Shown one piece after another: positions 1 through 38,955 of a DNA stretch of 38,955 nucleotides. Origin of the DNA: Candidatus Nomurabacteria bacterium RIFCSPLOWO2_12_FULL_44_11. GTDB lineage: Bacteria > Patescibacteriota > Minisyncoccia > Phycocordibacterales > UBA9973. The notes below the pieces were generated by a model that worked only from the letters and a program-made list of their open reading frames with translations, did no database searches and was not told the DNA's origin. How positions within the stretch are numbered: position 1 is the first letter of the stretch; the number at the start of each line of letters is the position of its first letter. Location of the stretch: the NCBI GenBank assembly GCA_001787125.1, contig MFVU01000032.1, positions 1 to 38,955 on the forward strand, written 5' to 3'. The position numbers were made by a program, and so were the translations under genes.

Positions 1-1411
1 CATGCAGTCCTGTCCAGGAATAGTTGCCGGAACCGGAGTCCCCGGTGTTTAGAAGATATATGTCTTCGATTTCGGTAGCGTTCAAACAATCCGTACAAGT
101 CACATCGTTCACTGTCAGAGTGTTGCCGGAGATGGCAAGACCTGAAAGGGTGGAGATGAATTCAAATTGAGTATCGGAATCGTCCCAGAAGACCAGTTGG
201 TTTGCACCGGGATCTGCTAGAGATGTTTGGGCCAGGTCATCGAGAGTAGCGGTGGCATCAAGGTATGCAGCAGCTGTGTTTTCCGCTTCGGTCCAGACAT
301 CGAAACACCCTTCTACTGCGCCGGAAGCATCTACACCAAGTGACGCATTTCCAGCCGCACAATTAGCACCATTGGCGGCTAGCGCGGTGGCAGTAGTGGC
401 CAGGTCAATAGTAATGTTGTTCGGCACTTGCGCATCGGTAACGGCGCCGGAAATGTCTTGTAAATCAAGGGCGGCTTCGAGAGTGGCCTCCGTGGTCGCA
501 TCAATAGCATCGAGCCCATTTATGGTTCCGACACCTGTCAGTGTAAGGGTCGGTGTCGAAGTTGTGCCTGATATAGTCACATCATTTGAAAATGTAACCA
601 GGCCGCTCCCAAAAGTCATCGTTGTATCTGTGCCGGACACATCAAAGGTCCAGATGTTTGCGGCATTCGTCCCGTCTGACCAGGTAGTATCGTCTATGGT
701 GGTAGAATCAAAACCACCCGGGCCAGTGCATGCACTGCCGGTTCCGGTTAACACTCCCAAATTATCTACTTCCACGCATTGTGCTCCTCCTCCAGAAAGT
801 GAAGAGGAAGTTATTTCTCCTCCGCTTATGTCACCAAGGATATCGATGTCACCCAATCCATCGAGAAGTAAAATATTGTCGGCCCCCGTGCCTGGAACAC
901 TTCCGAGTACAGATCCAGAGTTGATGGCGTATCCGGCAGAAACAATTTGCGGACGCGGATCAAGGGTTTCAAAACTTACCCCCACACAGGAAGCAGCAAC
1001 CTGAGCCGCAACTTCTACGTTCACATACACAGTATCGTTGTCCTGAAAATTATAATCGAGTGTATCGCCTCCCGCCCCTCCGATCTCAGCGTCAAAAACT
1101 CCATCACGAGTGAGAATCGTCATCGTGGTGGGAGTAATAGCTGGCCAAAGTTGAGTTCCCTCACCCTCATCGGGGTCATCCCAGATGGAAAACCGATAAC
1201 AAAAATCAGTACCATCCTCGTCTCCGAGTAAATTTCCGTCTACATCTAGCAATCGTCCTTGAAAATTAATTATTTCCGGAACACCGGTTTGCGAAAATGC
1301 GTTCGAAAGTGGAAAAAAAGCAAAAATAATGACAAAAAATCCGACACTAAAATATCTTAACCTTGTTAAGTTTTCGGTTGCAGTTTTGATGCCGAATTTA
1401 ATTGGTCTCAA
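1..1411 (-). CDS. large secreted/surface protein, N-terminal >=470 aa (3' end lies beyond window start)
   Basis: Absent from the ORF track because it has no stop inside the window. I translated the minus strand by hand from 1411 to 1 and the frame is uninterrupted (..FSQTGVPEIINFQGRLLDVDGNLLGDEDGTDFCYRFSIWDDPDEGEG..TLTGVGTINGLDAIDATTEATLEAALDLQDISG..). The N-terminus has a hydrophobic signal/anchor (YFSVGFFVIIFAFFPLSNA). The start is provisionally TTG at 1411, 7 nt after a TGaTATAAT box, and is uncertain. The + ORF 252..1004 is its antisense shadow. Confidence 0.6.
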   Translation of the reverse strand, partial: MRPIKFGIKTATENLTRLRYFSVGFFVIIFAFFPLSNAFSQTGVPEIINFQGRLLDVDGNLLGDEDGTDFCYRFSIWDDPDEGEGTQLWPAITPTTMTILTRDGVFDAEIGGAGGDTLDYNFQDNDTVYVNVEVAAQVAASCVGVSFETLDPRPQIVSAGYAINSGSVLGSVPGTGADNILLLDGLGDIDILGDISGGEITSSSLSGGGAQCVEVDNLGVLTGTGSACTGPGGFDSTTIDDTTWSDGTNAANIWTFDVSGTDTTMTFGSGLVTFSNDVTISGTTSTPTLTLTGVGTINGLDAIDATTEATLEAALDLQDISGAVTDAQVPNNITIDLATTATALAANGANCAAGNASLGVDASGAVEGCFDVWTEAENTAAAYLDATATLDDLAQTSLADPGANQLVFWDDSDTQFEFISTLSGLAISGNTLTVNDVTCTDCLNATEIEDIYLLNTGDSGSGNYSWTGLH

Positions 1412-1510
1412 TGGTGAAATTATATCATATTACCTAGGTAAAAACCCTATTTGGCAAGGTTTTGTGGATAACATAAATCCGGGATCTCGGCCAGCCATTT
1501 TAGGCCGTTC

Positions 1511-2272
1511 TTATTCCTCCAAAAGCTCAAAATCTTCACCTTCTTTTGCGATAACTTTTTTACTACGGATTAAATAGACAGTTCTAATTCCAATGCCCAA
1601 TAGAAAAATTAAGGTGGTTACAAGAATATAGAAAGATATTGAATTATCAGCATTATTTGAGGTGGTTACATTTACTGTAGGCAAAGTATCAATGCCGGAT
1701 GGCAACATTGCTTGCTTGGGTTGGATTGAAGCAGGTTTCGTGGTTTTTGGGGTTAAAAGAGAGGCAGAAGTATACGAAATCTGGTTTTCCGCCCCTGGAG
1801 TAGGTTTTGCCCCGACCCAGACATTATTTATTCTTTGGAGTGAATTCCCGTCTCCAGCCCCACTCGTGCTTCCTTTATAGGCATATTGGTCAATGATCTT
1901 GTCCCCGTCCTTGAGAGCAAGCACTTCGCCGGCGTTATTTAAGGAAAAAGTCGAATCAAAGATGGTTCCGAAAAAATTCGGCCAATCGGCCGCAAATTTC
2001 GAGGGATTGGAAACTATAATAGCGTAACCAGCTGGTTCTATCTTTGTGCTGCCTTCTACCAGCGTAAGCTTATGATTGGTATCACCCTCAAATAACTTAA
2101 GAATGGAAAGGTCCACCTCGCTGTCAGAATTATTAAATACCTCAATCCATTCCCTACCCTCATCGCTCCCCGTCTTGAGATCATACATTATCTCATTTAT
2201 TTCTAAGGAAGCCAGCGTAAAATAAATCGGAAAAAAGGAAATTACTATTAGCAGAATAATTTTCTTCGCCAT
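1511..2272 (-). CDS. lamin tail domain (LTD) protein with signal peptide and C-terminal membrane anchor
   Basis: N-terminal hydrophobic leader. LTD-like core LEINEIMYDLKTGSDEGREWIEVFNNSDSEVDL..LNNAGEVLAL. C-terminal TM segment FYILVTTLIFLLGIGI. Confidence 0.8.
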   Translation of the reverse strand: MAKKIILLIVISFFPIYFTLASLEINEIMYDLKTGSDEGREWIEVFNNSDSEVDLSILKLFEGDTNHKLTLVEGSTKIEPAGYAIIVSNPSKFAADWPNFFGTIFDSTFSLNNAGEVLALKDGDKIIDQYAYKGSTSGAGDGNSLQRINNVWVGAKPTPGAENQISYTSASLLTPKTTKPASIQPKQAMLPSGIDTLPTVNVTTSNNADNSISFYILVTTLIFLLGIGIRTVYLIRSKKVIAKEGEDFELLEE

Positions 2273-2286
2273 GCTATAATATTAAC

Positions 2287-2358
2287 ACGTGTCCCGTTAG
2301 AAATTCAACGAACGGGGATGAAAGATAAATATTATTATTATTTTAAATTTTTAATGGG
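2287..2358 (+). promoter_or_regulatory. structured 72-nt 5' leader, diverged member of the leader family (PfkB kinase gene)
   Basis: Starts 6 nt after TGcTATAAT (2272..2280) and ends at ..AATGGG|ATGG. Shares ACGTGTCCCGT, ACGGGG, GATAAAtATTATTA and TGGG-ATGG blocks, at the same or within 1 nt of the same positions, with the 72-nt elements at 13948..14019 and 27416..27487. Local hairpin CCCGTT/AACGGG (2293-2298/2311-2316); long-range helix 2293-2303/2348-2358. Confidence 0.6.
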
Positions 2359-3351
2359 ATGGAAAAAATAGATTTTTTGTCGATTGGGGATATCGTGGTA
2401 GACAATTTTATACGAATTAGCGATGCGCATATTCACTGCCGGATGGACACTGATGCTTGTGAGTTATGCCTACGCTTCGGTGATAAAATACCTTATGAAT
2501 CATCCACAGTGGTGCCCGCAGTTGGCAATTGTGGCAATGCATCTGTTTCAGCTGCCCGCCTAGGACTTCGTTCTGCTCTAATTTCACATTTGGGTGAAGA
2601 CGATAATGGCGCAGCGTGTCTGATAGCACTCGAGAGAGACAAAGTGATTACAAAATACATCGAGAAAGAAAAGGGCAAGCCCACCAACTACCACTACGTG
2701 CTTTGGTACGATATTGACCGAACTATTTTAGTTAAACACACCGCCTTCACTTATAAATTCCCGGAGCTTCCAAAAGTTTCTTGGATGTATCTAACCTCGC
2801 TTGCCGATCACTCCCTACCCTACCACGAAAAAATAGCTAATTTTTTGAAGAAAAATCCAGAAACAAAATTGGCCTTCCAGCCGGGAACTTTCCAGATAAA
2901 ATTAGGGAAGGAAAAATTAAAAGATATTTATGCCCGCACCGAAATATTTTTTTGCAATTTGGAGGAGGCAGAAAAAATTCTCGGCATCCAAGACAAAGAC
3001 GTTTTGACCCTAGCCAGGGGTATCGCCGCTCTGGGACCTAAAATGGTAGCGATCAGTGATGGTCCCAAGGGGGCTTATTTTTACTATAATAATGAGCTTT
3101 GGCAGATCCCGATTTACCCAGATATTGCTCCTCCTCTGGAACGTACCGGGGCTGGCGATGCCTTTTCTTCCACCTTCACTGCCGCCCTGGCGCTGGGCAA
3201 GTCCCCTCTCGAGGCCTTCGCCTGGGGACCAATAAATTCAATGTCCGTCTGCCAAGAAATCGGCGCGCAGAAAGGTCTCCTCCCTCGATCTAAACTGGAA
3301 GAATACTTGACCAAAGCCCCTGCGGATTATAAGGCTAAAAAAATAAATTAA
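2359..3351 (+). CDS. PfkB-family carbohydrate kinase (ribokinase-like)
   Basis: 330 aa. C-terminal PfkB signature TGAGDAFSSTFTAAL. N-terminal glycine-rich sugar-binding region VPAVGNCGNASV. Confidence 0.85.
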   Translation: MEKIDFLSIGDIVVDNFIRISDAHIHCRMDTDACELCLRFGDKIPYESSTVVPAVGNCGNASVSAARLGLRSALISHLGEDDNGAACLIALERDKVITKYIEKEKGKPTNYHYVLWYDIDRTILVKHTAFTYKFPELPKVSWMYLTSLADHSLPYHEKIANFLKKNPETKLAFQPGTFQIKLGKEKLKDIYARTEIFFCNLEEAEKILGIQDKDVLTLARGIAALGPKMVAISDGPKGAYFYYNNELWQIPIYPDIAPPLERTGAGDAFSSTFTAALALGKSPLEAFAWGPINSMSVCQEIGAQKGLLPRSKLEEYLTKAPADYKAKKIN

Positions 3352-3380
3352 TTTACCAGTTTACAACCGATTACGCTATA

Positions 3381-3398
3381 ATAGCGATATATCGCTAT
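3381..3398. promoter_or_regulatory. 18-bp perfect palindrome ATAGCGATATATCGCTAT overlapping the -10/+1/ATG of the TrpR-like gene (candidate operator)
   Basis: Self-complementary 18-mer. It overlaps TATAAT (3376..3381) and the start codon (3397). An identical copy lies at 3825..3842. Confidence 0.5.
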
Positions 3399-3798
3399 GC
3401 CACATGTATCTAAAAAAATATTAAATACCAAACAGGAAATAATAATTAAGGCTCGGCTTGTAGATATGCTACGGGCTGTGGGGAAAGACCACCGATCGGG
3501 CTATTCCCTGCGTGAATTACTTACTTATACCGAAATGATTATGCTTGCCAAACGCTTAGGAATAATTTACCTAGTAAGTAAAGAAACACCCACTCTTGAT
3601 ATTTGTAAAATTCTTCAAGTAAGTTCCTCGACTGTGATCAGAATTGAGAAAAGATTCGATCGAGGTGGATACCAAAATCTTTGTAAAGTTTTTAAAAAAC
3701 TGGAACCGTCTATTGTCGATGTGTTGGAAACTATTTTAGGAGCAGGACTGCCTTCGAAATACGGCAAGGGCCGTTGGAAATTCCTTAATGATTACTAA
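3397..3798 (+). CDS. TrpR/YerC-YecD-like helix-turn-helix regulator
   Basis: 133 aa. LLTYTEMIMLAKRLGIIYLVSKETPTLDICKILQVSSSTVIRIEKRF resembles the Trp-repressor-related YerC/YecD family HTH. Confidence 0.6.
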   Translation: MPHVSKKILNTKQEIIIKARLVDMLRAVGKDHRSGYSLRELLTYTEMIMLAKRLGIIYLVSKETPTLDICKILQVSSSTVIRIEKRFDRGGYQNLCKVFKKLEPSIVDVLETILGAGLPSKYGKGRWKFLNDY

Positions 3799-3824
3799 AA
3801 ATTATAGAACTGGTTGTTTTAATT

Positions 3825-3842
3825 ATAGCGATATATCGCTAT
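3825..3842. terminator. second copy of the 18-bp palindrome, followed by TTTTA on the + strand (terminator and/or second operator)
   Basis: Identical ATAGCGATATATCGCTAT in the convergent gap between the regulator gene and the transketolase C subunit. Confidence 0.4.
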
Positions 3843-3874
3843 TTTACAGATAATATTTTTGCTTTTTTATATTT

Positions 3875-4903
3875 CTATTTCCTTCCTAGAATTTTCTTTA
3901 CCGCTTCTTTGATGCCGTTTTTGCCCATGCCGTAGTGTTCTATTAGCTCTGATGGCGCGCCGGACTGGCCATAGCGGTCTTGGACGCCAATAAATTCTAT
4001 TGGCACCGGAAAATTCCCAGCCAGAACTTCCGCCACCGCGGAACCCATTCCCCCCATAACCTGATGCTCTTCCACCGTCACAATTTTTTTAGTTTCTTTG
4101 GCAAGCGCAATAACAGCATTTTTATCCATCGGTTTTATTGTGGAGAGGTTTAATACTTTTGTTTTTATGCCTTCGGCTTCGAGCTCTTTCGCGGCTAGGA
4201 GCGCATTATAGACAAGTCCGCCCGTTGCAATTATGCCTACTTCCGCAATTCCGACTTCTGGCAACCAGAATATTTCTTCTTTACCAAAAGTAAAAGGAGT
4301 TTCTTCGGTAGTGATAATCGGAGTTTTCTCACGGGCGAGACGCAGATACGCCGGCCCTTTTGAATTTACCAAGGCAAGGGTTGCCTTCTTGGCTTCAAGC
4401 GCATCGCAAGGCGAAACGACGTCCATGTTCGGAAGCACTCGCATGAGCGCGATGTCTTCGAGCGCCTGATGCGTTCCACCGTCTGGCCCCACTGAAATGC
4501 CCGCATGCGACCCGGCAATCACCACTTTCCGGTCGTTGTAAGTAATGGTTGTTCTTATCTGTTCCCAATTGCGTCCCGGCGAAAACATCGCATACGAAGA
4601 ACAAAAAGGGATTTTTCCCATGGTGCTTAAACCGGACGCAGTAGTAACCAAGCTTTGCTCCGCTACCCCCACTTGTATGAATCGAGCTGGAAATTTGTCG
4701 GCAAATAAATGCATCTGAGTGGATTCGGTCAGGTCGGCCGAAAGCCCGACCACATTTTTATTCTCTTCCCCTGCTTGGAGCAGCCCTTTGCCAAAGCCCT
4801 TTCGTATCGGCACTTGTTCTACATCAGGATTGAATAACTTGGGATTTAATTTTAGTTTTGGATTTAACATACTAGATTGGTCTATGTGCTTTAAGTTCGG
4901 CAA
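3875..4903 (-). CDS. transketolase, C-terminal (pyrimidine-binding) subunit
   Basis: 342 aa. FIQVGVAEQSLVTTASGL.. and GSHAGISVGPDGGTHQALEDIALMR are typical of the Pyr/C-terminal half of split transketolases. Confidence 0.9.
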   Translation of the reverse strand: MPNLKHIDQSSMLNPKLKLNPKLFNPDVEQVPIRKGFGKGLLQAGEENKNVVGLSADLTESTQMHLFADKFPARFIQVGVAEQSLVTTASGLSTMGKIPFCSSYAMFSPGRNWEQIRTTITYNDRKVVIAGSHAGISVGPDGGTHQALEDIALMRVLPNMDVVSPCDALEAKKATLALVNSKGPAYLRLAREKTPIITTEETPFTFGKEEIFWLPEVGIAEVGIIATGGLVYNALLAAKELEAEGIKTKVLNLSTIKPMDKNAVIALAKETKKIVTVEEHQVMGGMGSAVAEVLAGNFPVPIEFIGVQDRYGQSGAPSELIEHYGMGKNGIKEAVKKILGRK

Positions 4904-5735
4904 GCGCCTTCTCGGCTTCTTCTTTCGAGGGCGGTTTCCCGTGCCATTTATAATCGCGTTCCATAAAGCTCACGCCTTTGCCGGGTATAGTGTGGGCAAT
5001 AATCACTGTCGGCTTTTCAAAAACCCCTTTGGCTTCGTTGACCGCTTCATTGAGTGCCTGAAAATCGTGCCCGGAAACTTCAATCACATGCCAGTTGAAG
5101 GCGCGCCATTTGTCCGCCAATGGTTCGAGCGGCATGATATTTTCAGTAAAGCCCTCAATTTGAATATTATTTCGGTCAATAATAGCGATCAGGTTTCGCA
5201 ATCTATATTTCCCCGCGAGCATTATTCCCTCCCAGGAATTTCCTTCATCCAGTTCGCCATCAGACATAAAACAATAAATATATTTATCGGTGCTCATGCC
5301 GTGATCAATCTTCTCCGCAAGCGCCATGCCCACTGATTGGGAGAGCCCGGAACCGAGCGGTCCGGAAGATGTTTCGAGCCAGGGCATATATTCACGGTGC
5401 GGATGCCCTTGCAAGCGAGAACCAAAGTGTCGTAAAGTTTTAAGTTCTTCTACGGGAAAATATCCTGCGTGCGCCATGGTCGCATAATACACTGGGCAGA
5501 TGTGGCCGTTCGAGAGCACTACCCGGTCTCGATCGGGCCAATCTGGATTTTTCGGATCATGCTTCAATACATGGAAGAACCAAAAGGTGAAAATATCCGC
5601 CATGCCGAGGGGTCCCCCGGTATGGCCGGAAGCAGAATATTTGTCTGTTTTAGTAGCTACTAATGATTCAATTATCGAACACCTGATGTCGTTAGCTTTC
5701 TGTTCCAGTTCCTTGATTTTGTGCTCGGTCAACAT
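4872..5735 (-). CDS. transketolase, N-terminal (TPP-binding) subunit
   Basis: SGHTGGPLGMADI, LSNGHICPVYYA and FMSDGELDEGNSWEG (GDG-type TPP motif). I trimmed the start to MLTEHKIKELEQKAN (the track ORF starts at 5768). Overlaps the C subunit by 32 nt. Confidence 0.9.
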   Translation of the reverse strand: MLTEHKIKELEQKANDIRCSIIESLVATKTDKYSASGHTGGPLGMADIFTFWFFHVLKHDPKNPDWPDRDRVVLSNGHICPVYYATMAHAGYFPVEELKTLRHFGSRLQGHPHREYMPWLETSSGPLGSGLSQSVGMALAEKIDHGMSTDKYIYCFMSDGELDEGNSWEGIMLAGKYRLRNLIAIIDRNNIQIEGFTENIMPLEPLADKWRAFNWHVIEVSGHDFQALNEAVNEAKGVFEKPTVIIAHTIPGKGVSFMERDYKWHGKPPSKEEAEKALAELKAHRPI

Positions 5736-5802
5736 GTTAAACCCATTATACCTTATCGATATTTCCAAAACAATTATAAACTTGTGGTATAATACTTTTG
5801 CG

Positions 5803-6153
5803 ATGATAACAGGGCCGAATCAAGGACTACCGACCACAGCTCCAGTAGAAAAAGAGCCGAAAGTGCTTACTTTTGAGGAATTTAGTGCCCGAGATAAAGC
5901 TAATTTTAATGCCGTCCGATACGGCAATTTCTACAGACATTTCGACGGAAGTGCTGAACATAAAGCTAGATGGTATTATGGAAAATTTGAAGACGAAAAT
6001 AGGGAGTTAGTAATGAGGTTACTAAATAAAATACGCGACATGGATGAATCGAGGGGCATTTCTACTGCCTTAAGGCCTTGTGACCGACTCCTTTATGAGG
6101 CCTATGTAATAATGCGTGGTTATAGAGTTCCCGACGAAGAGCTTTTTGCTTAA
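5803..6153 (+). CDS. hypothetical protein (116 aa)
   Basis: ATG at 5803 lies 9 nt after TGgTATAAT (5785..5793). The upstream part of track ORF 5500..6153 is antisense to transketolase and is rejected. Confidence 0.5.
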   Translation: MITGPNQGLPTTAPVEKEPKVLTFEEFSARDKANFNAVRYGNFYRHFDGSAEHKARWYYGKFEDENRELVMRLLNKIRDMDESRGISTALRPCDRLLYEAYVIMRGYRVPDEELFA

Positions 6154-6156
6154 TTT

Positions 6157-6756
6157 TTATTGTTCTAATTTTTCGATAGCTTTTTCGATATCATGTACAG
6201 CTTTCCTGTAATCTCTAAGTTTGGCATTCATATTTATTCTGTTTATTTGCTGTAAAATAGGTCCTTTGGATGGAAAAGGAATGTTCGCTCCTGCAGCCCT
6301 ATTTCTTAGTGTTTCAACTTCATTCGCACGTCGTATTGGTTCTTCACGAGCAAATTTTGCACCAGCTTCTTGTTGCTCTGCCTTGCTCCTCTCGGCTTCC
6401 TGTTTTTCTCTAAAAGTTTTTATAGCGGCTTTCACTGCCTTATCGGAATCGGGAAGTCTACCAGCGTCCAATTCGCCTGCAATGTATTTCACAAATTCTA
6501 ATCCTCCTATTTTATTGGCTTCTTCAAAACGTTGGATTGCTCGTTCCCATTCCTCCGCCAGTTCCCTTAAACCCACCTCGTCAAGAGATAGGCGTAGTGC
6601 GTCTATTGTTTTTATTATCGTGTAACTAGGCACAAAATAAAGTTTGCGAAATCTTTCGTCAACATTCCTTAATCTTCTATCCAGACGCCTTTGCGACTCT
6701 GTGGCCCCCCATTTTACTTCAGATTTACGATCAGGTGGTTGGTTAAATTGGTTCAT
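6157..6756 (-). CDS. hypothetical charged/coiled-coil protein
   Basis: 199-aa ORF, Glu/Lys/Arg-rich and helical-looking. No family recognised. Confidence 0.55.
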   Translation of the reverse strand: MNQFNQPPDRKSEVKWGATESQRRLDRRLRNVDERFRKLYFVPSYTIIKTIDALRLSLDEVGLRELAEEWERAIQRFEEANKIGGLEFVKYIAGELDAGRLPDSDKAVKAAIKTFREKQEAERSKAEQQEAGAKFAREEPIRRANEVETLRNRAAGANIPFPSKGPILQQINRINMNAKLRDYRKAVHDIEKAIEKLEQ

Positions 6757-6768
6757 AAAATGACTATA

Positions 6769-7494
6769 TTACAATTCTCTAAATCTTTCTATCGTCTCTA
6801 TTATATCATCTGTATTAAAAATTGCCGAACCGGCGGCAAGTTTGGTGGCTCCGGAGGCCACCAAGAGCGGTGCAGTAGTTTCGTTTACTCCAATGTCCAC
6901 CCCGATGGGCAAGTTCGGGTATTTTTCACGGATTGTTTTTATTTTTCCATACACTTTGTCATCGAGCGTTATGCCTTGGTAGCCAATTTTATCATTGCCC
7001 ATGCACTGCACGAAATCGATAAATGGAATTAAAGGAAATAACTTCTCAAGCGGAGTTCCGGGTTTGAGCGCCACCCCTATTTCAATGGCGTCTCGAATAT
7101 ACATATCGATACCCTCTAGGAAATTTTTAAAATTCTCCAAGTCCCCCACTGCTTCCAGGTGGAAAATTATTCTGCGAGGGCCCAGTTTGGTATAAATATC
7201 GAAATTTTCCACTGCCCCCACAACCATCAAATCCAGTTCAAAATCAATATCCTCCCAAAACGGCATTCCTTCCTGCTCGCGCAAAATTTTTTTAAAGTGC
7301 TCGTCAAAATCATTTTCCAAAAATTCGCCTTCAACTTGGGAAGGTTTCGATAAAAAAGGCCAAGTCAAAGAAGGCACAAAAATTCCGTCGCAAAGATCTA
7401 CCTGCACCACTGGTGCGATACCTCGCACCAGAGCAACTTTGTTTTTCAAATCCTCATAATTTTTCGGCAAAATCGCCGGAAGTATTTCGGCCAT
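6769..7494 (-). CDS. ribulose-phosphate 3-epimerase-like TIM-barrel protein
   Basis: N-terminus ILPAILPKNYEDL..VVQVDLCDGIFVP and later HLEA../GVDIGVN resemble Rpe-family barrels. It sits between the transketolase and rpiB genes. Confidence 0.6.
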   Translation of the reverse strand: MAEILPAILPKNYEDLKNKVALVRGIAPVVQVDLCDGIFVPSLTWPFLSKPSQVEGEFLENDFDEHFKKILREQEGMPFWEDIDFELDLMVVGAVENFDIYTKLGPRRIIFHLEAVGDLENFKNFLEGIDMYIRDAIEIGVALKPGTPLEKLFPLIPFIDFVQCMGNDKIGYQGITLDDKVYGKIKTIREKYPNLPIGVDIGVNETTAPLLVASGATKLAAGSAIFNTDDIIETIERFREL

Positions 7495-7495
7495 A

Positions 7496-8299
7496 TTATT
7501 GCATGTCTAATTTCTCTTTTTGTCTTTTAACTTCTTCGACCAACGCATCGTGAAAAACCCCATTAGAAGCGATAAATGAACCTTCATCGGAGAGGGTCCA
7601 GTCGCGGCCATTAATTCCGGTGACTTTCCCGCCGGCCTCCAGAACCAAGAGTATTCCAGCTGCCGCGTCATAAGTTTTAAAACCCAATTTTATATCAGCT
7701 TCCGTACTGCCTCTGGCCACGAACGCCAAGTCGAGCGCAGTGCAACCAAAATCTCGAACAGAAGAAACGACGCGTTCAGGTAAATCGCGCAATAAATTTC
7801 TCCGTATTTTTAAATCTGGTGGCTTGCGACCGGAAGAAACCGTGACAATGCATTTGTCATGACCGCTTTTTGAAACGTGAATCAACTTGTCATTTAAATA
7901 AGCTCCCTTCCCAGTTTCAGCATAAAAGAGTGCACGGGTAGCCGGGTTGTAAACTACCCCGACTAGAATTTTTTCATCACAGATAAGTGAGATCGAGATA
8001 GCAAAAAAAGGGATCTGGTGCGCAAAGTTCCGGCTGCCGTCCACCGGATCGACATACCAGGTATAGGAACCCTCTTTTATTATTGGGTCGGTTTCCTCGC
8101 CAATGATTGAATGATCAGGGAACTTTTCAGATATTATTCTTTTGATTAGCTCCTCGGACTCCGTGTCGGCCAGCGTGACCATGCTTTTATCTTCCTTCAC
8201 TCCCCGTTTTATCTCAGTTTCTTGATGCCACTCCAGAATTTTTCCAGCTTCCAAGGCCGCCCGTATCGCCACCTTAAGCTCCGTAGATTTATCCTGCAT
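7496..8299 (-). CDS. inositol monophosphatase/FBPase-family phosphatase
   Basis: IIGEE..WYVDPVDGSRNF (DPxDG[ST] motif) and the C-terminal ..AAAGILLVLEAGG motif. Confidence 0.8.
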   Translation of the reverse strand: MQDKSTELKVAIRAALEAGKILEWHQETEIKRGVKEDKSMVTLADTESEELIKRIISEKFPDHSIIGEETDPIIKEGSYTWYVDPVDGSRNFAHQIPFFAISISLICDEKILVGVVYNPATRALFYAETGKGAYLNDKLIHVSKSGHDKCIVTVSSGRKPPDLKIRRNLLRDLPERVVSSVRDFGCTALDLAFVARGSTEADIKLGFKTYDAAAGILLVLEAGGKVTGINGRDWTLSDEGSFIASNGVFHDALVEEVKRQKEKLDMQ

Positions 8300-8305
8300 A
8301 AATGT

Positions 8306-8785
8306 TTATTTATAGATGTCGAGCTTATCAATTTTTCCGAGCCGGCGGATGTGCCGCTCGCCATTACTGTAAGGGGTGCTAAGCCACTTGCTCACTGCGG
8401 TTATAGCCATATCTTCCGTAAGATATCGCGCCGCTAAGGATAAAATATTTGCGTTGTTGTGTTCTCTTGACCGCACAATTATATCCGCTTCGTCATCCAC
8501 CACCGTCGGCGCTTCGCCATAGTAAACCACCGCCCGCACGTGAGAAAATTTATTTGCAGCTAGCGCTTCCCCTTGTCCCGTTGCCCCGAGGATTATGCCC
8601 CGGGAATTATCAGGGTCCTTGGAAATTTCCCGAGCTACAGGAATCACAAAATCCGGATAATCATCTGTCTCGTTGTATCCAAAGGCACCTTTATCTACCA
8701 CTTCATGCCCATGGCCCCGAAGAAACGTCACTAGTTTCTCTTTAAGCACATAGCCCGCATGATCTGTGCCGACAAAAATCTTCAT
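8306..8785 (-). CDS. rpiB: ribose-5-phosphate isomerase B (RpiB/LacAB family)
   Basis: MKIFVGTDHAGYVLKEKLVTFL..GHEVVDKG..GIILGATGQGEALAANK is a typical RpiB sequence. Confidence 0.9.
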   Translation of the reverse strand: MKIFVGTDHAGYVLKEKLVTFLRGHGHEVVDKGAFGYNETDDYPDFVIPVAREISKDPDNSRGIILGATGQGEALAANKFSHVRAVVYYGEAPTVVDDEADIIVRSREHNNANILSLAARYLTEDMAITAVSKWLSTPYSNGERHIRRLGKIDKLDIYK

Positions 8786-8829
8786 ATAGGGATTATATCA
8801 ATAAGTAAAAGTAAAGTAAAAGTCCGCCA

Positions 8830-9480
8830 TTACCTGAATTCGATCCTTACCAAGGATGCTATGGCCACAAAAAAGCCAATGACGAGAAATAGCAAGCTGA
8901 AAATGAGCCAAAGCTTGGTTCTGGACTTGCTTACAAAAAGAAACCGATTCTCAAATGAACCTAGAAACTTATTGACATTTTTGTCAAGTTCTTGTTTGCC
9001 CTCGCTCGGACGAAACAGCGGACTGCCCCCGCCGGCATAGTAACTGATGAGGTCATGGCGATTTAAAACTCCGGCCAGTCGGCCATCTTCCTGTACAACA
9101 GAAATTGGATTTAAGTGATGATGTTCCGCAAATATCTTTGCCGCTTCGGTAATGCTCGAATTGCGCCGGAGTAGTATTGGTTCTTTGTTCATCACATCCC
9201 CCACCCGCATCGAAAGAAGAGTAGCCAAGCCGCCTTTGGATTTATCCACTTTATAGAAATCAAATTCTTCAAAAAGTTTGAGCAGAGTAGGTAGGTGAAT
9301 GCCGGTGCCTTTAAGCGATAGGTCGTATTCCGTCAAAATTCCCACTACTTTCCCGTCGCTTGCGATAACCGGCGCGCCGTCAAGCTTATATTGGGTAAGC
9401 AGCCGCACCGCGTCCTTCACTGACATATTCGGTGAAAGCGAAATCGTATTTAACACCATCAATTCGTCCACGCGGTTCAT
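8830..9480 (-). CDS. CBS-domain pair protein with C-terminal TM helix
   Basis: Two CBS-like units (..VKDAVRLLTQYKLDGAPVIASDGKVVGILTEYDL.. and ..ITEAAKIFAEHHHLNPISVVQEDGRLAGVLNRHDL..) and a hydrophobic tail LWLIFSLLFLVIGFFVAIASLV. Confidence 0.8.
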   Translation of the reverse strand: MNRVDELMVLNTISLSPNMSVKDAVRLLTQYKLDGAPVIASDGKVVGILTEYDLSLKGTGIHLPTLLKLFEEFDFYKVDKSKGGLATLLSMRVGDVMNKEPILLRRNSSITEAAKIFAEHHHLNPISVVQEDGRLAGVLNRHDLISYYAGGGSPLFRPSEGKQELDKNVNKFLGSFENRFLFVSKSRTKLWLIFSLLFLVIGFFVAIASLVRIEFR

Positions 9481-9502
9481 TATTTATAGTATAATCAACC
9501 TT

Positions 9503-10306
9503 ATGAAGTTTTACAAATACCACGGTGCGGGCAACGACTTCCTGATGATCGACAACCGGAGCGGGCGTTTTGATATTCATGATGTGGAAAAGATAAAGCT
9601 ACTATGCCACAGGCGTTTTGGTATCGGCGCGGACGGAGTTTTTACCCTCAAGAATCATCCTGATTATGACTTTGAAATGGTTTGGTGCAATAACGACGGC
9701 AGCATGGGGGCAATGTGCGGTAACGGCGGGCGATGCATTGTGCATTTCGCGCACAATATTTTAAAAATTAAAGGAAAATTTCTGAAAAACCCGAAAAAAG
9801 TGAAATTTTTGGCCGTGGACGGCGAACATGAAGCGAAGATTCTTTCAGACGGTCGGGTGAAGTTAAAAATGCAGGATGTGAAAGACATAGGGCTCCGAAA
9901 TGACCTCACTTTCCTCTCTTCCGGAACCACTCCGCATCATATTCAATATGTGGTGAATGTGGAGAGCTTCCCTGTCTGCGAGGAGGCGAGGAAAATTCGT
10001 GATAAAGATGATAATTCAAAAGGGGTAAATGTAAATTACGTGGAAAATAAAAATGGGGTATTTCATGTCCGCACTTATGAACGCGGCGTAGAAGATGAAA
10101 CATTGGCCTGCGGTACAGGGGCTACTTCTGTTGCTGTCGCCTCGCACTATTTAGGAATGTTAAAAGAAAATATCTGCCACATCAAACAGCCGGGCGGAGA
10201 GCTTACGGTGGAATTTGATCCGCCAGCTGGCGGACCGGATGGCACCTACAAAAACATCTGGCTCACCGGCCCGGCAGTGTGTGTATTTAAAGGAGAAATC
10301 GCGTAA
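9503..10306 (+). CDS. dapF: diaminopimelate epimerase
   Basis: MKFYKYHGAGNDFLMIDNR.. and the second active-site region ETLACGTGATSVAV. Start trimmed to the ATG at 9503, 7 nt after TATAAT (9490..9495). The upstream part of the track ORF is antisense to the CBS gene. Confidence 0.85.
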   Translation: MKFYKYHGAGNDFLMIDNRSGRFDIHDVEKIKLLCHRRFGIGADGVFTLKNHPDYDFEMVWCNNDGSMGAMCGNGGRCIVHFAHNILKIKGKFLKNPKKVKFLAVDGEHEAKILSDGRVKLKMQDVKDIGLRNDLTFLSSGTTPHHIQYVVNVESFPVCEEARKIRDKDDNSKGVNVNYVENKNGVFHVRTYERGVEDETLACGTGATSVAVASHYLGMLKENICHIKQPGGELTVEFDPPAGGPDGTYKNIWLTGPAVCVFKGEIA

Positions 10307-10329
10307 CTACGTAATTTACGTCCACGCAA

Positions 10330-10863
10330 TTAAAGTCCCTGATTTTTTGATTGGCGCGCGCGGGCAATGACTTCATCCCGCAATTGTTCGGCTACTTCTT
10401 TGGAAAGTCCCACCAATCTGCCTTCGGTAATCCCTCCGTATCCCCCGGTATATCCACTGCCGCCGGCCGTTTGAATATGCAAGTCCGAGAGTCCAAGTAA
10501 ACGAGCAAGTATGCCGCGATAAATATCCACGTTCTGGATGCGATCATAGGGAATGGTTACATACTTTTTATAGATAACTCCGGATTCTTTTTTGAAGCCG
10601 TTCTCAGCGAGTTCATAGCGGTAGAAGCGATAAGTAAGCTTGGCCCAGATAAAACATACAATTATGAGTGCCAGGGCAACCAAGAGAATCCAAATCGCTG
10701 AATCACGTAACTGAACTTCTCTCACTCCATCCACAAACACTGTACTTGCATTGTCAGCCAAAAATCCCCCGACCCAGATACTGAAGATAATAATGGGAAT
10801 AAACGAGCTCAGAACGAAACTGAACGAGAACAACCACACTGCCTTCGGATCTAATTGTTTCAT
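10330..10863 (-). CDS. membrane protein with bacterial PH domain (bPH_2/YdbS-YdbT-like)
   Basis: Two TM helices followed by YRFYRYELAENGFKKESGVIYKKYVTIPYDRIQNVDIYRGILARLLGLSDLHIQTAG. Start set at MKQLDPKAVW (10863). Confidence 0.7.
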   Translation of the reverse strand: MKQLDPKAVWLFSFSFVLSSFIPIIIFSIWVGGFLADNASTVFVDGVREVQLRDSAIWILLVALALIIVCFIWAKLTYRFYRYELAENGFKKESGVIYKKYVTIPYDRIQNVDIYRGILARLLGLSDLHIQTAGGSGYTGGYGGITEGRLVGLSKEVAEQLRDEVIARARQSKNQGL

Positions 10864-10882
10864 GAAGATAATTTTTGTAAAT

Positions 10883-11176
10883 TTATCGAGCCCTGGTTTC
10901 AAGGCGCTCGACGCGCACTCTTAAATTTTCAATATTCCTTTCTTGAGAGATATCCGTATGCATTAATGTCGCCATGGTCTGCCGGTGCTCTCTGCCTTCC
11001 TCCGTAAACACCTGCATTTGTTTGAGCAATAATGCAAAGGCCTTATCGTGCTGGGCAAGCTTTTCATCAATCTTATTGAATCTTTCGTCAACTTTAGAAA
11101 ACGCCTTGGCGGTAGAGGCCATGGCTTTCTCAAATGCGGACATCGTTACATGCTGTTTAGATTTGCCGTCCTTCAT
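10883..11176 (-). CDS. hypothetical small coiled-coil protein
   Basis: ORF with heptad-like sequence ..DERFNKIDEKLAQHDKAFALLLKQMQVFTEEGREHRQTMATLMHTD..ENLRVRVERLE. The start (MKDGKSK) is uncertain; the track ORF extends to 11209. Confidence 0.45.
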   Translation of the reverse strand: MKDGKSKQHVTMSAFEKAMASTAKAFSKVDERFNKIDEKLAQHDKAFALLLKQMQVFTEEGREHRQTMATLMHTDISQERNIENLRVRVERLETRAR

Positions 11177-11294
11177 GCTCTTAGCATAGCATACACCGAG
11201 AAAATACAAAAGAATTACACTGCCTTCGGATCTAATTGTTGCATGTAGTATTATTTACAGCCACTTGGTACTCGGGATACTAAAATTACAATCT

Positions 11295-11777
11295 TTACCT
11301 TCTCCACCGTTCACCGAGCAGCGTATTTGGACAATTGTCATGCCATTTTTCAACAGCAACAATGTAATAGCTAAGCGCCACTTGACATTCAAAATTATTT
11401 TCTGCGTTTACCTCGATACTGCAGTTATTATGCATATATTCTTCTTGAATAATTTTTATATAATTTTGCAGATCAGCGCAAAAAACATCATCGAAACCCT
11501 CTTTTCCCGCTGAATTATCACTGTCGTTTTCTTTCGTATCGCTATCTGCGGCCTTCGACGTAGATAAATTCACTGATATGCCGGAAGGGTTTTTACTTTT
11601 AAAATAATTTTCCACGTATGCAGTTTTGTCTTGCGAACCATTATATCCACTCAAAAATTCTTTTATGTCATTGGAGGTTTGTTTTTCTTTATATTGCCCC
11701 ACGCCCCACTGCACACCAAGAACAAGTACAACGCCGACCAACACTCCGACTAATATATTTTTATTTAAAAAATTCAT
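11295..11777 (-). CDS. hypothetical N-terminally anchored protein
   Basis: MNFLNKNILVGVLVGVVLVLGVQWG anchor, then a low-complexity linker and a 4-Cys C-terminal region. Start trimmed from the track ORF. Confidence 0.5.
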   Translation of the reverse strand: MNFLNKNILVGVLVGVVLVLGVQWGVGQYKEKQTSNDIKEFLSGYNGSQDKTAYVENYFKSKNPSGISVNLSTSKAADSDTKENDSDNSAGKEGFDDVFCADLQNYIKIIQEEYMHNNCSIEVNAENNFECQVALSYYIVAVEKWHDNCPNTLLGERWRR

Positions 11778-11888
11778 AATGATGTTAATAATTAATACTA
11801 AATATCCGACGTTGTAATTATAAGTCTGTAAAGCCCCCCGCAACAAGATAGTGGGGATAACTCTCGCACCTTTTGTTTTATGGCTCTG

Positions 11889-12089
11889 CTATTTACCTTG
11901 GTTAGGTGGCAAGATAATTCCCAAATCCTTGCAAATTTTCTCCGCCAAAAAACTGCGAATATCCGCGTGCCTTGGTATAGTCGAGCTCTTGTTTGTTTTC
12001 GGATTGTAGTATACAGAATGCTTAGAACCTTCACGAGCAAAGAAGCAATTATTTTTCTCTAAATGCTTAATTAAGAGAACTCGCTTCAT
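11889..12089 (-). CDS. hicA: HicA-family toxin (YcfA-like mRNA interferase)
   Basis: 66 aa. LIKHLEKNNCFFAREGSKHSVYYNPKTNKSSTIPRH.. is the typical HicA fold signature. Lies 8 nt downstream of a HicB-like gene. Confidence 0.8.
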   Translation of the reverse strand: MKRVLLIKHLEKNNCFFAREGSKHSVYYNPKTNKSSTIPRHADIRSFLAEKICKDLGIILPPNQGK

Positions 12090-12097
12090 GAAAAAAG

Positions 12098-12316
12098 TTA
12101 AGCTATGAGTGGTTCACGAATGACTTTATTGTTACCGAAAGAACTCAAAGAAACAAGGTGGTTGGTTTCTAAAATAAGTGACAAGGCCTCGCGCAAATTA
12201 TCCCTCGCTTCGCGCAATGTTCTGCCTTGGGTATTCGCCCCGGGAATTTCTTCAATCCAGGCCAAATACCAATTTCCCGACTTTTTATATATAGCTGTAT
12301 ATTGTTTTCGGTTCAT
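12098..12316 (-). CDS. hicB: HicB-family antitoxin
   Basis: 72 aa. YTAIYKKSGNWYLAWIEEIPGANTQGRTLREARDNLREALSLILE is a typical HicB N-domain. Confidence 0.75.
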   Translation of the reverse strand: MNRKQYTAIYKKSGNWYLAWIEEIPGANTQGRTLREARDNLREALSLILETNHLVSLSSFGNNKVIREPLIA

Positions 12317-12361
12317 ACTACGATTATATCATAATTTTCTTATCTGTAAATATCCCTTCCG

Positions 12362-13402
12362 TTATTTTATGGTCCTACCGGTTTTGATGACGTGATCTAC
12401 TAGTGTATATGTATACCCCATTTCGTTGTCATACCAACCCATGACTTTGACCAAGTTGCCACCCACAACGCGAGTCATTTTGAGGTCGGCGATGGAGCCA
12501 TAGTGACTCCCCAGGATGTCGGAGGAGACCAGCGGTTCTTCGGTAACGGAAAAAATATTCTCCCAGCGTTTTTCTTTCGCCGCTTTTTTGAGGATGGCGT
12601 TCACTTCTTCCGCTGTCGTTGGTTTTTTGGAAATGAAAGTAATGTCCACGATGGAGCCCGCCACTACCGGCACACGGATAGAGATACCATCAAAAAGTCC
12701 TGCAAGTTTGGTAAAGGCGTTGGTTACGGCAATGGCCGCACCGGTAGAAGACGGCACGATGTTCTCGGCCGCCGCTCTGCCTTCGCGTAAATCTTTTTTG
12801 CTAGGACCATCCACGAGAGCTTGTGAAGCAGTATAACCATGGACGGTATTTAATATTGCTTTTTCAATTCCGATCGTTTCATCTAAAATTGCAATGAGAG
12901 GGCTGGCCGCGTTTGTGGTGCAGGAAGCATTTGAAGTAATATCGCAAGTGCCGAACTTCTCTTCATTCACGCCCATCAAAATCGTCTCCCCATGCACTGC
13001 TTGCCCTGAGCCCGTCGAAGGGTCGCCCTTGGCCGGAGCGGTTATAACCACTTTTTTGGCTCCCGCATCCAAATGCACTTTCGCTTTTTCAAAAGAGGTA
13101 AATAGTCCTGTTGCCTCCACCACAACGTCAATATTTAAATCCTTCCATGGAAGTTTAGTCGGGTCTTTTTCGGAAATATATTTTATTTTCTTCCCATCTA
13201 TAACTATATCCGTCCCGCTTGCCTTAACTTCATGATTCCAGGTTCTATACACCGTATCGTATTTCAAAAGATAGGCCATGCTCTCAATAGAACCCAGATC
13301 ATTTACTGCTACTACCTCAAGCTCGGGCCTATCCCACGATTCTTTTAAAAATGCTCGCCCAATCCTCCCGAAACCATTAATACCAACTTTGATTTTCTTC
13401 AT
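12362..13402 (-). CDS. gap: type I glyceraldehyde-3-phosphate dehydrogenase
   Basis: MKKIKVGINGFGRIGR.., SNASCTTNA active site, WYDNEMGY. Start trimmed to 13402, exactly 6 nt after TATAAT (13414..13409), giving a leaderless-type start. Contains an extra DPSTGSGQAV loop. Confidence 0.9.
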   Translation of the reverse strand: MKKIKVGINGFGRIGRAFLKESWDRPELEVVAVNDLGSIESMAYLLKYDTVYRTWNHEVKASGTDIVIDGKKIKYISEKDPTKLPWKDLNIDVVVEATGLFTSFEKAKVHLDAGAKKVVITAPAKGDPSTGSGQAVHGETILMGVNEEKFGTCDITSNASCTTNAASPLIAILDETIGIEKAILNTVHGYTASQALVDGPSKKDLREGRAAAENIVPSSTGAAIAVTNAFTKLAGLFDGISIRVPVVAGSIVDITFISKKPTTAEEVNAILKKAAKEKRWENIFSVTEEPLVSSDILGSHYGSIADLKMTRVVGGNLVKVMGWYDNEMGYTYTLVDHVIKTGRTIK

Positions 13403-13409
13403 AATAGTA

Positions 13410-13736
13410 TTATATAAATTTATATGTCTTTTTCCAAGTGGAGATAGTGCCTTTTCTGTCAGATAGAGTAAGTTTTCCGAAAGTCCTTTCAATATCGTCT
13501 TTAGCCAAACACGCAATTTTAGAAAGGCGTAACCAGGATTCTAAAAGCAGGCCAGAATTCTGCCACTCCTTTATTTCATAATCACCTTTACCTTTTCGTT
13601 CAGTTGTTGTAATTGGGGCTAAAACTATGTCGTCATCCCCATAATCTAAAATCACTAGAGCCGGCCGCTTTTTTCTCACACCATCGGGCTGTAAAAATAA
13701 AACAAGAATAATATCTCCGAATTTATATCGAGTCAT
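13410..13736 (-). CDS. PemK/MazF-family toxin
   Basis: MTRYKFGDIILVLF..KKRPALVILD..VLAPITT.. is the typical MazF/PemK SH3-like barrel N-terminus. Overlaps the upstream antitoxin gene by 14 nt. Confidence 0.75.
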   Translation of the reverse strand: MTRYKFGDIILVLFLQPDGVRKKRPALVILDYGDDDIVLAPITTTERKGKGDYEIKEWQNSGLLLESWLRLSKIACLAKDDIERTFGKLTLSDRKGTISTWKKTYKFI

Positions 13737-13947
13737 AAATAGCGTCAGCGGAGCTATAAGATTTGAGCAAACTTCTCTTTGCCTTACTGTTCCAATTTTC
13801 CTGAATACCCATAGTAAAACGCCCAGTGGCAAAATCTCTTGTTGCGGATTGAAGAAAATCACTGAGAGCTATACCCAAAAGCTTTGCTTTTTTTTGGGCA
13901 ACTTTTTTTACTTTGGCATCGATTTTAAACATGATTTGTGTGGTCAT
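13723..13947 (-). CDS. antitoxin (RelB/DinJ- or RHH-like) of the MazF-type pair
   Basis: 74 aa. MFKIDAKVKKVAQKKAKLLGIALSDFLQSATRDF looks like a ribbon-helix-helix N-terminus. Translationally coupled to the toxin. Confidence 0.6.
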   Translation of the reverse strand: MTTQIMFKIDAKVKKVAQKKAKLLGIALSDFLQSATRDFATGRFTMGIQENWNSKAKRSLLKSYSSADAIYDSI

Positions 13948-14019
13948 CCCAGTACTAAAATTTTAATTAATAATCTTTATCGTTATGCCCCGTAATCAAA
14001 AATTTAGTACGGGACAGGT
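13948..14019 (-). promoter_or_regulatory. structured 72-nt 5' leader (copy A) of the TA operon
   Basis: The reverse complement is 69/72 identical to 27416..27487. It abuts the ATG at 13947 and begins 6 nt after TTGACA-16-TATACT (14053..14026, minus strand). Confidence 0.75.
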
Positions 14020-14126
14020 ATTACAAGTATATACTTTGTTATAACATTGTCAATACCCTTAATCATCCTGTCCCCCTGACAAGGGGGACTATAGGGGGTT
14101 AAAGAATTATGCTAATATGAAAACAA

Positions 14127-17100
14127 ATGGAAAAAACCCAGCAATTCATTCACCTCCATACCCACTCCCATTATTCCTTACTCGACGGGCTTTCGAAGCT
14201 TGAGGACTTGGTGGATTTGGCTAAAAAATTCGGAATGAAGGCCATGGCGCTCACCGATCATGGCAATATGTATGGTGCAATTGAGTTTTATAAACTGGCC
14301 AAGAAAGCCGGCATTAAGCCAATAATTGGAGTGGAGGCCTATGTGGCAAATCGTGGCAGGGCAGATAAAGATCCAAATATCGATAACAAGAGATTTCATC
14401 TCACTCTTCTGGCAAAAAATTTGGAGGGCTATAAAAATTTGATAAAGCTCGTCACCATCTCGCACCTGGAGGGATATTATTACAAGCCACGCATGGACAA
14501 AGAAATATTGCGCAAATATTCGGGCGGGCTAATCGCGCTCTCCGGCTGCCTGGGCGGCGAGTTAGCAAAAGCTCTGTCCCAAAAAGATGAAGAAAAAGCA
14601 GAGAAAATAATAAAAGAACACCAAGAAATATTCGGCAAAGAAAATTATTTTCTGGAAATCCAAAAACATTCCAAAATGCCGGACGACGAGAAAGTGCGAG
14701 AAGGCATCATTACCCTAGGTAAAAAATTAAATATTCCTCTGGTGGCTACGGTTGATTCCCATTATCCCTGCGAAGACGACAATAAAGCACACGATACTTT
14801 ACTTTCAATCCAAACCAACTCGGACATCAAAGACGAAAACAAATTCTCTTTCGGCGAAGATGATTATTCTTTCATTAGTAGCGAGAAAGCATATGAATTA
14901 TTCGAAGATATCCCAGAAGCCGTAACCAATACTCTCGAAGTTGCCGCGAGTTGCAACCTGGAGCTTAAGCTCGGGCGCTGGGTCTTCCCTGATTTTAAAA
15001 TCGAGAGCGGAAAAACTCCGGATGAGAGGCTGCGTGAGCTAACCTATGCAGGATTCAAAAGATTGGACCTGAAGGAAACAAAAGAATTAAAAGATCGGGT
15101 GGAATATGAATTGAAAATTATTTTCGATAAAGGATATTCGCCATATTTCCTGGTAGTGGGAGACCTGTTGTATTATGCCAAGAACAACGGAATTTTAACG
15201 GCAATCCGCGGATCGGTAGCGGGCTCTATAGTAACTTACCTTTTAGGAATTACAAATATTGACCCCATAGAATACAAGCTGCCGTTTGAAAGATTTTTAA
15301 ATCCTTTCCGGCCAACAGCCCCGGATATTGATATGGATTTTGCCGACAACCGCCGCGATGAAATGATCGAATATGTTAAAAAAAAATATGGCGAGGACCG
15401 CGTGGCGCAGATCGGAACTTTTGGCACCATGATGGCCCGCGGCGCGGTGCGCGATGTAGCCCGCGCCTTGGCTTACCCTTACACTGTGGGCGACCGGATT
15501 TCCAAAATGATCCCTCTGGGAAGCCAGGGCTTCCCCATGACCATTGATCATGCGATGGAAATTGTCCCCGAGCTCCGCGACGCATACAAGAATGAGAAAG
15601 ATACGAGAGAAATAATAGATATCGCTAAAAAATTGGAGGGATGCGTGCGACATGTGTCCGTGCATGCGGCCGGCGTAGTTATCGCCCCGGGTCCGATATC
15701 GGACTATATGCCCACCCAGTTTGATCCTAAAGGTGGAAAAATTATTACTCAATACGACATGTATAGTGCCGAAGACGCAGGGCTATTGAAGTTTGACTTC
15801 CTTGGCATCCGGAATCTCGCGATTTTGGCCGATGCCGTCCGGCTGGTGAAAAAATTCTACAATATTGATATAGATATCGAGCGCATTCCGTTAAATGACA
15901 GGAAAACTTTTGCACTTCTTGCCCGCGGCGAAACGGAAGGACTTTTTCAGTTAAATGGCGCCGGCATGACCCGATATTTAAAGGAGCTAAAGCCCACAAG
16001 TATTCACGACATTAACGCCATGGTAGCGCTCTACCGGCCGGGACCCATGGAGACGATTCCGGAATATATCCGGCGCAAGCACAATCCGCAGTTGGTAACC
16101 TACATGGACCCGCGGATGAAAAAATTCTTGGGTGAATCCTACGGACTGATTGTTTATCAGGATGACCTCCTCTTCTGCGCGCTTGAGCTTGCCGGTTACA
16201 ACTGGGAAGAGGCAGACAAATTCCGCAAAGCAGTGGGTAAAAAAATTCCCGCGGAAATGGCCGCGCAAAGAGAGAAATTTACCGCAGGTGTGATAAAAAA
16301 CGGCCAGACGCCGGAATTTGCCGAGCGCTTATGGAAACTCTTCGAGCCGTTTCAGGCATATGGTTTCAACAAGGCGCACGCCGCCAGCTATGGCAAAGTT
16401 GCCTACCAGACGGCCTACATGAAAGCGCATTATCCGGTGGAATACATGACGGCGATTCTCACCGCCGAGTCCGGCGACGTGGAAAAAATTGGCGAGATAA
16501 TCGACGAATGCAAAAAAATGAAAATTCCGGTCCTGCCGCCCGACATCAACGAGAGCTATGGCGGATTTACGGTCGTGCGCGACGGAGAAAAAAGCAAGGA
16601 GATAAGATTCGGGCTCTTCACCATAAAAAATTTAGGCACCGACATCGCACAGGCAATTATTGATGAGCGGAAAGCAATCGGGAAATTTAAATCCATTACT
16701 GATTTTCTGGACCGCATCAAGCACAAAAATTTAAATAAAAAATCTCTCGAGGCCTTGATCAAGTCCGGCTGTTTTGACACTCTCGCCCTACGCGGGGAAC
16801 TCCTCGCGAACTTGGAAGACATGCTCTCGTATAATCACGAAAGCAGTAAGCAGAGCAAAAATCAGACCTCGCTTTTCGGTAGCGGAATAATAAAGCCGCC
16901 GGAATTTAAATTGCGCCCCGCCCTAGACGCGACCCAACAAGAAAAACTCCTCTGGGAGAAAGAGCTACTCGGCCTCTACATCTCCGGGCATCCGCTTGAC
17001 CGTATCCGCGATAAACTGGAGAAGCGAGATGTAAATATAAAAAAAATAAAAGATGGTGAAGAGAGCAAGCTTGGTAACGGCATGCCGGTAACAATAGCGG

Positions 17101-17324
17101 GGATTATAGATACTGTGCGGCAGGTAATTACTCGGAACAACGAGCGGATGGTATTTATCAAAATCTCCGATCTTACCGGCTCTATCGAAGCCGTCGCCTT
17201 CCCTTCCATTTTCAAGGACACGGTGGATATCTGGGTGCCGGAGAAATGCATTGCCATCTCCGGCAAGGTCTCTTTGCGCTCCGGCGAGAAGAGCATTATA
17301 ATTGAAGGAGTAAAAGAGGTTTAA
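14127..17324 (+). CDS. dnaE: DNA polymerase III alpha subunit
   Basis: 1065 aa. PHP domain HLHTHSHYSLLDG, polymerase core ..PDIDMDF.., GLLKFDFLG, and a C-terminal OB region. Confidence 0.95.
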   Translation: MEKTQQFIHLHTHSHYSLLDGLSKLEDLVDLAKKFGMKAMALTDHGNMYGAIEFYKLAKKAGIKPIIGVEAYVANRGRADKDPNIDNKRFHLTLLAKNLEGYKNLIKLVTISHLEGYYYKPRMDKEILRKYSGGLIALSGCLGGELAKALSQKDEEKAEKIIKEHQEIFGKENYFLEIQKHSKMPDDEKVREGIITLGKKLNIPLVATVDSHYPCEDDNKAHDTLLSIQTNSDIKDENKFSFGEDDYSFISSEKAYELFEDIPEAVTNTLEVAASCNLELKLGRWVFPDFKIESGKTPDERLRELTYAGFKRLDLKETKELKDRVEYELKIIFDKGYSPYFLVVGDLLYYAKNNGILTAIRGSVAGSIVTYLLGITNIDPIEYKLPFERFLNPFRPTAPDIDMDFADNRRDEMIEYVKKKYGEDRVAQIGTFGTMMARGAVRDVARALAYPYTVGDRISKMIPLGSQGFPMTIDHAMEIVPELRDAYKNEKDTREIIDIAKKLEGCVRHVSVHAAGVVIAPGPISDYMPTQFDPKGGKIITQYDMYSAEDAGLLKFDFLGIRNLAILADAVRLVKKFYNIDIDIERIPLNDRKTFALLARGETEGLFQLNGAGMTRYLKELKPTSIHDINAMVALYRPGPMETIPEYIRRKHNPQLVTYMDPRMKKFLGESYGLIVYQDDLLFCALELAGYNWEEADKFRKAVGKKIPAEMAAQREKFTAGVIKNGQTPEFAERLWKLFEPFQAYGFNKAHAASYGKVAYQTAYMKAHYPVEYMTAILTAESGDVEKIGEIIDECKKMKIPVLPPDINESYGGFTVVRDGEKSKEIRFGLFTIKNLGTDIAQAIIDERKAIGKFKSITDFLDRIKHKNLNKKSLEALIKSGCFDTLALRGELLANLEDMLSYNHESSKQSKNQTSLFGSGIIKPPEFKLRPALDATQQEKLLWEKELLGLYISGHPLDRIRDKLEKRDVNIKKIKDGEESKLGNGMPVTIAGIIDTVRQVITRNNERMVFIKISDLTGSIEAVAFPSIFKDTVDIWVPEKCIAISGKVSLRSGEKSIIIEGVKEV

Positions 17325-17335
17325 TTATACAAACT

Positions 17336-17350
17336 CCCGCCAGGGGCGGG
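17336..17350. terminator. short GC hairpin CCCGCC-agg-GGCGGG between convergent dnaE and pth
   Basis: 6-bp GC stem in an 36-nt convergent gap. No clear U tract, so confidence is low. Confidence 0.35.
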
Positions 17351-17360
17351 CAGGCATTAC

Positions 17361-17894
17361 TTAATTGTAAATAGACATCGCTTTATTTGAACCTTCAGAA
17401 AATATCATTTCCACGGCTTCGGCCACTTTTTTTGAAAGTTTTTTGAGAATTTCCAGTTCCGACTTTTTGAATTCGCCCAGAATGAAATTGATGACTGCTT
17501 TCTCTCCTTTTGGCTTTTTTACGATGCCTTTACCAGATAGCGCCTTAGGCGCTATCCCGATACGAATACGGAGAAATTCTTCGCTCTTGAGCGCCCGAAT
17601 TATGGACTGGAGGCCGCGATGCCCACCGGAGGAACGATTGAAAGAAATTTTCATCTTGCCGAGCGGCAGATCAATGTCATCGTAAATCACTACAAGCTCG
17701 CTTAAATCTTTTTTTGTTTTGACCAAAGGCGCGACGGCCGTCCCCGACTTATTCATAAAAGTATCGGGCTTTAAAAATTTTATTTTCGGGTTCTTTAATT
17801 TTTTTTCAATCAAGCCAACCACGATCCGCCCGGTATTATGCCGGGTATTTTCGTATTCGTCGCCGGGATTGCCCAAACCTACAACTAACTTCAT
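17361..17894 (-). CDS. pth: peptidyl-tRNA hydrolase
   Basis: MKLVVGLGNPGDEYENTRHNTG.. and ..YDDIDLPLGKMKISFNRSSGGHRGLQS are a typical Pth. Confidence 0.9.
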   Translation of the reverse strand: MKLVVGLGNPGDEYENTRHNTGRIVVGLIEKKLKNPKIKFLKPDTFMNKSGTAVAPLVKTKKDLSELVVIYDDIDLPLGKMKISFNRSSGGHRGLQSIIRALKSEEFLRIRIGIAPKALSGKGIVKKPKGEKAVINFILGEFKKSELEILKKLSKKVAEAVEMIFSEGSNKAMSIYN

Positions 17895-17954
17895 ATTTAT
17901 ATCATAACAAGATATACCACCCTGTCAACATTTTTATGTGCTATATTATACGGG

Positions 17955-18506
17955 ATGGAAATAGAAAAAGAAAAGTCCGGATGGGAGCTGGTACGATTTG
18001 CAATCATTGCTCTCCTGGTAGTAGTACCGATCCGCCTGTTCATCGCTCAGCCGTTTGTCGTTTCTGGCGCCTCAATGTTTCCGACTTTTGAAGACAAGGA
18101 CTATTTGATTGTCGATGAGCTAACTTATAAATTCAACGAGCCGAAAAGGGATGACGTGATAATATTTCGGTATCCGAATGACACCAAAAAGTTTTTTATA
18201 AAGAGAATTATCGGTTTGCCGAATGAAACAGGGGATATCAAGGGTGGCACCATCACCATTACCAATGAATCACACCCGGACGGGCTTACGCTAGAAGAAC
18301 CGTATGTAAAGAACGGATCAGCAGACAATGTACATTTTGAATTGAAAAACGGGGAGTATTACGTAATGGGCGACAATCGAATTGCCAGCTCCGATTCCAG
18401 ATCTTGGGGCACCGTATCGCGAAAACACATTGTTGGCAGGGCTCTGGTCCGTCTCTGGCCAATCAGTGATATAGATTTCTTGCCAGGTAAATATGAGCCA
18501 AACTAA
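17955..18506 (+). CDS. lepB: signal peptidase I
   Basis: TM anchor, catalytic SGASMFPTF, KRIIGLP, GDNRIASSDSR. ATG lies 7 nt after TGcTATATT (17939..17947). Confidence 0.9.
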   Translation: MEIEKEKSGWELVRFAIIALLVVVPIRLFIAQPFVVSGASMFPTFEDKDYLIVDELTYKFNEPKRDDVIIFRYPNDTKKFFIKRIIGLPNETGDIKGGTITITNESHPDGLTLEEPYVKNGSADNVHFELKNGEYYVMGDNRIASSDSRSWGTVSRKHIVGRALVRLWPISDIDFLPGKYEPN

Positions 18507-19803
18507 AAAACATCCAAAAGAAAGTAAGGGTCAAGAACTCACGGCACCGAAAGGCATGCGGGATATCGTGAACGAAGAGTATTACAGCTTTCAGGGATTT
18601 TTTGAAAAAGCGCAGGAGGTAGCTGTGTATTATGGCTTTAAACCAATAGATACTCCCATGTTAGAACAAGAAGAAATTTTTACTTCGGGTGTGGGTGTGG
18701 GTACCGACATCGTGGATAAAGAAATGTATACCCTTAAAACCAAGGGTGGAGACCATTTAGCGATGCGGCCGGAGCATACAGCACCCCTGATGCGAGCTTA
18801 CATTGAACATGGAATGCAGAGCCTGCCTCAACCGGTAATGTTTTATCAGTATGGTCCAACCTTCAGGCATGACAAGCCCCAGCGCGGGCGTTATAGACAG
18901 TTCTGGCAATTTGACCTAGATTCCCTGGGGTCGGATAAAAGTATTATGGATGCATTAGTAATCAAGGCTGGCTTGAGTGCCTTATACGAGGCCGGAGCAG
19001 AAAAAATAACTATCGAGATAAATTCAATCGGCGACAAAGAATGCCGAAATGGGTATCTTCGAGAGCTCACCAGCTATTACCGTAAACATATGAGCAACCT
19101 AGCCCCAATAGACCGTGAACGCTTGAAGACCAACCCTCTTCGAATATTAGACTCCAAAGAAGAAAAAACAAAAGAAATAAACGCAGGAGCTCCGGATTCC
19201 GTCTCCTTCCTGTGCGCTTCTTGTAAAAAACACTTCAAAGAAGTTCTGGAGTATCTGGAAGAACTCGGCATTGATTATAATATAAATAAGAACTTGGTCC
19301 GCGGACTCTCCTACTACACCCGCACCGTGTTTGAAGTTTATTCCGATAGTGGTGAAGAGGGTGTGCCTCCGATGCAGATAGCTTCCGGCGGGCGATATGA
19401 TTACCTTGCGCGACAAATAGGTGGCAAGCGTGATGTGCCGGCGGTAGGATTTTCCATAGGCGTAGACAGAGTTGTAGAGTCTAAATGGTATAAGAAGCTT
19501 TCCCCGCGCATCATAAAAAAACCTAAAATTTACTTCATTCAACTCGGCGCGGAAGCAAAATTGAAGAGTTTGAATATTATTGAGGCTCTGCGCAAGGATC
19601 ATATCCCGATAGCTCAATCTATTTCCAAAGACAGCCTGGCCTCCCAACTCGCCATTGCCGAGAAGCTCGCAATCCCCTACGCCCTTATCTTCGGAGTGAA
19701 GGAAGCTATTGAAAACTCGGTAATCGTGCGAGACATGTCCAACCGAAGCCAAGATACGGTAAAAATTTCTAAGTTGGTGGAATATCTGAAAGATCTTAAG
19801 TAA
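18493..19803 (+). CDS. hisS: histidine--tRNA ligase
   Basis: PKGMRDI.., class II motifs ..MRPEHTAPLMRAY.., FRHDKPQRGRYRQFWQFD, GGRYDYL. Confidence 0.9.
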   Translation: MSQTKKHPKESKGQELTAPKGMRDIVNEEYYSFQGFFEKAQEVAVYYGFKPIDTPMLEQEEIFTSGVGVGTDIVDKEMYTLKTKGGDHLAMRPEHTAPLMRAYIEHGMQSLPQPVMFYQYGPTFRHDKPQRGRYRQFWQFDLDSLGSDKSIMDALVIKAGLSALYEAGAEKITIEINSIGDKECRNGYLRELTSYYRKHMSNLAPIDRERLKTNPLRILDSKEEKTKEINAGAPDSVSFLCASCKKHFKEVLEYLEELGIDYNINKNLVRGLSYYTRTVFEVYSDSGEEGVPPMQIASGGRYDYLARQIGGKRDVPAVGFSIGVDRVVESKWYKKLSPRIIKKPKIYFIQLGAEAKLKSLNIIEALRKDHIPIAQSISKDSLASQLAIAEKLAIPYALIFGVKEAIENSVIVRDMSNRSQDTVKISKLVEYLKDLK

Positions 19804-19805
19804 AA

Positions 19806-20444
19806 ATGACTAGAATTTTGCAATCTCAACAAAAACCTGCCCGTAATGCTGCGCATAGCGCTGCAGGCGGGGAGAAGGTGTTGCGTCAAGTAGCCAAAGA
19901 GGTGCCACTGCCAGCTATCAGAACATTAAAGATAAAAAAAATTATGAAAGAGATGTCCGTGGCACTCCGAAGCCAGAGTGACGGTGTGGCGATAGCAGCG
20001 CCACAGCTCGGATATTCTTTAAGGATTTTCGTGGTTTTGGGGAAAATATTGAAGGCAGAATTTACGAGGCGGGGGCTTTCGGAGCGCGAAGAGCGCGAGA
20101 AGGAACGCCTGGCGAGCACGCCAGGACGTGACCCCGCATCGAAAGATTCTGCCGTCAAAGATCTGGTCTTCATCAATCCTAAAATTACCAAGTTATCGCG
20201 CGAAAAAGAATGGGTGCCGGAAGGATGCCTTTCGGTACGCTGGCTCTATGGGAAAACGCACCGCTCTAAGAAGGCAACTATCTCCGCCTACGACGAGCAA
20301 GGCAAAAGATTCGAGCGTGGCGCCTCCGGCCTCTTGGCCCAAATCTTTCAGCATGAAACGGAACACCTAAACGGCATTCTTTTCATTGACCACGCTAAAG
20401 AAGTAAAAGAAGAACTGCCAAATGAACAAAGAAGACAAAAGTAA
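19806..20444 (+). CDS. def: peptide deformylase (with N-terminal extension and ~40-aa insert)
   Basis: Motifs GVAIAAPQLG, EGCLS, HETEHLNG. The insert ..RRGLSEREEREKERLASTPGRDPASKDSA.. contains a GC hairpin. Confidence 0.85.
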   Translation: MTRILQSQQKPARNAAHSAAGGEKVLRQVAKEVPLPAIRTLKIKKIMKEMSVALRSQSDGVAIAAPQLGYSLRIFVVLGKILKAEFTRRGLSEREEREKERLASTPGRDPASKDSAVKDLVFINPKITKLSREKEWVPEGCLSVRWLYGKTHRSKKATISAYDEQGKRFERGASGLLAQIFQHETEHLNGILFIDHAKEVKEELPNEQRRQK

Positions 20445-21279
20445 CTTCGTATTCTTCGGCACGCCGGATGTTGCGGCCGAGACCTTAGAGATATTAAAGG
20501 GGGCAGGATTTATGCCTTCGCTTATTGTGACGTCTCCAGATACTCGGTCTGGGCGCGGTATGCAAATGCAGGCTTCGCCAGTAGCAAAATTTGCAGAAGA
20601 AAATAAAATAACTTGTTATAAAAATCTTGAAAATATTCCTGAAGCAGATTTATTTGTGGTAGTTGCTTACGGTAAAATTTTATCTGAAAAAATTATTAAT
20701 ACTCCTAAAAATGGCTCCATAAATATCCACTATTCCCTCCTCCCGAAATACCGCGGCGCTTCGCCTGTGGAGAGCGCAATTTTGGCAGGTGAAACAGAAA
20801 CTGGCGTTACGATTCAGAAAATGGTTTATGAGTTGGATGCTGGTTATATTTTAGCACAAGAGAAAGTGGAAATAGGCGCAGATGAAACTGCGCCAGAACT
20901 GCGAAAGCGCTTGATAAAAATTGGCGGGGAACTTTTGGTAAAAATATTTAAGACCCCCTCTAGCTCCCCCTTCGCAGGGGGAGAAAAACAAGATGAATCC
21001 CAAGCAACTTTCTGCAAAAAAATCAAAAAAGAAGACGGATTAATAGATTTAAGCGACGACCCCATCAAAAATTATAATAAATTCCGTGCATACGCCACCT
21101 GGCCGCGAACGTATTTTTTTTCCGCCAAAGACGGATCCGCCTCGGGGGGACAAGATGGCAAGCGTATAATAATTACCGACGCCGCGCTAGAGAATGACCC
21201 CCTCGACCCTGCTCGGGGCAAGAAATTCGTAATTAAAAAAGTAATCCCCGAAGGTGGAAAAGAGATAAACTATAAATAA
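20422..21279 (+). CDS. fmt: methionyl-tRNA formyltransferase
   Basis: FVFFGTPDVAAETLEIL.., INIHYSLLPKYRGASPVESAIL, and a C-terminal domain. Follows def, as in many bacteria. Confidence 0.85.
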   Translation: MNKEDKSNFVFFGTPDVAAETLEILKGAGFMPSLIVTSPDTRSGRGMQMQASPVAKFAEENKITCYKNLENIPEADLFVVVAYGKILSEKIINTPKNGSINIHYSLLPKYRGASPVESAILAGETETGVTIQKMVYELDAGYILAQEKVEIGADETAPELRKRLIKIGGELLVKIFKTPSSSPFAGGEKQDESQATFCKKIKKEDGLIDLSDDPIKNYNKFRAYATWPRTYFFSAKDGSASGGQDGKRIIITDAALENDPLDPARGKKFVIKKVIPEGGKEINYK

Positions 21280-21348
21280 ACTCGTGACACATATGCGCTA
21301 TCGTTGATATGTGTAATTCACTTTAGTTGAGTAAAGTAATCTAATTAG

Positions 21349-22182
21349 CTAAAGTGATTCATTCAAAACTAGGTATGAACCTGGATAATAATATCCGGCG
21401 ATTCTTTTTTGGGGTTTTGTTAGATCAAAGCCCTCTCCAATATAATGTTTTTTACCTTTAGCTATTGCCGCATGAAGTTCTACCAGACTGTCATATGCAT
21501 TTAATTTCCCATAATATACCCCTGCAACCTTGCCGGCGCTGAATAAATTTATAAGAGCAATATCTTTAGCAAAATCGGTCGCTTTTACAAAAATTAGACC
21601 CTTCTTCTTTAGTTCATCTTGTAACTTTTTGGGAACATTTTTCTCAGGTTCCCCGGACCAATACAGAATCATTTTGCCTACATTTGCTGGAAGTGAAATT
21701 TCTGGTATTTGACCAGTAATAGTGTAATTATTTCTTATTATTTTATGTGTTAATTTTAAGGCTGGGAAATAAACAAAAGTATATAAAAGATCTTTACCAT
21801 CGTGGAGAGTAATGATAACACAAAACTGATTACCTCCTTCAGAATATACTGCCGTGCCATCTATCGGATCAATACCTAAATAATATTGTCCTTGCTCGTC
21901 AAACTTTTCAGTTAACGCGGTATTTTCTTCCGCAAAAAGATGACATTTAACTAAATTAGTTTTACTGATTTCCTGTAATAGAAATTCCTGTACTGCCAAA
22001 TCTGCATTTGTAACAATATCGACCAGAGGGTTACCGGTCGAATATTTATTGTGATGTTTTGCTTCCTTCTGCATTTTGAGAGCGAGATCTCCGGCTTGAA
22101 CAAAAACAGGTTCTAGTTTTTCTAGTATTTGGAGAAATTTTTCACCAACTTCCAGTGAAGGGGTTAATTGTTCATTTGGCAT
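21349..22182 (-). CDS. inositol monophosphatase-family protein (second paralog)
   Basis: ..FAEEN..YYLGIDPIDGTAVY.. carries the DPxDGT motif. Confidence 0.7.
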   Translation of the reverse strand: MPNEQLTPSLEVGEKFLQILEKLEPVFVQAGDLALKMQKEAKHHNKYSTGNPLVDIVTNADLAVQEFLLQEISKTNLVKCHLFAEENTALTEKFDEQGQYYLGIDPIDGTAVYSEGGNQFCVIITLHDGKDLLYTFVYFPALKLTHKIIRNNYTITGQIPEISLPANVGKMILYWSGEPEKNVPKKLQDELKKKGLIFVKATDFAKDIALINLFSAGKVAGVYYGKLNAYDSLVELHAAIAKGKKHYIGEGFDLTKPQKRIAGYYYPGSYLVLNESL

Positions 22183-22580
22183 TAATATTTCGAAGTAAAC
22201 GGGTTGCGTTTAGAAAGACCCTTCAACATTTTTTTGATACTGCGGGCCCCGCGATGAAGAAGCGTTTTACGGCGATCTTTGTATTTGTTTATTTCGCGGT
22301 AAAGAGTGTCTTTGACGGCGTCTATCGCCGCATAGAGGTCCTCCTCGTCGGCGCTCGCGTAAAATTCTTCGCCGTCCAGATTAATAAGGCAGTCGGCATG
22401 AAAAACATCCCCGGCTTTGTGATGTTTGGTGCTTTTAGCAATTTCAAAATTTACACTGGCTCTCCCTCCCCGCTCTTCAATACTGGATAGTAATTTCTCC
22501 AGATTGGTAACCCGCTTGATCACATATTCATGGATAGCGGAAGTCAGCTCCATATTGGTGCTCTTAAGATTTATTTTCAT
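22182..22580 (-). CDS. hpf: ribosome hibernation promoting factor / RaiA family
   Basis: MKINLKSTNMELTSAIHEYVIKRVTNLEKLL..VNFEIAKSTKHHKAGDVFHADCLINLDGEEFYASADEEDLYAAIDAV is a typical HPF/YfiA fold. Confidence 0.8.
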   Translation of the reverse strand: MKINLKSTNMELTSAIHEYVIKRVTNLEKLLSSIEERGGRASVNFEIAKSTKHHKAGDVFHADCLINLDGEEFYASADEEDLYAAIDAVKDTLYREINKYKDRRKTLLHRGARSIKKMLKGLSKRNPFTSKY

Positions 22581-22665
22581 CCCGTTAGAAGCAGGTCGCG
22601 GTCAGACCGTGACTGCTTAAAGTTATTTTGTAATTTTTGCGACCGCGGCTTCTAACGGGATTCAT
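22581..22665 (-). promoter_or_regulatory. structured 85-nt 5' leader of hpf, same family as the 72-nt leaders
   Basis: TGtTATAAT (22680..22672, minus strand) + 6 nt + A(22665). The leader begins AUGAAUCCCGUUAGAAGC. A 14-bp helix AUCCCGUUAGAAGC/GCUUCUAACGGGAU (22661-22648 / 22592-22579) includes the A and U of the start codon. An inner 7-bp helix GACCGCG/CGCGGUC lies at 22647-22641 / 22603-22597. Confidence 0.55.
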
Positions 22666-22667
22666 CC

Positions 22668-24617
22668 CTACATTATAACATGCTTTTTATTTTTTCTTAG
22701 GCCGTGCAGGAGCGCTTGCAGGATAATATTAATTTTCATGGTGGCGACTCCTACTACTTTATCCGCTCCACCATAATAAATGTAAAGTAATTTACCGCGC
22801 AGGACCATGCCGCAGGGAAAAACGACATTACTGACAATTCCTTCTTTTTCGTATTGCTCTTCCGGCTCCAATATCGGGTCAGCACTGCGAGCCAGAACTA
22901 TGGCGGGATCTTTGAGATCAAGCAGGAGCGCGCCGACCCGATAGGTATGGTGACTCTTAGATATTCCGTGGTAGAGCAGCAGCCAGCCATGTTTGGTCTT
23001 AATCGGCGGCGCAGTAATACCGACTTTCCAGCTATCCCACATATTTACCCTCGGTCCAATAATTCTGATGCATTTTTGCACGGTTTCATTTTTAAAATCC
23101 AGTGTTGGTAGATAATCCCCGCAGATTTCGTTCCCTACACGATGCAGTATGAGATAGCCGGCGGGAAACTTCTCCGGAAAAAGACAGGTATCTTTATCGT
23201 CAAATTCTTGCGGAGTAATCAAAAACGGTTTTGCCCATTTCCATTTATGCGCCAAAAAATTTTTCTCCGAAATAGAAGAAACAGCCACTCGCGGAGGACC
23301 CACGCCGTCAAAAGCGGTGTAGCAGACATAAATATTTTTGCCAATTTGAGTTAGGCGTGGATCTTCGCATCCGGAATTCCCATTGCTGATTTTTTTGTTT
23401 TCAAAATCTTCCCGTGGAACATACACCGGTTCGGCTAGCCGCTCCTTGATGTTGTAACCGTCAGGCGCCATAGCATAACCGAAGCTGGAAGTATTGTCAT
23501 TGGAGAGAGCGCGATAAATAAGATGGGTTTTGCCGTTGAGCAATATGGCTGCCGGATTGAAAGTGGCTTTGGCCTCCCAGACATTTTCAGCTTTGGGAAC
23601 AATAATTGGATTACCGGGAAAACGTCTAAAGTGAAAATCCTCTTGCAATTGTGGGTATATACTGCCCAAAAGGTCGGCTAAATTGACATGCACCAAACAG
23701 ACAGTGGTATCAGCCGCGCCATAATAAATATTAAGCGTATCTTTTTGGAGTATTGCTCCGGTCGGGAAAACTACGTTGCCGACGAAACCGGTCATTTCAT
23801 ATGAGTCCTCGGGCACCAATATCGGACCTGCGGTGCGACCGATTATTTTCCGCGGGTCCTCCTGGTCAAGCAGTAAGGCCTCGATGCCAAAGATTCTTTT
23901 GGAATTGTCGGCGCCAAAATAATTCTGAATATATGAGTAAATAAGCAGCCAGCCATATTGGGTCTTTAAGGGCGGTGCGCCGATTTCCACATGATCGGAC
24001 TCGTTCCGCTTCGGATTAATTGTATGCTCGTCAATTTCCTTCTGCCACTTTTCCCAAAAATCTGGATTCCACAGTTCCTCTATTTTATCCAGCAAAGCAA
24101 TGGATGTTTTAACCGGGGGCGAATCGGTGTGAGCAGAGAAAATCACACATATTTTGCCGTTGATCCGTTCGGGAAAAAGCGCCATCGCCTTGGCGTTAAA
24201 CGGAGTAACCAGATACCTTTCATCCACTTTTTTTAAGTCCTTGGAAATAGCTACGGCAACCTTGATGCCCTCCGCAGAAAATGGATAAGCAGAAAGGGCG
24301 GTATAAAAAATATAAAATTTGCCTTCAAAAAAAGTGATCCGGGGATCCTCACAGCCATATTTCTCCCATTCCTCTCTAGGAGTAATAAACGGCGCGCGGT
24401 CTTCAAAGTGTGTGCCATCTTGACTCTTGCTTATCCCGATAATCGAGGTTTGACGGGGATTACGCAACATGTCTGGCGAGGAAATAGCGCGATAAACGCC
24501 ATAGGGTGTATTGCCCTTTTTTGTAACACTCATATTGAAAGTGGCAAAGGCCTCCCAGTAATGGTTTTTGTCCGGAATAAAAATAGGGTTATGGTGTGAG
24601 CGTCGGGCAACAAACAT
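22668..24617 (-). CDS. tandem double GH130-domain protein (beta-mannoside phosphorylase/glycosidase-like)
   Basis: 649 aa containing two copies of the GH130 pattern (HNPI..W(E)..A.FN..YRA.. GCEDPR.. YTA.. YYG(G)AD). Confidence 0.8.
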   Translation of the reverse strand: MFVARRSHHNPIFIPDKNHYWEAFATFNMSVTKKGNTPYGVYRAISSPDMLRNPRQTSIIGISKSQDGTHFEDRAPFITPREEWEKYGCEDPRITFFEGKFYIFYTALSAYPFSAEGIKVAVAISKDLKKVDERYLVTPFNAKAMALFPERINGKICVIFSAHTDSPPVKTSIALLDKIEELWNPDFWEKWQKEIDEHTINPKRNESDHVEIGAPPLKTQYGWLLIYSYIQNYFGADNSKRIFGIEALLLDQEDPRKIIGRTAGPILVPEDSYEMTGFVGNVVFPTGAILQKDTLNIYYGAADTTVCLVHVNLADLLGSIYPQLQEDFHFRRFPGNPIIVPKAENVWEAKATFNPAAILLNGKTHLIYRALSNDNTSSFGYAMAPDGYNIKERLAEPVYVPREDFENKKISNGNSGCEDPRLTQIGKNIYVCYTAFDGVGPPRVAVSSISEKNFLAHKWKWAKPFLITPQEFDDKDTCLFPEKFPAGYLILHRVGNEICGDYLPTLDFKNETVQKCIRIIGPRVNMWDSWKVGITAPPIKTKHGWLLLYHGISKSHHTYRVGALLLDLKDPAIVLARSADPILEPEEQYEKEGIVSNVVFPCGMVLRGKLLYIYYGGADKVVGVATMKINIILQALLHGLRKNKKHVIM

Positions 24618-24623
24618 ATAAAT

Positions 24624-25757
24624 TTAAATCCGGGTCATTTGTTTTTTTAATTTTGTTGCTTTATGTTTCCTGAGATCAGCCAAAAGGTCAGCCAATCTAA
24701 TGGTGGCGACACCTACAACTTTGTCCGCGCCGCCATAGTAAACGAAAAGCGTGCCGTCCCCGCCTGCGCGAGCAGGCTTTGCGACAGCGCCGCAGGAATA
24801 TATCACGCCCCATTTATACCCGTTATTCTCATAGTATTCCTCCGGCTCCAATATCGGACTGGCCGAACGGTAAAGAATTTTGGTTGGATCATTGGCATCG
24901 AGAATCATCGCGCCCATCCGATAGCGATCTGGGTTCCGGTGGTCCATGGCGTGATAGAGAATAAGCCAACCCAGTTCTGTTTTTATGGGTGTCGGCCCAA
25001 CTCCACGGAACCAGCTGTCCCAAGTTCGAGCTGGATCGATGGGGCGAGTGTTATTGCTTTTAATAAACTTGGCCTTGCCGTCCAGCTCCTCAAGCGTATC
25101 AAAATAATCAATTAAAACATTTGGGTAAAAACTATGCAGAATGGCAAATTTGCCGTTAATCTTTTCCGGAAAAAGCACCCAATTTTTATGAATCTCCCCG
25201 GGCGGTGAAATTAGAACCGGATTTTTCCATTTCCATTTTTTGTTTTCAAAATCCTGCAGTTTGATTGAGGTCAGAGCTATCCGCAGCGACCCCCAGCCGT
25301 CAAAGGCGGTGTAGAGCATGTAAACAGTATTATCCAAAAGAGTCAGGCGCGGGTCTTCGCAGCCACCGTTCCAGCCCCCGCCGGAAATATAATCGATGGG
25401 GAAAACAGTTGTATCGAATTTTTCTCTGCTATTGGCTCGTCGGTAAATAGAATGCGGGGAGCGGTCGGTAATGTTGTAGCCATCATCGCTTCCGGCGTAG
25501 CCCAGCACTGAAGAATCATCGTCGCCGATAGCTCGATAAACGATATGCACTTTTCCTTTATGCTCAAAGGCGGCAGGATTAAAAGTAGCTTTGGATTCCC
25601 AAGGATACAACCTCGGCTCGATGATCGGGTTGTGCACTGCCCGTTTCAAAAGTGCGCCTTTCTTTTTTTTTATTATTTTTTTTCCCGACGTTTTAGGTCG
25701 GGACCCCGTTCCCTTAGGGCGTCGGGGCTTTTTAAGCTCGGCCATATTTGTCTTCAA
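24624..25757 (-). CDS. GH130-family protein with basic N-terminal tail
   Basis: ..AVHNPIIEPRLYPWESKATFNPAAF..GCEDPRLT..YTAFDG..YYGGADKVVGVATI. Closely resembles the second domain of the neighbouring gene. Confidence 0.8.
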   Translation of the reverse strand: MKTNMAELKKPRRPKGTGSRPKTSGKKIIKKKKGALLKRAVHNPIIEPRLYPWESKATFNPAAFEHKGKVHIVYRAIGDDDSSVLGYAGSDDGYNITDRSPHSIYRRANSREKFDTTVFPIDYISGGGWNGGCEDPRLTLLDNTVYMLYTAFDGWGSLRIALTSIKLQDFENKKWKWKNPVLISPPGEIHKNWVLFPEKINGKFAILHSFYPNVLIDYFDTLEELDGKAKFIKSNNTRPIDPARTWDSWFRGVGPTPIKTELGWLILYHAMDHRNPDRYRMGAMILDANDPTKILYRSASPILEPEEYYENNGYKWGVIYSCGAVAKPARAGGDGTLFVYYGGADKVVGVATIRLADLLADLRKHKATKLKKQMTRI

Positions 25758-26082
25758 AACGAACTATGTCATTCTCATCAAAATTCCCGGTAGCAATTTC
25801 AAGGACCATAATACCTGAGCGTCCGGCTGCAAGGCGATGCTTGCTTCCTTGAGGGACTTCACATTCACCTCCCTCCCCTATATCCATTCTAACACCATCT
25901 ATCTCCACTATTCCATCACCTTTGACAACTTTCCAGAACTCGGCCCTTTTTTTATGGCTCTGTAAGCTTAAAGCCTCCCCGGGATTAACAGTTATTATTT
26001 TAACCGTGGAAGAGCTGTTGTGAGTAAACTGTCTAAAGTTGCCCCAGGGTTTTTCTACTTGAAATGCCTTGACCTCCGCCAT
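25732..26082 (-). CDS. cupin-type mannose-6-phosphate isomerase (type II PMI C-terminal-domain-like)
   Basis: EKPWGNFRQF..VKIITVNPGEALSLQSHKKRAEFWKVVKGDG..GSKHRL has the cupin motifs of ManC/PMI-type proteins. Confidence 0.75.
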   Translation of the reverse strand: MAEVKAFQVEKPWGNFRQFTHNSSSTVKIITVNPGEALSLQSHKKRAEFWKVVKGDGIVEIDGVRMDIGEGGECEVPQGSKHRLAAGRSGIMVLEIATGNFDENDIVRFEDKYGRA

Positions 26083-26117
26083 CTTCTAATTATAGCTCAA
26101 GGTGAAATTTTAGCCAA

Positions 26118-26879
26118 TTATTTGGTTTCCAAGGACAAGATTTTCTGCATTAGAAGGTCCGCCGGCAGAAGTTGGCCACGGAGCGGGATATAGAATTTCC
26201 CTTTTACCCTTGTTCGATCGGCTGATATCGGCAACCCCGCTTCCCGTAGAAGCTCCTGGTCGTTATAATTATCCCCGATAGCTAGAACATTTTCTTTTTT
26301 TAATTTAAAAATTTTCATGGCCCTTCTTAGTCCGAGGGCCTTGGTTTGATCATGTTTTACTAAAATATCATAGGCCTCCCCGTTCCAGATAGTCGTCAGG
26401 CCTTTTTCCTTTTTAACTGTCGCTTCAACTTGCTTCATTCTCTTTTTACAATGAACAGTTACGATAAATTCTTTCGGCTCAAAGCCCTTAAAATCTTTTT
26501 TCCCCATAACGGCTTTTTGTAATTTTTGAAACAAATCTAAAGTGTATTTAAAACTATTGAAGTGTTGATAGAGCCTACCTTGATACCATGTGGCGCTACC
26601 GCATTCGTAAGTCAAACTGACAAAAGGCAGAACTTCCCGGAACATTGCCTGCAACATATAAAGTCCGCGCCCAGAGCTAATGTTGATCAAATACCCTTTT
26701 TTATGCAACGCTTTGATTTGCTTAATCTGTTTTTTTGCTATTATTTTTGTTGCGAGCGTTGTAGTGTTACCTTCTTGTTTTATTTTTGTGCCTCGCGGAA
26801 CGAGCACGCCATCGACATCAAAAACAATCATCTTTATTTTGGCCAGATCTCTCCCAGTCAGCTGGTTTAATGGTTTCAT
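26118..26879 (-). CDS. HAD-superfamily phosphatase (IIB/Cof-like)
   Basis: Motif I IVFDVDGVLV, motif II ISSGRG, motif IV AIGDNYNDQELL. Confidence 0.7.
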   Translation of the reverse strand: MKPLNQLTGRDLAKIKMIVFDVDGVLVPRGTKIKQEGNTTTLATKIIAKKQIKQIKALHKKGYLINISSGRGLYMLQAMFREVLPFVSLTYECGSATWYQGRLYQHFNSFKYTLDLFQKLQKAVMGKKDFKGFEPKEFIVTVHCKKRMKQVEATVKKEKGLTTIWNGEAYDILVKHDQTKALGLRRAMKIFKLKKENVLAIGDNYNDQELLREAGLPISADRTRVKGKFYIPLRGQLLPADLLMQKILSLETK

Positions 26880-26880
26880 T

Positions 26881-27372
26881 TTATTTTTGCTGATGCTTCT
26901 TCACTACTTCCTTGATCAACTCCGACGAGCTACGAACTTTGCCGCCAGAACCAACATTGTAAATCATTTTGATCCCGAGTTTTTGATGAATTTCCCGCTC
27001 GCGATAAAGGGAGGAAGCTGGGTCAAGCGCATCAGCGATATCCCGATCGCCGCCATTGGCAAATATGTGTGGCCGAATTTCTTCGAGTCCCTGGCATACG
27101 CTCATGTCTGCCGGGTCCTCTTCGTGACTGCTTAAAATGACCCGATCTACCGTAGCAAAGGCCTCGATGATTTCTCTGCGCTCATGCTCGGGCATAAAGA
27201 TATAGCCCTTCTTTTTGCGTAGCCAATTATCATTATTGAGATAGACCACCAGTTCATCGCCGAGCTTTTTGGCTTCTTGGAACAGTCGTATGTGCCCGAT
27301 ATGCACCGGGTCAAATCCGCCACTGACCATGACTACCTTTTTCTCCTTTTTTAGATTGGCCTTTTTCTTCAT
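26881..27372 (-). CDS. cytidylyl/adenylyltransferase-family nucleotidyltransferase (HxGH)
   Basis: VMVSGGFDPVHIGHIRLFQEAKKLGD.. resembles RfaE domain II or glycerol-3-phosphate cytidylyltransferase. Confidence 0.75.
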   Translation of the reverse strand: MKKKANLKKEKKVVMVSGGFDPVHIGHIRLFQEAKKLGDELVVYLNNDNWLRKKKGYIFMPEHERREIIEAFATVDRVILSSHEEDPADMSVCQGLEEIRPHIFANGGDRDIADALDPASSLYREREIHQKLGIKMIYNVGSGGKVRSSSELIKEVVKKHQQK

Positions 27373-27415
27373 TTATTTTAATTAGATTATATCAAATCTG
27401 TGCTAAAATTGATAG

Positions 27416-27487
27416 ACCTGTCCCGTACTAAATTTTTGATTACGGGGTATAACGATAAACATTATTAGTTAAAATTTTAGTACTGGG
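27416..27487 (+). promoter_or_regulatory. structured 72-nt 5' leader (copy B) of the histidine-phosphatase gene
   Basis: 69/72 identical to the reverse complement of 13948..14019. Begins 6 nt after TGcTAAAAT (27401..27409) and ends at ..TACTGGG|ATG (27488). Confidence 0.75.
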
Positions 27488-28153
27488 ATGGCGACCAAAT
27501 TAATCTATTTCGTCCGGCACGGAGAGACGGAGTCTAATGCCCAAGGCATTCGGCAGGGACCAGAAGGACATTTAAGTGGGAAAGGGCGGGGCCAGGTGGC
27601 CGAAACAGCGAGAAGGTTCCCGAAGCATAAAGGTAAACCGCAAGTGATTATTGCGAGTCCTTATGAGCGGACTAAGGAAACGGCTGAAATCATCGGGCGA
27701 GAACTTGAAATGGATGTAGAATATTCTGACCTTTTGGTAGAGCGCAAAAATCCTTCGGAGATAATCGAGCGCAAGGGAGAAGACCGAGATGTGCGAAGTA
27801 TCGTAGATCGCATTGACAAAAGTTTCCATGAGGATAACTTGCGTTATTCTGACGAGGAAAATTTTATTGATCTAAAAGAAAGAGCCAGAGAGTTATTGGA
27901 TTACATCAAATCGAGGCCGGAAGAGCGCATCATCATGGTCACCCACGGAATATTTCTCCGAATGGTTGTATGTTACATGTTCTATAGCGACGCCCTCACC
28001 GCATCAGAATACAATAAGATAAGTTATTTTAATCCGATTGACAACGCCGGTATAGCCATAACTCAATATATCCCCCATTGGTTCAAAAAGGATGAATGGA
28101 GATTGATTGTCTGGAATGATAATTTGGTAGGCGAAGAAAAACCAGGGGGTTAG
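27488..28153 (+). CDS. histidine phosphatase family protein (phosphoglycerate-mutase-like)
   Basis: LIYFVRHGETESNAQG (RHG motif), ..SPYERTKETAE.., ..VTHGIFLRM. Confidence 0.85.
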   Translation: MATKLIYFVRHGETESNAQGIRQGPEGHLSGKGRGQVAETARRFPKHKGKPQVIIASPYERTKETAEIIGRELEMDVEYSDLLVERKNPSEIIERKGEDRDVRSIVDRIDKSFHEDNLRYSDEENFIDLKERARELLDYIKSRPEERIIMVTHGIFLRMVVCYMFYSDALTASEYNKISYFNPIDNAGIAITQYIPHWFKKDEWRLIVWNDNLVGEEKPGG

Positions 28154-28593
28154 CCCTGATGATGATTGCGCACTTTTTTCTCCAATTCCCCAAGCTTATT
28201 CTCAATGGAGTCCAGAGCATCCTTGATCTCTGAAATTGCGCTAACTTCGTTTTCCACTTCACTTTCCGTTTTTTGGGATAACCTTTTTTCGCCACGTAGA
28301 CCAGAAAGAATTAGCTCATTGCCGATAAAACTGGAGATAAAGGCCCCCGTGAAATACAAAATGATTCCGCCGACTAGGAGTGAGGCCGGCCCGTCCCACC
28401 AGGGGGTACTTACCGCATCAATGGTCAGATTATTTCCGTTGAGATTGAAATATTCATGGATTTGATCGGCACTATGCCAGATGCCTCGCCAAAACAAAAC
28501 GACGCCTGCCCCTACAACGAGCGCATACAACTTCGGCCGGTGGCTTAAATATGACGTAATTCTTTGTTCCAATTTAGATAATCCGCTTCGCAT
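28150..28593 (-). CDS. hypothetical 2-3 TM membrane protein with C-terminal coiled coil, 7 nt downstream of the RT gene
   Basis: 147 aa with hydrophobic segments LYALVVGAGVVLFW and LLVGGIILYFTGAFISSFIG. The start lies 7 nt after the RT stop on the same strand. Confidence 0.6.
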   Translation of the reverse strand: MRSGLSKLEQRITSYLSHRPKLYALVVGAGVVLFWRGIWHSADQIHEYFNLNGNNLTIDAVSTPWWDGPASLLVGGIILYFTGAFISSFIGNELILSGLRGEKRLSQKTESEVENEVSAISEIKDALDSIENKLGELEKKVRNHHQG

Positions 28594-28600
28594 CCTTTGA

Positions 28601-29596
28601 TTATATCATGATTCTTAATTTATATGCATTGCCGTGTTTCAATAAACCTAAATATGATTGTTTCGATTCTTTTTTAGGATTTTCCCTAATTCGTTTCAGC
28701 ATTTTCCTTTTTGTTGAAGTTCTTAAAACTCTATGACGCGGAAAATGCACCCAACCCAGGAAGTCTACCCCGGAAGCAAGAGTTTTAATAAAGACCTTAT
28801 CAGGATGCAGGTATATATTTAAATAGCTATTTAAATAAGTATTAATTTTTGGTAACAAATTTTCTAAATATCCTTTATCTTCATTTAAAATCACAAAATC
28901 GTCAGCGTATCTGATGTAATATTTCACTTTTAGTTCCCTTTTCATAAACTGGTCAAATTCATTCATATAAACATTTACCAGAAGCTGGGAAGTTAAATTG
29001 CCTAATGGTAATCCTTTGTTAATCCTCTCTGCGATAGCAGAGTTACTTAACATTGTAGAAAAGCTGTCTATCACCTGTCCTAGGAGCCAGAGAGTGTCGG
29101 TGTCAAGGTTGAACCTTGACAATATCTTCTTTAAAACCTGACGATTGATGTTTGCAAAGAATTTTTTGATATCGCATTTTAAAATCCAGCAAGTGCGAGT
29201 GTTATTTTTGGAAACCTTGCGAAACATTTGCCGAAACCTGTTTATGGCCTTATGTGTTCCCTTCTCGACTCGGCAGGAGTATGAGTCATGAATGAATTTT
29301 GAATCGAAATATTCATATAGTTCTTGATATATCAAATGATGCAACAATCTGTCCCTGACAGTTGCCTTGTGTATCTGCCTGGGTTTAGGGTCCGAAATAT
29401 TGAAGGCAATATACTCCCCATGCTTGTAGGTCTTATTTTTTAGGTCGTTGTGTAAATCAAATATATTGTCCATCAACTTTGCTTGAAATAAAATCACATC
29501 TTTTCTGTTCCTTTTATCACGCAAAAATTCCTGCCAGGCCAACAGCAGTTTTTCTATGGTTATGATATTATCGTAAGTATGAATAAATTGTCTCAT
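28601..29596 (-). CDS. DGR-type reverse transcriptase
   Basis: 331 aa, RT domain only (no maturase, endonuclease or RNase H region). Contains ..DPKPRQIHKATVRDRLLHHL.., the LPLGNLTSQ motif ([I/L]GxxxSQ, typical of DGR RTs), the catalytic YADD in IRYADDFVIL, and GVDFLGW. Confidence 0.9.
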   Translation of the reverse strand: MRQFIHTYDNIITIEKLLLAWQEFLRDKRNRKDVILFQAKLMDNIFDLHNDLKNKTYKHGEYIAFNISDPKPRQIHKATVRDRLLHHLIYQELYEYFDSKFIHDSYSCRVEKGTHKAINRFRQMFRKVSKNNTRTCWILKCDIKKFFANINRQVLKKILSRFNLDTDTLWLLGQVIDSFSTMLSNSAIAERINKGLPLGNLTSQLLVNVYMNEFDQFMKRELKVKYYIRYADDFVILNEDKGYLENLLPKINTYLNSYLNIYLHPDKVFIKTLASGVDFLGWVHFPRHRVLRTSTKRKMLKRIRENPKKESKQSYLGLLKHGNAYKLRIMI

Positions 29597-29966
29597 ATCG
29601 TTTTACCCCCCCCCAGCGCCGACGGCGCTTCTAAAAGCAAAAACGGCCTACACTCTTTGGTTTAAAGTATATAATGATTTCCCTAAAGCGCATCGTTACG
29701 TATTGGGTGGAAAAATTGAGGACTACTTTCTGGGTCTTTTAGAAAATATTTTCATTTCAATTTATCTACCTCCAGAAACAAAAGTTTCTCGCCTCACCAT
29801 AGCAATATCAAAATTGGATGGCATAAAATTCTTTTTACAAATAGCTTGGGAAAACAAATGCATCCCGAATGAAAAGTATTCTACCCTTTCCGAACACTTG
29901 CAAGAAATCGGCAGAATGCTCGGTGGCTGGAAAAAAGGACTTGAAAAGAAAACTCCTCGGCCGTGA
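29579..29966 (+). pseudogene. Avd-like four-helix-bundle protein gene, frame-interrupted at a C9 tract (opposite strand to RT/TR)
   Basis: Track ORF 29703..29966 (..KLDGIKFFLQIAWENKCIPNEKYSTLSEHLQEIGRMLGGWKKGL) matches the four-helix-bundle (23S-rRNA-IVS/Avd-related) family but lacks its N-terminus. The upstream in-frame sequence (..LLKAKTAYTLWFKVYNDFPKAHRYVLGGKIEDYF) continues the homology without a start codon. An ATG at 29579, 7 nt after TGaTATTAT (29563..29571), is in frame only if the C9 run (29606..29614) were C8 or C11. That change would give a 128-aa protein. Confidence 0.6.
29606..29614. repeat. C9/G9 homopolymer at the avd-like/RT junction
   Basis: Nine consecutive C on the + strand. 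On the minus strand the G9 ends 9 nt upstream of the RT ATG (GGGGGGGGGTAAAACGATATG). It is flanked by the hairpin AGCGCC-gac-GGCGCT (29615..29629). Confidence 0.9.
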
Positions 29967-29990
29967 GGTAGAGGAGAAAAACAAGAGTTT

Positions 29991-30097
29991 CGAGAGAACA
30001 CCCGATTGTCGGCGTTCCACGTGTTCGGGTTCTCGACGGAGTTGGCATTGACGTTCCAACCGCCGTCGTTCCAGTTCACGTTCACGGCACGGAGAAC
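29991..30097 (-). repeat. DGR template repeat (TR)
   Basis: 107 nt. The sense (minus) strand encodes VLRAVNVNWNDGGWNVNANSVENPNTWNADNRVFSR with ten AAY codons and 24 adenines in total. It aligns without gaps to 30496..30602. Confidence 0.9.
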
Positions 30098-30392
30098 CAG
30101 TGTTATCGTACATAAGATCATCTGTATCACTGCCGACCCAAGCACAAACTAAATGTCAGGGATCGTGCTGTATTTTATTTTGGACTTAGAAGTCCACCAA
30201 TATTATGCACCAATTCTTGTTATTTTTTGAAAAAACTTTTTATACTCTTGCGTAAGGCAAAAAGAAAACAGCCCAACGCAACTCTCACAAAAAATTTCTT
30301 AAGACCATGACGCGAAAGCCGTAACCGTCGCGTAGCACATGATTTCAAAAACATTGTATCAAATTACAAAATTAAATGAAGTAAAAATAGAA

Positions 30393-30424
30393 GACACCCG
30401 GCCCGCCGAAGCGAACCGAGTGTC
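30393..30424 (-). terminator. intrinsic terminator of the DGR target gene (14-bp stem, UUCG loop, U-rich tail)
   Basis: Minus-strand RNA GACACUCGGUUCGC-UUCG-GCGGGCCGGGUGUC followed by UUCUAUUUUUACUUCAUUU, 23 nt after the stop codon. Three pairs are G.U on the minus strand and C/A mismatches on the plus strand. Confidence 0.65.
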
Positions 30425-30446
30425 CAAGAGTCCCAGAACCCAAGGG

Positions 30447-31151
30447 TCAGCTTGCGGCTGATTCCTGAGGCACTGAGGATACGAGCGATGAATTGCGAGA
30501 GAACACCCGATCGTCGGCGCTCCACGTGAGCGGGCTCTCGACGGAGAGGGCATTGACGTACCAACCGCCGTCGTACCAGTGCACGAGCACGGCACGGAGA
30601 ACGCCGTTCTGGTCGCGAACGTAGAAGATGTTCGCGCGCCCGTCGTGGAGCAAGACGCCCTCTCCGCCGTTCGGCTGAGCCGCCATCATGGCGAAGACGT
30701 CGGTGAGAGCGACTTCCGTCTTACCCTCGCCGATCGCATCGAGGATCGGCTTGTCGACCGAGCGCTTGGTGAGTCGGGAGTAGCGGAGCTCGGTCGCGCG
30801 CCCGGGTTCTTCGATCTTGCCGAGCACCCACGCCCGGAAGTTGTCGCCGAGGTAGCTGATCTTCACCGGTGCCCTGCGGCTGGTGTCGACCACGAACTTC
30901 TCGGAAGCAACGAAGGCCCAGGTGTTCATCGGCGCGATGTAGGTACCGACGAGCTCGAGGAGAGGCGTCGGAGCGGGCGTCGCGACGGGTTCCTCGACAA
31001 CCAACGAAGCGTACATGGTCTCTGCCATGCGGTTACGCTTCGAGTTGACGATCTGTTGCACAAGAGCGGCACTGAAGCCGGCCTTGTCGAGGACCAATGC
31101 AAATTCATGCATCGCTCCACAGCTCATGTCACACACGCGGTCTGCGCTCAT
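30447..31151 (-). CDS. DGR variable (target) protein, 234 aa, VR at C-terminus
   Basis: AGGAG 8 nt upstream of the ATG. The C-terminus ..VLRAVLVHWYDGGWYVNALSVESPLTWSADDRVFSRNSSLVSS.. is the diversified copy of the TR-encoded peptide. No signal peptide or TM helix. The N-terminal ~175 aa has no family that I recognise. Confidence 0.85.
   Translation of the reverse strand: MSADRVCDMSCGAMHEFALVLDKAGFSAALVQQIVNSKRNRMAETMYASLVVEEPVATPAPTPLLELVGTYIAPMNTWAFVASEKFVVDTSRRAPVKISYLGDNFRAWVLGKIEEPGRATELRYSRLTKRSVDKPILDAIGEGKTEVALTDVFAMMAAQPNGGEGVLLHDGRANIFYVRDQNGVLRAVLVHWYDGGWYVNALSVESPLTWSADDRVFSRNSSLVSSVPQESAAS
30496..30602 (-). repeat. DGR variable repeat (VR)
   Basis: 95/107 identical to the TR. 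The 12 differences correspond to TR + strand T (sense-strand A) at 30007, 30015, 30024, 30025, 30030, 30042, 30043, 30055, 30070, 30076, 30081 and 30082. Confidence 0.9.
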
Positions 31152-31352
31152 GACTGGTCTCCTTTCGGGAGATGCTAGAGGACGACGACTGTCGCCATAG
31201 CTTTTAATTTACAAGATTTTATAAGCTAAAAGCTATGGCAAATCTAGTATTTTCTCGCAGTTTATAAAAGAACCTATATATCCTTATATTATACACCCAA
31301 CAGGCATTTTTGTCAATGTTTTGCTTTTTATTATTTATGGTATATTAGATGT

Positions 31353-31571
31353 ATGAAGAAATTTAATTTACAAAACATTGTTTGGAAAGAAGGGAAATAT
31401 TATGTTTCTCAGTGTTTGAATGTTGATATTTCAAGCTTTGGTAAAACCAGAAATGAATCGCTAAAGAATTTAAGCGAAGCTTTGGATCTTTACTTTGAGG
31501 ACTCTAAAATTCAAAAAATACAAGAGGTGAAAGGTGCGCAACTTGTCCCTTTTGTGTTTAACTATGCCTAA
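31353..31571 (+). CDS. hicB: HicB-like antitoxin
   Basis: 72 aa. NIVWKEGKYYVSQCLNVDISSFGKTRNESLKNLSEALDLYFED. ATG lies 6 nt after TGgTATATT (31338..31346). Confidence 0.7.
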   Translation: MKKFNLQNIVWKEGKYYVSQCLNVDISSFGKTRNESLKNLSEALDLYFEDSKIQKIQEVKGAQLVPFVFNYA

Positions 31572-31779
31572 ACTTTTATCTTCTACGCAAGTAGTAAAAG
31601 TTTTAGAAAATAACGGTTTCGTGTTCATTTCTCAAAAAGGTAGTCATGTAAAATTTAGAAAACTGGGAATAAAGAAGCGAACTGTCATTGTCCCAGCGGG
31701 CAGAAAAGAAATTCCTATGGGTACTCTTCATTCAATAATGCGACAAGCTTCTCTAACAAAAGAGGACTTCGGAATTTAA
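31564..31779 (+). CDS. hicA: HicA-family toxin
   Basis: MPKLLSSTQVVKVLENNGFVFISQKGSHVKFRK..TVIVPAGRKEIPMGTLHSIMRQASL. Start trimmed to 31564, overlapping the hicB stop by 8 nt. Confidence 0.8.
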   Translation: MPKLLSSTQVVKVLENNGFVFISQKGSHVKFRKLGIKKRTVIVPAGRKEIPMGTLHSIMRQASLTKEDFGI

Positions 31780-31782
31780 GTT

Positions 31783-32832
31783 TTAAAAATTACTATAGTA
31801 CGATTTTGCTGTTGAAGTGCAGATATTTTTGCCCTCCCCGGAGAGGACATCGCAGAATTCAAGAGCTTCTTTGTCGGAGTGATAGTAGGAAATAATTTCT
31901 TTCACTGCGCCTACGACGCAGTTGTTAAAATCGTTGGAATCTTTAGTGATGGAGCAGAGCTCTTTAGTCCGGTTTTTTTCATGCATGGCCTGGTTGGCCA
32001 CATCCCGACCCATGCTTTGGTTACAAATATCTCGGTATGGTGTTTCCACGGTGGTACACAAATCAAAAACTTTCTTATAATCATAGCTCGTCACTTGTAG
32101 CGCATAGGATGTCTGGCCTAAGTAGCATTGACCTTTATACCTTACTTCCACTGCGGTACAGGGATACAAGGGTTCTTCGGGTTTTAAATACTTGACCACC
32201 CCGCCGGTATCGGAGACATTGGTGCTATCAATAATATTTTGCATAAAGACCCCGCTATAACAGGACTGTCGTTCCCAGTCCCCCGTCAGATTGTCACACA
32301 TGACAAGCGCATGGAAAATTTCGCCTTCGTAGTAGGCTTCTACTCCGTGCCCCAGCCCATGCACGCAGTTATAATAATCAAAATTATAACTTTCCCGTCC
32401 GGGAATTTGTGAGCAAATATCGTTTAGCCCTTTGGATAAATCCGTGAGGCCGATTTTTTTGACCATGCCTTCCATCACCCCGTGATAATACCCGCTCCAG
32501 CAAAAAGCATCTCCTGCATTGAATGCCTCGGTTATTGTTTTAAATTCATTTGCGGCCTCGCGTCCGATTACGTGCACCAAGGGGTGGCATTGCGCGAGGA
32601 CCTGGCCATCCTCCGTCGAGATCCTTTTTACGTCGGCTACTGCTACCTTGGTTCCAAAATCCCGGACAAGATTTTTATAGTATTCCGAAAAACAATCATA
32701 GGGTGAGGCCAGGTCTTTACACGCTGCGTTATCATAGGTATAAGAGGGCTTTTGTTGGTCGATATACCAGAAACCTGCCCCGCCCAGAAGCAATACAGCC
32801 ACCAAAATTTTTAACACTAGGCCCGATTTCAT
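31783..32832 (-). CDS. membrane-anchored/secreted Cys-rich repeat protein, unknown function
   Basis: N-terminal anchor LVLKILVAVLLLGGAGFW. Recurring C-x3-(H/G)-x-(I/L/V)G-type units (QCHPLVHVIGREA, FCWSGYYHGVMEGM, NCVHGLGHGVEAY, SCYSGVFMQNI, QCYLGQTSYAL, ICNQSMGRDVANQA, NCVVGAVKEIISYY). Confidence 0.65.
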   Translation of the reverse strand: MKSGLVLKILVAVLLLGGAGFWYIDQQKPSYTYDNAACKDLASPYDCFSEYYKNLVRDFGTKVAVADVKRISTEDGQVLAQCHPLVHVIGREAANEFKTITEAFNAGDAFCWSGYYHGVMEGMVKKIGLTDLSKGLNDICSQIPGRESYNFDYYNCVHGLGHGVEAYYEGEIFHALVMCDNLTGDWERQSCYSGVFMQNIIDSTNVSDTGGVVKYLKPEEPLYPCTAVEVRYKGQCYLGQTSYALQVTSYDYKKVFDLCTTVETPYRDICNQSMGRDVANQAMHEKNRTKELCSITKDSNDFNNCVVGAVKEIISYYHSDKEALEFCDVLSGEGKNICTSTAKSYYSNF

Positions 32833-32850
32833 GTTTTCTTAAAAATATAT

Positions 32851-33537
32851 TTACTCTGTGCCGTTGTCTATTATTTCCTCGAGTTCCGTAGCAGCTTTTT
32901 TGATATATTTTTCTAAAAGCAAATGGATTTTTTGCTTGGTCAATTCAAATTTTTCAGGATCGCGAATTTTTAAATTATTTATATCTTTATATATTAGATC
33001 GTGTTCGATTTCCGCCCAGGCATGGTGCAGGATCGAGGTGATTTGAACTTCACTTTTGAGCCCTCGGAACTGTTTATACTCGCTTAGATTTAACCTTTTC
33101 CGACCAAAGGACATGATGATATGCGTGGCCCGGTAGCCGTTATCTTTGACCCTCTCTTCTATTTTCATGAAACCGCCGATCTCGTTTTTGATTTTTTTTA
33201 CGAATTTTTCCTTGTCTCGTTCGGTATAGAAAATTATGCGAATCCCCACCAGATCCTCCACCTCTTCCACCGAATGATAAAAAATTCCATGTTCTTTCTT
33301 GCGCAGAAGTTTTTCTTCCAGACGTTCATGGGTTTTGGTTCTGGAAATAATTTGGTACTTGTACTCCCCTTCTTTAAGCAACGCCTCAAGTGCTCGATGG
33401 GCGGCAATACGGAACTCTTCATAGTTCGGACGCTTGTTTTTATATTCAGTCAAAATGGTAGAGAGATAGCTCTTCTCGCCCTTGTGCCTTTGGGGGTTGA
33501 GTAAGGCGATGATTTTGTCTATCATTCGTGCGTTCAT
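32851..33537 (-). CDS. RelA/SpoT-domain protein (small alarmone synthetase-like, no hydrolase domain)
   Basis: DLVGIRIIFYTERD.., GYRATHIIM, EVQITSILHHAWAEIEHDLIYK are the conserved (p)ppGpp-synthetase motifs. Confidence 0.8.
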   Translation of the reverse strand: MNARMIDKIIALLNPQRHKGEKSYLSTILTEYKNKRPNYEEFRIAAHRALEALLKEGEYKYQIISRTKTHERLEEKLLRKKEHGIFYHSVEEVEDLVGIRIIFYTERDKEKFVKKIKNEIGGFMKIEERVKDNGYRATHIIMSFGRKRLNLSEYKQFRGLKSEVQITSILHHAWAEIEHDLIYKDINNLKIRDPEKFELTKQKIHLLLEKYIKKAATELEEIIDNGTE

Positions 33538-33557
33538 AATATAATTATAACAAATTG

Positions 33558-34226
33558 TTAGGGAGATGATTCGACGGCGGTTATCACCAACCGTTGGTTG
33601 TGAGTTCGATATTCAGAAATCCAGCTACCTGTGCAAGTTATCAATTTCAAAAGTGGAGCATCGTTTTGATTGAAAATTTCTTCCGTTGGCGCTTTGTAGT
33701 CATAGGTTTTTATATCCCTGACCACAAAATGCAGGGTGTCGCCTGAAGCTTGATCGATGTATACATCGCTCCCAACTTTTACGTCTTTCAAATCGGCGAA
33801 TACCGCCGGCATGCCGAGTCCGTTATCCACGTGTCCGGAAATTACCGCGCTCCCAACCTCGCCCGGCAGAGTGCCATACTTAAACCAACCGACATCGGTA
33901 TAATTATTTGGTGTGGACATATTGCCAAGCTTCGTAATACCGACTTTCTGCACTTTAGCTTTTACTCCAATGGAAGGTATGCGCAAATATTGCGGGTACA
34001 AAACAGGGTTAATTTTCTTCTCCTCCGGGGAAAAAGTTTTCTTGACATCATTCGGTAAGGCAACCTCATCAGTCGGCGCGTAGGAAACGGCCCGGTAAAC
34101 GGTTCTGCCGAAATAGAACATTGATATGACAATTAATATCGCTACAAACGGTATTGTTTTATTTTGTTTCATAACGCTAAAGACGGATACCCGTAGTTTC
34201 CTGGCATCCGTCTTTGTAGGTATCAC
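33558..34226 (-). CDS. sortase-family transpeptidase
   Basis: TM anchor, ISGHVDN (catalytic His), LKLITCTG (TLxTC Cys), ..NQRLVITA (Arg). An alternative start is MKQNK at 34172. Confidence 0.8.
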   Translation of the reverse strand: MIPTKTDARKLRVSVFSVMKQNKTIPFVAILIVISMFYFGRTVYRAVSYAPTDEVALPNDVKKTFSPEEKKINPVLYPQYLRIPSIGVKAKVQKVGITKLGNMSTPNNYTDVGWFKYGTLPGEVGSAVISGHVDNGLGMPAVFADLKDVKVGSDVYIDQASGDTLHFVVRDIKTYDYKAPTEEIFNQNDAPLLKLITCTGSWISEYRTHNQRLVITAVESSP

Positions 34227-34237
34227 CCTATTTTACC

Positions 34238-34729
34238 TTACCTTAGCACATATTTGCGAGCAAGATAAAGTGAACCCAAGAGCATTGCCAAGGCCGAGGT
34301 TAGGATTAGGATCACGTTACGCGATGCATCACCTCCCGCACCGGTGGTAGGAAATCCCAAGGATCCCGTTCCAGAAACAATTACGGGCGTGGCCACTGCC
34401 GTGCCATTACAGGGCTCACCAGTAATCGAACTGTAACCTATAGTAGAAGAACAGCCAGCGAGCCATTGTATAGCCACTGACCCTCCGCTACAAGGACGGC
34501 CGTTGATTGAACTGTATCCTAGGGCACTGGTGCAACCGGGCATGTATCTCGCGGTGGCAACACTGGTGCCGTTACAAGGAAGTCCGGTAGTGGCGCTGTA
34601 GCCCAGCCCGGAGGCACAGCCCGCTGGAAATGTCGCGGTTTGAGCTTCGGCAGTAGAAACCGAAGAAAACGCTACGCCGCTTATTACGAGAGCAAACAAC
34701 AAAACAGAGAGAGCGAGTTTGTTAATCAT
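34238..34729 (-). CDS. secreted triple Cys-pair-repeat protein with FPTTG sorting signal (sortase substrate)
   Basis: Signal peptide. Three ~27-aa repeats GC(A/T/S)S.(L/I)GYS..(T/N)G.PC.G..VA. C-terminal FPTTG + hydrophobic helix + ARKYVLR. Confidence 0.7.
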   Translation of the reverse strand: MINKLALSVLLFALVISGVAFSSVSTAEAQTATFPAGCASGLGYSATTGLPCNGTSVATARYMPGCTSALGYSSINGRPCSGGSVAIQWLAGCSSTIGYSSITGEPCNGTAVATPVIVSGTGSLGFPTTGAGGDASRNVILILTSALAMLLGSLYLARKYVLR

Positions 34730-34833
34730 AAATTTGTTATTAAACTGATAATATCAACAAAATTCAAGCAAAAAAGAACCCCTCCGATTATGTGACGAAG
34801 CTGCGTTTACAATATTACATTGAGAAATCGATA

Positions 34834-35028
34834 TTACGGCTTTCGAGCCAAACGAAAACCTTGAAGGGCTAGATACGCCGCGAGAATCAAGGCGACCCAA
34901 GAGGCCCACATTGGGGGAACAAAACCGCCGATTTGAACTTCCCAGCCGTTTAGCAGGCGAAGCACATGAAGAACACCTACGACCAGAAAGATAAACGATG
35001 CAACCGACACAAAATTATTCTTTGTCAT
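34834..35028 (-). CDS. small 2-TM membrane protein
   Basis: 64-aa ORF with two hydrophobic helices. No family recognised. Confidence 0.45.
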   Translation of the reverse strand: MTKNNFVSVASFIFLVVGVLHVLRLLNGWEVQIGGFVPPMWASWVALILAAYLALQGFRLARKP

Positions 35029-35069
35029 ATTATTTATTCTTATCTTACTAATAAAATAATAAAAACTGC

Positions 35070-35195
35070 TTACTTATGTTTGCGTCGTTTTAATTTAGCC
35101 GTTAGCAGGGCGTATTTTATCGCCAAACGCTTTTTGGTCTTGTGCGAACGCCTGGACTTTTTCTTCGGACTTAAAGTTGTGCCTCGTTTTGCCAT
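35070..35195 (-). CDS. 41-aa highly basic protein (possibly a small ribosomal-type protein)
   Basis: Not in the track (<60 aa). Hand translation gives MAKRGTTLSPKKKSRRSHKTKKRLAIKYALLTAKLKRRKHK. The S..RRSH segment is reminiscent of bL32, but I cannot confirm this. Confidence 0.35.
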   Translation of the reverse strand: MAKRGTTLSPKKKSRRSHKTKKRLAIKYALLTAKLKRRKHK

Positions 35196-35219
35196 ATCCG
35201 GAATTATAGCAAATCTAAT

Positions 35220-35882
35220 TTATTTTGGATACCAGTCAAGCTGGACAACTTCGATGGCGGGGTTCCCGGTATTCACCAAAGTTTTGAATTTTGCCACGTC
35301 GCTGAAACCATTGGGTGTGCGATAATGATATGGGTAAACTTTTTTGGGCTTGAAAGCCAGCACCACCTCGGTCGCTTCCTCGATACCCATAGTGTAAGGC
35401 AAGTTCATGGCAACAAATGCCAAATCAATATTCTGCAAATTCTTCATCTCCGGAGTGCCAGAAGTATCTCCCGAAATGTATACCCTCTTGCCATCTTTTT
35501 CCAAAACATATCCATTACCTCGGCCTTTAGTATGGAAAGCTTTGTCGGACTCCGGAATATTGTAAGCTGGTATTGCTTCTATGCTAAATCCTAATCGGTC
35601 TGTCTTTTCACCATTTTTCATTACGAAAATTTTTGGCCCAAGCTCATCTGGCAGGAGGTCTGCTACGGCCTTAGGCGCTACGATAATGGTTTTTTCCACC
35701 GCAAGTACCTTGAGTCGGGCGATATCCAGATGGTCCTCATGTATATCCGTAAGTAAGATTATGTCCGGATCGGGTTTGCCTAGGAAAAGTTTCGTCTCCC
35801 CTACCGGGTCGGTATATATCGCTATCCCGCTCCAGTTTAATATCATACTCGCGTGGGAAATCGGATCCACAATGTTTTTCAT
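35220..35882 (-). CDS. MBL-fold metallo-hydrolase
   Basis: ILLTDIHEDHLD (HxHxDH-type motif) and overall beta-lactamase-fold length and pattern. Confidence 0.8.
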   Translation of the reverse strand: MKNIVDPISHASMILNWSGIAIYTDPVGETKLFLGKPDPDIILLTDIHEDHLDIARLKVLAVEKTIIVAPKAVADLLPDELGPKIFVMKNGEKTDRLGFSIEAIPAYNIPESDKAFHTKGRGNGYVLEKDGKRVYISGDTSGTPEMKNLQNIDLAFVAMNLPYTMGIEEATEVVLAFKPKKVYPYHYRTPNGFSDVAKFKTLVNTGNPAIEVVQLDWYPK

Positions 35883-35900
35883 ATATACATTATACCAAAT

Positions 35901-38495
35901 TTATTGTCTCCTTCTCCTAAATAGATATTTGGCAAACTCGACTAAAAGCACATTGAGGACGAGCCACCCGGCAATAAACCATAGCCAGACGGGCGGCAGT
36001 GGCGCAAGTTCAAATAATTCACGAAACACCGGCAGGGTCATGGTGGCAACCAGCAAGACAACGGCAATTAAAACGCTTTGATTCAGTTTTTTGTTTGAAA
36101 ATACCGGATAGGAAAAAAGTGGTTTATGTAAACTGCGAAATGAAAAAGCAATAACCAGAATATATGAGGCAAAGCAAACAAAAAATACCGAGCGCGCCAG
36201 AGAAAGCTCAACCCCAAAGCGTATCAGGAGGTAATACATCAAAAATAATAAGAGCGAGCTGAATACCCCAATTCCGAATGTAAGAATATTCACTTCACGG
36301 GTAAAAATTGATTTGAGGGTGTGCTTTTTCGACATTTCATGGTCAAAATCCTCGTCGTAAGCAAAGGCGAGCGCCGGCAAACTGCCGGTAAATAAATTGA
36401 CCCAAATAATTTGGAGCGCGGAAAGCGGCAGGGCAATACCGACCAATAAACTCCCGCCGATAACAAAGACCTCATCCAGCGAGTTGGACATCAAGTAAAC
36501 AAATGTCTTGCGAATATTTGCCAGAATTCTACGTCCTTCATGAATGGCCATACTGATTGTCTTAAAATTATCATCCAGTAATACGAGGTCCGCCGCGCTT
36601 TTAGCCACATCACTGCCGGAACCAAGCGCCACCCCGATGTCCATGGCTTTAAGTGACGGCGCATCGTTGACGCCGTCCCCGGTCATGGCCACCACTTCCC
36701 CAAGCTTGCGATACAAGAGTCCGATACGCAATTTATCTTCCGGTGTGACCCGGGCAAAAATTTTAATTGAAGGCATGACCTCAAGCAGGGCCTCGTCCGA
36801 GATTGCCTGTAGATCACGACCCGTCAGCACTTCCTGCTCGGTAATAGTCCAACCAATCTCCCGCGCCACGGCAACAGCCGTGCCTTTCAAGTCACCGGTC
36901 ACCATCACGATACGGGTACCCAGCGCTTCGATGCTCTTTATCGCCGTCGGCACTTCTTTGCGCACCGGGTCGTGAAAAGCCAGGATGCCGATAAATTCGA
37001 TATTTTCCACGCCGGAGACGGAAGTTATGGGGGACGTTTTTTTGCCGAGCGCAATTAATCTCTTACCTTCATCGCTCGCTTTTATTATCCACGACTCAAT
37101 TTTGTTATAAGTTTGAGCGTCCATTTTTGATCTGGCCAGCAATACATCCGGCGCACCCATAATTATAAAAATTCCACCAAGCATTGAAACGGAAAATTTA
37201 TGGGTGGAATTAAACGGAATTAAAATTTGGGAGCCGCCGCTCCCGCCAAAACGAGAAGTATCCAGCCCGTTGTCCCTCGCGGTTTTCACGATATTTACCT
37301 CAAACGGTTTCCCCTTAAAAGTCCAAGCCGATACTTTACTGTTCGGATTTTCAATCAAGACATCCACATTCGCCAGGGCCATTTCAAGAATTTCCTGGTC
37401 CTTTTTGCTATAAGTCGCGGGCTCCGTACTGCCAGCGACAAGTTCATCTACTGTATAAATTCCTACCAAACGCATATTAGCTTCGGTGAGAGTACCGGTT
37501 TTGTCCGTCATAATGACAGTGGTCGAACCAAGTGTTTCCGCTGCAATGAGCGTCCGGGCAATCCCGCGCTTTCTGGCAATCCGCTCCGCGCCGATAGAGA
37601 GAATTACCGTAAGAGCGATAGGTAAGGCCTCGGGCACGGCGCCGACAGCCACCGCCACCGAGAGCACCAACATACCGAATATTGACTCCCCGCGGTAAAC
37701 ACCCAGCATAAAAATGCCGATAACGACTACTATCACAATTGCAAAAATAATCCACGCCAGCCGCGACAAGCCCTTTTGGATCGGGGTCTTAACCCGATGA
37801 ATGCCGGAAACCAATCCCGCGATTTTACCAATTTCCGTTTTGTCGCCGGTCGAAACGACTACAGCCGTAGCAAAACCGTCGACGACGAGCGTTCCGGCGT
37901 GCACCATGTTGGCACGCTCGGGAGTAGAAGCGGCAACCGGCTTAACTTCCCCCAACTTCCGCACCGGCGTGGACTCTCCGGTTAGGATAGTTTCGTCGGT
38001 GCTAAGATTATTGACATTGATGATTCGGGCATCCGCAGACACCCGACTGCCGTAAGCAAGCTTGATTACATCTCCCGGCACCAGCATCTCCGAATCAATT
38101 TCTGCTTCATGGCCGCTACGGATGACTCGGGAGCGATCTTTAATAAAACTGCTTAGTTTCTCCAGAGTGTTTTCCGCGTGATATTCGCGGTAAAATCCCA
38201 GGCCCGTATTCACCAGCACCGCGAGCGTAATGACCGCGACTTCAGCCCACTCCTGGAGTAGAGTTGTTACGATTGCCGCAAAAATTAAAATAAAGATAAG
38301 CGGGTTGGTAAGCTGTTTTAGAAAAATGGCGACGGTGTTTTGTTTCTCTTGTTTATGAAATATATTCTTGCTGTAAATATCCAGCCGGCGCAGGGCTTCC
38401 TTCTCTGACAGGCCTTGGGGAGATGTTTCCAGTTGAGTGAAAATATTTTCCGATTCCAAAGACCACGGATTCTCAATAAATTTTATTTTTTCCAT
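35901..38495 (-). CDS. cation-transporting P-type ATPase (type II, Ca2+/Mg2+-like)
   Basis: 864 aa. TGES, DKTGTLT phosphorylation site, MVTGD, MTGDGVNDAPSLK, ~10 TM helices. ATG lies 7 nt after TGcTATAAT (38511..38503, minus strand). Confidence 0.9.
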   Translation of the reverse strand: MEKIKFIENPWSLESENIFTQLETSPQGLSEKEALRRLDIYSKNIFHKQEKQNTVAIFLKQLTNPLIFILIFAAIVTTLLQEWAEVAVITLAVLVNTGLGFYREYHAENTLEKLSSFIKDRSRVIRSGHEAEIDSEMLVPGDVIKLAYGSRVSADARIINVNNLSTDETILTGESTPVRKLGEVKPVAASTPERANMVHAGTLVVDGFATAVVVSTGDKTEIGKIAGLVSGIHRVKTPIQKGLSRLAWIIFAIVIVVVIGIFMLGVYRGESIFGMLVLSVAVAVGAVPEALPIALTVILSIGAERIARKRGIARTLIAAETLGSTTVIMTDKTGTLTEANMRLVGIYTVDELVAGSTEPATYSKKDQEILEMALANVDVLIENPNSKVSAWTFKGKPFEVNIVKTARDNGLDTSRFGGSGGSQILIPFNSTHKFSVSMLGGIFIIMGAPDVLLARSKMDAQTYNKIESWIIKASDEGKRLIALGKKTSPITSVSGVENIEFIGILAFHDPVRKEVPTAIKSIEALGTRIVMVTGDLKGTAVAVAREIGWTITEQEVLTGRDLQAISDEALLEVMPSIKIFARVTPEDKLRIGLLYRKLGEVVAMTGDGVNDAPSLKAMDIGVALGSGSDVAKSAADLVLLDDNFKTISMAIHEGRRILANIRKTFVYLMSNSLDEVFVIGGSLLVGIALPLSALQIIWVNLFTGSLPALAFAYDEDFDHEMSKKHTLKSIFTREVNILTFGIGVFSSLLLFLMYYLLIRFGVELSLARSVFFVCFASYILVIAFSFRSLHKPLFSYPVFSNKKLNQSVLIAVVLLVATMTLPVFRELFELAPLPPVWLWFIAGWLVLNVLLVEFAKYLFRRRRQ

Positions 38496-38564
38496 TCTTC
38501 CTATTATAGCAGATAACGGCTTTGCATTATTGAAAAAATAAGCTAGAATAACCTCAATTAACTG

Positions 38565-38637
38565 GGGCCCGTAGCTTAGTTGGTAGAGCGCCTCATTTGC
38601 AATGAGGAGGTCACCGGTTCAAATCCGGTCGGGTCCA
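38565..38637 (+). tRNA. tRNA-Ala (UGC)
   Basis: Hand-folded cloverleaf. Acceptor GGGCCCG/CGGGUCC with the G3.U70 Ala identity pair, anticodon loop UUUGCAA, T arm ACCGG-UUCAAAU-CCGGU, 73 nt. CCA is not encoded. Confidence 0.9.
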
Positions 38638-38680
38638 CAAAACTCAAAAATTTCAACTGCTTGAGATTTTTGAGTTTTGT
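38637..38680 (+). terminator. 20-bp A/U-rich hairpin starting at the tRNA-Ala discriminator base
   Basis: ACAAAACTCAAAAAT (38637..38651) pairs perfectly with ATTTTTGAGTTTTGT (38666..38680). The stem extends 5 more pairs to a CTGC loop and ends in UUUUGU. Confidence 0.45.
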
Positions 38681-38797
38681 GGAGACCACAGCGATGTTTT
38701 GCGAGCATGCAAAACCGCGAGGGGCGGGCTGCGAAAATTTCGAGCGACGGCGAGAAATTATTTGTAGCCACAGGATTGTTCTTTTTTATTTTAATAT

Positions 38798-38869
38798 TCC
38801 GGGGTAGCTCAGCGGTAGAGCGGTCGCCTGTTAAGCGATTGGTCGTAGGTTCGATCCCTACCCCCGGAG
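38798..38869 (+). tRNA. tRNA-Asn (GUU)
   Basis: Acceptor UCCGGGG/CCCCGGA, D arm GCUC-AGCGGUA-GAGC, anticodon arm GUCGC-CUGUUAA-GCGAU, T arm GUAGG-UUCGAUC-CCUAC, 72 nt. CCA is not encoded. Confidence 0.9.
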
Positions 38870-38955
38870 CAATGTTTTGTATTTAGGGTCAAAATTAACT
38901 TTTTGTCTTTCAGGCAAAGAGTTTTTAGAGGTTCGAGCAGAAGCAATTTCTTTCT

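Follow-up and report, generated by a model that had tools for sequence, protein, structure and literature searches.

The 72-nt leader of a PfkB-family kinase gene in the window (the whole 38,955-nt stretch of DNA analysed here) belongs to a family of short palindromic insertion elements (~70-125 nt) hosted by a Nomurabacteria-like subclade of the Patescibacteria (ultra-small CPR bacteria). These elements are placed in sense orientation between the would-be start point of the ribosome, either a leaderless +1 or the junction that follows the stop codon of an upstream gene, and the ATG of the downstream gene, and their substitution patterns indicate that they are transcribed within the mRNA and constrained as RNA. 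The family is new to annotation and comprises three sequence classes. The explanation favoured here, with a probability of about 0.5, is that the element is a start-codon-specific RNA hairpin cassette of MITE-like nature, which would gate or permit initiation by a mechanism that we infer from folds and sequence comparisons. A ligand-sensing riboswitch or attenuator is not supported, and the term portable start-site cassette suits the element better than metabolite-sensing riboswitch. CPR bacteria are uncultured, have reduced ribosomes and, as seen in this window, are largely devoid of Shine-Dalgarno sites; the question is how initiation proceeds on their non-leaderless messages. A compact, conserved RNA module in register with the starts of genes for ribosomal proteins, secretion, transcription and tRNA synthetases provides a concrete and portable object on which this question can be tested.

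The kinase leader and its relatives in the window

The kinase leader (2287..2358, + strand) directly adjoins an ORF of 330 aa encoding a PfkB-family carbohydrate kinase (2359..3351, +; Pfam PF00294, E = 2.5e-28), the 3' junction reading TGGG/ATGG at 2355-2362. An extended -10 box, TGCTATAAT (2272..2280, +), read directly in the sequence and also found by script together with its spacing, is separated by the 6-nt spacer ATTAAC from A2287, the predicted transcription start, from which the leader opens with ACGTGTCCCGT. The internal box GATAAATATTATTA occupies positions 2324-2337. The initial annotation had described this region as a third, diverged leader related to those at 14019-13948 (-) and 27416-27487 (+), and had pointed to the common length of 72 nt and the 6-nt offset from TGCTATAAT, both of which can be read in the sequence. 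The homology is genuine: a covariance model built from 52 copies (R1), in which the kinase leader is aligned with 51 others, recovered it with 56.1 bits (E = 1.3e-11, filters off), and it was assigned to class 2. Two details of the supposed common features had to be amended. The box GAUAAAyAUUAUUA is present in the kinase leader, but its "y" is a G in the copy at 14019, and the ending UGGG/AUGG holds for the kinase leader, whereas the copy at 14019 ends in UGGG/AUGA.

Four copies of the element are present in the window. A class-1 copy of 72 nt (13948..14019, -; 104.1 bits with R1) precedes an antitoxin/PemK-MazF operon, whose second gene gives a Pfam PemK match; its promoter, with a scan score of 11/12, consists of TTGACA (14053), a spacer of 16 nt and TATACT (14026), followed by 6 nt and A14019. 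The second class-1 copy, also of 72 nt (27416..27487, +; 101.3 bits), lies before a histidine phosphatase gene, with TGCTAAAAT at 27401-27409, 6 nt before A27416. The remaining copy, of 85 nt and belonging to class 3 (22581..22665, -), precedes hpf; it scored only 12.6 bits with R1. Its layout, ATGAA/T-CCCGTTAGAAGC...GCTTCTAACGGG/ATGAA, combines perfect terminal inverted repeats of 12 bp with a 5-nt direct repeat, ATGAA, at 22665-22661 and 22580-22576. The promoter box TGTTATAAT (22680-22672) is followed by 6 nt, and the left ATG opens a leaderless uORF of 26 codons that stops 4 nt before the hpf ATG. A near-identical class-3 copy was found before a different downstream gene in another locus (L058). 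The motif ACSTGTCCCGT occurs three times in the window (0.42 expected), and TCCCGT-N8-30-ACGGG four times (0.29 expected, with none of 100 shuffles reaching 4). The fourth of these latter matches, at 34364, lies inside an ORF and was discarded as a chance occurrence.

Judged from its gene starts, the host does without Shine-Dalgarno sites and its predicted mRNAs are mostly leaderless. In 14 cases in the window the ATG of a real ORF lies 4-9 nt after an extended -10 box, compared with 0.33 in shuffles, and Shine-Dalgarno-like motifs lie upstream of only 2 of 40 genes, against a background of 10.8%. By the same -10 test, 56 of 79 metagenome PfkB orthologues were classified as leaderless.

Census, placement and precise insertion

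A strict pattern search retrieved 50 copies in 41 CPR MAGs (Nomurabacteria/Paceibacterota), to which the covariance model added diverged copies and the structural scan 13 class-3 copies, bringing the family to approximately 75 copies (the 41 MAGs plus metagenome contigs). The elements are 69-125 nt long and contain no conserved ORF, and their interior is entirely different from one class to another. A pattern fixing TGTCCCGT, ACGGGG and GATAAA retrieved most of the class-1 copies, so that the conservation of these three boxes is partly an ascertainment effect. With Rfam, the whole window yielded two tRNAs only at the gathering threshold, and a leader searched at E up to 10 gave noise only; ARAGORN reported the same two real tRNAs and no tRNA-like unit in the element. 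No known ribozyme family matched, and a literature search on CPR leaders, leaderless translation, RNA motifs and the element sequence returned nothing relevant. The family is absent from Rfam; it would mislead both riboswitch screens and gene callers, for which start-site shifts and N-terminal extensions were indeed seen.

With the exception of one altered copy (L014), all complete copies are sense-oriented and have their 3' end at the start codon. Thirty-five of the 61 class 1 and 2 copies (~57%) are intercistronic, and ~43% are located away from any upstream gene end, many of them behind a promoter. Of the 35 that follow an upstream stop codon, only 3 have a TG-extended -10 box, and the idea that every copy sits at a transcription start was thus ruled out. 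The downstream genes (n = 60) represent 64 Pfam families, including ribosomal proteins, SecE/SecY, NusG, sigma-70, tRNA synthetases, HPF and ClpB, and the class of the element differs between orthologues of rpsL, secE and hpf. Both observations point to a generic rather than a gene-specific role, and the shared physiological signal that had been proposed for the downstream genes finds no support in such a diverse set. The distribution is patchy, with only 2 matches in 858 kb of related loci; no copies were detected at other neutral sites in ~1.3 Mb of loci, and no viral copies in IMG/VR.

Orthologous loci with and without the element were compared at two of the sites in the window. The kinase site is filled in the window (CATgctataatattaac/72 nt/ATG) and empty in L136 (CATgttatgataatagc/ATG), whose protein is 79% identical (70-79% among the PfkB orthologues). 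The orthologues in L136-L138 have the same -10 box and 6 nt joined straight to the ATG. Besides the window, the element is present at this site in L065 and L066, and it is absent from L136-L138 and from the other metagenome orthologues with a readable upstream region (77 of 79); L061 and L065 provide a further pair of empty and filled sites. Similarly, the phosphatase site reads TGCTAAAATtgatag/72 nt/ATG in the window and TGCTAAAATtaacat/ATG in L140-L142, in which the same TGCTAAAAT plus 6 nt directly abuts the ATG, and it is also empty in L139. The direct junction of the same promoter to the ATG in the closest orthologues indicates that the element is a precise insertion.

Terminal inverted repeats are perfect in class 3 (11-13 bp; CCCGTTAGAAGC/GCTTCTAACGGG) and imperfect in classes 1 and 2, where a bulge and G.U positions occur. 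Direct repeats of 5 nt (ATGNN) flank 11 of the 13 class-3 copies and vary with the host gene (ATGAA, ATGAG, ATGTA, ATGCA). No target-site duplication was found in classes 1 and 2, the kinase leader included, and their left end ACYTG is constant. A transposase or autonomous partner with matching ends was not detected in ~1.3 Mb of loci, the only candidate end pair, in L085, lying inside an ORF of 614 aa. The family displays hallmarks of MITE-like elements, being short, non-coding and multi-copy, with terminal inverted repeats and presence/absence at orthologous sites. A mobile element that duplicates the start codon itself would be an unusual repeat specialised for a translational landmark.

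The closest parallels are the short dispersed non-coding elements with terminal inverted repeats and target duplications known as Correia (CREE/NEMIS) in Neisseria, ERIC and RUP/BOX. CREE-type repeats are likewise gene-adjacent, co-transcribed, able to form long hairpins and variably present between related genomes, and they influence the expression of the adjacent gene (PMC2649163 for RNase III cleavage or protection of CREE). However, the CPR element has no sequence similarity to them, all its complete copies except the altered one have their right end directly at the ATG, and the class-3 duplication consists of the start codon plus 2 nt instead of TA. Other differences are the leaderless host without Shine-Dalgarno sites, the stronger retention of the copies across species-level genomes than of the proteins they precede, and the lack of any evident promoter or IHF-site function.

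Constraint and folding of the transcript

Orthologous class-1 copies are 85-99% identical, compared with 19-48% at four-fold sites and 54-89% for the proteins; such identity in the face of saturated synonymous sites indicates purifying selection on the element. In the minimum-free-energy fold of the kinase leader, a long helix joins a 5' arm (leader nt 5-19; 2291..2305, +) to a 3' arm (nt 60-74; 2346..2360, +) that takes in the A and U of the PfkB start codon. Of 60 copies, 58 have this helix as their minimum-free-energy structure, and it comprises ~22 bp (about two turns) in classes 1 and 2. MAFFT/RNAalifold consensus and covariance-model alignments misplace the register of the class-2 distal arm, and pair tables were therefore made with RNAduplex and an arms-only alignment. 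In these, positions 12, 13, 14 and 17 show changes on both sides with no broken pairs among 60 copies, and position 10 varies between G-C and G.U. The covariation score was 0.364, as against 0.151 in shuffled alignments (0/500 reached the observed value) and at most 0.125 with slid partners. The pairs G5.U74 and U6-A73, retained in 56-58 of the 60 copies, span -24 to +2 together with 20 further ones. On the sense strand, helix imperfections amount to 121 G.U pairs against 1 C/A mismatch, whereas the antisense strand would have 36 wobble pairs and 27 A/C mismatches, a bias indicating that the constraint acts on the transcribed sense RNA.

Fold and pair tables also contain a local hairpin, in which nt 6-12 (2292-2298, within the 5' arm of the long helix) pair with AACGGGG (nt 25-31; 2311..2317, +), a strand that rivals the distal arm for the same nucleotides. 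The substitutions on which the initial annotation had built its case are all present, namely ACU to UAG at nt 12-14, UACGGG to AACGGG, and AGUAC(U)GGG to UUAAUGGG. The first of these is compensated in the distal arm, and the same swap recurs in ten further class-2 copies from other genomes (with G14-C, G14.U or A14-U). The assertion that nt 12 covaries with both of its partners holds in that both pairings track class (in the local hairpin, A-U in 48 class-1 copies, and U-A in 6 and U.G in 2 of class 2, with 4 unpaired), but the split between classes 1 and 2 is essentially one event, with very few independent changes. An internal CGGG competitor strand occurs in 7 of 10 class-2 copies (0.22 expected). 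As for two competing structures under selection, mutually exclusive helices are plausible, but the local hairpin core is invariant across copies and displays little covariation. The stability of the long helix exceeds that of the local hairpin by 5-12 kcal/mol, so that at equilibrium the AUG would be masked; the models comprise one conformer predicted to pair the start codon and an alternative predicted to free it. Loop regions are conserved more strongly than a simple two-hairpin switch requires, which hints at a possible trans-acting partner.

Other functional features were sought in the element. The folds contain no conserved multi-helix aptamer or junction, only a long rod-like hairpin or a small alternative one. 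The three leader regions scanned have no terminator-like site and no U-run after either helix, which discards a transcription attenuator. A promoter inside the element was rejected, given that the -10-like hexamers in the AU-rich 3' arm are class-variable and at the wrong distance, and that this arm covaries as RNA. There is no conserved uORF in classes 1 and 2, where an NUG at nt 3-5 opens frames of 3-16 codons that are shifted by indels. A Shine-Dalgarno role for GGGAUG was dismissed since this motif adjoins the AUG and Shine-Dalgarno motifs are depleted genome-wide. Finally, GUACUGGGAUG, which resembles the CsrA SELEX consensus, was not retained as a CsrA site, since its class-2 counterpart is CUAAUGGGAUG and a second GGA site is lacking.

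Proposed action and competing explanations

Under the cassette explanation, the transcript would fold into the long ~22-bp helix, whose base, UGU-CCCG/(Y)GGG-AUG, would set the old entry point beside the new AUG and at the same time mask it. The internal copy of the distal strand, (A)CGGGG, could then capture the 5' strand in the local hairpin, leaving an AU-rich single strand and the AUG free. The usual routes of host ribosomes would be initiation at 5'-terminal AUGs and re-initiation behind a preceding cistron, and the element would act as a self-contained start-site cassette permitting and gating initiation at an AUG devoid of a Shine-Dalgarno site. The class-3 transcript would still carry the original, duplicated ATG at its 5' end, and this ATG would load a ribosome that reads into the helix and opens it. 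Portability would result from MITE-like gain at new genes, and conservation from the fact that, once the element stands before an essential gene, mutations that break it would shut the gene off. An AUG predicted to be masked at equilibrium sits badly with essential, highly expressed genes unless the helix is opened or removed. A ribosome terminating upstream might melt the helix, but with a spacer of 2-12 nt it would reach only about nt 1-5.

More speculatively, and in our view doubtful, the element might be a start-codon-homing mobile cassette with its own translation route: either a shunt- or bypass-like hand-over that would take the 70S ribosome across the stem base, starting at the 5' end, at the duplicated ATG or at the stop codon upstream, or excision as an mRNA intervening sequence that would restore a 5'-terminal AUG. 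If true, this would represent a previously undescribed solution for initiation without Shine-Dalgarno sites in CPR. Bypass inserts, such as the 50-nt coding gap of T4 gene 60 and the mitochondrial "byps" of Magnusiomyces, are also short mobile hairpin inserts that translation must pass, the gene 60 cassette having been reported as encoded by a mobile element (bioRxiv 10.1101/2022.08.31.505936), and their matching take-off and landing codons recall the duplicated ATGNN of class 3. Bypass inserts, however, interrupt coding sequences, and the ribosome that hops over them is already elongating, with peptidyl-tRNA bound, whereas the CPR elements are found at gene starts. Nothing in the latter indicates bypassing, and the left ATG is absent altogether from classes 1 and 2.

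RNA processing ("punctuation") was also considered as a tentative, rather unlikely alternative. The hairpin would be cut near its 3' base by a double-strand- or structure-specific nuclease, for example RNase III, freeing an mRNA that starts at or near the AUG and leaving a protective 3' hairpin on the upstream RNA. Such a role would fit the 3' boundary exactly at the AUG in all complete copies but the altered one, the 35 of 61 copies that are intercistronic and promoterless, the leaderless host devoid of Shine-Dalgarno sites and the roughly two-turn, ~22-bp helix of classes 1 and 2, and with it a stable helix would no longer be expected to silence essential genes. The resemblance extends to mitochondrial tRNA punctuation and the RNase III sites of T7 early genes, where structured RNAs of similar size (~70 nt) lie between cistrons; as in those cases, removal would yield mRNAs with the start codon at their 5' end, in a setting where leaderless messages are translated. 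RNase III, RNase J and PNPase are reported to be retained in CPR (PMC12641178), and RNase III cleaves or protects Correia elements (PMC2649163), both of which favour processing. Against it, the conserved internal competitor strand and the pairing of nt 4-6 with the AUG are left unexplained, and promoter-proximal copies would be pointless, since the same genes are leaderless in relatives. Unlike tRNA punctuation, the element is not tRNA-like according to ARAGORN and Rfam, it also occurs directly behind promoters, and its cleavage is hypothetical. In addition, RNase III usually cuts within a helix and not at its last base pair.

The model of the initial annotation, a two-state cis-regulatory leader with riboswitch- or attenuator-like logic, is improbable. 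It supposes that one shared signal (a metabolite, a protein or an sRNA) switches a regulon by means of the local hairpin and the start-masking helix. As in translational riboswitches, attenuators and RNA thermometers, two partners are available to strand 1 (nt 4-12), namely strand 2 (nt 26-34) and strand 3 (nt 66-74 together with the AUG), both mutually exclusive helices are conserved, and, as in start-masking leaders, one of the two states hides the start codon, whose A and U are included in the long helix; conservation beyond structural need is also compatible with a trans-acting partner. Nevertheless, such systems are distinguished by an aptamer, a coherent gene set or a terminator. The CPR element has none of these: it is a rod-like hairpin with no multi-helix junction or pocket, no terminator-like site and no Rfam match, its interior is not kept between classes, and the 60 downstream genes are spread over 64 Pfam families. 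Moreover, it is portable, most copies (over half) lie between cistrons within operons, and it is often missing from orthologous genes, with nearly all relatives of the kinase and phosphatase lacking it and the closest ones being leaderless.

Still less probable is a selfish repeat without function, that is, a MITE tolerated in the scarce non-coding bases of a very compact genome, its placement merely reflecting where insertion is not lethal. The terminal inverted and 5-nt direct repeats of class 3, the lineage-specific gains at two loci of the window, the patchy spread (2 matches in 858 kb of related loci) and the near-identical copies across genomes and genes would all be expected of such an element. 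However, orthologous copies remain 85-99% identical despite saturated synonymous sites, copies are all sense and in exact register with the ATG, no other neutral site was occupied in ~1.3 Mb, and the wobble bias is limited to the sense-strand RNA. The selection on the transcript that argues against this explanation could, on the other hand, amount only to not harming the host gene.

A DNA-level site, at which the three CCCGT/ACGGG motifs and the inverted repeat would bind a protein (transposase, repressor or nucleoid protein) or form part of a promoter independently of RNA structure, is very improbable: CCCGT at the left end, inverted internally and at the right end, is a layout typical of transposase binding sites, and A1 coincides with the predicted promoter +1, but imperfections in the helix take the form of G.U in the sense RNA and of A/C on the opposite strand, copies strictly follow the direction of the gene behind them, the majority are promoterless, and no consistent -10-like box lies inside the element at a useful distance from the ATG.

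As a separate observation on the kinase locus, a divergent, predicted leaderless gene encoding an LTD-domain protein (Pfam LTD; ORF of 253 aa, ATG at 2272-2270, -) has its own extended -10 box, TGTTAATAT (2279..2287, -), followed by 6 nt and the ATG, and this box shares positions with the kinase promoter and with the leader's first base.

The kinase leader and its copies in the window

Direct reading of window positions 2260-2365 gave ...catGCTATAATattaac|ACGTGTCCCGTTAGAAATTCAACGAACGGGGATGAAAGATAAATATTATTATTATTTTAAATTTTTAATGGG|ATGGAA. For the PfkB kinase leader (2287-2358, +), the initial annotation proved correct on the position of the extended -10 box and its 6-nt offset, of the opening, of the internal GATAAA-N-ATTATTA box and of the ending TGGG|ATG, and the two sister leaders were recovered at 14019-13948 (-), before an antitoxin/PemK-MazF operon, and at 27416-27487 (+), before a histidine phosphatase gene. 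These two are referred to here as class 1, the kinase leader as class 2, and the hpf leader (22665-22581, -) as class 3. The motif TCCCGT-N8-30-ACGGG occurs four times in the window, the fourth match lying within an ORF, versus 0.29 expected, indicating that its sharing exceeds chance. In the covariance-model check, the kinase copy scored 56 bits (E = 1e-11), and no further full copies were found in the window, save a weak match before hpf. Rfam held no family for the element, whether searched at the gathering threshold or with E relaxed to 10; across the window, Rfam and ARAGORN matched nothing but tRNA-Ala(TGC) (38565-38638, +) and tRNA-Asn(GTT) (38798-38870, +).

At the kinase locus, back-to-back promoters overlap on both strands (2270-2290): the kinase -10 box (2272-2280, +) overlies the start codon (2272-2270) of a divergent LTD-domain gene, the -10 box of which (2287-2279, -) overlies the first base of the kinase leader.

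A portable insertion specific to start codons in a leaderless host

The element is shown to be a portable, palindromic insertion, constrained as RNA and specific to start codons, in a host that is leaderless and lacks Shine-Dalgarno sites. Indeed, an SD-like 4-mer precedes 2 of 40 window genes versus 10.8% of random positions, from which it follows that this genome does not use Shine-Dalgarno signals. The window contains 14 TGnTAnnnT boxes separated by 4-9 nt (mostly 6) from a downstream ATG that opens an ORF of 60 aa or longer, versus 0.33 in shuffles (e.g., 8800-8785, 11191-11176, 17909-17894, 28608-28593, 33552-33537, 35897-35882 and 38511-38495, -; 17939-17955, +), and the host mRNAs are predicted from these signals to be essentially leaderless, in a genome free of Shine-Dalgarno sites. 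In promoter-proximal copies, A1 of the element holds the place that the A of the ATG has in leaderless genes.

Kinase orthologues number in the thousands at 70-79% identity. Upstream sequence was readable for 79 of 80 metagenomic loci, from other Paceibacteria; 56 of the 79 were leaderless by the -10 test, and only two (L065, L066) carried the class-2 leader, with no other copies detected in those 858 kb by R1, a covariance model built from 52 element copies. The three closest relatives (77-79% identical) share the divergent-gene start, the -10 box and the 6-nt spacer, with the ATG joined directly, as illustrated by the empty site cgcttCATgttatgataatagc|ATG of L136 versus the filled window site ttcgcCATgctataatattaac|72 nt|ATG. 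Likewise, the phosphatase gene in L140-L142 (75-78% identical) has TGCTAAAAT + 6 nt + ATG, whereas the window has the same promoter + 72 nt + ATG. Thus, these two window copies are lineage-specific, base-precise insertions. The copy at 27416 is one base apart from copies at other genes in other species.

Scanning one genome per species for the exact pattern yielded 55 loci. Fifty belong to 41 MAGs that carry the label Candidatus Nomurabacteria, Paceibacterota or Patescibacteria; the remaining five, in unrelated phyla, are evident chance matches. Complete CPR matches are about 72 nt long and near-identical in sequence, with the ATG of the gene directly at the element end in all but one, the secE copy in L029, where it lies 5 nt further upstream. 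Diverged copies before secE, nusG, rpmJ and others were added by R1. In Pfam, 60 downstream proteins matched 64 families, including ribosomal S2, S9, S12, L17 and L29, SecE, SecY, NusG, sigma-70, HPF, Clp, AlaRS, GatA, Ddl, ATP synthase a and T2SS E/F. Of 61 copies, 35 start 2-24 nt past the stop codon of a same-strand upstream gene; a correctly spaced TG-extended -10 was found for only three of these. In the 26 remaining copies, a plausibly spaced TAnnnT box was seen 15 times, TG-extended in nine. The element is thus no less an intercistronic unit than a 5' leader.

Class 3 comprises 13 elements of 73-129 nt, recovered by a structural scan and each directly adjoining an ORF (91-1043 aa). They are bounded by perfect terminal inverted repeats of 11-13 bp, whose arm sequence is common to class 2. 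The class extends to more distant Paceibacteria, where classes 1 and 2 are absent. A 5-nt direct repeat, made of the start codon plus two bases and varying by gene, flanks 11 of the 13 copies (ATGAA nine times; ATGAG, ATGTA and ATGCA(A) once each; two copies partly decayed). The left ATG remains at the +1 of the promoter and opens a leaderless uORF (MNPVR..., 6-28 codons); in the copies from the window, L058 and L037, this frame closes 4 nt ahead of the ATG of the gene. The hpf leader, ATGAA|T-CCCGTTAGAAGC...GCTTCTAACGGG|ATGAA, has perfect 12-bp inverted repeats flanked by direct repeats of ATGAA and begins with an ATG at the predicted +1, opening a 26-codon uORF (MNPVRSRGRKNYKITLSSHGLTATCF). 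The upstream 649-aa gene has its stop codon 2 nt ahead of the element, and its 3' end contains the -10 box (22581-22680, -). This copy is near-identical to the one in L058, which precedes a different gene, the product of which, judged from its N-terminus, begins like leucyl-tRNA synthetase. No duplication was seen in classes 1 and 2, where the left end ACYTG is constant; its UGU is able to pair with the AUG.

Selection on the element and its RNA structure

Orthologous class-1 copies are 85-99% identical, versus 19-48% at the four-fold-type sites of the adjoining genes and 54-89% for the proteins; at rpmC, the leader is 99% and the protein 54% identical. The class can differ between orthologues (rpsL, secE, hpf).

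In every copy, a long helix pairs nt 5-27 with the final 24 nt, the last two of which are the start-codon A and U. For 58 of 60 copies it is the fold of minimum free energy (-15 to -24 kcal/mol), and positions 5-17 are paired in at least 57. Over the 60 copies, position 10 forms G-C (48) or G.U (12); position 12, A-U (49) or U-A (10); position 13, C-G (47), A-U (11), U-A (1) or U.G (1); position 14, U-A (49), G-C (6), G.U (2) or A-U (3); and position 17, A-U (56), G-C (2) or G.U (2). Two-sided change was found at four pairs in an arms-only alignment of 15 distinct haplotypes with the bulged base taken out; the covariation score was 0.364, versus 0.151 in shuffles (0 of 500 reaching 0.364) and at most 0.125 with slid partners, in an alignment that derives from the predicted duplex and where the class 1/class 2 split is a single event. 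Imperfections comprise 121 G.U and one C/A mismatch on the sense strand and 27 A/C on the antisense strand, which argues that the constraint acts on the sense RNA.

A second hairpin, mutually exclusive with the long helix, pairs nt 4-12 with nt 26-34 (-7.5 to -13.7 kcal/mol). Its core is invariant and its outer pairs vary (12:26, A-U 48, U-A 6, U.G 2; 5:33, G-C 37, G.U 3, A-U 1), and its 3' strand UACGGGGCA mimics the distal strand UAC(U)GGGAU. Interior CGGG is kept in 7 of 10 class-2 copies versus 0.22 expected, in interiors otherwise unrelated, and in 6 of 13 class-3 copies versus 0.77 expected. The two competing helices proposed initially are therefore a reasonable picture, although the evidence for the local one is thin.

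Only in the kinase copy does the competitor strand read GGGGAUG. An additional AUG thereby arises within the element (2318-2320, +), and from it a 17-codon ORF runs out of frame through the PfkB start (to 2373, +). A second out-of-frame AUG lies at 2354-2356. Both may be decoy starts or incidental.

Proposed mechanism and relatives of the element

The long helix would both set the old ribosome entry point beside the new AUG and mask that AUG. Release of the AUG would come from the competitor strand inside the element or, for class 3, from a ribosome that has loaded at the 5' copy of the duplicated ATG. Before an essential gene, mutations damaging the element would be selected against. The main rival is nuclease processing to a leaderless mRNA, in favor of which RNase III is reported to be retained in CPR (PMC12641178) and acts on Correia elements (PMC2649163). 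A ligand-sensing riboswitch, a transcription attenuator, a DNA operator and a functionless repeat each failed at least one test.

No description of the element was found in Rfam or in the searchable literature, the coverage of which is incomplete. Closest in kind are transcribed MITE-like repeats, Correia/CREE among them, while start-masking leaders and the T4 gene 60 mobile bypass inserts are similar in logic. What is new is the exact start-codon register, a duplication that takes in the start codon itself, and conservation across species.

Several atypical copies and separate hairpins were also observed. In the secE copies L029:676-753(-) and L046:439-514(-), the start codon 5 nt further upstream lies inside the 3' arm (GUAUGGGAUC / UUAUGGGAUC; product MGSKITEY...), so the ATG register is not absolutely fixed. 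The class-1-like copy L014:2715-2827, which lacks the competitor strand, now forms part of a coding region: GGG ATT stands in place of the usual GGG|ATG, a 350-aa ORF begins at an ATG within the element (2760), and the 3' arm codes for ...SKILVLG... in a signal-peptide-like N-terminus. Hairpins of 48 and 66 nt at L013:3439-3486 and L058:915-980 share the terminal motif CCCGTTAGAG...CTCTAACGGG, adjoin no ATG, have TCAAC-like repeats on their flanks and may be either truncated members of the family or unrelated to it. Finally, between dnaE and the toxin-antitoxin promoter lies a GC-rich hairpin, GTCCCCC-TTGTCA-GGGGGAC (14062-14081, read on -), which was not scored as a terminator in the terminator scan and whose stem, CTGTCCCC, resembles the opening of the element, CTGTCCCG.

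Follow-up and report, generated by a model that had tools for sequence, protein, structure and literature searches.

How a start codon is chosen without an anti-Shine–Dalgarno (anti-SD) tail is a question raised only recently, for the Parcubacteria (PMC9297842), and one that concerns operon interiors above all. The locus considered here poses it in a concrete form. In a 38,955-nucleotide stretch of Candidatus Nomurabacteria bacterium RIFCSPLOWO2_12_FULL_44_11 (contig MFVU01000032.1, positions 1 to 38,955; hereafter, the window), a 72-nucleotide block occurs twice, the reverse complement of positions 13948–14019 being identical to positions 27416–27487 at 69 of 72 positions, and each copy runs up to a start codon. 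The initial annotation described it as a leader shared by two genes; instead, these are two of at least 245 copies, situated before at least 84 unrelated gene families. The element is a clade-wide mRNA hairpin family of the SD-free Nomurabacteria/Paceibacteria, previously undescribed; our literature search found no description of it. Abundant, conserved and with sharp boundaries, this RNA feature is located at the very point of start choice and offers a handle on translation initiation.

Copies of the element in the window

Direct comparison of the two blocks (copies A and B; Table 1) reproduced both the claimed identity and the three differences, at element nt 33 (C/U), 45 (G/C) and 53 (A/G). 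Together they form by far the longest inverted repeat of the window (101 nt, 86% identity; the runner-up is 34 nt, 71%). At both loci the block ends with GGG immediately followed by the ATG of a genuine ORF, there is no SD sequence upstream of the start codon, and a gap of six nucleotides separates the block from the −10 box, which for copy A ends 6 nt upstream of the 'A' in ACCUGU; all of this agrees with the initial annotation. The promoters had been considered unrelated. TTGACA is present at copy A, and no −35 box was found at copy B; the two −10 boxes share one register, and hence the promoters are not wholly unrelated.

Each of the two copies folds as one long hairpin (−21.2 kcal/mol, z from −3.2 to −4.7). 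In copy A, UACGGGGC can instead pair with GUCCCGUA, giving a local hairpin that competes with the long one (−12.3 kcal/mol by itself). It had been claimed that all three substitutions fall outside the helices, but nt 33 extends the local hairpin, so that the 5' part alone has the energy of −12.3 kcal/mol in copy A versus −7.5 kcal/mol in copy B, and nt 53 belongs to the inner stem of the MFE fold, where A-U changes to G·U.

The 74-aa ORF behind copy A has no Pfam hit and, judging by its sequence, may encode a ribbon-helix-helix-like antitoxin; its end is overlapped by the PemK/MazF gene. Local duplication or gene conversion between A and B was rejected, since each of them is nearer to copies in other genomes (97.7%, loop) than to its partner (93%), and hence nothing specifically links the two loci; besides, copies of one genome resemble each other about as much as copies of different genomes do.

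Two further, diverged copies are present in the window, C at 2287–2358 (+) and D at 22581–22665 (−). Thus, the window contains four copies, upstream of the ribbon-helix-helix-like ORF with mazF, His_Phos, pfkB and hpf; roughly one gene in ten of the window carries the element. Copy C is preceded by TGCTATAAT (2272–2280) and six nucleotides, is adjoined by the ATG (2359) of a PfkB-family kinase gene, and has in its loop AACGGGG, the partner for the alternative pairing considered below; its promoter-plus-element layout is kept at the orthologues in L169 and L181. The inner stem of copy D is G+C-rich (−35 kcal/mol, z −6.2). Here TGTTATAAT (22680–22672) and six further nucleotides place the predicted +1 on an AUG (22665); the ORF of 26 codons that begins with it extends through the hairpin and ends with UAA (22587–22585) 4 nt before the hpf AUG; such whole-hairpin ORFs are rare in the family (7/245 copies) and were rejected as its general feature. 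At the gathering threshold, Rfam 15 yielded only two tRNAs in the window, and around copy A the best scores were 12–15 bits, compared to gathering scores of 35–65.

Table 1. Coordinates of the copies, their promoters and helices, and the adjacent genes in the window
Feature	Position	Strand	Details
Copy A, canonical arms, loop subtype 1	13948..14019	(-)	covariance model 98.1 bits, E 4e-21; element nt 1 = 14019, nt 72 = 13948; ATG 13947-13945 adjoins
Copy A promoter	14026..14053	(-)	TTGACA 14053-14048, 16-nt spacer, TATACT 14031-14026; 11/12 match
Copy A long helix, 5' strand UGU-CCC-GUACUAAA	14003..14016	(-)	partner 13945-13959
Copy A long helix, 3' strand UUUAGUAC-U-GGG + AUG	13945..13959	(-)	AUG pairs with UGU
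Copy A loop segment UACGGGGC	13987..13994	(-)	able to pair with GUCCCGUA (14008-14015)
74-aa ORF, AUG held in copy A	13723..13947	(-)	
PemK/MazF-family toxin, 108 aa from ATG 13736	13410..13736	(-)	PF02452, E 2e-8
Copy B, canonical arms, loop subtype 1	27416..27487	(+)	94.7 bits, E 2e-20; ATG 27488 adjoins
Copy B extended -10 TGCTAAAAT	27401..27409	(+)	ends 6 nt before 'A' of ACCUGU
Copy B long helix, 5' strand	27419..27432	(+)	partner 27476-27490
Copy B long helix, 3' strand + start codon	27476..27490	(+)	
His_Phos_1 histidine phosphatase, AUG held in copy B	27488..28153	(+)	PF00300, E 2e-28
Copy C, variant arms CCCGUUAGAAA/UUUUUAAUGGG	2287..2358	(+)	36.8 bits, E 2e-6
Copy D	22581..22665	(-)	arms CCCGUUAGAAGC (22659-22648), GCUUCUAACGGG (22592-22581); abuts hpf (S30AE) ATG 22580

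Size and placement of the family

The canonical-arm search pattern comprised the two arms and held no ATG. It yielded at least 121 copies in 65 Nomurabacteria/Paceibacterota MAGs, with at least 4–7 canonical copies per MAG and with the arms forming inverted repeats. In 118 of these 121 copies (97%; 116 ATG and 2 GTG) the start codon follows directly. A second scan added 124 copies with other arms, and the total of at least 245 copies is made up of the canonical-arm set from the 65 MAGs plus further metagenome contigs.

If the element were a generic repeat, its copies would be found away from the starts and in random orientation. This is not so, as 118 of the 121 copies abut a start and lie on the strand of the gene; the covariance model gives 75–102 bits on the sense strand versus 30–45 bits on the antisense one. 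In the helix, G·U prevails over A·C (368:36 and 248:68), which indicates selection at the RNA level.

The downstream proteins form 84 clusters among 118 and include FtsA, Obg, NusG, SecY, PurA, DHFR, S16, HPF, PfkB, His_Phos and the toxin–antitoxin pair. No further PemK/MazF or antitoxin homologues were found downstream of copies among the loci examined, and the MazF neighbour of copy A is coincidental. Hence a regulon and a MazF-specific leader were both rejected: the downstream genes are too diverse, and MazF is next to one of more than 245 copies.

The host lineage does without SD pairing, as shown statistically, its starts being either leaderless or reached by stop/start coupling: in 722 ORFs no SD enrichment is seen upstream of the starts, and ORF starts of these genomes have a leaderless −10 peak at −12/−13. 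Half or so of the Parcubacteria reportedly have no anti-SD, while h26, the contact of the SD helix, is conserved to an unusual degree (PMC9297842). A split or upstream SD brought near by the hairpin was rejected, given no SD-like enrichment upstream and none visible 5' of the elements; so was a DNA-level promoter with +1 on the ATG, as the hexamer at the right distance, UUUAGU/UUUUAG, is by our reading of the sequence a poor one. Across 2,072 ORF starts, no other hairpin-at-ATG family with a different foot was recurrent.

The initial annotation equated the block with the leader from +1 to the AUG. This fits copies A and B, which start at the predicted +1, but it does not define the family, since about half of the copies (121/245) are intercistronic. 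A same-strand ORF ends at most 40 nt from CCC in 82 of the 121 canonical copies, mostly at 5–14 nt, and the −10 peak, which ends 12 nt before CCC, is seen in 24% of the non-intercistronic copies, compared to 7% of the intercistronic ones.

Among orthologues with protein identity of 83–94% (nusG, the MAKT... gene and others) the element may be present or absent, and in the element-free orthologues the stop or TSS touches the ATG. Filled and empty orthologous junctions differ by exact indels between ...TTT and ATG, with no target-site duplication other than, at most, a single ambiguous 'A'; a half-element remnant is present in L066. The element is kept at orthologous genes pfkB, hpf, ftsA and obg, and at orthologous loci with proteins only 62–66% identical the arms are conserved while the loops drift. 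Thus, of the view that this is a cis-acting structure and not a mobile one, the first part holds, the structure being tied to the start codon, and the second is weakened by the differences between orthologues.

Long helix including the start codon

The long-range helix proposed for copies A and B is real and covaries strongly. It consists of some 23 pairs, interrupted by a single bulge and a single mismatch, and in 14 of the 23 both sides have changed; compensatory cells number 134, versus 57.9 ± 5.6 in shuffles (0/500), and the covariation score is 0.184, versus at most 0.057 in slid controls. The median hairpin energy is −18 kcal/mol.

The architecture is that of a hairpin of approximately 65–75 nt with the 5' foot A-C-N-UGU-CCC and the 3' foot GGG-AUG, and hence the AUG itself is base-paired. 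Its three bases form the pairs U-A, G·U and U·G. The base immediately 5' of CCC pairs with the first base of the start codon, being U-A in 121 copies and C-G in exactly the two GUG copies; the next pair is G·U in 113 copies and A-U in 9. The 5' foot takes the place at which, in its absence, the upstream stop or the 5' end of the transcript would adjoin the start codon. The conserved parts of the element are the helix arms and the foot, whereas the loops vary and fall into unrelated subtypes.

Alternative helix and loops

The competing local helix noticed in copies A and B proved real, as changes in the arm are matched by changes in its partner (CCCGUA/UACGGG, CCCGUU/AACGGG, CCCGUC/GACGGG), but it is confined to a subset of copies: the hairpin CCCGUN/NACGGG is present in approximately 29–48% of them, and about 60% lack it. 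Among the variant-arm loops the partner occurs in 29%, compared to roughly 0.5% by our own estimate of chance. This hairpin is equally frequent in promoter-proximal and intercistronic copies (45% vs 44%, p = 0.88), and its use as a promoter-proximal marker is not supported.

Subtype 2 of the canonical-arm copies has in its loop a 10-codon ORF ending 7 nt before the AUG (34/36 copies), and 35 of the 36 copies are intercistronic (Fisher p = 2e-6). As a family-wide trait this mini-ORF was rejected, being confined to that subtype and absent from the variant-arm copies (15/124). Its coding signature is weak (entropy 0.32/0.84/0.84 by codon position; 32% synonymous changes vs 17% expected), and the peptide itself is probably unimportant. 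A leader ORF starting from the NUG of ACNUGU was also rejected as a general mechanism; it is open in the canonical arms and meets UAG/UAA at codon 4 in most variant arms.

Possible function of the element

Tentatively we favour a start-codon lock opened by the ribosome, which we hold to be possible rather than probable. The AUG would be usable only once the 5' foot is pulled away. At intercistronic copies this would be done by a ribosome terminating 5–14 nt upstream of CCC, whose footprint would enter UGU-CCC and free GGG-AUG for (re)initiation, so that the opening would amount to classical translational coupling by unmasking. Extra keys may exist: in subtype 2, the 10-codon loop ORF; in copy D, the leaderless ORF reading through the hairpin; in subtype 1, including A and B, the local CCCGUN/NACGGG hairpin, able to sequester the 5' strand while the RNA is nascent. 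Either this hairpin or a ribosome sitting at the 5' terminus would serve as the key for A and B.

The key for these promoter-proximal copies is the weakest part of the explanation. A stop within reach of the foot (5–14 nt from CCC) exists for about half of the copies and not for the promoter-proximal ones, A and B among them; a translated upstream ORF is missing for about half of the copies, and more than half of those have no identifiable key. Against the lock also count the even spread of the local hairpin over both kinds of location, the lack of loop mini-ORFs among the variant-arm copies, the rarity of through-reading ORFs and the early stop in the NUG frame of most variant arms. Unless it were opened efficiently, a hairpin with −18 to −21 kcal/mol would severely block the AUG of housekeeping genes like secY, nusG, rpsP or ftsA, and the tight distance from the stop to the foot could be inherited from the junction that received the element. 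Finally, zero spacing to the AUG exceeds what masking needs, a cut site or an insertion site fitting it equally well.

Unmasking of a start by a translating ribosome is known for the MS2 coat-to-replicase and E. coli atpH-atpA pairs. As in these cases, the start codon is buried, the location is intercistronic, and the partner strand lies where the upstream ribosome would displace it. The differences are that here we deal with a portable, sequence-conserved cassette with many copies per genome, which fills the whole stop–AUG gap, always engages the AUG in the three terminal foot pairs, occurs also at transcript 5' ends, and operates without SD.

If the foot is a cut site, an endonuclease specific for structure and sequence would cleave GGG|AUG and produce a leaderless downstream mRNA, the default substrate of these ribosomes, the hairpin either staying on the upstream RNA as a protective 3' structure or, at transcript starts, being removed from the 5' end. 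This processing signal is a doubtful but serious candidate. A single mechanism would serve both the intercistronic context and the transcript start, including most of the promoter-proximal copies, for which no key is identifiable; it would account for the zero spacing in 118/121 copies, for the conserved foot UGUCCCGU/GGGAUG, and for the requirement of pairs beneath the cut, the GUG/C covariation included, and it suits a leaderless-rich, SD-free lineage. Precedents are the RNase III hairpins, such as the R1.1-type sites between phage T7 early genes and those for excision of rRNA intervening sequences, and, for the leaderless mRNAs of mitochondria, punctuation by tRNAs. Like the former, the element has approximately 20–23 bp with a bulge or mismatch between co-transcribed genes, and cleavage would leave an upstream 3' hairpin and a new downstream 5' end. 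Unlike them, it includes the start codon in its helix, and the putative cut is at the helix foot, exactly where the start codon begins, so that the product would be leaderless; the RNase III enzymes known so far cleave about half-way along helices of approximately 22 bp and not at the foot, which counts against foot cleavage. Moreover, processing leaves unexplained the mini-ORF of the intercistronic copies, the covarying alternative helix, and the through-reading ORF of copy D with its end 4 nt before the AUG.

One may speculate further, though we would lean against it, that the hairpin is mRNA punctuation that followed the loss of the SD:anti-SD interaction, a dedicated nuclease acting at GGG|AUG to make leaderless mRNAs both of internal cistrons and of transcripts with a leader, which would be a bacterial counterpart of the mitochondrial system. 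In a bolder variant, drawn by analogy, the hairpin might dock the AUG directly into the P site; the foot, with three G-C pairs on the UGU:AUG mini-helix, may resemble the anticodon stem of the initiator tRNA on its codon.

The third alternative is a functionless selfish palindromic insertion (MITE/REP-like, or an ssDNA-mobilised hairpin) landing 5' of the ATG and persisting, as it is proposed, since the junction of stop/TSS and AUG would stay functionally intact once the hairpin is looped out. The number of copies per genome, the exact presence or absence among close orthologues, the diversity of target genes and the half-element remnant all favour such an origin, and as an origin it can in part coexist with the other explanations. 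As a complete account it seems unlikely. Target-site duplications are absent, and no associated transposase was seen in a non-systematic look. The association with the strand and the start codon is strict; G·U prevails over A·C; copies within a genome are no more alike than those between genomes (0.757 vs 0.740, with 0.788 for orthologous copies); and at diverged orthologous loci the arms are kept as the loops drift. REP/BIME, Correia/NEMIS, ERIC and MITE repeats are likewise short multi-copy intergenic hairpins with presence/absence polymorphism, and they can affect mRNA stability or processing; however, they are not known to abut start codons strictly, they frequently lie in either orientation, and target-site duplications flank MITEs, whereas the element abuts the AUG in 97% of cases, is always co-oriented with the gene, leaves no duplication and has RNA-type G·U tolerance.

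The hairpin could also replace the SD as a ribosome-recruiting structure, either mimicking the SD helix in cis or acting as an IRES-like element, which we regard as quite improbable. Were the 6-bp foot to fray, the 8-bp helix GUACUAAA/UUUAGUAC would be found at −12 to −5, the usual docking place of the SD:anti-SD duplex on the 30S platform. This geometry is readable directly in the sequence, sequence as well as structure is conserved across 65 genomes, and the element precedes essential and presumably well-expressed genes; the absence of anti-SD in about half of Parcubacteria together with the unusual conservation of h26 (PMC9297842) also fits. Nevertheless, the argument is purely geometric, the arms covary, so that no single helix sequence is required, and many genes of the same genomes have no element.

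A ligand or temperature switch, or a device specific to the MazF toxin–antitoxin operon, is suggested by the two mutually exclusive helices of subtype 1 and by the masked AUG of the stable fold, but is highly improbable: a riboswitch is at odds with the incoherent set of at least 84 downstream gene families and with loops, the expected site of an aptamer core, that are the variable part and form unrelated subtypes; the alternative helix is missing in about 60% of copies, no Rfam family matches, MazF is beside only one of more than 245 copies, and a thermometer was rejected, as the stem (−18 kcal/mol in the median, −35 in copy D) is far too stable and the downstream genes are housekeeping ones.

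If the lock, cutting to leaderless mRNA or platform docking is true, it would represent an organisation of initiation not documented in model bacteria. A similar genomic background is that of the leaderless-rich mycobacteria and Deinococcus, which likewise have the −10 box 6–7 nt before the ATG at first genes and overlapping or tightly spaced internal genes; no hairpin cassette is known to be inserted in their junctions. The cauliflower mosaic virus 35S shunt offers another parallel: a short ORF ends just before the hairpin base, initiation occurs just past its other side, and the hairpin joins the take-off and landing sites. Unlike the family described here, the shunt is a single element of eukaryotic scanning, and ribosome bypass here would be an analogy only. 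Whichever mechanism operates, the covariance model is of practical use for Paceibacteria MAGs: its matches mark true starts and operon junctions there, where gene callers lack the SD as a guide.

Two copies of the leader and the wider family

The reverse complement of copy A, located before a toxin-antitoxin operon, matches copy B, located before a histidine-phosphatase gene, at 69 of 72 positions (differences at nt 33, 45 and 53), as the initial annotation stated. The repeat extends over 101 nt at 86%, the next best inverted repeat in the window covering 34 nt at 71%. The description of the boundaries also held: both blocks start 6 nt past a -10 box and end with GGG followed by the ATG of a real gene, and neither has a Shine-Dalgarno (SD) sequence. 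Each copy folds into a single long hairpin (-21.2 kcal/mol, z from -3.2 to -4.7). The substitutions, reported to lie outside the helices, do not all do so: the one at nt 33 lengthens the local hairpin, the isolated 5' part folding at -12.3 kcal/mol in copy A vs -7.5 in copy B, and nt 53 lies within the inner stem, where A-U becomes G.U.

Nothing links the two loci specifically: each copy is closer to copies from other genomes (97.7% loop identity; L086, L062, L028, L010; L043) than to its partner (93%). The mean loop identity is 0.757 for different genes of the same genome, 0.788 for orthologous genes of different genomes, and 0.740 for unrelated pairs. Thus, the near-identity of copies A and B reflects clade-wide sequence conservation, and this comparison rules out a recent local event.

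A scan of one genome per GTDB species with a pattern comprising the arms only (CCCGTACTAAA, 30-60 nt, TTTAGTAC, 0-1 nt, GGG; no ATG included) yielded at least 117 stretches with at least 121 canonical copies in at least 65 MAGs, which bear the labels Candidatus Nomurabacteria, Paceibacterota or Patescibacteria; several of these genomes contain at least 4-7 copies each. Copies lying mostly away from start codons, which the initial annotation took as the sign of a generic repeat, were not what we observed: 118 of the 121 listed canonical copies directly abut a start codon (ATG, n = 116; GTG, n = 2). The conserved sequence of the six bases 5' of CCC, not covered by the pattern, is A-C-N-U-G-U (A in 121 of 123, C in 111, U in 119, G in 114, U in 121), and no conservation was found further upstream in the canonical copies; the invariance of CCC and GGG is partly a product of the search patterns. 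The proposed covariance model, built from the copies, scored 75-102 bits on the sense strand vs 30-45 on the antisense strand. Together with a repeat finder, it revealed two more copies in the window, C and D, each with ATG at the 3' end and TGnTATAAT ahead. A metagenome scan excluding the canonical arm added at least 124 copies with variant arms. The genes downstream of the element include diverse housekeeping genes, encoding FtsA, Obg, NusG, SecY, PurA, DHFR, S16, HPF and PfkB. The window sequence is matched by MFUN01000005.1 (GCA_001786965.1), an accession from the groundwater MAG series that also includes the Nomurabacteria records.

Features of the window and of retrieved loci (L numbers) mentioned in the text
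Feature	Position	Strand	Description
Copy A	13948-14019	-	promoter TTGACA-16-TATACT (11/12 match); 74-aa ORF, then overlapping PemK/MazF gene downstream
Copy B	27416-27487	+	extended -10 TGCTAAAAT only; His_Phos_1 gene downstream
Copy C	2287-2358	+	before PfkB kinase gene
Copy D	22581-22665	-	before hpf
Element copy	L057:1792-1879		directly after tRNA 3' end
Element copy	L072:163-251		directly after intrinsic-terminator-like hairpin and T-run
Element copy	L082:4557-4644		directly after intrinsic-terminator-like hairpin and T-run
Atypical relative	L031:6416-6503	-	inner-stem changes fully compensated (CUUCGAC/GUCGAAG); SD (GGAGG) follows in place of ATG
Short atypical version	L020:7440-7491	-	CCCGUACCAAGC…GGUACUGGG, without start-codon abutment
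Diversity-generating retroelement	28150-31151		bAvd-family product beside the reverse transcriptase (public record)
RVT_1 reverse transcriptase	28601-29596	-	
Template/variable repeats	29985-30097; 30490-30602		113 nt
Retroelement target gene	30447-31151	-	
22-nt palindrome	3377-3398; 3825-3846		TATAATAGCGATATATCGCTAT / ATAGCGATATATCGCTATTTTA
ORF flanked by the palindromes	3397-3798	+	133-aa HTH (Trp-repressor-like)
Tandem GH130 paralogues	22668-25745	-	mannooligosaccharide phosphorylase-like; two-domain 649-aa gene and 373-aa gene
Hairpin with 23-nt perfect arms	38634-38683		96% complementary; between tRNA-Ala and tRNA-Asn, starting within the last bases of tRNA-Ala

The start codon in the foot of the hairpin

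Among 74 distinct sequences, variant arms included, 14 of the 23 helix pairs vary on both sides in an alignment fitted to the model. The number of compensatory cells was 134 vs 57.9 +/- 5.6 in shuffles (reached by 0 of 500), and the covariation score was 0.184 vs at most 0.057 with the partners slid; one helix pair, for example, is GC in 23, UA in 23, GU in 10 and AU in 9 sequences. The base 5' of CCC pairs with the initial base of the start codon, as U-A (n = 121) or, in precisely the two copies starting with GUG, as C-G; the following pair, involving U of AUG, is G.U (n = 113) or A-U (n = 9). Thus, the element is a sense-strand hairpin cassette whose foot includes the start codon. The excess of G.U pairs over A.C mismatches (368:36 and 248:68), along with the strand-specific scores, points to a structure at the RNA level rather than a DNA palindrome.

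In an unbiased survey of 2,072 ORF starts, covering all the DNA retrieved, a long-range hairpin was predicted to close at the start codon in 300 cases, with the foot ending in GGG in 160 of them. As the feet of the other 140 did not recur, there is no other recurrent hairpin-at-ATG family among these starts.

Gene junctions with and without the element

The host genome is essentially SD-free. The first genes in the window, such as dnaE, gap and lepB, are typically leaderless, with 6-8 nt between TGnTATAAT and ATG, and internal genes overlap the preceding gene or start 1-4 nt past its stop; the only clear SD in the window, AAGGAG, precedes the retroelement target gene. Over 722 ORFs of these genomes we observed no SD enrichment (SD-like tetramers were flat at 0.4-1.2% per upstream position; strong SD, 2.4%), and -10-like hexamers peaked at -12/-13 (12.6% and 5.7% vs approximately 2.5% background). 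According to Tsurumaki et al. (PMC9297842), the anti-SD motif is absent from about half of Parcubacteria, bS21 is often missing, and there is conspicuous conservation of h26, which makes contact with the SD helix. Some genes at empty sites have A/U-rich leaders of 10-40 nt without SD, hence de novo SD-independent initiation seems also to exist in the lineage.

The 5' foot abuts either an upstream stop codon or a predicted transcription start. In 82 of the 121 listed canonical copies, an ORF of 80 aa or more on the same strand ends at most 40 nt from CCC, mostly at 5-14 nt, so that in these intercistronic copies the element fills the whole gap between stop and AUG; variant-arm copies behave in the same way. 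Among copies without an upstream ORF, 24% have a -10-like hexamer ending exactly 12 nt before CCC (background, about 1-7%; intercistronic copies, 7%), which places +1 at the A of ACNUGU, the geometry of leaderless ATGs in these genomes. No upstream ORF lies near the copies at L057, L072 and L082, and none of the three has an in-register -10 box.

Comparison of orthologous junctions demonstrates exact presence or absence of the element: TAA-TTT-ATG (L095) vs TAA-TTT-element-ATG (L012); TGCTATAAT-10 nt-ATG vs TGCTATAAT-6 nt-element-ATG; and, at 90% protein identity, ...GATATTTATTT|ATG vs ...GATTTATTATTT|element|ATG. In orthologues lacking the element the junction is closed, and no target-site duplication was seen at the compared junctions. 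The element is retained in an hpf orthologue (62% identity) and, together with the promoter and the alternative-helix partner, in pfkB orthologues (65-66%); ftsA, obg and other gene groups carrying it recur across species. At L066, only the 3' half (…AACAATTTAAAATTTTAGTACCGGG-ATG) is left, approximately 100 nt ahead of the start ATGCATACAGTC, the upstream ORF being fused into the loop; the orthologues L026 and L113 have a full element.

Loop subtypes

The canonical copies (at least 121) have two loop subtypes. In the first (at least 74 copies, A and B among them), the loop contains UACGGGRY, which can pair with GUCCCGUA, forming the local helix proposed initially. In variant arms the partner shifts in step (CCCGUU with AACGGG, n = 20; CCCGUC with GACGGG, n = 1), and 29% of variant-arm loops contain a partner vs roughly 0.5% by our chance estimate. 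This helix is not more common in promoter-proximal than in intercistronic copies (p = 0.88).

The second subtype (36 listed copies, L001, L002, L003, L007, L012 and L017 among them) is intercistronic in 35 cases (Fisher p = 2e-6), and 34 copies contain a mini-ORF of 10 codons (M[TVI]xxxxxLKF) that starts at an AUG in the apical loop, where it is unpaired, and stops at the UAG of the 3' arm, 7 nt short of the main AUG. Its start, length and open frame are kept and the peptide is poorly conserved; the variant-arm copies (at least 124) lack it. In copy D (region 22581-22680, minus strand), which at -35 kcal/mol is more stable than the other three copies in the window, an AUG at 22665, at the predicted leaderless +1, opens a 26-codon ORF running through the hairpin and stopping 4 nt ahead of the hpf AUG; such ORFs are rare (7 of 245 listed copies). 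The ftsA-associated copies (L006, L049, L056, L068, L093) have an extended -10-like GTGATATAAT in the loop (GTGGTATAAT in L068), which suggests an internal promoter yielding a transcript that would lack the 5' arm and have its AUG unmasked.

Possible function

Our tentative reading, possible rather than probable, is that the element locks the start codon until a ribosome opens it. The AUG is masked in the fold, the stop-to-foot distance puts UGU-CCC within the footprint of a terminating ribosome, and the mini-ORF, the through-reading ORF and the competing hairpin would be independent means of opening, which make sense only if the helix must be opened, not removed; we favour the lock for these reasons. 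Cleavage at GGG|AUG releasing a leaderless mRNA, the main rival and only slightly less likely, would serve intercistronic and promoter-proximal copies by a single mechanism, and accounts for the zero spacing to AUG and for the many promoter-proximal copies where we found no means of opening. A selfish palindromic insertion, tolerated because it loops out, is unlikely as a full explanation, and as an origin would be compatible with the other readings; a cis helix imitating the SD duplex on the 30S platform is more unlikely still. A switch that senses a ligand or temperature is very improbable, as is a device dedicated to the toxin-antitoxin operon.

The element has no match in Rfam 15, and a full-text literature search found no description of it. 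Start-masking hairpins, intercistronic processing hairpins and palindromic repeats are known in kind; the combination, a sequence-conserved multi-copy cassette replacing the junction between transcription start or stop and AUG, with AUG always in the foot, in an SD-less lineage, was not found described. The element has a real chance to reveal a new mechanism of initiation or processing.

Other features of the window

Of the 14 differences between the retroelement repeats, 13 fall on adenines of the template, as read on the coding strand. The palindromes around the HTH gene may be an autoregulatory operator or delimit a small cassette. The direct-repeat families D2-D8, D10, D12 and D16 are due to the GH130 paralogues.

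What the first reader, a model, noticed from the sequence alone, without database searches (positions are those of the whole stretch)
29579..29966. Avd-like accessory gene on the opposite strand, split by a C9 homopolymer that doubles as the G9 tract upstream of the RT start: possible phase switch of the diversifier
A four-helix-bundle (Avd-related) ORF lies between the TR and the RT but is antisense to both.
- The annotated ORF (29703..29966) lacks its first helix and any ATG.
- Family-like sequence continues upstream in frame (..KAKTAYTLWFKVYNDFPKAHRYVLG..).
- An ATG at 29579 has a leaderless-type promoter (TGaTATTAT + 7 nt), like other genes in this window.
- That ATG is out of frame by one nucleotide across a run of nine C (29606..29614). 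C8 or C11 would yield a 128-aa protein (MNKLSHIVLPPPAPTALLKAKTAYTLWF...), the normal size for this family.
- The same tract is a G9 run ending 9 nt upstream of the RT ATG, and the two genes would overlap divergently by 18 nt.

Avd is required with the RT for cDNA synthesis in the Bordetella phage paradigm. Slipped-strand length changes here could therefore switch mutagenesis on and off (hypothesis). Alternatively the gene is decayed, or the tract length is a sequencing error.
Basis: partly seen in the sequence, partly recalled or inferred. Interest (0 to 1): 0.7.

Follow-up and report, generated by a model that had tools for sequence, protein, structure and literature searches.

The report
Slippery repeat gating a hypermutation gene
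A run of nine C's sits just after the start of the helper gene (avd) of a targeted hypermutation system. Its length decides whether the helper protein is in frame, and a repeat of this kind is kept at the same spot across many related ultra-small bacteria, so it looks like a built-in stochastic on/off switch for the mutator.

Summary
C9 (29606-29614) lies between a leaderless promoter/ATG typical of this genome (29563-29581) and an intact Avd four-helix-bundle ORF that is one base out of frame. On the other strand it is a G9 ending 9 nt before the RT ATG.

- **The tract is a family feature.** 68 repeats with non-triplet units (C6-14, (CT)n or (CA)n) lie at this junction in about 76 related Patescibacteria DGR cassettes. 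Only 7 lie in the other ~590 kb.
- **Its length varies.** It differs between near-identical strains in five lineages.
- **Frame is not conserved, but the protein is.** Only about 27-33% of alleles are in frame with an upstream ATG, yet the Avd core is under strong purifying selection in both classes (dN/dS ~0.05).

Best reading: a conserved slipped-strand contingency switch on the DGR accessory protein, with the window allele OFF or low. The antisense position of avd is the known CPR "B3" architecture, not a novelty.

Still open: RNA-level slippage or frameshifting, an ATA start at 29595, and a role for the G-run on the RT side. No read-level or experimental data were available.

The parts
29606..29614 (.). 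C9 (+) / G9 (-) simple-sequence repeat, the proposed slipped-strand switch
   Evidence: Read directly. It is the only G/C run of 7 or more in the window. It is C8 in L082, which is otherwise identical over 4 kb. A repeat sits at the same place in about 68 of 76 related cassettes.
29563..29571 (+). Extended -10-like box TGATATTAT, 7 nt before ATG 29579: a leaderless avd promoter embedded antisense in RT codons 9-12
   Evidence: Many genes in the window show the same layout, TGnTATAAT-like box + 6-8 nt + ATG with no SD. The motif with exactly 7-nt spacing occurs in 75 of 105 distinct junctions. RT Ile11 uses ATC 78% of the time against 23% elsewhere in these RT genes, which indicates DNA-level selection.
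29579..29665 (+). Short ORF from the leaderless ATG: 28 aa, reads the tract as PPP, then runs out of frame to a TAA stop
   Evidence: Translation. It is one base out of frame with the Avd core.
29595..29597 (+). ATA codon in frame with the Avd core through C9. It overlaps the RT start (CAT-A), at the position where relatives have ATG.
   Evidence: The window reads ISFYPPPAPTALLK; P0011 and P0021 read MSFYPPP(A/S)APSALLK. Frame classes are tabulated.
29615..29629 (.). Hairpin AGCGCC-GAC-GGCGCT immediately 3' of the C run (5' of the G run on the RT strand)
   Evidence: About 46% of poly-C junctions fold better than shuffles (z < -1.5). Unrelated stems occur in other clades: GAGCACC/GGTGCTC, AACTTTTGCCA/TGGCAAAAGTT, GCACAAGC/GCTTGTGC, AGTGC/GCACT. 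Function unknown.
29583..29966 (+). Avd reading frame: open frame 29583-29963 plus stop, family homology from about 29607, four-helix bundle from 29622
   Evidence: Pfam bAvd and NCBIfam DivGenRetAVD. Model pLDDT 89, four helices. Foldseek matches Bordetella phage Avd 4DWL with TM 0.78/0.90, and the DGR RNP 8UB7. dN/dS about 0.05.
28601..29596 (-). DGR reverse transcriptase, 331 aa
   Evidence: Pfam RVT_1 at 4.3e-24. The identical protein is on 26 or more contigs. Avd is divergent and adjacent to it in 76 of 80 related loci.
29985..30097 (-). Template repeat (TR)
   Evidence: Direct repeat D1. 13 of the 14 mismatches to VR are at TR adenines.
30490..30602 (-). Variable repeat (VR) at the 3' end of the target gene
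   Evidence: L083, otherwise identical, differs at 13 VR positions.
30447..31151 (-). DGR target gene, 234 aa, no Pfam family
   Evidence: ORF list. Pfam and NCBIfam found nothing. GC is 55% against about 40% around it.

Best explanation
The C9/G9 run is a hypermutable simple-sequence repeat (a contingency locus) placed in the first codons of avd, the accessory gene of a Patescibacteria diversity-generating retroelement.

**Proposed mechanism**
- avd is transcribed as a leaderless mRNA from a -10 box embedded antisense in the first 12 codons of the RT gene, and is translated from ATG 29579.
- The reading frame then has to cross the repeat to reach the four-helix bundle.
- Slipped-strand mispairing during replication changes the run by single bases, so cells switch between an in-frame state and out-of-frame states.
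- C8 in this strain gives the 128-aa Avd. C9, as in the window, gives a 28-aa peptide and no Avd, or at most a trickle through an ATA start or frameshifting.
- Avd is needed with the RT for cDNA synthesis in the Bordetella phage paradigm. The switch would therefore keep targeted hypermutation off in most cells and on in a stochastic minority.

**Shown**
- The anatomy described above.
- Conservation of a non-triplet repeat at this exact place across the family.
- Length polymorphism between near-identical strains.
- A mixture of in-frame and out-of-frame alleles.
- Purifying selection on Avd in both classes.

**Inferred**
- The transcription start site.
- That the length changes arise by DNA slippage at high rate and are reversible.
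- That Avd level limits DGR activity here.
For: **Predicted allele exists**
- L082 (GCA_001786965.1) has C8, is otherwise identical over 4 kb, and has a 128-aa bAvd ORF identical to the predicted repair.

**Family-wide repeat**
- Poly-C of 6-14, (CT)n or (CA)n lies between the RT start and the Avd core in about 68 of 76 related species-level cassettes.
- Its 3' end is fixed 34-36 nt before codon Y24 in the window's clade.
- 68 repeats lie at the junction against 7 in the other ~590 kb.
- Every repeat unit is 1 or 2 nt, so each step shifts the frame.

**Hypervariability among contigs with an identical RT protein**
- Window strain: C9/C8. P0138 strain: C9/C8.
- P0159 strain: C9 x3 and C10 x5, plus two A-to-C boundary variants. 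Lengths vary inside both flanking haplotypes, which indicates recurrent change.
- Near-identical pairs: L112/L185 (C11/C10) and L086/L130 (C11/C9).

**Frame is not conserved but the protein is**
- 32 of 104 repeat-bearing junctions have an in-frame ATG 5' of the repeat.
- 20 of 74 are in frame with the conserved leaderless ATG.
- Yet the Avd core has no stops, and dN/dS is 0.04-0.06 for OFF-OFF, ON-ON and ON-OFF pairs.

**The start is real**
- TGnTAnnnT + 7 nt + ATG is the usual gene-start layout in this window.
- It is conserved in 75 of 105 junctions.
- It is backed by synonymous-codon bias in the overlapping RT codons: ATC 78% against 23%.

**The repeat is dispensable for the DGR mechanism**
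- Relatives without a repeat (L038, L041, L057) have a plain ATG-started avd at the same place, which fits a regulatory add-on.

**The DGR is active in this population**
- L083 differs from the other contigs only in its VR, at 13 positions.
Against: - **No read-level data.** All length differences are between assembly consensus sequences. Illumina assemblies can err at long G/C runs, and no comparable homopolymer lay in the compared regions to serve as a control.
- **In-frame alleles are rare within strains.** The 128-aa protein is on 1 contig against 26 for the RT.
- **An ATA-start reading is not excluded.** The majority allele in four strains is the frame that is open to ATA at the RT-start overlap, so a weak non-canonical start rather than a true OFF state is possible.
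- **The repeat may be 5'-UTR in some relatives.** In about 27 more distant junctions a TTG/GTG/ATG lies just 3' of the repeat.
- **Two features are not explained by this model.** These are the hairpin next to the repeat, and the constant closeness of the G-run to the RT ATG, in some clades directly abutting a -10-like hexamer.
- **No link to function was tested.** Whether Avd is required for this RT is taken from the Bordetella phage system (PMC6182149, abstract).
Confidence: 0.6

Rival explanations
1. RNA-level recoding. The genomic tract length is not the switch. Avd is made from out-of-frame alleles by RNA polymerase slippage on the C/G run, or by ribosomal +1/-1 slippage of tRNA-Pro on CCC CCC CCC, which is a PPP stall site. 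This sets a low, fixed Avd dose. The repeat is conserved as a recoding site and the adjacent hairpin acts as a stimulator.
For: - The frame at the DNA level looks unconstrained: about 27-33% in frame, close to one in three.
- Avd is nevertheless under strong purifying selection in out-of-frame lineages.
- A stable hairpin follows the run within 0-2 nt in many clades, like slippery site plus structure.
- From general knowledge, not tested here: CCC-N codons are classical +1 frameshift sites, and long homopolymers cause transcriptional slippage.
Against: - Orthologues need shifts in both directions, since all three frames occur, unlike programmed frameshifting with a fixed direction.
- (CT)n and (CA)n repeats replace poly-C in 16 cassettes and are poor substrates for ribosomal or polymerase slippage, but good ones for DNA slippage.
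- The hairpin is absent from about half of the junctions and from most dinucleotide ones.
- DNA-level length variation does occur.
- This rival is not exclusive of the main explanation.
Confidence: 0.2
2. No switch. The C9 allele is the normal gene. Translation starts at ATA 29595 (or the equivalent ATN overlapping the RT start), the tract simply encodes a conserved PPP at the N terminus, and the upstream ATG is a by-product of the RT His codon on the other strand.
For: - With C9 the core frame is open to ATA 29595, exactly where P0011 and P0021 start with ATG (MSFYPPP...).
- This frame is the commonest among 35 close-clade alleles (19, against 9 and 7), and is the majority allele in four strains.
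- ATA is listed as an alternative initiator in genetic code table 11 (general knowledge).
Against: - The base making ATA rather than ATG lies outside any coding constraint, yet it is A in most alleles regardless of frame.
- This genome starts genes leaderlessly at ATG with no SD, and an internal ATA would have no initiation signal.
- 7 of 35 close alleles are in the third frame with no start at all.
- The embedded -10 + 7 nt + ATG is conserved at synonymous sites.
- A coding PPP does not explain the replacement by (CT)n or (CA)n, nor uninterrupted runs of up to 14.
Confidence: 0.08
3. The repeat serves the RT strand. The G-run (or (AG)n) with its 5' hairpin is an expression or RNA element for the RT: an SD-like purine tract, part of a leaderless RT promoter, or an RT-binding stem-loop at the end of the DGR RNA. 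On this view avd merely tolerates it.
For: - The G-run lies 6-13 nt 5' of the RT ATG in most cassettes. In some clades it directly abuts a -10-like hexamer followed by 6-7 nt and the ATG, for example G10-TATAAT-AGAAAT-ATG.
- The hairpins show compensatory stem changes between clades.
- In the Bordetella phage DGR RNA, an RT-binding stem-loop sits just 5' of the RT gene (bioRxiv 10.1101/2023.10.23.563531).
- L060 has two other G10 runs abutting -10 boxes of unrelated genes.
Against: - The distance to the RT ATG ranges from 5 to 52 nt, whereas the distance to the Avd core is nearly constant.
- (GT)n and (AG)n are not SD-like, and this genome hardly uses SD sequences.
- Relatives without a repeat have normal cassettes.
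- In the window the hexamer after the G9 is only 3 nt from the ATG.
- A dual role, with the same repeat tuning both genes, remains possible.
Confidence: 0.1
4. Artefact or decay: the C9 is a sequencing or assembly error, or avd is a dying pseudogene.
For: - Homopolymers are error-prone.
- The annotated ORF is truncated, at 87 aa.
- Several contigs end at the tract (L227, L228, L230).
Against: - C9 is reproduced in five fetched contigs from NCBI, JGI and ENA assemblies.
- The repeat is conserved across dozens of species.
- The Avd core has no stops and dN/dS of about 0.05.
Confidence: 0.02

Closest known systems
Simple-sequence-repeat contingency loci (phase variation) in Neisseria, Haemophilus, Campylobacter, Bordetella and Mycobacterium, e.g. 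poly-G in hmbR/hpuAB (PMC3786947) and poly-G/C tracts of 7 or more in C. jejuni (PMC4965091)
   Same: - An uninterrupted non-triplet repeat close to the 5' end of an ORF.
- Length differs between close relatives.
- Each step shifts the reading frame.
- The gene stays under purifying selection despite frequent OFF alleles.
   Different: - The gated gene is not a surface antigen, receptor or methylase but the accessory protein of a targeted hypermutation machine.
- The hosts are environmental Patescibacteria, not host-adapted pathogens.
- The repeat is conserved in position across very divergent orthologues while its motif changes (C, CT, CA).
- It also lies just 5' of the divergent RT gene.
- Switching rate and reversibility are not measured.
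CPR-type DGR cassette, architecture B3 = TR-(avd)-RT (Wu et al., NAR 2018, PMC5758913)
   Same: - Target gene with a 3' VR, then TR, then avd on the opposite strand, then RT.
- Patescibacteria host.
- An A-specific TR/VR mismatch pattern.
   Different: The survey describes gene order and orientation only. No repeat, overlap with the RT start or frame problem is mentioned in the text read.
Bordetella phage BPP-1 DGR (avd-TR-brt) and its Avd (PDB 4DWL, RNP 8UB7)
   Same: - Avd four-helix-bundle fold, TM 0.78/0.90.
- RT with the N-terminal D-x-I-(I/T)-T-x-E-x-L-L motif. This comparison with the phage RT is recalled from memory, not tested here.
- Adenine mutagenesis signature.
   Different: - avd is co-directional and upstream of the TR in the phage, and part of its 3' end belongs to the DGR RNA.
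- Here avd is antisense, between TR and RT, overlaps the RT start and carries a repeat.
- Sequence identity is only about 19%.
Phasevarions (phase-variable DNA methyltransferases, e.g. modA; PMC4525171)
   Same: The logic is the same: one hypermutable repeat toggles an enzyme system whose activity then changes many downstream phenotypes.
   Different: - The output here would be DNA sequence diversification of one target gene, not epigenetic regulation.
- No experimental evidence yet.
Programmed frameshifting or transcriptional slippage sites (dnaX, IS3/IS630 transposases; survey of frame transitions, PMC3711429)
   Same: A homopolymer followed by a stem-loop inside an ORF whose downstream part is in another frame.
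   Different: The frame relation is not fixed among orthologues, dinucleotide repeats substitute for the homopolymer, and the DNA length itself varies.

Membership tests
Diversity-generating retroelement (DGR) | TR/VR repeat pair whose differences fall at adenines of the TR | tested here: met
   113-nt repeat with 14 mismatches, 13 of them at TR adenines. VR lies at the 3' end of ORF 30447-31151.
Diversity-generating retroelement (DGR) | Reverse transcriptase next to the TR | tested here: met
   RVT_1 at 4.3e-24. The RT lies 389 nt from the TR on the same strand. A DGR-specific RT clade model was not available: NCBIfam gave only sub-threshold group II, Drt and retron hits.
Diversity-generating retroelement (DGR) | Ongoing diversification of the VR | tested here: met
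   L083 is identical to the window over about 4 kb except for 13 VR positions and a scaffold gap.
Avd (bAvd, PF22296 / DivGenRetAVD) | Sequence match to the family model above its curated cut-off | tested here: inconclusive
   Pfam bAvd scores 56.2 bits against a cut-off of 40 for the C8/repaired protein, which is met. The 87-aa ORF scores 38.6. NCBIfam DivGenRetAVD scores 66.7, below its cut-off of 80.
Avd (bAvd, PF22296 / DivGenRetAVD) | Four-helix-bundle fold like phage Avd | tested here: met
   Model pLDDT 89, four helices. Foldseek matches 4DWL and 8UB7 with TM about 0.75-0.9.
Avd (bAvd, PF22296 / DivGenRetAVD) | Pentamer that binds the RT and DGR RNA and is required for cDNA synthesis | not testable with these tools
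   Needs biochemistry.
SSR contingency locus (phase variation) | Uninterrupted repeat with a non-triplet unit, above the instability threshold, in the 5' coding region or promoter | tested here: met
   C9 begins at codon 10 from ATG 29579. Relatives carry C6-14, (CT)5-21 or (CA)10-13.
SSR contingency locus (phase variation) | Repeat length polymorphic among otherwise near-identical genomes | tested here: met
   Five strain-level comparisons, at the level of assembly consensus only.
SSR contingency locus (phase variation) | Length changes switch the ORF between in-frame and out-of-frame | tested here: met
   C8 gives a 128-aa ORF and C9 a 28-aa peptide. In the P0159 strain, C9 gives 130 aa and C10 is out of frame.
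SSR contingency locus (phase variation) | High-frequency, reversible switching within a clonal population, with a phenotype | not testable with these tools
   No reads and no cultures. Recurrent change within two flanking haplotypes is the only hint.
Programmed ribosomal frameshift site | Same frame relation and shift direction conserved among orthologues | tested here: not met
   Close-clade alleles fall in all three frames, 9/19/7.
Rfam RNA family at the junction | Match to a curated covariance model | tested here: not met
   Nothing at 29560-29640 at E of 1 or below. There were no junction hits in 18 related loci at gathering score.

The most novel reading that the evidence does not exclude
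A large clade of Patescibacteria DGRs carries a dedicated, evolutionarily maintained "switch on the mutator".

- One hypermutable repeat sits in the 18-nt head-to-head overlap of avd and the RT gene. It sets the reading frame of Avd and, on the other strand, the spacing or strength of the RT's own start signals.
- Populations therefore keep targeted hypermutation off in most cells and fire it stochastically in a few.
- This would be second-order evolvability: a contingency locus controlling a diversity generator. It would be the first described regulatory mechanism for DGR activity in the candidate phyla radiation.
Probability: 0.3. Interest if true: 0.85.

Novelty: new variant of a known kind. 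Interest (0 to 1): 0.7.

Why it matters
- **An open question becomes testable.** How DGR mutagenesis is kept in check is largely unknown, and CPR bacteria have few conventional regulators. A repeat-based stochastic switch on Avd would explain how a costly hypermutator is tolerated. It also predicts a measurable link between tract state and VR diversity in existing metagenome time series.
- **Annotation.** About two thirds of these avd genes lack an in-frame upstream ATG. They are called truncated (84-93 aa) or not called at all, so DGR surveys that require Avd will misclassify them.
- **Overlapping signals.** The case shows a promoter and start codon for one gene embedded in the opposite-strand coding sequence of its partner, visible as synonymous-codon bias.

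Tried and rejected
- **Strain-specific metagenome scan.** Exact flanks with N{5,15} found nothing. The broader pattern gave about 30 useful junctions plus about 85 unrelated high-GC hits.
- **PDB by sequence.** Single-sequence and profile searches gave only a chance MOB1 hit. The fold search was needed instead.
- **Rfam.** There is no family at the junction in the window or in 18 relatives. One call failed on a size limit.
- **Sigma-70 consensus scan.** It did not report the extended -10 box because it demands a -35 element. The leaderless layout was established by reading gene starts instead.
- **Hairpin as a universal partner of the repeat.** Rejected: it is present in about half of the poly-C junctions and is weak in the dinucleotide ones.
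- **G-run as a Shine-Dalgarno sequence for the RT.** Not supported as a general role, because distances run from 5 to 52 nt and the genome is largely SD-less.
- **Gene-caller extensions of the RT N terminus through GGG (P0130, P0137, P0220).** Judged spurious, since the conserved M(R/K)QFIH start follows.
- **Programmed frameshifting with a fixed direction.** Rejected, because all three frames occur.
- **Paul et al. 2017.** The paper could not be read: PMC5436926 and its DOI are not held. Prior mention of the repeat there cannot be excluded.
- **Literature searches linking DGR or Avd with SSRs or phase variation.** They found nothing.
Full report
**Anatomy**

The window carries a complete DGR on the minus strand. 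It comprises a 234-aa target gene (31151-30447), a VR at its 3' end (30602-30490), the TR (30097-29985) and a 331-aa RT (29596-28601). TR and VR differ at 14 of 113 positions, 13 of them at TR adenines.

Between TR and RT, on the plus strand, lies an Avd-family reading frame that is open from 29583 to the stop at 29966. Its first canonical start is TTG 29703. Every statement in the finding was verified:
- C9 is at 29606-29614.
- ATG is at 29579, preceded by TGATATTAT (29563-29571) and 7 nt.
- That ATG is one base out of frame and yields a 28-aa peptide.
- The same run is a G9 ending 9 nt 5' of the RT ATG.
- An Avd started at 29579 overlaps the RT gene head-to-head by 18 nt.

**It is an Avd, and the annotated ORF is incomplete**

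- The repaired 128-aa protein passes Pfam bAvd (56.2 bits against a cut-off of 40). The 87-aa ORF does not (38.6 bits).
- NCBIfam DivGenRetAVD aligns from residue 21 but scores below its cut-off.
- An AlphaFold model built on 42 homologues (pLDDT 89) has helices at residues 15-31, 36-61, 65-91 and 97-124, with a disordered N terminus (residues 1-14) that includes the PPP encoded by the tract.
- The model matches Bordetella phage Avd (4DWL, TM 0.78/0.90) and the Avd chains of the DGR ribonucleoprotein 8UB7.
- The 87-aa ORF would therefore lack helix 1 and part of helix 2.

**The antisense position is normal**

In 76 of 80 related loci from species-level genomes, avd lies immediately 5' of the RT on the opposite strand. 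The RTs in these loci are 58-78% identical to the window's RT, and nearly all the genomes are Patescibacteria. This is the published TR-(avd)-RT "B3" architecture, found in 90% of CPR DGRs (PMC5758913).

**The predicted in-frame allele exists**

The window's RT protein is encoded, residue for residue, on at least 23-26 contigs from the Rifle aquifer data sets. Five fetched copies have C9.

Over about 4 kb these sequences differ only in three ways:
- the tract length;
- a scaffold gap in L083;
- 13 VR positions in L083.

The DGR has therefore been active in this population.

**The repeat is a family feature**

Lining up the junctions of all related loci shows a simple-sequence repeat between the RT start and the Avd core in almost every cassette:
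- poly-C of 6-14 in most;
- (CA)n in L014 and L028;
- (CT)n of about 5-21 units in about a dozen;
- no repeat in only six.

The 3' end of the repeat is fixed relative to the protein, 34-36 nt before codon Y24 in the window's clade and mostly 33-45 nt elsewhere. Such repeats are otherwise very rare in these genomes: 68 lie at the junction against 7 in the remaining ~590 kb, and the window has no other G/C run of 7 or more. All repeat units are 1 or 2 nt, so each slippage step shifts the frame.

**Length varies between near-identical genomes**

I looked up three more RT proteins that occur on many contigs.

| Strain (identical RT protein) | Tract lengths seen |
|---|---|
| Window strain | C9 in five fetched contigs, C8 in one (L082) |
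| P0138 | C9 in five, C8 in one (L208) |
| P0159 | C9 x3, C10 x5, and two variants where the A before the run became C (L216, L218) |
| P0135 | C10 in all contigs that share its junction; L226 has the same RT protein, a different junction and C9 |

In the P0159 strain, lengths vary inside both haplotypes of the neighbouring ruvB gene, which points to recurrent change. Its C9 contig carries a 130-aa Avd.

The metagenome scan added two near-identical pairs, L112/L185 (C11/C10) and L086/L130 (C11/C9). Three contigs end at the tract.

These are consensus-level differences. I had no reads, and the compared regions contain no other long homopolymer to serve as an error control.

**Where translation starts**

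Genes in this window typically have a TGnTATAAT-like box 6-8 nt before the ATG and no Shine-Dalgarno sequence, so they are leaderless. The avd box plus ATG fits this pattern.

The unit TGnTAnnnT + exactly 7 nt + ATG is found on the avd strand inside RT codons 6-12 in 75 of 105 distinct junctions, down to 32% Avd identity. Part of this conservation comes from the conserved RT N terminus. However, synonymous sites show selection at the DNA level. RT Ile11 is ATC (antisense GAT of TGATA) in 75 of 96 cases, whereas ATC makes up 23% of other Ile codons in the same genes.

Homologous proteins in the database show two start types:
- MNKLSH..PPP, which uses this ATG;
- M-x(2-4)-PPP, whose ATG overlaps the RT start as CATG.

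In the window the second position is ATA (29595-29597), and with C9 it is in frame with the core. The window allele is therefore one mutation from a normal start in two ways: C9 to C8, or A29597 to G.

**Frame statistics**

| Set | Result |
|---|---|
| 104 repeat-bearing junctions | 32 have an in-frame ATG 5' of the repeat; 42 have no canonical start at all; 27 have a start only 3' of the repeat |
| 74 repeat-bearing junctions with the conserved leaderless ATG | 20 in frame (27%) |
| 35 distinct alleles of the window's clade | 9 in the leaderless-ATG frame; 19 in the ATN-overlap frame (mostly ATA); 7 in the third frame |

The DNA-level frame is thus close to unconstrained. Yet the Avd core has no stops, and dN/dS is 0.04-0.06 whether both, one or neither member of a pair has an in-frame start. 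This rules out decay. It implies that the protein is made often enough, in every lineage, for selection to act on it.

**Interpretation**

The simplest account that covers poly-C, (CT)n and (CA)n alike is slipped-strand length variation of a contingency repeat that gates Avd translation. On this account the window carries an OFF or low allele.

- **RNA-level slippage or tRNA-Pro frameshifting.** Either could add leakiness on poly-C. Neither explains the dinucleotide repeats or the lack of a fixed shift direction.
- **An ATA start.** This cannot be excluded for the commonest frame, but it has no initiation signal in a leaderless, SD-poor genome.
- **A role on the RT strand.** This is suggested by G-runs that directly abut a -10-like hexamer 6-7 nt before the RT ATG in some clades, and by the hairpin next to the run, which recurs with unrelated stems in several clades. 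However, the distance to the RT ATG ranges from 5 to 52 nt, and relatives without a repeat have ordinary cassettes with a plain ATG-started avd. A dual effect on both divergent genes remains an attractive but untested possibility.

**Novelty**

Phase variation by repeats and the B3 cassette are both known. I found no paper connecting DGRs or Avd with repeats, slippage or phase variation in six full-text searches. The key CPR DGR paper (Paul et al. 2017) could not be read.

I rate this a new variant of a known kind: a contingency repeat controlling a diversity generator. It is directly testable with existing metagenome reads.

Noticed in passing
window 30212-30335 (- strand): Sub-threshold match to Rfam RT-9 RNA (RF03080): 30.2 bits against a gathering score of 46.1, E = 0.004 in the local search. 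It has a well-formed 10-bp hairpin (ACGCGACGG-UUAC-GGCUUUCGCGU) and lies between the target gene and the TR. It may be an upstream structured part of the DGR RNA.
   Followed up: partly
window, many gene starts (e.g. 38495, 35882, 33537, 17894, 13402, 8785 on the - strand; 14127, 17955 on the + strand): Most genes have a TGnTATAAT-like box 6-8 nt before the ATG and no Shine-Dalgarno sequence, so the organism appears to use leaderless mRNAs as a rule. The DGR target gene is an exception, with AGGAG 8 nt before its ATG.
   Followed up: partly
window 30447-31151: The DGR target gene is much more GC-rich than its surroundings (about 55% against about 38-40%), has an SD sequence unlike its neighbours, and matches no Pfam or NCBIfam family. 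It may be of foreign origin.
   Followed up: no
window 29563-29581 / RT codons 6-12 (and 103 related RT genes): There is strong synonymous-codon bias in the RT N terminus: Ile11 is ATC 78% of the time against 23% elsewhere, and His6 is CAT 78 times against CAC 3 times. This fits an avd promoter and start codon embedded on the opposite strand.
   Followed up: yes
L083 (window equivalents 30512-30587): A contig otherwise identical to the window has 13 substitutions confined to the VR, plus a scaffold gap inside the TR. This indicates recent DGR activity, and assembly trouble at the repeats.
   Followed up: partly
L060:3404 and L060:5253: The same genome has two further G10 runs, each directly 5' of a -10-like box and an ATG of other genes (G10-TATAAT-AATAGA-ATG; hairpin-G10-TGATATTTTTCT-ATG). 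These may be further repeat-controlled promoters in Patescibacteria.
   Followed up: no
L087, L089, L093-L095, L097-L102 and about 75 more loci: The scan pattern also hit an abundant, unrelated element in high-GC genomes, usually just after stop codons: C7-11, the hairpin GAAGCGCC-TGC-GGCGCTTC, then C7-A-G7 and GGACCGGCGGAGCCGGATCC-like sequence. It looks like a REP-like or terminator-like repeat family that shares the AGCGCC/GGCGCT stem by coincidence.
   Followed up: no
L110, L111, L118, L120, L140, L148, L165, L169, L179, L184, L189: Human-gut metagenome contigs with identical flanks (…gagaaacatca[c/t]gttt C(n) tccttagcgcctgcggcgctt…) carry C7, C8 or C9. This is another length-variable poly-C tract in an unrelated organism.
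   Followed up: no
L227, L228, L230 (contig ends): Three contigs stop at or inside the poly-C tract, as expected if assemblers break on within-sample length heterogeneity or on poor reads there.
   Followed up: no
P0062; P0214; P0130, P0137, P0178, P0198, P0220: Gene callers translate the repeat in both directions. P0062 is an Avd with HTHTHTHT from (CA)n. P0214 is an RT call with an RERERERE N-terminal extension from (AG)n. Several RT calls have GGG(G) extensions 5' of the conserved M(R/K)QFIH start. These are probably spurious extensions.
   Followed up: partly
window 29940-29984 (- strand, just 3' of the TR): A possible stem-loop, CTCCTC-(12 nt)-GAGGAG, lies immediately downstream of the TR and overlaps the avd stop codon on the other strand. 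This is where Avd-binding stem-loops are reported for other DGR RNAs (bioRxiv 10.1101/2023.10.23.563531).
   Followed up: no
L226 versus L222-L225: The same RT protein (P0135) is attached to a different avd junction: catgtttctata-C9-gcagcgcc in L226 against catatttta-C10-tcagcgcc in the others. This suggests recombination or rapid turnover right at the junction.
   Followed up: no

Follow-up and report, generated by a model that had tools for sequence, protein, structure and literature searches.

A diversity-generating retroelement from a Candidatus Nomurabacteria-type genome and a candidate repeat switch in its avd gene

Two repeats differing only at adenines of one copy, located close to a reverse transcriptase (RT) gene, raise two questions about a 38,955-nt stretch of a Candidatus Nomurabacteria-type genome (hereafter, the window): is this locus a diversity-generating retroelement (DGR), and, if so, how might the cell control its mutagenic activity?

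The locus as a DGR

A preliminary description of the window had reported an ungapped 107-nt alignment between a template repeat (TR, 29991..30097, minus strand) and a variable repeat (VR, 30496..30602, minus strand) that codes for residues 184-219 of a target protein. A repeat search recovered the same pair independently, at an offset of 505; a third copy was not found within the window. All 12 mismatches correspond, as had been claimed, to A on the sense (minus) strand of the TR, whose composition is 24 A, 31 C, 32 G and 20 T, and none is found at the 83 non-A positions. The hypergeometric chance of 12 mismatches out of 12 landing on the 24 A positions is 1.1e-9. Twenty of the adenines are located within ten AAY codons (8 AAC and 2 AAT), nine of which are altered in the VR (N to L, H, Y, Y, L, S, L, S and D), and the remaining four adenines, outside AAY codons, are all unaltered; the codon counts given earlier were thus accurate.

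One base past the 3′ boundary of the repeats, the TR carries an A (29990) and the VR carries a C (30495). This difference was rejected as a product of mutagenesis, the difference at this end being fixed across the family. Since TCTCG-CAATTC in the VR versus TCTCG-AAACT in the TR is such a fixed family difference, the 3′ boundary had been placed correctly. The VR-specific CAATTC and the TR-specific AAACT, which follow a common GC-rich block, are kept in ca. 30 of 39 related loci. The VR junction (30490..30508, minus strand), which reads GGGTGTTCTCTCG, then CAATTC, is IMH-like and may act as the IMH of this element, a role for which we consider it a candidate.

The RT gene (28601..29596, minus strand) codes for a 331-aa protein of the DGR type (RVT_1 match, 4e-24). 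Its open reading frame starts at 29596, 394 nt past the TR end, and contains the LGNLTSQ and YADD motifs, in agreement with the preliminary description. The top solved-structure match is the RT of the Bordetella phage DGR (bRT; 8ub7, E 2e-34, 122 bits, residues 7-305), and the arginine of PKPR as well as the [ILV]GxxxSQ motif line up between the two proteins. Matches to group II RTs (5e-15) and retron-type RTs (1e-14) reached at most 59 bits. One could imagine that no DGR is present and that an ordinary diverged duplication happens to lie next to an RT of the group II intron, retron or defence type; the top-scoring NCBIfam model for the RT is, indeed, a group II RT/maturase, at 139.6 bits, far under the cut-off of 300. 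We see next to no chance of this. It is contradicted by the restriction of all mismatches to adenines, by bRT being clearly the best solved-structure match, by the presence of an avd gene at the locus (see below), and by related loci and same-strain assemblies.

The arrangement target-TR-avd (reverse)-RT was found again in dozens of loci from Patescibacteria (ca. 40 of 80 genome loci). Some 37 genome loci have a common order, a common spacing (offset of 440-490) and TR/VR mismatches that are almost all A-specific.

Changes at non-A positions of the VR at a similar rate had been named in the preliminary description as an observation that would speak against a DGR. A second, independent same-strain assembly (L011, P0123) differs from the window by 13 nt over 2.8 kb; all 13 differences lie within the VR, where they coincide with TR adenines, and the 83 non-A positions are unchanged. 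The other 2.7 kb of this assembly are identical to the window, and the TR is identical in every same-strain assembly. The comparison was made on assemblies and covers two VR alleles, which are present together at one field site. The allele of the window was found on 22 contigs from several samples, which suggests that homing is infrequent. A metagenome scan with the RT retrieved no same-strain contigs, only relatives of at most 81% identity, and these were used as an independent replication set.

The mismatch, avd, bRT, family and population tests have therefore already refuted a chance duplication. We conclude with high confidence that the locus is a chromosomal DGR of the Patescibacteria (CPR) clade. 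The DGR is genuine and was active in the recent past. The earlier reading of a DGR-type RT, A-only TR/VR differences and a VR at the target 3′ end is upheld. Of the statement that the DGR is complete, the part concerning the core features stands; avd had been overlooked, and in the window it is off-frame with its own ATG through a run of nine C residues.

The target gene and the TR-containing RNA

On the minus strand, the target gene with its 3′ VR is followed by a terminator, a promoter-like extended -10 element, a structured leader of ca. 250 nt and the TR. Past the TR come a stem-loop and its U-tract, the avd gene in the opposite orientation and the RT gene. The target gene (30447..31151, minus strand) codes for 234 aa. 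A sigma-70 promoter, TTGACA-17-TATAAT, is predicted for it at 31288..31316 (minus strand) from a pattern match of 12/12, and an intrinsic terminator (30392..30425, minus strand), consisting of a 15-bp stem and a T-run, is kept in the spacer alignment. More than 466 homologues were retrieved, all of the Patescibacteria type, and sequence and profile searches of Pfam, NCBIfam and the PDB with the target gave no match. In the AlphaFold model (pLDDT 86.5) the VR residues are placed on strands 185-193 and 196-203, and the ten AAY codons would occupy alternate positions of two adjacent β-strands and the loops that follow. Foldseek comparison of the model with the PDB and BFVD returned nothing better than E 0.3 (best PDB match, E 0.68), and the C-type lectins 3gpr and 3whd showed weak similarity, with TM of 0.3-0.4 only. 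The target is apparently a small, non-membrane protein, and its modelled fold had no match in the PDB/BFVD comparison.

The target gene is anomalously GC-rich (GC 62%, GC3 0.80). Depletion of adenines by the RT was rejected as the source of this excess: in the window gene, T is as low as A, and the family average shows depletion of T, and not of A, outside the VR.

A conserved extended -10 element (TGaTACAAT, 30353..30361, minus strand) is the putative promoter element of the TR-containing RNA, which would start at ca. 30346; TG.TATA.T is conserved across an alignment of 39 spacers. The RNA would begin with a structured leader of ca. 250 nt with seven helices (30098..30346, minus strand) directly 5′ of the TR. 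RNAalifold analysis of 35 loci yielded 49 leader pairs, 41 of them with compensatory changes. At these pairs 96% of alignment cells can pair, compared to 41-48% in slid controls, and none of 500 shuffles attained the observed values. Another promoter-like site, at 30231-30202, was dropped, as it lies inside the covarying leader. The 5′ part of the leader matched the whole Rfam RT-9 model (RF03080, positions 1-92) at 30.2 bits, under the gathering score of 46.1, and no RT-9 match was found among the 12 relatives searched. All three leader sequence motifs are present in 6 of 51 loci picked by RT similarity alone; therefore, the leader is tied to the target family and not to the whole RT clade.

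A stem-loop (CTCCTC/GAGGAG) followed by a U-tract is located 15 nt past the TR (29943..29976, minus strand), with the avd stop codon in its loop. When sequences were folded individually, 89 of 100 related loci showed a hairpin with a T-tract at the corresponding position, and their stems comprised 71 distinct sequences; the controls gave 10 of 100 for shuffled sequences, 0 of 100 for the reverse complement and 53 of 287 for other windows. For the 178 nt that follow the TR, RNAalifold predicted no pairs owing to misalignment of the hairpin, and folding of the whole putative TR RNA gave only z = -2.2. Stem-loops downstream of the TR, the Avd-binding element of Handa et al., were reported for 207 of 278 DGRs in the preprint by these authors. 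The predicted element past the TR probably binds Avd, terminates the TR RNA, or both. Together, the leader, the promoter-like element and the terminator-like hairpin point to a compact leader-TR-hairpin RNA of ca. 400 nt. If the Bordetella phage paradigm applies, this RNA would be bound by an RT-Avd complex and reverse-transcribed, with random nucleotides incorporated opposite adenines. The cDNA would then take the place of the VR as far as the 3′ junction specific to the VR, and the ten AAY codons of the target would be recoded.

A simple-sequence repeat at the 5′ coding end of avd

[quoted passage not shown] Its product matches Pfam bAvd (4.6e-15, 56.5 bits, cut-off 40) and, at 67 bits, NCBIfam DivGenRetAVD, under that model's 80-bit cut-off. 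A phmmer search of the PDB produced no Avd match, since the Avd protein is too divergent. The avd ATG (29579) is separated from the Avd domain by a tract of nine C residues (C9; 29606..29614, plus strand), which reads as poly-G on the RT strand and is located 9 nt upstream of the RT ATG; this tract puts the avd ATG off-frame relative to the domain. The C9 tract, the only G/C run of at least 7 nt in the window, is a candidate phase-variation switch. A C8 tract brings the ATG into frame, C9 and C10 leave it out of frame, and the C8 allele codes for an intact 128-aa Avd identical to NCBI OGI82934.1, the protein from which the host name is taken.

Among same-strain assemblies, C9 was found in ten, C8 in two (one of them an NCBI genome) and C10 in one, and the tract accounts for the only indels over 2.8 kb, these lengths being those of assembly consensus sequences. 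Homopolymer lengths in short-read assemblies may be wrong. In another pair of loci (L015 and L020) the tract is 8 versus 11 nt long with flanks that are 99% identical. A second lineage, represented by ten assemblies, showed no tract indel; eight have C10, and the remaining two have C11 that arose via base substitution.

A simple-sequence repeat (SSR) occupies the same avd 5′ coding site in 96 of 104 related loci. Its unit is G, GA, GT or TC, depending on the locus, with poly-C of 7-15, (TC)n, (CA)n and (GA)n forms on the avd strand, and its distance to the RT start ranges from 4 to ca. 40 nt. Full-length avd relatives begin with M-x(3-19)-PP(P). An in-frame ATG is present at all eight loci without an SSR versus 26 of the 96 with one; at the latter, the nearest upstream ATG is in the other two frames at 34 and 31 loci, ambiguous at four and absent at one.

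We tentatively propose that avd in this clade of CPR DGRs is a contingency gene, whose hypermutable repeat could stochastically toggle Avd and thereby the entire adenine-mutagenesis machinery. The supply of Avd, and thus mutagenic homing, would be gated by the SSR, a step that is less certain than those outlined above for the RNA. The window would represent an OFF length (C9), and the frame would be restored by C8. As the window and the majority of same-strain assemblies have avd off-frame, the element may be silent for the most part.

The near-random distribution of upstream ATGs among frames (26/34/31; binomial test of the 26 in-frame loci against 1/3, p 0.23) supports an alternative in which the DGR is real and the repeat is no DNA-level ON/OFF switch, a low constitutive level of Avd being made from any tract length. 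This could occur through transcriptional slippage, through tRNA-Pro ribosomal frameshifting on the C-run, or through an equivalent process on (TC)n. Runs of 8-11 are long enough to permit slippage. The two lineages are mostly off-frame in assemblies, which is awkward if Avd is needed. Alternatively, the purine-rich tract could serve as an RT leader or ribosome-binding site, in line with the position of the window G-run just upstream of the RT ATG. We nevertheless regard a repeat that does not switch as rather unlikely. Tract lengths differ in identical or near-identical DNA, both in the window strain (8, 9 and 10) and in the 99% identical pair, and every locus lacking an SSR has its ATG in frame. 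Neither the unit nor the distance to the RT start is conserved, and a sequence-specific RNA or ribosome-binding role of the tract is therefore less likely. The same variability led us to reject the G-run as a Shine-Dalgarno sequence or a G-quadruplex.

The absence of an in-frame avd start in the window and the occurrence of one VR on 22 contigs from several samples might also indicate a decaying or silenced DGR, with avd a frameshifted pseudogene and the VR differences relics of earlier activity. We give this little credence. The RT, TR, leader RNA and avd domain are intact and identical between assemblies, the in-frame C8 allele exists in two of them, and two VR alleles occur together at one site. 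Moreover, the off-frame repeat design recurs in ca. 70 of 96 related loci with an otherwise conserved avd domain, a pattern that does not fit independent decay. A literature search pairing DGRs with repeat-related terms found no paper linking DGRs to such repeats.

Relation to known systems and significance

The prototype for comparison is the DGR of Bordetella phage BPP-1 (mtd-avd-TR-brt). The two elements share an RT homologous over ca. 300 residues with aligned PKPR, [ILV]GxxxSQ and YxDD motifs, the four-helix-bundle accessory protein Avd, and adenine-specific TR-to-VR differences with the VR at the target 3′ end. They also share a stem-loop just past the TR and distinct VR and TR 3′ junctions, which in the window would follow the IMH/IMH* logic. 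Unlike the phage-borne BPP-1 element, the window DGR is chromosomal, its avd follows the TR on the opposite strand, divergent from the RT gene, and bears an SSR, and a terminator-like hairpin comes directly after its TR. The large structured RNA domain lies upstream of the TR, whereas in BPP-1 it is in the TR-RT spacer, and the 234-aa target has no recognisable C-type lectin match.

From CPR DGRs the locus shows no difference in kind. The host is a groundwater Patescibacterium, targets are small and have no recognisable domain or transmembrane segment, and CPR DGR surveys had already mined assemblies of the same field site (Rifle-type ANAN16 and RIFCSP). CPR genomes of such aquifers are known to be rich in DGRs, and DGRs of CPR/Patescibacteria are said to have been studied by Paul et al. 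in 2017. The accessible text of Wu et al. 2018 (PMC5758913) describes a "CPR set" of DGRs, 90% of which have architecture B3, with an avd/TR order and orientation unlike the Bordetella layout, as in the window; in Roux et al. 2021 (PMC8144416), CPR/Patescibacteria DGRs form DGR clade 2. The locus matches this published set and is therefore a further member of an already known type, a standard representative of an abundant clade. Term searches of the accessible text of Roux et al. and Wu et al. found no mention of a repeat in avd, of a structured leader RNA or of excess GC in the target.

The leader resembles Rfam RT-9 (RF03080) and RT-10 in being a structured RNA that adjoins an RT gene. RT-10 was found in the BPP-1 DGR by Weinberg et al. 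2017 (PMC5737381), who speculated that other RT motifs belong to DGRs. Compared to RT-9, the conserved structure in the window is much larger (seven helices, ca. 250 nt) and occupies the stretch from the VR to the TR.

The avd tract, in turn, resembles the SSRs of contingency genes of Campylobacter, Neisseria and Haemophilus. In both cases the 5′ coding region contains a run of 7-15 G/C residues or a dinucleotide repeat, the reading frame depends on how long it is, and near-identical genomes differ in this length; the avd tract is the sole one of its kind in 39 kb. It differs from those SSRs in that the gene controlled is a component of targeted hypermutation and not a surface structure or methyltransferase gene, in that the host is an uncultivated Patescibacterium, and in that switching is a candidate property.

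As a DGR, the locus adds little to what is known; the leads that it provides bear on how cells control and aim DGR mutagenesis. The leader-TR-hairpin RNA, with its well-supported structure, could serve for in vitro reconstitution of a CPR DGR. The target family (ca. 230 aa, more than 466 proteins), with its confident model, may offer a new scaffold for variable binding proteins. Gating of Avd by the repeat, if it occurs, would account for the usually static VRs of metagenomes and would provide a natural ON/OFF handle on the system. Should the contingency-gene proposal be true, the target would at any time be diversified in a subpopulation only, a hypermutator being placed under a hypermutable switch.

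Repeat pair, reverse transcriptase and population variation

The preliminary description proposed a complete diversity-generating retroelement (DGR) at 29991-30602, and its counts, coordinates and 394-nt distance between the template repeat (TR) and the reverse transcriptase (RT) are correct. On the minus strand, the TR (30097-29991) matches the variable repeat (VR, 30602-30496) over 107 nt without gaps, as had been claimed, and all 12 mismatches fall on the 24 adenines of the TR (P = 1.1e-9 for 12/12 by chance). In the frame of the target gene, a 234-aa ORF (31151-30447, minus strand) that carries the VR at its 3′ end, the TR contains ten AAY codons, nine of which code for another residue in the VR; its four adenines outside these codons are the same in both repeats, again as described. 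No third repeat copy was found in the window. The 3′ ends of the repeats are fixed throughout the family (VR ...TCTCG-CAATTC versus TR ...TCTCG-AAACT), which is a distinction like that between IMH and IMH*, the VR-end and TR-end junctions that set the direction of homing. Because the ends differ in this fixed way, an A/C difference lies one base past the repeat boundary drawn in the preliminary description.

The best match of the RT (29596-28601, minus strand) among solved structures is the Bordetella phage DGR RT (8ub7, E 2e-34, residues 7-305), with the PKPR arginine, [ILV]GxxxSQ and YxDD motifs aligned; group II, retron-type and defence RTs matched at 5e-15 or worse. The accessory gene avd (29579-29966, plus strand), overlooked earlier, was recognized by Pfam bAvd (4.6e-15) and, under the 80-bit cut-off, by NCBIfam DivGenRetAVD (67 bits). 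It is divergent from the RT gene, the two overlapping by 18 nt at their start codons, and an identical Avd protein is present at NCBI under the label Candidatus Nomurabacteria. Since housekeeping genes and tRNAs are also present in the window, the DGR is chromosomal.

A pattern match places a promoter with a 12/12 consensus, TTGACA-17-TATAAT (31316-31288, minus strand), in front of the target gene, and a strong terminator (30425-30392, minus strand) follows the gene. Downstream of this perfect promoter, the putative 5′ UTR contains an inverted repeat (31194-31239) with 21-nt arms that are 86% complementary and a 4-nt loop. Directly upstream of the promoter there is a HicB/HicA-looking two-gene module (31353-31779, plus strand), in which a 72-aa ORF precedes a HicA toxin domain (4e-17).

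The exact target protein is encoded by 22 contigs, which stem from several groundwater samples. A cluster mate, P0123 from locus L011, differs from the window target at 9 residues, all of them originating from TR AAY codons. At the nucleotide level, L011 and the window differ at 13 positions, 13/13 of which are in the VR at TR-A positions; no difference was found elsewhere across 2.8 kb, and the TR is identical. This comparison, a check put forward in the preliminary description, supports mutagenic homing within the population, and the DGR interpretation is upheld and strengthened by this population evidence. Two assembly artefacts were seen at the repeat: a scaffold gap of N within a duplicated TR (L011, 5110-5209) and a protein, P0012, that looks like a target gene fused to TR-downstream sequence, with a TR-like, all-Asn VR.

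Target family and its GC excess

More than 466 target homologues of 220-245 aa were collected; they are labelled Patescibacteria where named, and none has a Pfam domain. Their alignment reveals the conserved scaffold GVLRAVxVxWxxxGWxVxAxSVExPxxWxxGxxVFSRNS, in which the variable positions coincide exactly with TR AAY sites. The gene order target-TR-avd(reverse)-RT is present in about 40 of 80 genome loci, and about 37 of the 80 have a TR/VR pair that is 105-120 nt long, with an offset of 440-490 nt and mismatches nearly all at TR A. DGR clade 2 comprises only Patescibacteria and has targets without recognizable domains (Roux et al. 2021, PMC8144416), and Wu et al. 2018 (PMC5758913) give 90% architecture B3 and VR classes of unknown fold for the CPR set. 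Since published surveys describe this group, the locus belongs to a known kind and, as a DGR, is unremarkable within a clade already published. For 44 of 78 scored homologous target genes (L012-L091), neither an RT nor avd nor a TR occurs within 6 kb, and two loci, L036 and L044, contain two paralogous targets each, with the L044 copies differing at all four bases, beyond A; these genes may be remote or orphan targets.

The AlphaFold model of the target is confident (pLDDT 86.5). In the model, variable residues alternate along one strand (189/191/193) and its neighbour (198/200/202) and then continue into the loops beyond; as read from the secondary structure, this suggests a single variable face. 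Searches for structural or sequence relatives of the target found none, C-type lectins matching only weakly (TM 0.3-0.4), and no signal peptide or membrane segment was evident on reading its sequence.

The target transcription unit (30400-31200, UTRs included) has 62% GC versus about 40% in its surroundings, and a GC3 of 0.80 versus 0.40 for the RT gene and 0.48-0.50 for neighbouring genes. In 77 of 78 related loci (L012-L091) the target has a higher GC content than its flanks, with a median excess of 12.5 points and a median GC3 of 0.69, compared to 0.40 for the RT. The excess covers the entire gene and reaches its maximum in the VR. Simple adenine depletion does not account for it.

Leader RNA and the hairpin downstream of the TR

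The spacer between VR and TR can be aligned and is conserved in 39 loci. The alignment contains a conserved extended -10 element (TG at 30361-30360, TACAAT at 30358-30353, minus strand), followed by a structured leader of ~250 nt (30346-30098, minus strand). RNAalifold analysis of 35 of the 39 spacers predicted 49 pairs in seven helices, with compensatory changes at 41 of the 49; 96% of cells pair, values matched by 0 of 500 shuffles, and pairing falls to 41-48% once the partners are slid. The 5′ part of the leader matches Rfam RT-9 over its full length at 30.2 bits, below the threshold of 46.1, and no RT-9 match was found in relatives. RT-9 is among the RT-associated motifs suspected by Weinberg et al. 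(PMC5737381) to be DGR parts. In L028 (4250-4380) and L148 (4551-4665), there are above-threshold matches to another RNA, LOOT (RF03000), at a distance of a few kb from the DGR.

Of 100 related loci, 89 have a GC-rich hairpin with a trailing T-tract 14-25 nt past the TR, and 71 different stems were counted among them (controls: shuffled, 10/100; reverse complement, 0/100; other windows, 53/287). In the window this stem-loop and its U-tract occupy 29976-29943 (minus strand), with the avd stop codon within the loop. In 207 of 278 DGRs, Handa et al. reported Avd-binding stem-loops directly 3′ of the TR; by analogy, the hairpin is probably a stem-loop of this type and, by its U-tract, may also terminate the TR RNA. 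The DGR RNA would then be a discrete molecule of ~400 nt comprising leader, TR and hairpin, for which we infer the promoter, 3′ end and priming site alike. Unlike in the Bordetella element, the main structured RNA domain is upstream of the TR here.

A simple-sequence repeat in avd

The only G/C run of at least 7 in the 39 kb is a C9 tract at 29606-29614, between the ATG at 29579 and the Avd domain; it sits at the 5′ coding end of avd, just upstream of the RT start. The reading frame ends after 28 codons with C9 and after 18 with C10, while C8 yields an intact 128-aa Avd. Judged by assembly consensus values, the tract length within the strain is 9 in ten assemblies, 8 in L006 and in the NCBI contig of OGI82934.1, and 10 in L010; no other indel occurs in 2.8 kb among these otherwise identical assemblies. 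L015 and L020 have tracts of 8 and 11 with flanks that are 99% identical. In one other lineage no tract indel was found: C10 is present in 8 of 10 assemblies, and in the other two a base substitution makes the tract read C11.

Related genome loci totalling 848 kb contain 33 G/C runs of at least 8, of which 27 are at the avd site, as are three of four long dinucleotide repeats. When both locus sets are considered, poly-G of 7-15, (GA)n, (GT)n or (TC)n occupies this site in 96 of 104 loci. Of the 96 loci with a repeat, 26 have an upstream ATG that shares the avd frame, compared with 8/8 repeat-free loci (Fisher p 7e-5); in roughly two thirds of the repeat loci the avd frame does not match that of its ATG. 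Full-length Avd relatives start with M-x(3-19)-PP(P)-, and other assemblies of close relatives contain truncated ORFs only. From the ATG-frame, Avd-start and length data, the repeat is therefore part of the avd coding region, and its length determines the reading frame. Such a repeat is, as read from sequence, the hallmark of a contingency gene. The avd frame could be circumvented by slippage during transcription or translation. No paper linking DGRs with repeats of the contingency type was found in the literature searched (Paul et al. 2017 being outside its scope). The avd repeat, the leader RNA and the target GC excess are new leads, of moderate added value beyond the ordinary DGR membership of the locus.

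What the first reader, a model, noticed from the sequence alone, without database searches (positions are those of the whole stretch)
30447..31151. DGR target protein looks non-canonical: cytoplasmic-looking, no CLec-type VR signature, alternating variable/invariant beta-hairpin pattern
The 234-aa target has no signal peptide, lipobox or TM segment, and its N-terminal ~175 aa match no family I recognise. The VR reads V-x-V-x-W-x-DGG-W-x-V-N-A-x-SVE-x-P-x-TW-x-AD-x-RVFSRNS (x = diversified).

In VxVxWx and WxVNAx the variable residues alternate with conserved hydrophobic or aromatic residues on either side of a DGG turn. This suggests a beta-hairpin with one hypervariable face (inference).

I do not see the Cys/Gly-Trp...Arg...GFR-type ending of the C-type-lectin/FGE-like VRs that dominate described DGR targets. 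This may be a different diversification scaffold with an intracellular ligand.
Basis: partly seen in the sequence, partly recalled or inferred. Interest (0 to 1): 0.75.

Follow-up and report, generated by a model that had tools for sequence, protein, structure and literature searches.

The report
Signal-less hypervariable DGR target protein family
This gene is the actively diversified target of a mutagenic retroelement in a groundwater ultra-small (CPR) bacterium; it belongs to a very large, unnamed protein family with no export signal and no recognisable fold, a class of target already flagged as unexplained in the literature.

Summary
ORF 30447-31151 (-) is the target of a complete diversity-generating retroelement (DGR). 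It carries VR 30490-30602, TR 29985-30097, an inverted avd and an RT, and 13 of the 14 TR/VR mismatches fall at TR adenines.

The protein matches nothing in Pfam, NCBIfam, PHROGs, PADLOC or PDB sequences. A hydropathy scan finds no signal peptide or TM segment.

It belongs to a large family found almost only in Patescibacteria (3,593 50%-identity clusters). The same alternating positions are hypervariable across the whole family. A variant from other samples differs only at 9 VR positions, so the DGR is or recently was active.

The AlphaFold2 model is confident (pLDDT >90 for residues ~60-222). It supports the hairpin inference: strands 185-193 and 196-203 around a two-residue turn.

Whether this is "a different scaffold" remains open:
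- Foldseek and hhalign give no significant match, including to solved DGR proteins.
- However, the secondary-structure order (beta-alpha-alpha-beta-beta-beta-loop-beta, with the invariant last strand encoded by the IMH) equals the published CLec core.
- The best weak structural hits are C-type lectins.

Signal-less CPR targets of unassigned fold were already reported (Wu 2018; Roux 2021).

Side findings are a GC island confined to the target ORF family-wide, and a length-variable poly-C tract that frameshifts avd.

The parts
30447..31151 (-). DGR target gene (234 aa), a monocistronic unit and a GC island (62% GC, GC3 80%).
30978..31151 (-). N-terminal ~58-aa helical module plus Pro-rich linker. 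It is variable between family members. This type is shared only with P0003, P0004 and P0392.
30486..30974 (-). Conserved alpha/beta domain (residues ~60-222) that defines the family. AF2 pLDDT is above 90.
30490..30602 (-). Variable repeat (VR), residues 184-221. It has 9 recoded codons here and 10 AAY codons plus 4 single-A codons in the TR, giving about 1.5e14 protein variants.
30490..30508 (-). IMH-like invariant 3' end of the VR (GGGTGTTCTCTCGCAATTC). It encodes RVFSRNS, the last strand of the model. It differs from the TR copy at 2 bases.
30392..30425 (-). Intrinsic-terminator-like hairpin (15-bp stem plus T run) 22 nt after the target stop codon.
31288..31316 (-). Consensus sigma-70 promoter (TTGACA-17-TATAAT, 12/12) upstream of the target.
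29985..30097 (-). Template repeat (TR), with AAC/AAT at every diversified codon.
29579..29966 (+). avd (accessory variability determinant) on the opposite strand, between TR and RT (architecture TR-(avd)-RT). In this window the ATG at 29579 is out of frame with the Avd body.
29606..29614 (+). C9 homopolymer in the 5' part of avd (G9 on the RT strand, 9 nt upstream of the RT ATG). C8 would restore a 129-aa Avd.
28601..29596 (-). DGR reverse transcriptase (331 aa). It has RVT_1, an LGNLTSQ motif and YADD.

Best explanation
**What it is (shown).** This is the cis target of an active, architecture-B3 DGR (TR-(avd)-RT) in a Patescibacteria chromosome.

**How diversification works (established DGR mechanism; its footprint is seen here).**
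- RT with Avd copies TR RNA into cDNA and misincorporates opposite adenines.
- The cDNA replaces the last 113 nt of the coding region. The invariant IMH end sets the boundary.
- Ten AAY codons and four single-A codons allow about 1e14 protein variants.
- The same TR also rewrites paralogous copies elsewhere in the genome (shown in a related MAG).

**The protein (shown).** It has a short, lineage-variable helical N-terminal module. This is followed by a ~165-residue alpha/beta domain that defines a very large family found almost only in CPR bacteria.

**Placement of the variable residues (model plus inference).**
- They sit on one face of a beta-hairpin: 189/191/193 and 198/200/202.
- They also sit on the following loop: 206/208/211/214.
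- They are framed by invariant V/W/A/P/W residues and a constant last strand (RVFSR).
- Together this gives a single contiguous hypervariable binding surface.

**Fold (inference, about 50-60%).** The scaffold is most likely a minimal, insert-free and very divergent CLec-like core, not an unrelated fold.

**Location and action (inference, about 60%).**
- The protein has no export signal, no effector or NTPase domain and no conserved operon partner.
- It therefore most likely acts in the cytoplasm as a stand-alone binder.
- It could sequester its ligand or recruit partners through its N-terminal module.
- The ligand is unknown; invading phage proteins or host-derived proteins are the obvious candidates.
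For: **DGR anatomy and adenine bias**
- establish the parts and the bias.
- 13 of 14 mismatches here are at TR adenines. Across the 44 locus matches the counts are 728 A against 147 non-A; about 100 of the non-A mismatches come from three paralogous second-copy matches (L015, L029, L038).

**Activity**
- P0271, from other Rifle-aquifer assemblies, is identical to the window protein except at 9 VR positions. Its TR is unchanged.

**Trans targets**
- The L017 VR compared with the L009 TR of the same MAG shows 16 of 17 mismatches at adenines.

**Family size and shape**
- One search found 466 hits. One search found 3,593 clusters at E<=1e-3 and 962 at E<=1e-30.
- 178 species genomes carry a relative, nearly all labelled CPR.
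- The domain is conserved over residues 60-222 while the N-termini vary.

**Structure**
- The full-length AF2 model has pLDDT 84, and over 90 across residues 60-222. Four of five models agree.
- The hairpin register is supported by the top covariation pair W192-W197.
- Entropy alternates along the VR.

**CLec-like reading**
- The element order and the VR/beta5/IMH relation match the CLec core definition in PMC6328139.
- C-type lectin domains (CTLDs) rank 1, 9, 19, 20, 37 and 48 among the PDB Foldseek hits. A CTLD also ranks 10 in BFVD.

**Cytoplasmic, stand-alone reading**
- The hydropathy scan is negative.
- No neighbour is conserved other than Avd and RT in 80 loci.
- No defence-system model matches.
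Against: **Against the fold reading**
- No structural match reaches E<=1e-3 in PDB or BFVD. TM-scores to CTLDs are only 0.32-0.40.
- No solved DGR variable protein or FGE appears in the top 50.
- hhalign against the Mtd family is null.
- A model of the C-terminal domain alone loses confidence (pLDDT 63), and its weak hits are SH2 and PhzG rather than lectins.
- The beta1-beta5 pairing could not be inspected because no coordinates were available.

**Against the cytoplasmic reading**
- 4 of 268 relatives carry a signal peptide, lipobox or N-terminal TM segments (P0122, P0144, P0246, P0268). The domain can therefore work outside the cell.
- Non-classical export cannot be excluded.

**Against current activity**
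- In this window avd is frameshifted, so the element may currently be OFF.
Confidence: 0.55

Rival explanations
1. The ~165-residue domain is a genuinely new hypervariable scaffold. It would be neither CLec nor Ig, and it would have been recruited independently by CPR DGRs.
For: - No significant Foldseek hit was found in 350,542 PDB chains or in BFVD, despite a confident model.
- No hit was found in Pfam, NCBIfam, PHROGs or PADLOC, nor with a PDB profile search.
- hhalign against Mtd is null.
- The C-terminal 123 residues do not fold confidently without residues 60-111. The unit is therefore larger than a CLec core.
Against: - The secondary-structure order and the placement of the VR and IMH equal the CLec core.
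- CTLDs are enriched among the weak hits.
- Known CLec classes of DGR targets are also undetectable from each other by sequence (Wu 2018, PMC5758913).
- TaqVP likewise has an N-terminal wrap around its CLec domain (PMC6328139).
Confidence: 0.35
2. The protein acts outside the cell, for example in attachment of the episymbiont to its host. It would be released or displayed by a route that needs no Sec signal. The ligand would then be extracellular, as for Mtd, TvpA and LdtA.
For: - A few relatives have signal peptide, lipobox or TM N-termini in place of the helical module.
- CPR bacteria live attached to other cells, and classical DGR targets are surface proteins. Both points come from general knowledge, not from a test here.
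Against: - More than 98% of 268 family members, including this one, lack any export signal.
- There is no LPXTG or C-terminal anchor, although a sortase and a substrate lie 2.4 kb away.
- No secretion-system neighbour is conserved.
Confidence: 0.3
3. The cassette is decaying. avd is frameshifted, so the VR is a frozen relic and the target no longer diversifies.
For: - The C9 tract puts the avd ATG out of frame in this window and in 6 of the 9 sister assemblies (9 of 10 sequences are out of frame in all).
- 23 of 29 related cassettes with a tract are also out of frame.
Against: - Sister assemblies carry C8 (in frame), C9 and C10 on otherwise identical DNA.
- The VR differs at 9 codons between samples while the TR is identical.
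- The tract is conserved in position across 29 of 36 cassettes. That argues for function, not decay.
- RT, TR and IMH are intact.
Confidence: 0.1
4. The GC-rich target gene is an assembly chimera or a very recent horizontal insertion from a high-GC organism.
For: The ORF is 62% GC (GC3 80%) in a 44% GC window, and the edges of the island are sharp.
Against: - The same junctions occur in at least 10 independent assemblies.
- The TR, 350 nt away, matches the VR.
- 77 of 78 family loci show the same GC excess, including copies with no adjacent RT.
- Target divergence between cassettes (~58% aa) is similar to RT divergence (~63%).
Confidence: 0.02

Closest known systems
CPR/Patescibacteria DGRs of architecture B3 with unassigned VR classes (UVR1-6; Wu et al. 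2018, PMC5758913), i.e. RT clade 2 targets of Roux et al. 2021 (PMC8144416)
   Same: - The TR-(avd)-RT order with inverted avd is the same.
- The VR is C-terminal.
- The target has no Pfam motif and no TM or signal sequence.
- The host is a CPR bacterium from groundwater.
   Different: - I could not check which UVR class this VR belongs to, because the supplement is not held. UVR1 (DUF1127) and UVR4 (Midasin/AAA) are excluded by the Pfam scans.
- New here are the family size, a confident AF2 model, the GC island and the avd poly-C tract.
CLec-fold DGR variable proteins (Mtd, TvpA, AvpA, TaqVP)
   Same: - The order of core elements is the same.
- The VR lies between beta3 and beta5.
- The invariant IMH-encoded residues lie on the last strand.
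- Solvent-exposed variable residues are framed by conserved aromatic and hydrophobic residues.
- AAY codon usage is the same.
   Different: - No detectable sequence or Foldseek similarity was found.
- No FGE-sulfatase or DUF1566 signature is present.
- It is much smaller, with no inserts.
- Variable residues lie mainly in regular beta-strands.
- There is no signal peptide or lipobox, and it is not part of a phage tail.
Cytoplasmic DGR-diversified 'antigen sensors' of multicellular bacteria and cyanobacteria (Dore et al. 2024, PMC10907252; Kaur et al. 2020, PMC7159879)
   Same: - The predicted location is cytoplasmic.
- Several targets per genome are rewritten from one TR.
- A hypervariable C-terminal binding domain is present.
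   Different: - Those targets carry STAND/AAA NTPase, adaptor or effector domains and sit in conflict-system operons.
- This protein is a stand-alone domain with no conserved neighbour and no PADLOC hit.
Ig-fold DGR targets (Ig1/Ig2 classes)
   Same: Variable residues lie in the body of beta-strands and alternate with buried residues.
   Different: The model contains five helices and is alpha/beta, not an all-beta sandwich.

Membership tests
DGR variable (target) protein | VR/TR repeat pair whose mismatches fall at TR adenines | tested here: met
   - 13 of 14 mismatches are at TR adenines.
- The same bias is seen in 41 family loci.
DGR variable (target) protein | Neighbouring DGR-type reverse transcriptase | tested here: met
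   - RVT_1 matches at E 4e-24.
- phrog_1423 matches at E 6e-100.
- LGNLTSQ and YADD motifs are visible in the translation.
DGR variable (target) protein | Avd accessory protein | tested here: met
   - DivGenRetAVD matches at E 2.5e-12, below NCBIfam's curated cut-off (47 vs 80 bits).
- bAvd matches at E 1.7e-9, just below Pfam's gathering score (38.6 vs 40 bits).
- The Avd PHROG matches.
- The gene is frameshifted at a C9 tract in this window.
DGR variable (target) protein | Evidence of ongoing diversification | tested here: met
   P0271 differs from the window protein at 9 VR codons only, and its TR is identical.
CLec-fold variable proteins (FGE-sulfatase / DUF1566 / Mtd types) | Profile match to FGE-sulfatase, DUF1566, Lectin_C or the Mtd family | tested here: not met
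   - Pfam gives no hit for this protein or for 79 relatives at E<=10.
- hhalign against an Mtd-family alignment gives probability 0.05%.
CLec-fold variable proteins (FGE-sulfatase / DUF1566 / Mtd types) | Structural similarity to solved CLec proteins | tested here: inconclusive
   - No Foldseek hit has E<=1e-3.
- 6 of the top 50 PDB hits are CTLDs, with TM 0.32-0.40.
- The domain-only model has low confidence.
CLec-fold variable proteins (FGE-sulfatase / DUF1566 / Mtd types) | Core order beta1-alpha1-alpha2-beta2-beta3-beta4-(beta4')-beta5, with the VR between beta3 and beta5 and the IMH-encoded invariant residues on beta5 (PMC6328139) | tested here: met
   - DSSP on the AF2 model gives E120-127, H133-140, H149-158, E174-179, E185-193, E196-203, loop, E215-219.
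- This is met at the secondary-structure level only.
CLec-fold variable proteins (FGE-sulfatase / DUF1566 / Mtd types) | N- and C-terminal strands paired antiparallel, with two roughly perpendicular helices | not testable with these tools
   - Model coordinates are not exposed.
- Mean-field DCA on 339 sequences was too noisy.
Ig-fold DGR targets | All-beta sandwich domain carrying the VR | tested here: not met
   The model has helices at 82-85, 103-108, 133-140 and 149-158 within the VR-bearing domain.
Surface-displayed or secreted DGR targets (LdtA/TvpA-like) | Signal peptide, lipobox, TM anchor or sortase signal | tested here: not met
   - The Kyte-Doolittle scan gives a maximum 19-mer of 1.35 and no N-terminal hydrophobic region.
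- The C-terminus has no LPXTG or TM segment.
- SignalP was not available.
DGR-diversified conflict-system sensors (STAND/AAA + CLec) | NTPase, adaptor or effector domain in the target, or a conserved effector neighbour | tested here: not met
   - Pfam and PADLOC are negative.
- No neighbour family is conserved in 80 loci other than Avd and RT.
CPR DGR architecture B3, TR-(avd)-RT (Wu 2018) | avd on the opposite strand between TR and RT | tested here: met
   - The arrangement is present in the window.
- The same order and spacing are seen in about 38 related cassettes.

The most novel reading that the evidence does not exclude
The family is a new, non-CLec and non-Ig hypervariable scaffold. Ultra-small CPR bacteria would use it in the cytoplasm as a stand-alone, antibody-like binder against invading phage proteins or host-derived proteins. 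Its diversification would be switched on and off by slipped-strand length changes of a conserved poly-C tract in avd.
Probability: 0.2. Interest if true: 0.85.

Novelty: new variant of a known kind. Interest (0 to 1): 0.5.

Why it matters
**The open question.** DGR targets of CPR bacteria are the largest block of diversified proteins whose fold, location and ligand are unknown. Roux 2021 explicitly leaves open whether they are genuine non-membrane targets.

**What this window adds.** It gives a clean, active representative of one very large such family, together with:
- a confident structural model;
- defined variable positions;
- natural VR alleles.

**Why that helps.** Three things become directly testable:
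- the fold, by superposition or crystallography;
- the location, by proteomics;
- the ligand, by pull-down.

If the scaffold proves to be new, it would be a third natural framework for massive sequence variation. It would also be a compact (~165 aa), cysteine-poor candidate for engineered binders.

**The side findings.** The poly-C tract in avd and the GC island confined to the target ORF hint at unrecognised layers of DGR regulation and of target-gene evolution.

Tried and rejected
1. **Domain-only AF2 model (residues 112-234).** Confidence fell to pLDDT 63. Foldseek gave only SH2 and PhzG noise. The N-terminal half of the domain is therefore integral, and this test could not settle the fold.
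2. **hhalign against Mtd.** Both the single sequence and a 35-sequence family profile gave null results. This carries little weight because CLec classes are mutually undetectable by sequence.
3. **Mean-field DCA on 339 family sequences (Neff 264).** It recovered only the local hairpins (179-185/186, 192-197). Long-range pairs were dominated by gap artefacts, so it could not test beta1-beta5 pairing.
4. **Weak Pfam Imm31 hits (8 of 79 relatives, best E 0.0025).** They map to a 28-residue piece of the N-terminal module of one subgroup, lie below the cut-off, and are absent from this protein. Rejected as a functional lead.
5. **Search with the N-terminal 59 aa.** Only one fragmentary hit was found, so there is no evidence of a shared adaptor domain.
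6. **Conserved hairpin downstream of the IMH.** The DNA is strikingly conserved. RNAalifold finds no supported consensus structure and no compensatory pairs.
7. **Recent HGT as the cause of the GC island.** Rejected.
8. **Adenine avoidance as the cause of the GC island.** Both A and T are depleted at third codon positions.
9. **Literature access.** Paul et al. 2017 (PMC5436926) and the Wu 2018 supplement could not be read. The UVR class of this VR is therefore unassigned.
Full report
**1. What is at the coordinates**

ORF 30447-31151 on the minus strand encodes 234 aa.

It looks like an independent transcription unit:
- a 12/12 consensus sigma-70 promoter at 31316-31288;
- an AAAGGAGA ribosome-binding site;
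- a 15-bp-stem terminator at 30425-30392.

Its last 113 nt (30490-30602) are repeated at 29985-30097 at 88% identity. In the alignment, 13 of 14 mismatches lie at adenines of the downstream copy. The fourteenth lies in the very 3' end.

Downstream on the same strand is a 331-aa reverse transcriptase at 28601-29596. It matches RVT_1 at E 4e-24 and the DGR RT PHROG at E 6e-100, and carries LGNLTSQ and YADD motifs.

Between TR and RT, on the opposite strand, is an Avd homologue.

This is a complete DGR of the TR-(avd)-RT layout. Wu et al. 2018 call this architecture B3 and find it in 90% of CPR DGRs (PMC5758913).

The rest of the window is ordinary chromosomal content: DnaE, HisRS, GAPDH, GH130, a sortase and a P-type ATPase. 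The same locus occurs in many groundwater (Rifle aquifer) assemblies.

**2. Check of the observation**

The recoded codons are 189, 191, 193, 198, 202, 206, 208, 211 and 214. All are AAC or AAT in the TR. N200 is a tenth AAY codon that happens to be unchanged here.

The TR allows about 1.5e14 protein variants.

The protein has no hit in Pfam, NCBIfam, PHROGs or PADLOC. Single-sequence and profile searches against PDB sequences give nothing meaningful.

A hydropathy scan shows no TM segment and no signal-peptide core. The C-terminus has no sorting signal. SignalP itself was not available.

**3. The protein belongs to a very large family**

Family size:
- The word-indexed search found 466 relatives. 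All are about 220-245 aa and none has a Pfam domain.
- An exhaustive profile search found 3,593 clusters at 50% identity (E<=1e-3), of which 962 have E<=1e-30.
- 178 species-representative genomes encode a relative. Nearly all are labelled Patescibacteria lineages.

Family shape:
- The alignment shows a conserved domain from residue ~60 to 222.
- It is preceded by an N-terminal ~55-residue region that comes in several unrelated types.

Genomic context:
- Of 81 loci, 41 have an adenine-biased TR 300-350 nt downstream of the stop, followed by inverted avd and RT at fixed spacing.
- The remaining copies lack a nearby RT but are diversified too. The VR of orphan L017 matches the TR of cassette L009 from the same MAG, with 16 of 17 mismatches at adenines. 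One TR therefore serves several paralogues.
- No other neighbouring gene family is conserved.

**4. The element is, or recently was, active**

P0271 comes from other assemblies of the same population. It is identical to the window protein except at nine VR positions, and its TR is unchanged.

**5. Structure**

AlphaFold2 with a 52-sequence alignment gives mean pLDDT 84, and above 90 for almost all of residues 60-222. Four of five models agree.

The secondary structure is:
- three helices in the N-terminal module;
- E65-73, H82-85, E98-101, H103-108;
- E120-127, H133-140, H149-158;
- E174-179, E185-193, E196-203, a loop, then E215-219.

The VR therefore covers the end of one strand, a two-residue turn (D194-G195), the next strand, a loop, and the last strand.

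With a two-residue turn, 193 pairs with 196, 191 with 198 and 189 with 200. All hypervariable side chains then share one face, and V188/V190/W192 with W197/V199/A201 share the other. The strongest covariation pair in that region is W192-W197.

**6. Is it a CLec fold?**

*Against membership:*
- Foldseek finds no hit with E<=1e-3 in 350,542 PDB chains or in BFVD.
- No solved DGR variable protein or FGE appears among the top 50.
- hhalign against an Mtd-family profile is null.
- No relative matches any lectin-type Pfam model, even at E<=10.

*For a CLec-like core:*
- The TaqVP paper (PMC6328139) defines the core by three features:
  - N- and C-terminal antiparallel strands beta1 and beta5;
  - two helices;
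  - a beta2-beta3-beta4(-beta4') sheet, with the binding site between beta3 and beta5 and the invariant IMH-encoded residues on beta5.
- The order E120-127 / H133-140 / H149-158 / E174-179 / E185-193 / E196-203 / loop / E215-219 fits this definition one to one. RVFSRNS sits on the last strand.
- TaqVP also has an N-terminal beta/alpha wrap around its core.
- Six of the top 50 weak PDB hits are C-type lectin domains (rhodocetin, MCL, BDCA2, DCIR2). They span about 120-130 aligned columns at TM 0.32-0.40.
- A herpesvirus C-type lectin ranks 10th in BFVD.

*What failed to resolve it:*
- A model of residues 112-234 alone lost confidence (pLDDT 63) and gave uninformative hits.
- I could not inspect strand pairing, because coordinates are not exposed and DCA was too noisy.

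*My reading:*
- A minimal, very divergent CLec-like core is somewhat more likely (about 50-60%) than an unrelated new scaffold (about 35%).
- Membership is not demonstrated.
- An Ig fold is excluded by the helices.

**7. Location and mode of action**

This protein and more than 98% of 268 relatives have no export signal.

Four relatives replace the helical N-terminal module with an export or membrane segment:
- a signal peptide (P0122, two tandem domains);
- a lipobox (P0268);
- TM segments (P0144, P0246).

The domain is therefore compatible with an extracytoplasmic life, but that is the exception.

There is no NTPase, effector or adaptor domain and no conserved partner gene. This differs from the cytoplasmic DGR "antigen sensors" of multicellular bacteria (PMC10907252).

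The most economical mechanism is a cytoplasmic stand-alone binder. It could act by sequestration, or it could couple to partners through its swappable N-terminal module. This is inference. The ligand is unknown.

**8. Relation to the literature**

- Wu 2018 left six CPR VR classes (UVR1-6) without a fold. For UVR2, 3, 5 and 6 they found no motif in the targets.
- Roux 2021 state that CPR clade-2 targets typically lack TM or other domains. They also say it is unresolved whether these are genuine non-membrane targets, and they expect new CLec variants in CPR.

The finding therefore rediscovers a documented open problem. It is not a new kind of system.

What is added here:
- the size and uniformity of this family;
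- a confident model with no structural neighbour;
- the trans-target evidence;
- natural VR alleles.

**9. Things seen outside the question**

(a) *GC island.*
- The target ORF is 62% GC with GC3 80%. The RT has GC3 40% and the window is 44% GC.
- The same holds in 77 of 78 family loci, with a mean excess of 11.6 points. The edges fall sharply at the start and stop codons, including in orphan copies.
- RT GC tracks the host (r 0.84). Target GC hardly does (r 0.45).
- Target and RT have diverged to similar degrees, so recent transfer does not explain it.
- I have no tested explanation.

(b) *avd poly-C tract.*
- avd carries a C9 tract at 29606-29614. This puts its ATG (29579) out of frame.
- Among the ten sequences (the window plus nine sister assemblies), seven carry C9, one C10 and two C8. 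The C8 copy L093 reads a full 129-aa Avd; the other C8 copy (L095) also has an extra A and is out of frame.
- 29 of 36 related cassettes have a C7-C16 tract at the same position. Six are in frame and 23 are out of frame.
- This looks like a slipped-strand or transcriptional-slippage switch on DGR activity.
- Homopolymer assembly error is the alternative.
- I found no paper describing such a tract.

**10. Verdict**

- The object is a new variant within a known kind: a DGR variable protein of the CPR type.
- Interest is moderate. The side observations may deserve their own follow-up.

Noticed in passing
window 29579-29966 (+), tract at 29606-29614; L087-L095; L006-L084: - avd has a C9 homopolymer just after its ATG, which puts the Avd body out of frame.
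- Sister assemblies of the same locus carry C8 (one of the two reads an in-frame 129-aa Avd), C9 or C10.
- 29 of 36 related cassettes have a C7-C16 tract at the same position. Only 6 are in frame.
- This is a candidate phase-variation or transcriptional-slippage switch on DGR activity. Homopolymer assembly error is the alternative.
- On the other strand, the G run lies 9 nt upstream of the RT start codon and could double as its ribosome-binding site.
   Followed up: partly
window 30447-31151; 78 family loci (L001-L084): - The target ORF is a sharp GC island: 62% GC and GC3 80%, against RT GC3 40% and a 44% GC window.
- 77 of 78 family loci show the same excess (mean +11.6 points), including RT-less copies.
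- RT GC tracks the host genome, but target GC barely does.
- Recent HGT and adenine avoidance alone do not explain it.
   Followed up: partly
L017 vs L009; L049 vs L050: Family copies with no RT or TR within 6 kb are trans targets of a cassette elsewhere in the same genome. The VR/TR mismatches are 16 of 17 and 14 of 17 at adenines.
   Followed up: yes
P0121, P0122, P0144, P0246, P0268 (relatives): - Rare architectures exist in the family.
- P0121 has five tandem copies of the domain in 926 aa, each with a diversified-looking VR.
- P0122 has two copies behind a signal peptide.
- Single-domain members exist with a lipobox (P0268) or N-terminal TM segments (P0144, P0246).
   Followed up: partly
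window 30392-30490 and the equivalent region in about 60 loci: - About 100 nt after the IMH are nearly identical at the DNA level across genera. This includes the codons of the C-terminal tail (consensus SVLESSEPSAPAQA) and repeated CCTTTGACCC-like motifs before the terminator.
- The tail may therefore be conserved for a DNA or RNA reason and not a protein reason.
- RNAalifold found no supported consensus hairpin.
   Followed up: partly
window 31194-31239: A 21-nt inverted repeat (86% complementary, 4-nt spacer) lies between the consensus promoter (31316-31288) and the target RBS. It could be a 5'-UTR hairpin or an operator.
   Followed up: no
window 31353-31779 (+): A two-gene toxin-antitoxin pair lies divergent from the target gene. 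One gene is a HicB-like or DUF7387-like antitoxin of 72 aa. The other is a HicA toxin of 81 aa (HicA_toxin, E 4e-17).
   Followed up: no
window 30579-31178 (+): A 199-aa ORF runs antisense to the target. Equivalent antisense ORFs occur in 67 of 80 loci. This is a by-product of the GC-rich, stop-poor sequence and not evidence of a gene.
   Followed up: partly
window 33558-34729 (-): A sortase (222 aa) lies next to a 163-aa protein with a signal peptide, Cys-rich repeats and a C-terminal FPTTG motif, hydrophobic segment and basic tail. That protein is a likely sortase substrate. The DGR target itself has no such signal.
   Followed up: no
P0008 and 7 other relatives, residues ~20-47: Weak, sub-threshold Pfam Imm31 (immunity protein 31) matches fall in one type of N-terminal module. 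That module type is not present in the window protein.
   Followed up: partly
L094 vs L095 (sister assemblies): One assembly has about 100 extra bases between the target terminator and the TR (RT start shifted by 155 nt) in an otherwise identical locus.
   Followed up: no
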